The notes: generated from the sequence alone by a model not told the origin. 22,409 bases of DNA from Bdellovibrionota bacterium FG-2 (GCA_051382305.1 JBBCAV010000044.1:1-22409), one strand, 5' to 3'; positions 1-22,409 are shown, counted from the first letter of the stretch. Program-made: numbers and translations.

Positions 1-119
1 TCCAGATAGAGGAGGCATGCCGCCTCATCAGGAAACATGAGCTGAAAGTCCAGATGGGTTATCGGATATTCAGGAGGGGAGTTTTTCGGTGGCGGTGGCT
101 TTTGACCCGCAGTTGGCAT
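1..119 (-). CDS. IS1595-family transposase, N-terminal fragment (partial; not in the ORF track)
   Basis: Manual translation from ATG at 119 gives MPTAGQKPPPPKNSPPEYPITHLDFQLMFPDEAACLLYL. The F-x-x-x-FPDE-x-AC-x-x-YL pattern precedes the Zn ribbon of IS1595 transposases. Confidence 0.75.
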   Translation of the reverse strand, partial: MPTAGQKPPPPKNSPPEYPITHLDFQLMFPDEAACLLYL

Positions 120-182
120 CGCTAAAACCCTCTGCGACGCACCGTAGCTTAAATGCTATTAAGTGACAACCGGATAAGCAGG
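1..182 (-). mobile_element. Left end of an IS1595-family insertion sequence (ISSod11-like terminus), running off the window edge
   Basis: The minus strand from 182 reads CCTGCTTATCCGG, matching the nnnGCnTATC end described for the ISSod11 group. A transposase-like N-terminus starts at 119. GT2-like sequence stops at this point. Confidence 0.7.
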
Positions 183-858
183 GAACTTTTTTACCTTCTT
201 CAAACCCTCGGGAAGTATAAGAAACCGGGACTTCGAGTGGCGAGTTTCCTTTGCGGATCAGCTTGGCGACCAGTTCAAAGTCAAAATCGAAGCGGTCCGA
301 TACAAACTTTGTGTTGCCGATGCAGGATCGGCGGAACACTTTGTACATTGTGGTCGGATCGGTCAGGCTTTGGTTGTAGAGAAGGTTAAAAAGGGCATGA
401 AAAAAGACCCCACCAAAATTCAGCAAAGCCGCCTTAAACGGATTGCCTTCGAATTTTCTGATTTTCCAGCTTCCGGCTGAAAGATGCCGACTTCCAAGGA
501 CAAAGTTGGCGTGCCCATCTAGAATCGGGTCGAGAAGCGCCGGGTAATCGGCAACGTCATACTCCAAATCTGCGTCTTGAATCAGGATGATGTCGCCGGT
601 CGCTGCAGCAAAGCCCTCCTTCATGGCATTGCCTTTACCTTTGCCGACCTCCTGCAAAATGAGTTTAACGGTGCCCGTTTGTTCATGAGTTTTGGCGAAA
701 TTTTGAACGATTTCCCGAGACTTATCTGTCGAATTGCTCTCGATGATAATGAGTTCTTTTTCGAGCCCTCGCGGAAGTTCCTGAAGCCAAACACGGTTCA
801 AAAGAGTCTGGACGGTATTGGCCTCGTTGTAGACTGGGATGACAATCGAAACCTTCAT
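70..858 (-). CDS. Glycosyltransferase family 2 (DPM1/polyprenol-phosphate type), C-terminus replaced by IS-derived sequence
   Basis: Motifs VSIVIPVYNE, GKGNA, IQDADLEYD and FDFDFEL. The ATG at 858 overlaps the upstream stop (ATGA). After GKKV (~183) the frame reads into the IS. Confidence 0.88.
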   Translation of the reverse strand: MKVSIVIPVYNEANTVQTLLNRVWLQELPRGLEKELIIIESNSTDKSREIVQNFAKTHEQTGTVKLILQEVGKGKGNAMKEGFAAATGDIILIQDADLEYDVADYPALLDPILDGHANFVLGSRHLSAGSWKIRKFEGNPFKAALLNFGGVFFHALFNLLYNQSLTDPTTMYKVFRRSCIGNTKFVSDRFDFDFELVAKLIRKGNSPLEVPVSYTSRGFEEGKKVPCLSGCHLIAFKLRCVAEGFSDANCGSKATATEKLPS

Positions 859-1454
859 TTTGTGGATTCCCATTTCGTTTGGGTGGCCTTGAGGGCAGGG
901 TGGCTGACCAAAAGGTGCCAGACGACCGCACAGAATCCCTCTGTGTGAGGGGTGATTCGATCGGGCGAAACTGTCGGAATCACGACACAGGCCGTGGCCG
1001 CCGTTTTGGTAAACCCACCGTCTTTGCCGACAATTCCAAAAACTTTTCCGCCGACCGACTGAGTGAGTTCGATTGCGCGTACTAAGTTCACCGAAACGTT
1101 TTTTTCACGATTTCCGCCGCCGACTGAAAAAATCAGAATGGCATCGCGTGAGCTGATTCGGGAGCCCTTGAGCCACTCCGAGAAGCTCGTATCCCAACCC
1201 TCATCGTTGACCCGAGCCGTGAGCTCTGAAGCATTATCAGTCGGTGTGTAGGACTCTAGCTTACAGATTTTTCGAAAGTCGTTGACGGCATGGCTCGCGT
1301 GACCTGCGCTTCCACCGACGCCCAAAATAAAAAGTCGGCCGCCGTGTTCACGAACATCCGCGAGTTCTTTGGCAAGGCGATCGATTTCGGTCACGTCCAG
1401 TGACTGAATGATTTTGATGCTTTCGTCGAGATAGTTTTTAACAAATTCACTCAC
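855..1454 (-). CDS. gmhA: SIS-domain phosphoheptose isomerase (GmhA-like)
   Basis: Motifs GVGGSAGHASHAVNDF, NDEGW and FSVGGG. 199 aa. Lies in a heptose-pathway context. Confidence 0.85.
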   Translation of the reverse strand: MSEFVKNYLDESIKIIQSLDVTEIDRLAKELADVREHGGRLFILGVGGSAGHASHAVNDFRKICKLESYTPTDNASELTARVNDEGWDTSFSEWLKGSRISSRDAILIFSVGGGNREKNVSVNLVRAIELTQSVGGKVFGIVGKDGGFTKTAATACVVIPTVSPDRITPHTEGFCAVVWHLLVSHPALKATQTKWESTK

Positions 1455-2170
1455 AGTGTATACCCCGCGGATTCAGCGTCTGATTTGAACATTCGGACCG
1501 TATCCAGACTGAGCTGGGTGAGGTCCTTGCCAAACATCGACATTTTTTTGATGATGTCAAAGGGGACGGTGATGATGTGACAACCGGATTGTTCGGCCTG
1601 CAAAATATTCAAGGCTTCACGCGTACTGGCCCAGAGGAGTTCGATATTTTTATCGGCACTTTCAGCCATTTCCACTGCAGCACTCATGAGCGGCATCGGA
1701 TCCCGTCCGGTGTCAGCGATGCGGCCGGCAAAAATAGACACAATCGAGTGGGCGCCCCCTTTGAGGGCCTGGCAAGTTTCCCAGGTTTGTTTCAAAGTTA
1801 AAAGCGCGGTGACGTTGAGCTTGACGTTCTTATGGGCGAGTTCGTGAACGAGCGGGATCGATGAGATGCCTTCGGAGTTGGTGATCGGGATCTTGACGTA
1901 AACGTTGGAACCCCAGTTCGCGATTTCAAGAGCCTGGCGACGCATTTCATTGAAATCATCGGCAAAAACTTCAAAGGAAATTGGCTTAGTCTTGATTTGA
2001 CCCAAGATATCCTTGCAGAAGGCTCGGTAATCTTTGATCCCGGCTTTTTTCATCAAGGTTGGATTGGTCGTCATCCCTTGAATTGCAGGGTTCTTATCCA
2101 TTTCGAGCATCGAGGCGCGGTCGGCGCCATCCGAATAAATTTTTACTTTTAAAGTCTTGGTTTGGGACAT
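1451..2170 (-). CDS. tal: Transaldolase (short TalC/FSA type)
   Basis: Motifs GMTTNPTL, NVYVKIP (Schiff-base Lys), SIFAGRIADTG and LLWASTRE. GGAG RBS upstream. Confidence 0.92.
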   Translation of the reverse strand: MSQTKTLKVKIYSDGADRASMLEMDKNPAIQGMTTNPTLMKKAGIKDYRAFCKDILGQIKTKPISFEVFADDFNEMRRQALEIANWGSNVYVKIPITNSEGISSIPLVHELAHKNVKLNVTALLTLKQTWETCQALKGGAHSIVSIFAGRIADTGRDPMPLMSAAVEMAESADKNIELLWASTREALNILQAEQSGCHIITVPFDIIKKMSMFGKDLTQLSLDTVRMFKSDAESAGYTL

Positions 2171-2243
2171 TACTTGACTCCCTTTGTTCTTGTTTGGAAT
2201 TTGACAAAGTCTAAAAGATTTCCGCCCAAAAATGAAGGCTTAA
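2170..2243 (-). pseudogene. Orphan 3' end of a gmhB allele (copy D) abutting transaldolase
   Basis: Encodes KPSFLGGNLLDFVKF versus KPSFWGKDLLEFVGF in intact GmhB. Shares an exact AATGAAGGCTTAA with the other copies. Its stop overlaps the tal start (TAATG). Confidence 0.75.
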
Positions 2244-2339
2244 TTTGTTTCGTTCGGGATTTGATGTCAAACGGTTCTTTACTCCCTCGTGCGAGAATCT
2301 CAGAGGTGGGGGTATGAACTATGGTCCTCCCTAATTCCC

Positions 2340-2389
2340 AAAATACTACCATTTAACTGCTTGCAAAAGCATATTATTGGTAGTATTTT
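2340..2389 (+). promoter_or_regulatory. Putative sigma70 promoter enclosed by a perfect 12-bp inverted repeat (candidate operator)
   Basis: AAAATACTACCA (2340-2351) pairs with TGGTAGTATTTT (2378-2389). TTGCAA(2361)-17 bp-TATTTT(2384). ATG at 2396 has no evident RBS. Confidence 0.55.
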
Positions 2390-2395
2390 TAACAA

Positions 2396-3553
2396 ATGGC
2401 CCATTTTAGACCAAGACAGGCAGCAGCTCATCTTAAAAAACTAGCCTCCTTGTGGCCCGCCGTCGGCGTGCTGGGATTGCGGCAGGTCGGTAAGACTACC
2501 TTTTTAGAAAAGCAGGTGCGTTTTCATTCGAACGCATCACTGGATCATGACTCGACACGAGGAGACGCCGAAACCCCCGCTTTAGTCGATGAAATCCAAA
2601 AGGTGCCTAAACTTTTTGATGCCTTGAAGCTCCTCGTGCACAAGAACAGGAGACCCGGGCAATTCTTTGTCACAGGATCAGTTTCTTTCTCAGAAGGAAG
2701 TGGCATGAGAGAGTCGCTCACCGGAAGAATGGGCGTTCTTCAGTTATTTCCTTTAAATATTTCCGAATCCTTAGAAATGGGGTCTCCTGGATTACCCACC
2801 TTAAAAATCAAGGAAATAAAAGATGGGTTTATTCCTCGCATTTCGCTGCAGGATTTCTCCAAGGCGATGGTTCGAGGGGGGATGCCGGTACCTATGTTTC
2901 TCAGAGATCGGTCTCAAAGCGAGCTGTTTTGGAGTGGTTGGTTAAATACCAGCATTTTACGCGACCTTGCCCGACTCATGAAAAAAGGCTTTGAAGCCGA
3001 TTTTGCCTTCTCCCTTTTGGAGCAAATGGGAAGGACTTTGCGAGAAGGAGAGCTTCCAACGACGGCCCACTTTCAGGCCTCTTCATCACGAAAACTGAAT
3101 CGTTATCTCTTAGGTTTAGAGAGTATTTTTATGATTCGAAAAATCCCCTGCCACGAACTCGGGACTGGAAAAGATGTATGGCTACCCACGGATTCTGGCC
3201 TAGCCAGTTATTTAATGAAAGAGACACAGGAGGAAGGGGCGACGCTTTCACTCGCAAGACTCACGTTGTTGAATGAACTTTTTTCGCACCACGAATATTC
3301 AGGAACGCGATTTTTTGTCCGGTACTTTAAAAGTGCCAAGGGTACTCCCGTTGATATGGTTTTGGATAATACTCCAATTCGGGTGGTTCCTCTGGCAGAT
3401 GTCAACCGTGGTCCTTGGGGTTGGCATGAGAAATCGGTATTGGGTGCAATGAAGAAATTAAAATCCAAACGGGGAATCTTACTCGCGCCAGTTGACCGCG
3501 CCCACGTTCAAGAGTCAGGAATATCCATCCTCCCGTGGACCATGTGGAGTTAG
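2396..3553 (+). CDS. AAA+ ATPase, AAA_14/DUF4143-type
   Basis: Walker A GLRQVGKTT, Walker B LVDEIQ, plus VTGS, ESLTGR and GGMP motifs. C-terminal YFKSAKGTPVD is a degenerate restriction-fold motif. Confidence 0.85.
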   Translation: MAHFRPRQAAAHLKKLASLWPAVGVLGLRQVGKTTFLEKQVRFHSNASLDHDSTRGDAETPALVDEIQKVPKLFDALKLLVHKNRRPGQFFVTGSVSFSEGSGMRESLTGRMGVLQLFPLNISESLEMGSPGLPTLKIKEIKDGFIPRISLQDFSKAMVRGGMPVPMFLRDRSQSELFWSGWLNTSILRDLARLMKKGFEADFAFSLLEQMGRTLREGELPTTAHFQASSSRKLNRYLLGLESIFMIRKIPCHELGTGKDVWLPTDSGLASYLMKETQEEGATLSLARLTLLNELFSHHEYSGTRFFVRYFKSAKGTPVDMVLDNTPIRVVPLADVNRGPWGWHEKSVLGAMKKLKSKRGILLAPVDRAHVQESGISILPWTMWS

Positions 3554-3695
3554 AGCATTGCCAATGGTGACCTGCATGCATAGGGCGTTGCGCCATTCTC
3601 TATTCACCTGAAGCCTGGTAACCTTAGTAACAGTCAATAGGAATTCACTGGAATGAGGGGATCACTCGGGTTATTCAAATACTGGGAAAATATAA

Positions 3696-4418
3696 ATGAA
3701 TTTCGACGCCGTTAAAGTACCGAAAAAGATCACTCCTTGCCCAATAACTGAAGCTGTTGTCGAGTTGCGCTTTGACTCAAGTCTTCCAGCCGAGGTGATG
3801 CCAGGCGTCGTTTTCAGTAAGTTTCAAAAGGATTTTCCGAAGATCGAGAAATTGCCAATAATGGAGCTTCCGCCGGCCATTAGGGATGGCGATCCAAATT
3901 TAAGATTTACCCCGCAGTATCGCCTTACCAACGACGATTTCGTGTTTCAGATCGGTCCAAAATGTTTTTCTGTTGTTTGTCCGAAGGAATACAAGGGCTG
4001 GACAAAGTACTATACTCAGCTTGAAAAGGTTTTTGACGGCATTAAGGAACTTGCCATTATTCAAAAACCTATCAGGGTTGGCTTACGCTACATTTCATTT
4101 TTTGAAGACACCGATATTTTTGAAAAGATAAAGATTAACCTTTCTCTCGCGGATAATTCGCTCATTGGATCTAATAACATCGTAAGAAGTGAATTCAATT
4201 ATTCAGGGTTTCGCTGTGTCATTCAGATCGCAAACGGTGCTCTTTTAAGTGGAAAAGTTAAAGGCTCAAGCGTAGATATCGACGTAATTTCTGACAAAAG
4301 TGGGTCAATCTTGAGCGATTTCAAGGGAATAGTTAATTCCGCTCATGAGGTTGAAAAAAGACTCTTCTTCGGAATTCTTAATGAAGACTTCTTGAACAAG
4401 TTTAATCCGGAGTATTGA
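3696..4418 (+). CDS. TIGR04255-like protein
   Basis: N-terminal PITEAVVELRF, YKGW, RVGLRYI, VDIDV and C-terminal AHEVEKRLFF match the pattern I recognise for this sporadically distributed family. 240 aa. Confidence 0.75.
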   Translation: MNFDAVKVPKKITPCPITEAVVELRFDSSLPAEVMPGVVFSKFQKDFPKIEKLPIMELPPAIRDGDPNLRFTPQYRLTNDDFVFQIGPKCFSVVCPKEYKGWTKYYTQLEKVFDGIKELAIIQKPIRVGLRYISFFEDTDIFEKIKINLSLADNSLIGSNNIVRSEFNYSGFRCVIQIANGALLSGKVKGSSVDIDVISDKSGSILSDFKGIVNSAHEVEKRLFFGILNEDFLNKFNPEY

Positions 4419-4422
4419 TACG

Positions 4423-4785
4423 ATGACTGTCCAATACGGAGACAAGACCTCTGGCACTAATGGTATCGGGATGGTGGTGCTGACAACGACTACGGTGGCC
4501 CTCGCACTTGCTACAGTCTCTGCGTACCGCCCTGCTTCCCTGCTCATTGGAGTAGAAAAAAGTAGCATCAAGCCGGTTGCTGGATTTAGTCATCATCAAG
4601 TACGAGAGTGGGAAGCAAGCCTGATGGGGGCTCAAAGCACCGGTGGTGAAGACGTCTTACAAAGGGATGCTGCTGACTATTATCGAGTTTCACACTTTGC
4701 CCAGAGATTTATTTCGGAACAGTCAGATGTGCCGCCAGAATTTGAGAAGACCTTTCGTGAAAATTTCTGGGATATTCTTGCGTGA
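4423..4785 (+). CDS. Small hypothetical protein (middle gene of the three-gene module)
   Basis: Starts 4 bp after the upstream stop and overlaps the next gene (GTGA). Hydrophobic N-terminal stretch and acidic/aromatic C-terminus (FRENFWDILA). Confidence 0.7.
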   Translation: MTVQYGDKTSGTNGIGMVVLTTTTVALALATVSAYRPASLLIGVEKSSIKPVAGFSHHQVREWEASLMGAQSTGGEDVLQRDAADYYRVSHFAQRFISEQSDVPPEFEKTFRENFWDILA

Positions 4786-5423
4786 TTCCAGCGGCATTTG
4801 AGGATTTTCGGATTTACCTCCCGAAGTATCTTTCCGAAGAACAACAAAAGCAGTTATTTGACGAGCTGTCGTCCTTTCCTGCCAATGTCGACAAAAGATT
4901 TTATACCTCTCGATTAAAGGATGAGCCGTTTCTTTTTCAGGGGGATGGATATGGCGCAATCCTAATGGCAGATTATGCTCAAGAAAAATTTCGTGAGGTG
5001 AAGGGGTTTTTGGTTAGCAACACGTGCGATGCCTCATTGGAGAATAAGAGGCTTTTTAATCCGTTCCTTTCATTTGCCCCTATTTTCAGCCTAAAAAAAT
5101 ACGAAGAAGTCCTCATTCATCAACACGATGGGGAGGTGGTTGCGCAACATATCGATTCAATTCGAAAGCAGCGTATCACGCCTTTTTTCTTTTTACCCTC
5201 TGGCGGCATTGACGAGGAAGAGTGTTTTGTGAGGCTAGATTGTGCCTTCAGTTTGCCGGCGTCCGAAGATCTGATCAACGAACTACTTCAGAAAAGACTA
5301 TTTACCCTCAGTAATTATGGATTCTACATGTTGCTATTCAAACTTTCTGTTCATCTCTCTCGGGTGCAGGAGTCTGTTGATCGCAACTCAGGGCCGACAT
5401 CTGCCGCCTTGGCAGGTAGCTAA
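4782..5423 (+). CDS. Hypothetical protein, possibly extended PemK/MazF-like fold
   Basis: The order FQGD ... LVSNTCD ... FAPI ... VRLD ... RLFTLS parallels PemK-like toxins. The fold assignment is inference. Translationally coupled to the upstream gene. Confidence 0.6.
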   Translation: MIPAAFEDFRIYLPKYLSEEQQKQLFDELSSFPANVDKRFYTSRLKDEPFLFQGDGYGAILMADYAQEKFREVKGFLVSNTCDASLENKRLFNPFLSFAPIFSLKKYEEVLIHQHDGEVVAQHIDSIRKQRITPFFFLPSGGIDEEECFVRLDCAFSLPASEDLINELLQKRLFTLSNYGFYMLLFKLSVHLSRVQESVDRNSGPTSAALAGS

Positions 5424-5434
5424 TTTGTTTCATC

Positions 5435-5461
5435 GGTGGTGTCGTGCCGGATCGCACCACC
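5435..5461. terminator. GC-rich hairpin after cassette 1 (possible terminator)
   Basis: GGTGGTG (5435-5441) pairs with CACCACC (5455-5461). No clear U-tract on either strand. Confidence 0.3.
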
Positions 5462-5489
5462 AATAGTGATATCCAATTAGATCTTGAGA

Positions 5490-6126
5490 CGCTTGCCACC
5501 CAAAAACACCACAAACTCCAACAAATCCTTCCCCCAGAATGAAGGCTTAAGCCCCATTAAAGGCAGTCGAAATCCCGAGCGAGGCCCCAGCTTGAATATC
5601 GGTCACGCCATCCCCGACCATCCATAACCCTGATGCGCGCAGGAGGTGATTTTCGCCGGTGGCGAAAATTTCTTTTAAATATGCCGGGCCGCCGTGCGCC
5701 TCAATTGCGGCCTCAAGGAGTCCCGTTTTGGGCTTGCGACAAGCACACTGATCCTCACTGCGATGGAAGCAAATATGGGAGCTCTGAATCACGCCCCCTT
5801 GCGCCTGCGCGGCCGCAAGAACAGCTTGGTGCGTGTCCTCTAGGTTTTTGCGCGTCGTCTTGCCTGAACTTGTCGTAGAGCTTGATTTTACCATCCCGAA
5901 AAACGACGTTGCTCGTGTCCCATTGGCCTTCGTTTTTGAAAACTGTCATGAGCGCTGGAGCGCCGTTTGCCAAAAAGGTCTCCCAAACCGCCCCACAATC
6001 GACCGGCAAAAACGAATCCCCATAGGTCATCAAAAACTGGGGGTCTAAAACCCCTTGATCGAGCGCCAGTCTGAGCGCGCCCGCAGTACCTCGAAGTTCA
6101 GATCCTTCATCGACATACCGTACCTT
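5490..6126 (-). pseudogene. Repeat copy C: internally deleted, frameshifted hddC'-'gmhB fragment
   Basis: Aligns by eye to about 10057-10573 plus 11016-11278. Out-of-frame junction at CCT 5863-5865. An additional ~41-bp deletion lies at about 5558. Confidence 0.92.
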
Positions 6127-6233
6127 AGCAAGATTGTCTTCATTGATTCGACCGACAAGATGGAAATTTTGTTCGATTTCGAATAGATAAACCACATGAT
6201 TTTAACCGGTTACGTTTTTAAAGTAATAAAATC

Positions 6234-6325
6234 TTGCATTATGTTCGCTTTGTTGTAACATTGTGGGTAGTAATGTGTGTTTTTCTTGCATATCAAGTCA
6301 ATAGAGCAGGCATCACCGCAAGGAG
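6234..6325 (+). promoter_or_regulatory. Putative promoter and RBS of cassette 2
   Basis: TTGCAT(6234)-16 bp-TAACAT(6256). An ATGTT/AACAT dyad spans 6241-6261. AAGGAG at 6320-6325 precedes ATG 6332. Confidence 0.45.
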
Positions 6326-6331
6326 TGGCCA

Positions 6332-7465
6332 ATGAAAGAAATCATCGGCCGACGCATCAAGGATGAGCGATCTCGGCAGAATTTTACTCAGGATGAGCTA
6401 ATCAAGGATGCCCAACTAGATTGGGACAGGCAGACTCTCGGTCAAGTCGAGAACGGCGAGCGGGATTTGAAAGCTTGGGAGCTTGCAAGAATTTCTCGGG
6501 TTCTTCGGATGGATATGGCCACCTTCTTTCCTGGCTGTGAAACAGCCGCCAAACAACCCTTTGTACTCTGGCGTTTGCAGCCTGAAAATCACAAAAGATT
6601 GGAAGCTGAGTTCATTCGGCTCTGCAAGGACTACAGATTCGTCGAGGATCTCAACGCTATTGACGCAAAAGGTTTCAGAATACTTCCCGGTAAGCAAATT
6701 GATCTCCGATCTTTCAGTTACTCCGACGCTTATGCACTGGCTGAAGAGATCCGAAGTGATCTTGATCTGGGCGACTATCCCGCAACCGCTCTGGTTAAAG
6801 TACTTGAAGAAAAATATGGAATCAAATTTTTCTTCAATGAACTCGGTGGCAATGGTTCGGCGGCCTCGAGTGTCTCTGACTACGGTCAATGTGTTTTGAT
6901 CAGTTCAAGCGAACCCGCATGGAGACAACACTTTAGTATAGCCCATGAGCTGTTTCATATTATCACTTGGAACGATGAACTGCTCGAACATGTTGGCTCT
7001 GATAAAGACCTCTGGAACAAGAACGAAAGCCTGGCGAACGCTTTTGCCGCTGGCCTTCTTGTTCCCACCGAAGCACTTCATCGTGAAATTAGATTGCTTC
7101 CCAAGAAGAACAAGCTCAACGACGCAGGGATCGTTTCCATAGCGCGGCAGTTTGGAGTTTCACTTGAAGCCCTTCTATGGCGAATGGCTGGGTTGAACAT
7201 CATTAGCAGAGATTCTGTCAAAAAAACGATTGTTGATGAAAAGCTCCACTCGTTGGATCAAGAAAGTCGCGCTGAAGCTCATATGCCATATTACCTGAGT
7301 AATCGTTTCGTCCGCATGGCCTATGTTGCTTACGAGAACGGTGAAATTAGCCGCGCTCGGCTAGCTAAAATATTGAGCCAATCCCTATCAGCTCTTCCGG
7401 ACTATTTGAAAAAATTCGGTTTAGCAGAAGTCAGCAATAATGAAATCCCGCTTAGTCATACTTGA
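6332..7465 (+). CDS. XRE-type HTH fused to ImmA/IrrE-family Zn metallopeptidase
   Basis: N-terminal HTH (IGRRIKDER...TQDEL...VENGER). RQHFSIAHELFH carries HExxH. ESLANAFAAGLLVP. C-terminal ISRARLAKIL. Confidence 0.92.
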   Translation: MKEIIGRRIKDERSRQNFTQDELIKDAQLDWDRQTLGQVENGERDLKAWELARISRVLRMDMATFFPGCETAAKQPFVLWRLQPENHKRLEAEFIRLCKDYRFVEDLNAIDAKGFRILPGKQIDLRSFSYSDAYALAEEIRSDLDLGDYPATALVKVLEEKYGIKFFFNELGGNGSAASSVSDYGQCVLISSSEPAWRQHFSIAHELFHIITWNDELLEHVGSDKDLWNKNESLANAFAAGLLVPTEALHREIRLLPKKNKLNDAGIVSIARQFGVSLEALLWRMAGLNIISRDSVKKTIVDEKLHSLDQESRAEAHMPYYLSNRFVRMAYVAYENGEISRARLAKILSQSLSALPDYLKKFGLAEVSNNEIPLSHT

Positions 7466-7973
7466 TGCCAACGTCATCATCAAAGCTTTTTCCGGAAACT
7501 TCTGGAAGACCCTGATCACCCAGTACGACGTTTACATCACCTCCATCGTTTTACACGCCGAAGTTTATTATTACATGGACAAGAACGGCCAAAAAATATC
7601 GATCGACCTGACTGCTGGCATTAACTCCGGGAAGATCATAGAACTCACGGCAACACCTAATGAGATTGCGACACTCGTTAATAAAGTGAATCCCAACTTT
7701 ATGGATCGTATCGACGATGGTGAGCAAGAAGCGTTGGCACTTCTATTAACCGGCCGCTTTGAGGATTTTCGATATTGCACTGGAGATACGAGAGCCATCA
7801 AAGCATTGGCAAGCCTAAATCTTGGTCCTCTTGGTATTTCACTCGAAGAGGTGCTGGATGCCATTGGGCAAAAGGGAAAATTACCTGATCCAAGTTATAG
7901 TAAGGTGGCTTTCGATAAGAAAAAAGCGGAAGGCATACAAGAGCAGACTATGTTTCTAAAAAAGAAGCCATAA
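7440..7973 (+). CDS. PIN-domain protein (putative RNase toxin)
   Basis: Acidic PIN motifs VILDANVII, DDGEQEALAL and TGDTRA. Overlaps the upstream gene by 26 bp. Confidence 0.8.
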   Translation: MKSRLVILDANVIIKAFSGNFWKTLITQYDVYITSIVLHAEVYYYMDKNGQKISIDLTAGINSGKIIELTATPNEIATLVNKVNPNFMDRIDDGEQEALALLLTGRFEDFRYCTGDTRAIKALASLNLGPLGISLEEVLDAIGQKGKLPDPSYSKVAFDKKKAEGIQEQTMFLKKKP

Positions 7974-7977
7974 AGCC

Positions 7978-8642
7978 GGGTCGCCACGAGCATTCGAAAA
8001 CGCTCCAATGCCTACAAGCCCCTTCGCTTGCCACCCAAAAACCCCACAAACTCCAACAAATCCTTCCCCCAGAATGAAGGCTTAAGCCCCATTTCTTCGA
8101 AGATTTTGCAGGCATCGCATTTCTGGGGGCCTAAAAAGGCTGTCGAAATCCCGAGCGAGGCCCCAGCTTGAATATCCGTTATCCCGTCTCCAATCATCCA
8201 TGCTGCCGGGCCGCCGTGCGCCTCAATTGCGGCCTCAAGGAGTCCTGTTTTGGGCTTGCGACAAGCACACTGATCTTCACTGCGATGAAAGCAAATATGG
8301 GAACTCTGAATCACGCCCCCTTGCGCCTGCGCGGCCGCAAGAACAGCTTGGTGCGTGTCCTCTAGGTTTTTGCGCGTGGTCCTGAATTTATCGTAAAGCT
8401 TGATCTGACCCTCTCGAAAAACGACGTTGCTCGTGTCCCATTGGCCTTCGTTTTTGAAGACCGTCATGAGTGCTGGAGCGCCGCTTGCCAAAAAGGTATT
8501 CCAAACCGCCCCAAAATCGACCGGCAAAAACGAATCCCCATAGGTCATCAGAAATTTGGAGTCCAAGACTCCTTGGTCGAGCGCCAGTCTGAGCGCGCCC
8601 GCCGTGCCCCGAAGCTCAGTGCCTTCGTCGACATACCGGACT
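7978..8642 (-). pseudogene. Repeat copy B: in-frame hddC'-'gmhB chimera (open frame 8012-8704) plus ~35 bp of gmhB downstream flank
   Basis: Aligns by eye to about 10007-10567 plus 11009-11278, fused at GCGT(C/G)GTC (8374-8381). Lacks both the GGLATR and DRDG catalytic motifs. Confidence 0.92.
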
Positions 8643-8849
8643 CTTATTTTAAGTGCCGTAAATTTGGCACTCTTTTTGCTTTTTAACCTAATATTGAGCT
8701 TCAATGGCCGTCAGCTTCGCTAAAAGCCATAAGAAATTGTATTTTAAGGTTTTTAGGGTTTCACTCAAGATGCCGATATTATATTTGAATGTTGCTACTT
8801 TACCGTAATTAGAGATATGGAATTTTTAGGGTTGAACTGTTAAACTATC

Positions 8850-8858
8850 TGATATACT
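8850..8858 (+). promoter_or_regulatory. Putative extended -10 promoter of cassette 3
   Basis: TGATATACT (TGn-TATACT) in an AT-rich intergenic region just upstream of the ORF at 8863. Confidence 0.4.
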
Positions 8859-8862
8859 TAAT

Positions 8863-9117
8863 ATGGCGCGTCATATGAATACTATGAAACCTATCATTAC
8901 CTTTAATCAAGAAGCCAAGGACGTCGTATTAGACGCTTTAGATAAAGCAAAAGACGCCGATGGTTTCATCGTTGAGAAGGGTAATCCTCTTCAACGTGTC
9001 CTCACAAAAGACGGTGAAGAAGTACCTGTATCAAAGTTTGCTGGTGTGAAAAAAGGATCTCTAATTTTCTTCAAATCGGATTTTAGTTCGTTAATTGAAC
9101 TCGCCAGCGATTTGTGA
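8863..9117 (+). CDS. Small hypothetical protein (start may be 8875 or 8884)
   Basis: Protein-like composition. GTGA overlap with the next gene. Confidence 0.7.
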   Translation: MARHMNTMKPIITFNQEAKDVVLDALDKAKDADGFIVEKGNPLQRVLTKDGEEVPVSKFAGVKKGSLIFFKSDFSSLIELASDL

Positions 9118-10007
9118 CTGACCTGAGATTTTTCGAGAAAGTTAAAAAGCTAGTATCTCGAATTAATATTCGAATTGACCTTAGTCGCTTCATAAATATT
9201 CAAGTCAACAACATCCACATCGCTAAGAATGATACCGATGCTATCTACGATGTCAAAGGTACGACCGCTCGAATCAACGTTCAGAAGCTGACTCAAATAG
9301 AGTTGAAAGAATTTCAACATCTTATCAATAGCGCCATCGACGATAGCATTCCTGTTATCGAGGAGCAATCCCACAATCTGGTCGAAGATTTTCTCGAAAA
9401 AGAGAAAAACTCCGGAACGCAACATATCTTACAAACGCTAAACGGCATTATTACTCCCGAGGATTACCAGGCGTTGCGAATGTCTCTTTATGTTAAGCAG
9501 GTTTTCGCTGAAGGCAAAAACATATCGCGCCTTAAGAATGACATCTCCTTTAAGTATGGTGATCGCGGCAATAAAATTTGTAATTTATGCTCAGCTGGAT
9601 ATTTTGAGACTTTTATTATCCCCCTTTATAACGAGATGAAATCTCGTTCTGGTTTTGATTCGGCGGCATTTCTGAAAATCTATGATGTTATAGTTAACCA
9701 AACTGCCTTCTCGGTATTTGTAAGTCGCAATATGTCGCTTGGTGAAATCGCGACAGCAGTTAAGAACAAGATTGCCGTGAACGAAAAATACGGCATCCAC
9801 TACTTTAATATTCATGGAATCGGCAAGAGTAACGTCAATAATATTCGGGCAGTCTTCACTAACTTAGAAGTAGAGAGAAACCTCACTAAAACCATCAACG
9901 AAAAAGATGACGTAATCTCTGTTAGGTGTGAATTTATTCCTTTGGCGCATGGCAGCCAGACTCTGACTGAGAAGTCCTCGTCTTCAACAACTCCTTCCAA
10001 AGAATAG
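9114..10007 (+). CDS. Hypothetical protein, 297 aa
   Basis: Long AT-rich ORF with no motif I can assign. Contains GNKICNLCSAGYF and IHGIG. Confidence 0.8.
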   Translation: MTDLRFFEKVKKLVSRINIRIDLSRFINIQVNNIHIAKNDTDAIYDVKGTTARINVQKLTQIELKEFQHLINSAIDDSIPVIEEQSHNLVEDFLEKEKNSGTQHILQTLNGIITPEDYQALRMSLYVKQVFAEGKNISRLKNDISFKYGDRGNKICNLCSAGYFETFIIPLYNEMKSRSGFDSAAFLKIYDVIVNQTAFSVFVSRNMSLGEIATAVKNKIAVNEKYGIHYFNIHGIGKSNVNNIRAVFTNLEVERNLTKTINEKDDVISVRCEFIPLAHGSQTLTEKSSSSTTPSKE

Positions 10008-10041
10008 GGTCCGCCGCGAGTATTCCAAAACGCGCCAATGC

Positions 10042-10767
10042 CTACAAGCCCCCTCCCTTGCCACCCAAAAACCCCACAAACTCCAACAAATCCTTCCCCC
10101 AGAATGAAGGCTTAAGCCCCATTTCTTCGAATATTTTGCAGGCGTCACATTTTTGAGGGCCTAAAAAGGCTGTCGAAATCCCGAGCGAGGCGCCAGCTTG
10201 AATATCCGTTATCCCGTCTCCAATCATCCATAAAGTGGTTTCTGGAGAGGGATGTCGCGAAAGCAAACTTCCTGTTTTTACACAACTTTCGCCATCCTTG
10301 GCTGTTGTGATTTTCGCGACACCACTCTCCAGTAAACCTGATGCGCGCAGGAGGTGATTTTCGCCGGTGGCGAAAATTTCTTTTAAATATGCCGGGCCGC
10401 CGTGCGCCTCAATTGCGGCCTCAAGGAGTCCTGTTTTGGGCTTGCGACACGCGCACTGATCCTCACTGCGATGGAAGCAAATATGCGAGCTTTGAATTAC
10501 GCCCCCTTGCGACTGCGCGGCCGCAAGAACAGCTTGGTGCGTATCTTCGAGGTTTTTGCGCGTCGTCTTGCCTTTAGCTGCCGAGGGTTGGTTGGTCACA
10601 ATCGCCAGGGCATATCCTGCTTGAGTGAGGCGAGCCAACGCTTCGGGCACGCCCGTAATCAGCTCGACTTGCGAAGGATGGAGCGGGCTATCGATGGTTC
10701 CATGTTCGGGATCGACAACGACACGGTTCAACACTCCATCCCGGTCCAGCAAAATCAGGGGCTTCAT
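10042..10767 (-). CDS. gmhB: D-glycero-D-manno-heptose 1,7-bisphosphate phosphatase (HAD IIIA) with a ~52-aa extra loop
   Basis: Motifs LLDRDGV, VTNQP, CFH...CACRKP (Zn site) and WMIGDG..DI. ATG 10767 has a GGAG RBS and an ATGA overlap. Confidence 0.92.
   Translation of the reverse strand: MKPLILLDRDGVLNRVVVDPEHGTIDSPLHPSQVELITGVPEALARLTQAGYALAIVTNQPSAAKGKTTRKNLEDTHQAVLAAAQSQGGVIQSSHICFHRSEDQCACRKPKTGLLEAAIEAHGGPAYLKEIFATGENHLLRASGLLESGVAKITTAKDGESCVKTGSLLSRHPSPETTLWMIGDGITDIQAGASLGISTAFLGPQKCDACKIFEEMGLKPSFWGKDLLEFVGFLGGKGGGL
10234..10335. repeat. 102-bp palindromic element in frame within gmhB, bounded by TAAA direct repeats
   Basis: CTGGAGAGGGATGTCGCGAAA (10242-10262) pairs with TTTCGCGACACCACTCTCCAG (10312-10332) at 19/21 positions. 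Inner CACAAC/GTTGTG stem. Precisely absent from copy C. Confidence 0.8.
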
Positions 10768-11507
10768 GGTGCACTCCCCGGCATTCTGTGCTGGGCAAGC
10801 CACTGATCAAAGTCTTTGAGTCCTTGAGGCGAGCCGATTTCGTAAAAGCGGGTTTTGACTTCCATGCCCGCCAGTTGCCCGCTTAGGCTCAGAGCATTGA
10901 AAAGCTCGGCCAAATCGGATTTGCCCACTTGAGGCACTCTCGTTTCAATCACTGATCGGTCAAAGGCCGATAGGCCATAGTCGATGTATTCCATGAGCTT
11001 GGCATCAGGCGTCGTCCTGAACTTATCGTAGAGTTTGATTTGACCATCCCGAAAAACGACGTTGCTCGTGTCCCATTGGCCTTCGTTTTTGAAGACCGTC
11101 ATGAGCGCTGGAGCGCCGCTTGCCAAAAAGGCATTCCAAACCGCCCCAAAATCGACCGGCAAAAACGAATCACCATAGGTCATCAGAAATTTGGGGTCCA
11201 AGACTCCTTGGTCTAGCGCCAGTCTGAGCGCGCCTGCCGTACCTCGAAGTTCGGTGCCTTCGTCGACATAGCGGACTTTCAGGCCCCAGCGAGAGCCGTC
11301 GCCTACGAATTTGCGGATCATCTCACCCTTGTAGGCGATGCTGAAAACGACTTCGGTAACTCCGTGCCTGGCGAGCCAGGTGAGCTGGTGGTCGGCAAAG
11401 GGACGGCCTGCGGCTTCGAGGAGCGCTTTTGGGACTTTTTCAGTCAGCGGGCGCATTCGAGTTGCGAGTCCACCGGCGAGAATCACGCATTGCACACAGG
11501 GCTGCAT
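10764..11507 (-). CDS. Sugar-phosphate nucleotidyltransferase (HddC-like heptose-1-phosphate guanylyltransferase)
   Basis: Motifs VILAGGLATRMRPLT..PKAL, GTAGAL, YGDS and EIGSP. Adjacent to gmhB. Confidence 0.88.
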   Translation of the reverse strand: MQPCVQCVILAGGLATRMRPLTEKVPKALLEAAGRPFADHQLTWLARHGVTEVVFSIAYKGEMIRKFVGDGSRWGLKVRYVDEGTELRGTAGALRLALDQGVLDPKFLMTYGDSFLPVDFGAVWNAFLASGAPALMTVFKNEGQWDTSNVVFRDGQIKLYDKFRTTPDAKLMEYIDYGLSAFDRSVIETRVPQVGKSDLAELFNALSLSGQLAGMEVKTRFYEIGSPQGLKDFDQWLAQHRMPGSAP

Positions 11508-11509
11508 GA

Positions 11510-13453
11510 TTACGAAGACCTCGTGATTTTCTTTTTAAGGGCAAAAACCGCTGAAAATAAGGCCGACCCCACTTGGGATAAGCCGGGGATTTTTCCGCCA
11601 ATCTTAGCGATGTACCGAGCGATGATGTGAGGAGGGGAGTTGAGTTGGTCCCTGAGGTGGGCCACGATTTCTTGTTGGTGAGTGACCGAATCACGGACTT
11701 GGCCCATGGTGAGCTGTAAGTGGGCATTCGCCTGCTGGCTTGCGCCTAATTGATGGTGAAGCGACTGGGTCTCTGCAATCAATTGGGTCAGTCTGTTGTG
11801 GCGCTGGTATTCTTGAAGGGCATTTCGGGGGAAGGGGGGCTGATTGAGGGGAAGGTTAAAGACGTTTCGTAGGTCTTGGAGATGTGTCTCGATATTTTCA
11901 ACCGTGGATACAGTCTCTTGAAATTCGGCTTCGCGTTGAATATCTGCATCCAGGTCAGGGGTGACGCCCAGTTTTTCGCAAAGAGTTTTGTAGAGTTCCC
12001 CAAACGAACGGAAGGGTGTTTCAGTGGAGAAGCTCTCGATCTCTCGAATGAGTCCAAAAACATTACGAAGAATAAACCAACTCGGTTTTACAGGCTCAAT
12101 AGCGGTCCATTCGAGGTCAAAAAGCTGGTATTCTGCTGGCCCTAGAACGATTGCATTATGGTAAATCGCGTCGAGTGCAAGTCCAGAAAGTTCAGAGGCC
12201 ACTTTCCATTTATTGAAAGACCAGCGTAAAAACGATTCAAGATCAGTCTGAAATCCAGACCAGTCTTTGAAGTACAGCCGTCGAACCAGCTGGGTTCTGA
12301 CCATGGCCCCTCGGGCGATGGGGGTATCCTCAGGTTGGTGCCACTGAAACTTCTTTGCTTTAGCTTGAGAGATGTCTGCACTCTTGCTTTCTAATGAAAG
12401 AGATCTTTTCTTTGTTTCGATCGGGGCTTCTAGGCTTGGGGCTGAAAATTTTGTAACCGACGGATTTTTGCGGCGGAGCGAATAATGCCATCCCAGTTCT
12501 CCTTCTGCGAGGTTGGTGCGAAGGATCTTTTGCAAAGTCTGAGATAGGGGATCGGGAGAGGCGACGAAGAGGAACGAATTGGAAAACTCAGGTAGCAGGC
12601 CGGCCTGGCTGATCGAATGCATGGCCAAAAGCTCAGGGAAAACATAAAAACGAGGAGTCCCGTAATTCTGAAAAGTCGCATTCTTGGCCATGTCAGCAGC
12701 AAGTTCAGGGGCTCGTTCGACTAGGGTGCGCGCAAGGACCGTGTTTGGGATTTTATAGTCCGGAAAGGGGTAAAACTCCTCCGTTCGCTCAAAGCCCGAG
12801 CGCTTGAGCATACCCAAAAGCTCTTGCCTCGAAAATGTGCGCGGGGTGGGTTGGGGCGGGTATCCTGCAATGCTGTCGAACATGGCGCCGGTATGGTCCT
12901 CAGCGGCTCCGCTCCAGTATTTGAGACCCAGTTTGTTTTCGATGGCCAGAATCAAAACGCCGTCTTTTTTCAAAAAGCTTGCGGCATGCCTGAGAAACTG
13001 ACCAAACGGCCCGTCCACTGAGCCGGGAGGCGGGTTGAGGTAAAGCTCCGAATATTCTAAAACTCCGATCACGCAAACCGCGTCAAAACGCTGGTCGGTG
13101 TGGAAGTCCTGAATATTGGAGACCGAGCCTTTCCAGTTTTTGAGGTCACGGAGTCGAACGGAAAGAGCGGCAAAACGAGCTTCGGTTCCTTCGACCACGG
13201 TCAGAGAGCGCGCACTTTCGGCCAGATAGCGTGAAACGCCTCCCATTCCGGCTCCGAGCTCGAGTATGTCGAGTCCTGATAGGTCCATGTGTCTAAAGAG
13301 GTTCGAGCGCTCTGGGCAGAGGTGGTATTCGACCGCCCAGTCGCCGTAGTGCTCCGAGGCAACGGAGCTGGAAGCGCGTAAATCTGTTTCGTTTTGAAGT
13401 AGGCCGAGGATCCGATTTTCAATAGTAACCCCGTCTGAGTAAGCAATCGACAT
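11510..13453 (-). CDS. Class I SAM methyltransferase with kinase-like middle region and C-terminal coiled coil (WbdD-like architecture)
   Basis: SAM motif ILELGAGMG, IGVLEY and ENKLGLKYW. Kinase-like DAIYHN...FDLEW. Q/L-rich heptads near the C-terminus. Directly downstream of wzm-wzt. Confidence 0.8.
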   Translation of the reverse strand: MSIAYSDGVTIENRILGLLQNETDLRASSSVASEHYGDWAVEYHLCPERSNLFRHMDLSGLDILELGAGMGGVSRYLAESARSLTVVEGTEARFAALSVRLRDLKNWKGSVSNIQDFHTDQRFDAVCVIGVLEYSELYLNPPPGSVDGPFGQFLRHAASFLKKDGVLILAIENKLGLKYWSGAAEDHTGAMFDSIAGYPPQPTPRTFSRQELLGMLKRSGFERTEEFYPFPDYKIPNTVLARTLVERAPELAADMAKNATFQNYGTPRFYVFPELLAMHSISQAGLLPEFSNSFLFVASPDPLSQTLQKILRTNLAEGELGWHYSLRRKNPSVTKFSAPSLEAPIETKKRSLSLESKSADISQAKAKKFQWHQPEDTPIARGAMVRTQLVRRLYFKDWSGFQTDLESFLRWSFNKWKVASELSGLALDAIYHNAIVLGPAEYQLFDLEWTAIEPVKPSWFILRNVFGLIREIESFSTETPFRSFGELYKTLCEKLGVTPDLDADIQREAEFQETVSTVENIETHLQDLRNVFNLPLNQPPFPRNALQEYQRHNRLTQLIAETQSLHHQLGASQQANAHLQLTMGQVRDSVTHQQEIVAHLRDQLNSPPHIIARYIAKIGGKIPGLSQVGSALFSAVFALKKKITRSS

Positions 13454-13463
13454 AGCATGGCCT

Positions 13464-14207
13464 TTATTTCAGGGATTGAAGATAGGCATCTGCGCCCTCT
13501 TTTGCGTTTCCGTCGTAAATCTTTTTCTGATTAGCGATCACGATACAGCGGTCACAGTGTTTTTTGACTGCATCGGGGCTGTGGGTGATGAGGATTACGG
13601 TGCGGCCTTCGTCGTGGAGGGCGTGAATTTTTTTGAGACATTTTTCCTGAAAGGCAGCGTCCCCTACAGCGAGGACTTCGTCGATTAAAATGATCGGGGC
13701 GGTGAGATGGGAGGCGATTGAAAAGCCCAGTCGAACGAGCATGCCGCTTGAGTAGTTTTTGACTGGCATGTGGATTTTTTCGTCGAGCTCAGCAAACTCA
13801 AGGATGGCGGGCAGCGCATCGAGTGTGGCCTTGCGGCCAAAACCGAGGATGGCCGCATTCAAAAAGATATTCTCGTAGCCCGAGAGGTCGCCGTGAAAGC
13901 CTGCGCCGAGCTCAATGAGTGGGGCAATCGGTGCGGAGACTTCGATTTTGCCAGATGTGGGAGTGTAGATGCCTGCGATGAGCTTGAGCAGCGTGCTTTT
14001 GCCCGCCCCGTTACGGCCCATAATACCGACAAATTCGCCTTGTTGGATGTCGAAGGAGACGTCGTTTAGGGCGCAAAAGCGTTCTCGATTGCCGAAGTTG
14101 AGTTTGCCTTTAAGGAGATTAACCAAAACGGTTTTGATGCTATTTGGACGATCACTCCAGTAGGAGAAGTTTTTGGTCAGGTGTTTGACTCGAATGACCG
14201 TGTTCAT
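13464..14207 (-). CDS. wzt: Polysaccharide ABC exporter ATP-binding subunit
   Basis: Walker A GRNGAGKST, signature YSSGM, Walker B IDEVLAVGD. Confidence 0.93.
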   Translation of the reverse strand: MNTVIRVKHLTKNFSYWSDRPNSIKTVLVNLLKGKLNFGNRERFCALNDVSFDIQQGEFVGIMGRNGAGKSTLLKLIAGIYTPTSGKIEVSAPIAPLIELGAGFHGDLSGYENIFLNAAILGFGRKATLDALPAILEFAELDEKIHMPVKNYSSGMLVRLGFSIASHLTAPIILIDEVLAVGDAAFQEKCLKKIHALHDEGRTVILITHSPDAVKKHCDRCIVIANQKKIYDGNAKEGADAYLQSLK

Positions 14208-14208
14208 C

Positions 14209-15009
14209 TTAAATTCGCTCCACGACTTCTGATCGAACGGCTTGGTGGAGTAGAATTGCCCCTATCAATACGATAGCTGCCCATGCCCCCGCTGCTCCGA
14301 TGTTGAGGGGTTGGGGCCAGTCGCCATCGACAAAAATACGGTGAAGACCCGTAAAAATAGGTGCCACGGGATTGGCAAAGAGGATCCATTTGTAGCGCTC
14401 GGGGATCATTTTTTCCTGATAGATGACCGGTGTGGCGTAAAACCAGACTTGGACGATGATTCCCATAATGTGTCGGAGATCCCTGAAATAGACAAACGCG
14501 ATGGAGAGGATCAAGGCAAATCCATAGGTGATCGCAAACAGGGCCAGCACATAATAGGGGATGAGAATGAGCGAGAGGCCGAGGTTGTGATGGGATAGCC
14601 AGGCCACCATCAATAAAATAGGAAGCGCTAGCGTTAAGGTCACGATATTAGTAATCGTCCCCACGTATGAAAAGATCTGGATCGGAACGGGAACTTTAGA
14701 GACCAGGCCCCAATTGCCTACGACTGATTCCATGCCCTCTAAGATGCTTTGGACAAAGAAAGTCCAAGGGATTGTACCGGTGAGAATGAAGATGAGATAA
14801 TTAGGGATCTGGATATTCAGGATAAGTCGGAAAACAAAGTAATAGACCCCGGCCATGGCTAAGGGATTGAGGAGTGTCCAGAAAACCCCCAGAACCGAGC
14901 GGCGGTACTTGATTTTGAGGTTTCGGCTGACCATATTGAAGACAAGAAACTTTTTGCCGAGGCAAAAGATGTCTACGCCGAAGGGTTTGAAGGCAAGGGG
15001 TTGGGGCAT
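14209..15009 (-). CDS. wzm: Polysaccharide ABC exporter permease
   Basis: Motifs KYRRSVLGVFWTLLNP, FRDLRH, FYATPVIY and NP. About six hydrophobic segments. Confidence 0.93.
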   Translation of the reverse strand: MPQPLAFKPFGVDIFCLGKKFLVFNMVSRNLKIKYRRSVLGVFWTLLNPLAMAGVYYFVFRLILNIQIPNYLIFILTGTIPWTFFVQSILEGMESVVGNWGLVSKVPVPIQIFSYVGTITNIVTLTLALPILLMVAWLSHHNLGLSLILIPYYVLALFAITYGFALILSIAFVYFRDLRHIMGIIVQVWFYATPVIYQEKMIPERYKWILFANPVAPIFTGLHRIFVDGDWPQPLNIGAAGAWAAIVLIGAILLHQAVRSEVVERI

Positions 15010-15149
15010 GATGCATCATGAATAGCTGAGGTAGAGGGGGAAGGCAACCGGCACCTACATTTAAAGAGGAAATCAGTGGAGAAAGGGTTGTTCGGAGGGA
15101 GAGGGGGGAACTGTTCTGAATGCTCAAGTCAGATAGAGCGCTCACATGA

Positions 15150-16811
15150 TTAGCCGTTTCCGGTTTTTGAAGTGGTTTGTAACAGTGTCAGATTGAGGCT
15201 AATCACTTGTCTTAAGAAAGGCTTGAGCTGATCCTGAGCAAAGAGTTTATAGTTATAATATGACAAAAACATGTTCAGGTTGTCTTTAAATTGAGGTCCC
15301 GGTTGGATCTCGATAATCGCTTGTTTTCCGCCAAAATTCACTGAGTGAGTATAGAAAGAAATCTTGTAAAGCTTTGTGAACGCGATGATTTCTTCTATTG
15401 TGAAAATTCGAGACGGGTCTTCCGGTTTTAAAGGGATACCAATCCAGTGAAGGTAGCCTCCGATCCCTGCCATCATAAACGTAGGTTGGTGCGGAATGTA
15501 CCAGTAACGGTCGTCCCATTTGTCTAAGAAGCGAACTCGATCCTGAATCCCAAAGATCGTGGCTTTTTGAAGGGCGCCTGATTCGACGATTGCAAGCATC
15601 ACGGCTTCGTCTTTGATGGCCCTAAGTTGCCAATTCACATAACGTTTAATGGTCTGAATCGTGAATAGACAGAGCGTTATGGACAAGATCACGCGCACCC
15701 AGGGGGATCGTCCGTGTTTGTTAAAACAGAACTGCAAGCCCCCAACGATGAGTATCGCCAGTGGAAAGCTGAATAGGAAGTTTATTCGATCGCCGTTCAG
15801 GCCAACGGAAAACCCTCGGGTTGCAGCTACATAAGGAAACGTGGCTCCGGCCATCAAAAGAAGTCCCGAGCCTAAAAGAGCGCGAGTGTTTTCGCGGCCT
15901 TGAAACCCTCGCTTTCGAGTAGAAACCAGAAACCACGCAGCAACGCCCGTTAGCGAGCACAGTAGAAGCACAGAAAGGTTCCTGAGATTGCTGATTGCTT
16001 CGACGAACTGCACTAGTATGACATAGGGAAGACGAATCAGCGGTCCAAGCATGTTTGTCCCGAATGCGATGCTGTTATAGCCGATTTGATCGCCATGGAC
16101 GGGAGTGCACACGGTTTTCCAGAACCAGAAAATTAAAGGTAAAATGGTGTAGTCCAAGCGCTGAATAAGATTATATCGCAGTAGGGATTTGAGGTCTTTT
16201 CGCCCTTGCCACTTAAAGAAGGACCAGAGTGCCCAGGCGCTATAATAATAAGTAAGAAGCGCATTGAAATTGAAAGACAGAAAAAAAAGACTAAGAGCTA
16301 GCAATCGTAGCGTCACGTGCCGAACTCCTTGATTTTCTTCGCTGCAAAGGAATACCCACGCGCCTAGCTGAAGGACGAAATAAAACGAATGATAGCAAAA
16401 GTGGGCAGGCTCGATTACTGTTACCAATGAAGGGTTGAGCGTCGCCAACAGGATGATCCATATTCGTTGATCGAAAGACAACAAACGGCATTTTGCGAAA
16501 ATGGAATACGTCGTGAGGTTACCTAGGATGATCCAAAAAAAGGAAAATATTTTGTAACCTAGAGGAAAAGGCAACGCGCGTGCAGCCCCCCAGAACCAAT
16601 AAGCTTGGACGGGCATGCCAACACGCTTCAAAAATGCGAGCCACTCATTCCAATTATTTCTGCGTACGAAATCAAAGATCATCCAGCCGTCGAAATACAT
16701 TCCGGTGTTGAATAGCAATAGCGAATGCCCAACCAATACAAGAGCCGCAGCGGCTACAATCCATGTAGGCCGTTTGAAATGGTGGTAGGGGTTTGCTGAG
16801 ATTTCGTTCAT
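15150..16811 (-). CDS. Multi-pass membrane protein, possibly GT-C-fold glycosyltransferase
   Basis: Many TM segments. An acidic YFDGW loop follows TM1. Soluble C-terminal domain. The function is inference. Confidence 0.6.
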   Translation of the reverse strand: MNEISANPYHHFKRPTWIVAAAALVLVGHSLLLFNTGMYFDGWMIFDFVRRNNWNEWLAFLKRVGMPVQAYWFWGAARALPFPLGYKIFSFFWIILGNLTTYSIFAKCRLLSFDQRIWIILLATLNPSLVTVIEPAHFCYHSFYFVLQLGAWVFLCSEENQGVRHVTLRLLALSLFFLSFNFNALLTYYYSAWALWSFFKWQGRKDLKSLLRYNLIQRLDYTILPLIFWFWKTVCTPVHGDQIGYNSIAFGTNMLGPLIRLPYVILVQFVEAISNLRNLSVLLLCSLTGVAAWFLVSTRKRGFQGRENTRALLGSGLLLMAGATFPYVAATRGFSVGLNGDRINFLFSFPLAILIVGGLQFCFNKHGRSPWVRVILSITLCLFTIQTIKRYVNWQLRAIKDEAVMLAIVESGALQKATIFGIQDRVRFLDKWDDRYWYIPHQPTFMMAGIGGYLHWIGIPLKPEDPSRIFTIEEIIAFTKLYKISFYTHSVNFGGKQAIIEIQPGPQFKDNLNMFLSYYNYKLFAQDQLKPFLRQVISLNLTLLQTTSKTGNG

Positions 16812-16947
16812 GTTGAATTATCTAAAAAAGTAGATTAGATTGCTTTTTTTTCTGGAAGTTTTGTATATTGAAGGCGAATTACTATAAATCTTAAGCTTTG
16901 CGACTCGATTTAGTTTGGTGGTGCTCTTAACTAAAGGGATTCCCTGT

Positions 16948-17631
16948 ATGCTTGTTTCCATTGTGCTCCCAGTCTTTAATCAGTCTGATCATATCGCCCA
17001 AGTCATCGCAAGATATATAGAAATTCTGCAAGACAGCTTTGAGTTTGAGTTGATTCTTGTGGAAAATGGCTCGATTGACCGCTCTTACCAGATTTGTGAA
17101 GACCTCCAGCGACAATATTCAAATTACGTACGTGTTCTGACATTAAAAGGGAGTGGTTGGGGAATGGCAGTTCAGGCTGGGATGGCTGCGTCTCGAGGAG
17201 AATGGCTTTGTTATACGAACTCGGCACGGACAAATCCGATCGCAGTGAAGCGCCTTTTATTTCAGGCGATGGATCGTCCGGAGTCTTTGACAAAGGGAAT
17301 TCGAGTTCAGAGACCAGGGTTAAGAAGGATCGCTTCTGCTGTATATAATTTTGAGAACCGGATGCTTCACGGTGTAGGATCAGCTGACGTGAACGGGACT
17401 CCGAAAATTATGCGCCGGGCGGTTTTTGAGATGCTTAGTCCTCTCGAAAGAGGGGACTTGATTGATCTTGAGTTGCTGGCTAACTGCGCAAAACTCGGTA
17501 TTAATGTGATAGAGGCGCCAGTTGATTCCGAGAAACGATTTGGAGGTCGCTCGACTACGAGTGTTGCTTCGGCTGCGCGCATGTACCTCGGCTCTTTTAA
17601 GTATTGGATTAGGAGATGCACGGAAAAATGA
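16948..17631 (+). CDS. Glycosyltransferase family 2
   Basis: Motifs VSIVLPVFNQ, LVENGSID, GWGMAV and DLELL. ATG 16948 preferred over TTG 16915. Confidence 0.85.
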   Translation: MLVSIVLPVFNQSDHIAQVIARYIEILQDSFEFELILVENGSIDRSYQICEDLQRQYSNYVRVLTLKGSGWGMAVQAGMAASRGEWLCYTNSARTNPIAVKRLLFQAMDRPESLTKGIRVQRPGLRRIASAVYNFENRMLHGVGSADVNGTPKIMRRAVFEMLSPLERGDLIDLELLANCAKLGINVIEAPVDSEKRFGGRSTTSVASAARMYLGSFKYWIRRCTEK

Positions 17632-18800
17632 ACCTAGAAGAGCAATGGCAGGCCGATCATCTGGAATTTCGTAACCCCCAGCAGGTGATCAGCCAGTGGT
17701 ATGAGGGGAGCGAGGTATCTTCGGAACAGCTCGAGTTTACAACTGAAGGTGATTTTTTCGATCTTTTGCAGGAAATGCAGACGACTCTGATCATCAGCAG
17801 AGAATATGAGCATTTTCTCATAGCTCTAACTGTTCACGGTGGATGTCCTCTCATTACGTTTCTCAGGTTGCCACATCCATCTGGAATTGCGGTTTCGCCC
17901 GACGGAAAAGAAATTGTTGTGGCGTCTACACGAAATCCTAATCAGCTTATTTTTTATAAGCCGGTTGAACGAATTGTTGAACGAAAGGATATCGCGGCGT
18001 TTGGGCTGGGAGATTATCGACCGCTAGTGCCCTATCGGTCACTTTTTTTATCGGGTTCTCATTATTTGCATGACTTGGCTTATATTGGAGAAGTGTTGCA
18101 CGCGAACTCTGTGGGGCAAAATGGGATAATTAAAGTGACGAAGGATGGCTCATCAATGTTGGCTTGGTGGCCTAAGGCGGCCGAGCGTGAAGGAAAGCTC
18201 GAATCTGGAGTGAACTATCTCCAGCTTAATTCCATTGCAGCCGGCGATTCTATTGAGGATTCTTTCTTTTCAGCATCGACAGACAAGCTGTGTGACCCTC
18301 GCCCAGGCCACCCCGAATTTCTTGCGGATCGCGCAGGGGTTTTGTTTAGCGGAAAAACTAGAGAGGTGATCGCGCAGGGGTTGACTCGGCCACACTCGGC
18401 CCGGCTTTTCGGTGGCAAAGTCTGGATCGACAATAGCGGGTATGGTGAAGTGGGCTACATCGATGGCGACCGCTTTCAGTCTACAAACAGGCTGCCTGGC
18501 TGGACGCGAGGACTACTGATCCGCGATAAGTACATGATCGTAGGAACATCCGTAATTATTCCGCGGTTTGCTTCTTACGCGCCAGGTCTTGAGTCTTCGA
18601 AGTGCCGTTGTGGAATTCATATCATTGATCGGCTAAGTAGTCAGGTGCTCGCAAGTTTGTATTGGCCACAAGGTAACCAAATTTTCGCTATTGAAGCCGC
18701 GACTAATCAGATGACAACGGGTTTTCCCTATGCCTATATTGGGGGGCGCAAAGTAGAGCTAATTCCAGCGGATAGCTTGTTTTACAGCTATCTAACTTAG
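17628..18800 (+). CDS. DUF4915/TIGR03032-like beta-propeller protein
   Basis: Motifs YLHDLA, LQLNSIA, GLTRPHSAR, NSGYGEVG, LPGWTRGL and QIFAI. ATG 17628 has an AGGAG RBS and an ATGA overlap. Confidence 0.75.
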   Translation: MNLEEQWQADHLEFRNPQQVISQWYEGSEVSSEQLEFTTEGDFFDLLQEMQTTLIISREYEHFLIALTVHGGCPLITFLRLPHPSGIAVSPDGKEIVVASTRNPNQLIFYKPVERIVERKDIAAFGLGDYRPLVPYRSLFLSGSHYLHDLAYIGEVLHANSVGQNGIIKVTKDGSSMLAWWPKAAEREGKLESGVNYLQLNSIAAGDSIEDSFFSASTDKLCDPRPGHPEFLADRAGVLFSGKTREVIAQGLTRPHSARLFGGKVWIDNSGYGEVGYIDGDRFQSTNRLPGWTRGLLIRDKYMIVGTSVIIPRFASYAPGLESSKCRCGIHIIDRLSSQVLASLYWPQGNQIFAIEAATNQMTTGFPYAYIGGRKVELIPADSLFYSYLT

Positions 18801-18861
18801 GTGATGGTTTTAGTGATTTACAAGAGCCCTGAATTTGAATTTTAAAATGGAGTTCACCGGT

Positions 18862-19806
18862 ATGGAAAAATTTCGATTTGTGATGATTGGTGCCATGTAT
18901 GAAAACGGTGGAAATACGACTCAGAGGTTTCTAGATGGTCATCCTGAGCTTTTTGTTTATCCATATGAATCTCAGGTGGGAACCAAGTTCGTTCAGGATT
19001 CCTTGAGTTCGGCTTTCCCGTTAAAGTATCGATGGCCAGTCTTTCCGACTGATGCTTCAAGTGGCGACTGTTATGACATGATCATTGACGAGGAATTGAA
19101 AGTTCGCACTAAAACACCGTTGGTCAGCAAATTTCGCAATGAGCCGTTGGAACTCTCGGATGGCGAAAGAAAAGTTCGTTTCGTCAAAATGCTGGAAGGC
19201 GCAGTGAGGTTGGACGCCGCTACCGTGATGGCCTGTTTCTTTAAATCCACTTTTGCATCGTGGAAAGATTTTAAGGGTTCCGGAAAAAATCATACTTACG
19301 TTGGTTACAGCCCGGTTATCACAGTCGATGCCGATAAGATTCTGTCTGCAAATCCAGATTCTCATTTCATCCATGTAGTGCGCAACCCGTTCTCTGCCTA
19401 TTCGGATACCAAGAAGCGCCCGGTTCCTCTTTCCTTGAAGAATTATATGACAAATTGGGTGATCAACCAGCACTTTGCGAATTTTTACTCCAAGATTTAC
19501 GGCTCCAGGTTCCACATCGTTAGGTTCGAAGATTTGATTCAGGATGGGCAGCGTGCTCTTGCTCCTGTCTGCGAGGCTGTTGGGATCGATTCGACTGATG
19601 GCGCGCTTCGGTATCCTTCATGGAATAGTAAAAGGTTGGAGGAGGTTTACCCTTGGGGTACCATCAAGCTGCCGACTCTTGAGGCCAATTTGAGTACCGC
19701 ACGCGAGCTTTTGAAGTCTGAGATCCAGGAAATTATTCAAAGAACCGAGCCTTATCTTTCTTTGTTCGAGTATCAGCATTTTGTTGATTCGAGCTGGGTA
19801 ACATGA
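18862..19806 (+). CDS. Sulfotransferase-family protein (start may be 18847)
   Basis: Motifs LDGHPEL, FIHVVRNPFSAYS (3'-phosphate binding) and VRFEDL. The 5'-PSB loop is atypical. Confidence 0.75.
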   Translation: MEKFRFVMIGAMYENGGNTTQRFLDGHPELFVYPYESQVGTKFVQDSLSSAFPLKYRWPVFPTDASSGDCYDMIIDEELKVRTKTPLVSKFRNEPLELSDGERKVRFVKMLEGAVRLDAATVMACFFKSTFASWKDFKGSGKNHTYVGYSPVITVDADKILSANPDSHFIHVVRNPFSAYSDTKKRPVPLSLKNYMTNWVINQHFANFYSKIYGSRFHIVRFEDLIQDGQRALAPVCEAVGIDSTDGALRYPSWNSKRLEEVYPWGTIKLPTLEANLSTARELLKSEIQEIIQRTEPYLSLFEYQHFVDSSWVT

Positions 19807-20571
19807 ATGGATTCTAGACTCTGTATCTCTGCGCGAAAACGGCTTTTAAAACTTCATTACGAAGCAGGGGTCGGACATTTAGGTGGCAATCTTTCTTGTC
19901 TTGATCTCCTTTTGTGTATTCATCACTGTGCTCTTGGTGTGGCGGATATGTTTATTCTTTCCAAGGGCCATTCTGCGGGTGCGTTATATATAACTCTTTG
20001 GACGCTGGGAAAAATTCCTGAAGGCATCCTTTCCACATTTCATGGAGAGGGTACGCAACTCTCGGGGCATCCTGCGGCCGACTTTCTTCCGGAAATTCCT
20101 TTCTCAACTGGAAGCCTTGGTCACGGACTAGGTCTAGCCGCAGGCGTAGCACTGGCTTTTAAGTTGAAGAAGCAGTTAGGCCGAGTTTATTGTTTGATCT
20201 CAGACGGTGAGATCAATGAAGGTTCCATTTGGGAAGCGTTGTTATTCATCGCTCACCATAAACTGAACGTCTGTGTAATAGTGGATAAAAATGGACTACA
20301 AGGGTTTGGGAAAACTTCTGAAGTCTTAAATAGCGATCCCCTGCGCGATAAATTTGAAGCTCTTGGATACGCGGTCTCGGAGATTGATGGGCATGACTTC
20401 GAGGCAATCGCTGGTGTCTTGAAGACCTCTCCAGGTCTCGCAAGAGTCGTTATTGCAAATACGATCAAGGGAAAAGGAGTGCCACTGATCGAAGATCAGA
20501 TGAAGTCACATTATCTTCCATTGGAAGAAGGCCAATATCAAGAAGCAATGAAAATATTAGAGGATTTGTGA
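19807..20571 (+). CDS. Transketolase-like protein, N-terminal (TPP-binding) subunit
   Basis: Motifs GHLGGNLS, LSKGH, STGSLGHG, SDGEINEG...N and TIKGKG. Confidence 0.92.
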   Translation: MDSRLCISARKRLLKLHYEAGVGHLGGNLSCLDLLLCIHHCALGVADMFILSKGHSAGALYITLWTLGKIPEGILSTFHGEGTQLSGHPAADFLPEIPFSTGSLGHGLGLAAGVALAFKLKKQLGRVYCLISDGEINEGSIWEALLFIAHHKLNVCVIVDKNGLQGFGKTSEVLNSDPLRDKFEALGYAVSEIDGHDFEAIAGVLKTSPGLARVVIANTIKGKGVPLIEDQMKSHYLPLEEGQYQEAMKILEDL

Positions 20572-21494
20572 GAAAGGAATTTTGCAGACAAATGCTTGGG
20601 TTAGCTCAGGATCCCCGGTTCATCTTTATTTCCGGTGATCTGGGCTTTAATTCATTCGAGTCCCTTCAGCAAATACTCGGGCATCGGTTTATCAATGCAG
20701 GAGTCGCTGAACAGAATATGGTCTCAGTAGCGGCGGGCTTAGCGAGTCAAGGTTTTCGGCCTTGGGTGTATAGCATTGCTCCGTTTATCTACGCCCGGGC
20801 ATTCGAACAAATTAGGAATGACATTTGTCACCATCGGTTGCCGGTAACATTGGTCGGCAACGGTGCTGGGTATGGATATGGCGTAATGGGCCCGACGCAT
20901 CATGCATTAGAGGACTACGGAGTGCTTTCGACTCTTGGTTTTTTGTGTATCTATCTTCCGATGAACTCTGGTGACCTGGGATCGGTTTGTATTGCAGCGC
21001 AGGATAGGTGCGCACCTGCTTACGTTCGTTTGGGAATTAACGAGGATTTAGCTTTTTGTTCTCAGATTCCTTATGGTTCTTTTCGTAAGCTCGTGGAAGG
21101 TCAAGGAAGTGTTGTCGTTTCTACTGGGACCATTGCTGCAGTCATGGCTTCAAAATTTCGCGCATTACCCGAAGAAACCCGACCAGAAGTGTGGGTCATT
21201 TCCGAGCTACCTATTCTTCCCGAGTGTTTGCCTGTCGAGTTCTTATCTTCATTGAAGCGGAAAACGCTTTTAGTGATTGAAGAGCACTCGCCGAACGGAG
21301 GGATAGGCCAGCAGCTTCTATATCAGCTCGCTATGAAGGGAGTCATGCCAATGAAGTTCATACATCGCGCGGCCTTGGGCTATCCTTCAAAGACCTATGG
21401 ATCTCAATTTTTCCATCAAAAGGAGTGCGGGCTAGATCCGGATTCGTTGCTCCAGTTTGTTCTCGATTCTTTTCCGTGGCGGGAAAACCATTGA
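20568..21494 (+). CDS. Transketolase-like protein, C-terminal subunit
   Basis: Motifs GDLG, NAGVAEQNM, EQIRND, GPTHH, YVRL and EEH. Confidence 0.92.
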   Translation: MRKEFCRQMLGLAQDPRFIFISGDLGFNSFESLQQILGHRFINAGVAEQNMVSVAAGLASQGFRPWVYSIAPFIYARAFEQIRNDICHHRLPVTLVGNGAGYGYGVMGPTHHALEDYGVLSTLGFLCIYLPMNSGDLGSVCIAAQDRCAPAYVRLGINEDLAFCSQIPYGSFRKLVEGQGSVVVSTGTIAAVMASKFRALPEETRPEVWVISELPILPECLPVEFLSSLKRKTLLVIEEHSPNGGIGQQLLYQLAMKGVMPMKFIHRAALGYPSKTYGSQFFHQKECGLDPDSLLQFVLDSFPWRENH

Positions 21495-22306
21495 AAATCG
21501 AAGACCTTATTTCGCAGCTTGAGCCGCCTATTTTGGTTCTCGGGGCAAGCGGGTTTATTGGATCAAATCTTTTTCGTGCCATCTATTCTCAGAGGAAAGA
21601 TGTTTATGGGACGGCTCAAACTCTTCCTGCGTGGCGCCTTTCAGGAATACCGGGAGCCCAGGTTTTGATCCTTGATCTCCTTAATCCTACCTCGCTCGAT
21701 TGGATATTCAGGGAAATCCAGCCTAAGACCGTCTTCAATCTTGTAGCTTTTGGGGCGTATAGCTTTGAGACTTCTCCTGAGCAGATTCATTTGACAAATT
21801 ACAATTTCGTGCAAAGACTTTTGGAAGTCAGCCTAAAGAATCGAGTTAACCGGCTGGTCCATGCTGGAAGCTCTTCTGAATATGGTTTGAATTCCAATCG
21901 GCCTACTGAGGATACTCTTCCGCTCCCCAATAGTCATTACGCAGTCTCAAAATTTGCGGCTTCACAGCTCATTTATCATTACGGGAAACAGAAGTGTCTT
22001 CCTTGCGCCAATCTGCGTCTTTATTCGGTCTATGGCCCATTCGAGGATTCTTCCAGGCTGGTCCCGAATCTCGTTAAGGAGGCGATGAAAGGATGTTTTC
22101 CTCCGCTCGTTAACTCAAGCACTTGCCGTGACTTCCTCTATGTCGACGATGCGGTGAAAGCTTTTTTAAGTACTGCCGTGATGCTGCCGAAGTCGTACTA
22201 TGGTGAGTCATTTAATATCGGTACAGGAAAAGGGACCACAATCGGCGAGCTTGCATCTGTTGCAGCTAGAGTATTCCGCCTAAGCGGCCGCCCAACAATA
22301 ACTTAA
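21491..22306 (+). CDS. NAD-dependent epimerase/dehydratase (extended SDR), possibly C-terminally truncated
   Basis: Motifs GASGFIG, GSSSEYG, YAVSK, RDFLYVDD and FNIGTG. TTG 21491 overlaps the upstream stop. Confidence 0.88.
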   Translation: MKIEDLISQLEPPILVLGASGFIGSNLFRAIYSQRKDVYGTAQTLPAWRLSGIPGAQVLILDLLNPTSLDWIFREIQPKTVFNLVAFGAYSFETSPEQIHLTNYNFVQRLLEVSLKNRVNRLVHAGSSSEYGLNSNRPTEDTLPLPNSHYAVSKFAASQLIYHYGKQKCLPCANLRLYSVYGPFEDSSRLVPNLVKEAMKGCFPPLVNSSTCRDFLYVDDAVKAFLSTAVMLPKSYYGESFNIGTGKGTTIGELASVAARVFRLSGRPTIT

Positions 22307-22409
22307 CAGAACTAGGTCTTAAAACATCGATTCAGCGAGACACAGAGCAGCCGTTCGCTCCTTCAAATATGTCAACTTAATGGCATATTTTGGCCACGAC
22401 GCAATATAG

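Follow-up and report, generated by a model that had tools for sequence, protein, structure and literature searches.

How did three sets of antisense genes come to be stacked midway in a surface-polysaccharide (heptose) operon, separated from one another by pieces of the operon's own genes? The window analysed, one entire 22.4-kb contig (22,409 nt) of the MAG of Bdellovibrionota bacterium FG-2 (4.34 Mb in 433 contigs, 4.4% contamination), carries on its minus strand the order hddC-gmhB-[7.8 kb array]-tal-gmhA. The full-length hddC of the copy denoted A lies at 10764–11507 (PF00483, E = 2e-18, with a match to NF049965), next to a full-length gmhB at 10042–10767 (NF006506, E = 7e-28, over residues 13–133 only). 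On the far side of the array follow the transaldolase-like gene tal (1451–2170; PF00923, E = 8e-43), a gmhA-like SIS isomerase (855–1454; PF13580), 64–77% identical to the gmhA found beside tal/gmhB in relatives, and, as the last operon gene in the window, a GT2 glycosyltransferase (70–873; PF00535, E = 4e-29), all on the minus strand. Judged from sequence, the ancestral order was probably hddC-gmhB-tal-gmhA; these genes are contiguous and uninterrupted in one relative (G049), two others (G021 and G117) have hddC-tal-gmhB-gmhA, and contig C19 of the same MAG has hddC-gmhB-gmhA.

The array consists of three plus-strand cassettes, at 2244–5489 (cassette 1, four genes, GC 45.0%, single-copy in the MAG), 6127–7977 (cassette 2, two genes, GC 44.7%) and 8643–10006 (cassette 3, two genes, GC 38.4%), and of the minus-strand fragments that separate them. 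Unit C (5490–6126), in which hddC codons ~75–166 are joined to the 3' part of gmhB, and unit B (7978–8642), with an in-frame joint, are condensed hddC'-'gmhB sequences of 637–665 nt that flank cassettes 2 and 3. The third separator, D (2170–2243), is a 74-nt tail comprising the final ~24 codons of what appears to be an older gmhB displaced by cassette 1; its stop overlaps the ATG of tal, to which it is coupled, 10/16 of its residues match the tail of A, and its repeat match covers 40 nt (2204–2243, 73%). A repeat search and self-BLAST agreed on the boundaries (A 10007–11279, of which 11009–11279 is the part of hddC repeated in B and C), so that the predicted alternation of fragments and cassettes is real. 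Likewise, 8/8 cargo ORFs lie on the plus strand, antisense to the operon, as had been proposed. GC content is 38–45% in the cassettes versus 54–55% in the units and 49.8% in the genome.

Cassette 1 encodes an AAA_14 ATPase (2396–3553; PF13173, E = 5e-18; PADLOC PDC-S01, E = 9e-43), a TIGR04255 family protein (3696–4418; E = 2e-35), an ORF with no assigned family (4423–4785) and a phrog_4575-like protein (4782–5423; PHROG matches). Cassette 2 contains an HTH + M78 peptidase of the ImmA/IrrE type (6332–7465; PF06114, E = 6e-15; PADLOC RmrA, E = 9e-22, and capP, E = 4e-17) and a 177-aa partner (7440–7973) whose weak PIN match (E = 0.13) offers a lead towards a PIN-like protein; its Atlas neighbours are partly DUF3368. 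Neither the 84-aa ORF (8863–9117) nor the 297-aa protein (9114–10007) of cassette 3 matched Pfam, PADLOC or NCBIfam. The latter belongs to an uncharacterised family with 771 cluster representatives at E ≤ 1e-3, and residues 197–276 of its predicted structure (pLDDT 84) gave a Z score of 11.2 against Alba and one of 9.0 against the MutS2 Smr domain, an Alba/IF3-C/Smr-like C-terminal domain being the lead suggested by this model. PADLOC models were matched by 2/8 cargo proteins (PDC-S01 and RmrA/capP) and by none of the remaining 6/8. Matches of the predicted TA or defence type in Pfam or PADLOC were confined to cassette 2 and, in cassette 1, to its first gene. The promoter-like leader assigned to each cassette is not supported: 8 sigma-70-like sites were found versus 10.5 expected from shuffles, none of them on the plus strand in a leader, and the three leaders are mutually unrelated.

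The two condensed units share their architecture. Both start at hddC codon 75 (VRYVDEG), within about 2 nt, with derived bases in common at this 5' boundary, and 449 and 445 alignment columns of A are missing from B and C, respectively, which bears out the predicted common start and loss of ~445–449 bp. The ~445 nt lost internally map to an 8-nt direct repeat found in both hddC and gmhB, and B can be read as a single open 230-aa ORF (8012–8704) because its deletion is in frame, at a repeat with the same phase in the two genes. The joint of C is frameshifted, +4 nt relative to B, and its tail has a 41-nt deletion. Similarly, the slot boundaries of cassettes 2 and 3 are identical on both sides, B extending 34–35 nt beyond the gmhB stop as A does; C ends 11 nt before the stop. 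Cassette 1 lies outside this common slot, with a junction of illegitimate type and a ~60-nt overlap of gmhB tails (D versus the tail of C) as its flanks. A 50-nt stretch immediately beside the 3' end of each cassette is identical in the tails of A, B and C, and a 13-nt core identical to these tails is found at the D boundary. In the 4.34 Mb of the MAG searched, the only other copy of the repeats was a paralogue on contig C19 (75–76%).

Identity between the copies varies along their length, with values of 93.3, 94.2 and 91.4% for B and A (across 269, 225 and 187 nt), 95.1, 88.4 and 70.6% for C and A (246, 275 and 177 nt) and 78.7% for B and C (680 aligned columns). The pattern is a mosaic with breakpoints at several positions along the unit: C is divergent in hddC' and A in the middle part of gmhB, the start of the C tail shows 8 differences in 18 nt, and the ~70 nt closest to each cassette are 97–99% identical in A, B and C. 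Synonymous and nonsynonymous differences number 15 and 3 in hddC and 12 and 1 in mid-gmhB between A and B, and 22 and 14, and 5 and 0, between B and C. Lineage-specific changes (A 14/2, B 12/2, C 14/7) each give p < 3e-5 against a neutral expectation of 77% nonsynonymous, and those of B resemble those of the working copy A. As the differences are overwhelmingly synonymous and mosaic, units that are duplicates decayed in place are therefore ruled out. The units look like carriers of sequence from at least three working alleles, apparently of different strains, with one truncation kept in common.

The gmhB of copy A, described as intact in the original prediction, is full length yet interrupted in frame by 156 nt (52 codons; 10232–10389 in the alignment) that have no counterpart in B. 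Its first part, 19 codons with a 9-bp hairpin, is common to A and C, and its second, 33 codons found in A only, is a ~98-nt palindrome with a DNA fold of −38.8 kcal/mol (z −5.6). A second copy lies elsewhere in the same MAG (C98:2514-2626), and depth in sequencing run X1 was 121 versus ~45.

No recombinase gene was predicted in the array, and 0/26 large ORFs of the window matched a recombinase family in Pfam; nor did the inserts contain transposase, integrase or other mobile-element genes as judged by Pfam, PADLOC, NCBIfam and PHROG. Likewise, neither inverted repeats (30 nt and longer) nor tRNA or Rfam matches were present in the window, and the array had no attC-like site or terminal inverted repeat. 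Searches for a common or inverted motif at the cassette ends returned z ≤ 1.7 in 20/21 comparisons, the exception lying ~100 nt inside coding sequence.

In combination, the common truncation point of B and C, the common slot of cassettes 2 and 3 and the allele-like mosaic of the units suggest recombination through the repeats, for which the hddC'-'gmhB unit very probably served as homology. The proposed reusable homology arm is supported in part, through the common truncation and the slot of cassettes 2 and 3; cassette 1 occupies a different slot. Our preferred reading, with a probability of roughly 0.55, is that three horizontally acquired accessory modules were stacked by recombination at the 3' end of gmhB, with no dedicated recombinase. 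For cassette 1, an illegitimate or one-sided event would have severed the last 24 codons from the resident gmhB, which stayed behind as D, coupled to tal. A single event would then have produced the 5'-truncated hddC copy from codon ~75 and set the slot between the gmhB stop plus 35 nt and hddC codon 75. Subsequent gains are consistent, in their sequence patterns, with RecA-type homologous recombination between the truncated unit and a full-length hddC-gmhB, either with linear donor DNA, by unequal double crossover, or with a circle, by Campbell-type insertion. Every gain would deposit a unit made largely of the then-working allele, yielding units with common boundaries yet allele-like differences, and since only crossovers in the 3' part of gmhB would keep the operon intact, the condensed form would be favoured. 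The deletion joints are 4 nt apart, which obliges the model to assume either parallel deletion or gene conversion: the ~445-nt deletions would have arisen twice, or been inherited and then patched by conversion. Similarly, the synonymous bias in hddC', which was never functional in the unit, calls for either a former resident allele or the conversion sub-model.

A more far-reaching interpretation, which we consider less likely than not, is that in this lineage truncated copies of housekeeping genes serve as the recombination sites of an integrase-free, RecA-driven cassette platform at several loci of the genome. With each gain the working allele in residence would move to the spacer and the incoming arm would take its place in the working gene, so that spacers would stay gene-like and keep their homology while TA- or defence-like genes are gained, exchanged and lost. 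Besides the hddC-gmhB array, the loci concerned would be a second, unrelated array spaced by epimerase fragments and two single insertions on contigs C177 and C159, with duplications of 231 and 171 nt. The epimerase-fragment array occurs in three versions (contigs C307, C217 and C59) with common flanks (88–96%) and TA-like cargo that differs in each, namely NYN; HATPase_c_4 + HTH + M78; and DUF6036. This second array and the single insertions also speak for the preferred reading. Against that reading, the gmhB array itself was found in 0/126 other genomes of the class, and a DNA search of 60 relatives gave 1 weak match; genome contigs reached at most 54% and metagenome contigs at most 57% identity, with the gmhB array absent from both. 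These relatives are distant (hddC 43–66% identical), neither a same-species genome nor an empty site from one having been found.

Among the competing explanations, independent sequential displacement fares best, although we regard it as unlikely. Each cassette would have arrived on donor hddC-gmhB DNA through homology-facilitated illegitimate recombination, anchored by homology on its upstream side and joined illegitimately on its downstream side, with the repeats as scars never used again; a model of this kind has been published for Rhs orphans and T6SS effector-immunity arrays (PMC5361080). This accounts for the allele-like units and for the unusual junctions at cassette 1 (D, and the end of C 11 nt before the stop), and the fragment copies of the C307 array are indeed unequal in extent. 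However, two independent illegitimate joins are not expected to coincide in the hddC start, derived bases and near-identical deletion of B and C and in the slot of cassettes 2 and 3.

Somewhat less probable still is an integrase encoded elsewhere, with the identical gmhB tail segment as att core and the units as long attP arms of mobilisable cassettes that lack an integrase. Tandem accretion of integrase-less elements is a known phenomenon and gives this explanation a precedent, and the 50-nt identity at the cassette 3' ends together with the 13-nt core in D would suit it. Conversely, the 22.4-kb contig contains no integrase and no inverted-repeat arm sites were found in it, the units continue past the putative core for over 560 nt, several mosaic breakpoints are seen instead of one core, and the junction of cassette 1 and C is located elsewhere.

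An assembly artefact, in which cassettes of different strains were chained via hddC/gmhB sequence, is improbable. The contig does belong to a fragmented MAG with some contamination, and exact matches of 75–95 nt between copies could permit assembly path switches. In run X1, which may be the sample behind the MAG, heterogeneity of the population is seen right of ~10100, and a minor variant at 2211. Depth there falls to 15–28, with minor variants, over the unique part of A, hddC and a methyltransferase, which suggests a haplotype break inside A and is counted in favour of the preferred reading, depths being per-contig means. However, single Logan contigs of X1 bridge 6/6 cassette/unit junctions at depth 45–57, extending 33 nt or more to either side, and the even depth of 45–57 across the left flank and all three cassettes argues for their co-occurrence in most cells. 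Furthermore, each cassette is joined on its leader side to truncated hddC or to D, a junction not derivable from alleles of an intact operon, and copies differing by 5–21% should be resolvable in assembly. The Logan matches listed (8/75 records, X1 contigs only) cover no unit interiors and include no excision joint, circle or alternative state of the gmhB array; the sole joint reported from X1 contigs lies outside the array.

That the condensed unit is a working HddC'-GmhB' fusion under selection, the repeats being paralogous genes, is very improbable: B is one open frame with synonymous-biased differences and full-length HddC-GmhB fusions of ~400 aa occur naturally (P0010, P0012, P0026 and others), but the unit lacks the 74 N-terminal residues of HddC and some 65 from the start of GmhB, including the DxD motif region, C is frameshifted and carries its 41-nt deletion, the open frame of B follows from an in-frame deletion at an in-phase repeat, and among the best 120 of 1174 homologues of the B ORF no comparable protein was seen, coverage above 67% occurring only in the window's own.

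Small defence and TA islets often lack a mobility gene, and addition to a site, as opposed to swapping, is poorly documented. Under the recombination-built stack, this locus would offer a concrete route, in which a duplicated housekeeping flank inside the island provides the homology for unequal recombination and so for pile-up. Synonymous-biased mosaic spacers would be a searchable signature distinguishing recombination-refreshed spacers from decaying pseudogenes. Moreover, 7.8 kb of antisense genes lie between hddC-gmhB and tal-gmhA, and this may alter expression of a phage-receptor pathway. The finding comes from one MAG and is inferential, its weight hinging on long-read or isolate confirmation.

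Integrons and CALINs (attC clusters lacking an integrase) are rows of cassettes with attC sites, which are imperfect palindromes, and, in integrons, an adjacent tyrosine recombinase of the IntI type. The present array resembles them in its one-way row of unrelated small cassettes, its recurring spacer and the fixed platform adjoining it; unlike them, it has no IntI and no attC-type palindromes, a gene fragment of 0.65 kb serves as its spacer, and general, not site-specific, recombination would be at work. The term integron-like, used in the original prediction, stands by analogy only, the window containing no integrase and no attC-like site.

Gene-turnover hotspots, whose exchange runs through homologous recombination in the core genes on either side (Oliveira et al. 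2017, PMC5635113; PMC11879095), and TA islets with a flank-recombination model (PMC13617665) are likewise small TA/defence islets without mobile-element genes that spread via conserved flanks. These models are reported to exchange what lies between two different core genes, whereas the present island contains a duplicate of its flank, and content would be addable as well as replaceable.

Nearest among known kinds are insertion with long target duplication and the sequential displacement arrays of Rhs and T6SS. The logic of the arrangement thus has precedents, in PMC2853133 (long target duplication) and PMC5361080 (sequential displacement). Restriction-modification units are inserted with long target duplications of 30 to ~420 bp (PMC2853133; Nobusato et al. 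2000, cited there), and a life cycle has been proposed in which the repeats are used for amplification and release (Furuta, Abe and Kobayashi 2010, PMC2853133). The present inserts likewise carry accessory or defence-type genes and no mobility gene, and direct host copies longer than 30 bp occur at all three cassettes. Unlike those units, however, the present stack comprises three different cassettes, its repeat is 640–665 bp long and a condensed composite of two adjacent genes, and the copies are not near-identical, showing 79–95% identity with synonymous-biased mosaic divergence. For the T6SS effector-immunity arrays of Vibrio cholerae and the Rhs/CdiA orphans, homologous and homology-facilitated illegitimate recombination have been proposed by Kirchberger et al. 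(2017, PMC5361080), who themselves compare such arrays to integrons. There, too, no integrase is involved, and the modules that accumulate downstream of a conserved gene are separated by truncated pieces of that gene or of the previous one, here B, C and D. In those arrays the modules comprise the 3' end of the repeated gene and an immunity gene in the same orientation, whereas here the cargo is antisense and unrelated to hddC and gmhB, and the parents of the repeats are housekeeping sugar-nucleotide enzymes.

The window makes up the whole of contig C44 in a metagenome-assembled genome (MAG) of 4.34 Mb (433 contigs, 85% complete, 4.4% contamination). It carries a minus-strand polysaccharide operon with genes for an ABC-2 permease and ATPase (13464-15009), a 647-aa methyltransferase (11510-13453), hddC (10764-11507) and gmhB (10042-10767), followed, 7.8 kb beyond gmhB, by a transaldolase-like gene (tal, 1451-2170), a gmhA-like SIS gene (855-1454) and a GT2 gene (70-873), all on the same strand. 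Relatives keep the heptose genes without such a gap, in the order hddC-gmhB-tal-gmhA in genome G049 and hddC-tal-gmhB-gmhA in G021 and G117, and hddC adjoins tal in G057 and G050; the 7.8 kb has therefore been inserted into an operon that is compact as a rule. The MAG contains a second, uninterrupted and paralogous hddC-gmhB-gmhA set (contig C19:7542-9457), the products of which are 46-69% identical to the proteins of the window. Should the interrupted operon be impaired, this set could provide the pathway; alternatively, it could belong to another organism in the bin. Natural full-length HddC-GmhB fusions of ~400 aa (P0010, P0012, P0026, P0028 and P0058) were encountered in several metagenomes, as well as in MAGs with a Myxococcaceae or Archangiaceae label, and a GmhA-GmhB fusion is present at locus L049.

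The insertion is punctuated by partial copies of hddC and gmhB, the layout of which was borne out by self-BLAST, a repeat search and a four-way alignment: the full-length copy A at 10007-11279, the condensed units B and C at 7978-8642 and 5490-6126, and the gmhB tail remnant D at 2170-2243. The copies delimit three plus-strand cassettes, at 2244-5489 (cassette 1), 6127-7977 (cassette 2) and 8643-10006 (cassette 3). The original observation that B and C start at the same hddC position and have lost ~445-449 bp also holds, as a shared 5' truncation with 449 (B) and 445 (C) alignment columns missing relative to A, both units consisting of hddC codons ~75-166 fused to the 3' two-thirds of gmhB. 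The joints sit at an 8-nt direct repeat, GACGACGC, which is in phase in hddC and gmhB; as they lie 4 nt apart at this in-phase repeat, B forms one open 230-aa frame and C is frameshifted. Unit C additionally has a 41-nt deletion and ends 11 nt short of the gmhB stop. The 74-nt remnant D retains the final ~24 codons of a gmhB that is more divergent, sharing 10 of 16 residues with the tail of A. The stop codon of D overlaps the tal start, which marks D as the end of the original gene, formerly adjacent to tal. One slot is common to cassettes 2 and 3, each of which begins 34-35 nt past a gmhB stop and extends as far as the point where hddC is truncated, and the derived bases at this 5' truncation boundary are common to B and C. 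Both junctions of cassette 1 are unlike those of the other two.

The origin of the units was addressed by counting synonymous and nonsynonymous differences in the parent-gene frames, where decay in place should give ~77% nonsynonymous changes. Copies A and B differ by 15 synonymous and 3 nonsynonymous changes (15/3) in the hddC part, 12/1 in the middle of gmhB and 6/2 in the tail; the corresponding values for the first two segments, the tail not being counted, are 20.5/12.5 and 9/1 for A and C, and 22/14 and 5/0 for B and C. These mostly synonymous differences rule out that B and C are old duplicates that have simply decayed where they lie. By parsimony, the changes specific to a single lineage amount to 14/2 for A, 12/2 for B and 14/7 for C (each p<3e-5 against neutrality), and the constraint on the changes of B is that of the working copy A. 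The units are also mosaic, C being the outlier in the hddC segment and A in the middle of gmhB. The start of the C tail shows 8 differences within 18 nt (two Ile-to-Val, the others silent), and the final ~70 nt adjoining each cassette are 97-99% identical across A, B and C. In combination, the shared scars and the allele-like mosaic sequence indicate that the units were recently part of, or copied from, working hddC-gmhB alleles, of which at least three in all are represented. Judged from these sequences, the pattern would be accounted for most simply if a unit and a full-length gene had undergone homologous recombination with each other.

The reading favoured here, to which we assign a probability of about 55%, is that the array was built by recombination through the repeats, without a dedicated enzyme. 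The shared scars, the allele-like mosaic units and the lack of a recombinase lend partial support to the proposed role of the unit as a reusable homology arm; the integron-like character proposed alongside it survives only as an analogy, because the defining features of integrons and CALINs were tested for and are absent, and the array is thus neither. Cassettes could have been stacked by two routes. In the first, a linear donor of the layout gene-cassette-unit would enter by double crossover, with the right arm pairing the donor unit with the recipient full gene; in the second, a circle of cassette plus unit would insert Campbell-fashion. By either route the former resident allele would become a unit and the old boundary would be retained. 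A crossover in the 3' part of gmhB would keep the operon intact, and one in the hddC segment would yield a broken operon, or an uncondensed unit from which ~445 nt could later be lost at the direct repeat. That the joints are offset by 4 nt would fit two deletions, or one deletion followed by conversion. The first event, comprising cassette 1, D and the clipped tail of C, would have been an illegitimate or one-sided join.

Alternatively, an integrase acting in trans may have used a 50-nt segment of the tail that is identical between copies. Against a dedicated system, none of the large ORFs in the window matches a recombinase family, as originally noted for the array, and the window contains no inverted repeats of at least 30 nt, no cassette-end motif, no tRNA or tmRNA gene (ARAGORN) and no match in an Rfam gathering scan. 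Likewise, no terminal inverted or direct repeats and no common end motifs were found for the cassettes; a lone cassette-end match (z 4.7) proved to be an imperfect 30-nt similarity within coding DNA. The original claim that each cassette has its own promoter-like leader was not upheld, as a scan of 1900-11600 returned 8 promoter-like sites versus 10.5 expected. The same region holds 12 terminator-like sites versus 12.1 expected, and the three cassette leaders show no mutual alignment.

An assembly artefact is a very improbable explanation of the stack: all six cassette/unit junctions are bridged by contigs of sequencing run X1 (158-2236, 2211-3012, 3313-5538, 6003-8056 and 8521-10086, among the 8 of 75 matches listed, which document the junctions rather than the unit interiors). 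The longest exact matches between repeat copies are 75-95 nt and could permit path switches during assembly. X1 is the only public run found to contain the stretch (0.91 of its words, in Logan contigs) and may be the MAG's own sample. Per-contig mean depths are 45-57 for the left flank and for cassettes 1-3 and only 15-28 over the unique part of A, hddC and the methyltransferase gene (10100-12500). Minor variants are present there (11.4 of 24.1 at 11697-11705), and 44 nt are skipped at 11736-11781. A further contig, of depth ~11, diverges left of 2211 (2206-2211). The depth drop and the minor variants thus indicate that the flanks exist in at least two haplotypes, and from the per-contig mean depths the cassettes appear common to haplotypes with different flanks. 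No array joint resulting from excision was seen in the X1 Logan contigs among the 8 of 75 matches listed, a contig-level absence that does not count against excision.

The working gmhB itself carries two nested in-frame insertions (10232-10389) between its lysine motif and GDG motif, a spacing that is uninterrupted in unit B. Nineteen of the inserted codons, with a 9-bp hairpin, recur in unit C (5621-5687), and the other 33 make up a palindrome of ~98 nt (DNA fold z -5.6), of which a second copy lies at C98:2514-2626. The X1 depth over the palindromic insertion is 121 versus ~45, with loose ends there, and the insertion resembles a short palindromic element, present in several copies, that was tolerated in frame.

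The cassettes have a GC content of 38-45%, lower than that of the genome (49.8%) and of the units (54-55%). The original description of the cargo as TA/defence-like is reasonable for cassette 2, which encodes an HTH + M78 (ImmA/IrrE-type) protein and a 177-aa partner with weak PIN-like leads, and has candidate status for a single gene of cassette 1, that of an AAA_14 ATPase matching the PADLOC candidate PDC-S01 (E 9e-43); the remaining cargo is without such a match. Cassette 1 also encodes a TIGR04255-family protein, a name for which the literature search returned no paper, and two proteins that match only phage families of unknown function; a PDB sequence search with two cassette-1 proteins gave nothing significant. 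The AAA_14/DUF4143 family is expanded in the MAG, with 18 near-full-length paralogues (2396-3553 in the window and 17 other places, 29-46% identity) plus fragments. As candidates for a mobile agent these genes were rejected, flanking direct repeats being found at 0 of 15 testable near-full-length paralogues versus 2 of 150 random windows. Cassette 3 encodes an 84-aa protein and a 297-aa protein (9114-10007) of an unnamed family, ~270 aa long, with 771 cluster representatives (E<=1e-3) and near-invariant residues H234 and G237. Structural modelling of the 297-aa protein predicts an Alba/IF3-C/Smr-like C-terminal domain (Z 11.2 and 9.0) and a helical N-terminal part with no clear match; a protein atlas search gave no usable match, and Foldseek with a first, shallow model none at E<=0.001.

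A genome-wide self-comparison of the MAG revealed the same kind of architecture at further loci. At C307:11539-15856 (locus L082, 2040-6357), downstream of a histidine kinase gene, three 3' fragment copies of an epimerase-like gene separate an NYN gene from a HATPase_c_4 + HTH + M78 set; no intact parent of these fragments was found in the MAG. C217:259-2014 and C59:5336-5623 share the flanks of this locus (88-96%) and the epimerase fragment, with different cargo, namely a DUF6036 nucleotidyltransferase gene and an accompanying ORF, close to HEPN genes, and another, different NYN gene; the three loci are either strain alleles or paralogous. Single insertions occur at C177, between copies of a 231-nt fragment (97%) of the adjacent SDR gene (7573-7803 and 9495-9725) that enclose an ORF for an unknown 249-aa protein, and at C159, between copies of a 171-nt fragment (91%) of the adjacent esterase-like gene (2856-3026 and 4820-4990). 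The C159 insert is an antisense AAA_14/DUF4143 ATPase gene and adjoins a Gp49/HTH_37 (HigBA-like) gene. Outside the MAG, unit B DNA gave one weak match only in 60 relatives (68%, in G033), and the best identity of the B ORF was 54% over 26 loci in genome contigs and 57% over 30 loci in metagenome contigs. L049, considered as a condensed match, is a normal operon of hddC, gmhA-gmhB fusion and tal. A class-wide protein search found matches in 16 of 127 genomes, with extra fragments in the present MAG and in 0 of the 126 others, and no fused ORF like that of B occurs among the best 120 of 1174 homologues.

Arrays built of hddC/gmhB fragments were not described in any source found by a literature search, with supplements and subscription journals outside its scope. 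Their nearest published counterparts are insertion with long target duplication and sequential displacement arrays. The former (PMC2853133) concerns restriction-modification units with direct repeats of up to ~420 bp and no mobility genes, for which a repeat-based life cycle is proposed. The latter (PMC5361080) concerns T6SS effector-immunity modules and Rhs/CdiA orphans, attributed to homologous plus homology-facilitated illegitimate recombination and likened by its authors to integrons. In contrast to both, the array described here is a stack of three cassettes that are antisense and unrelated to one another. Its composite spacer of 0.65 kb combines parts of two housekeeping genes, the divergence among spacers is allele-like, and loci in this style are found at several places in one genome.
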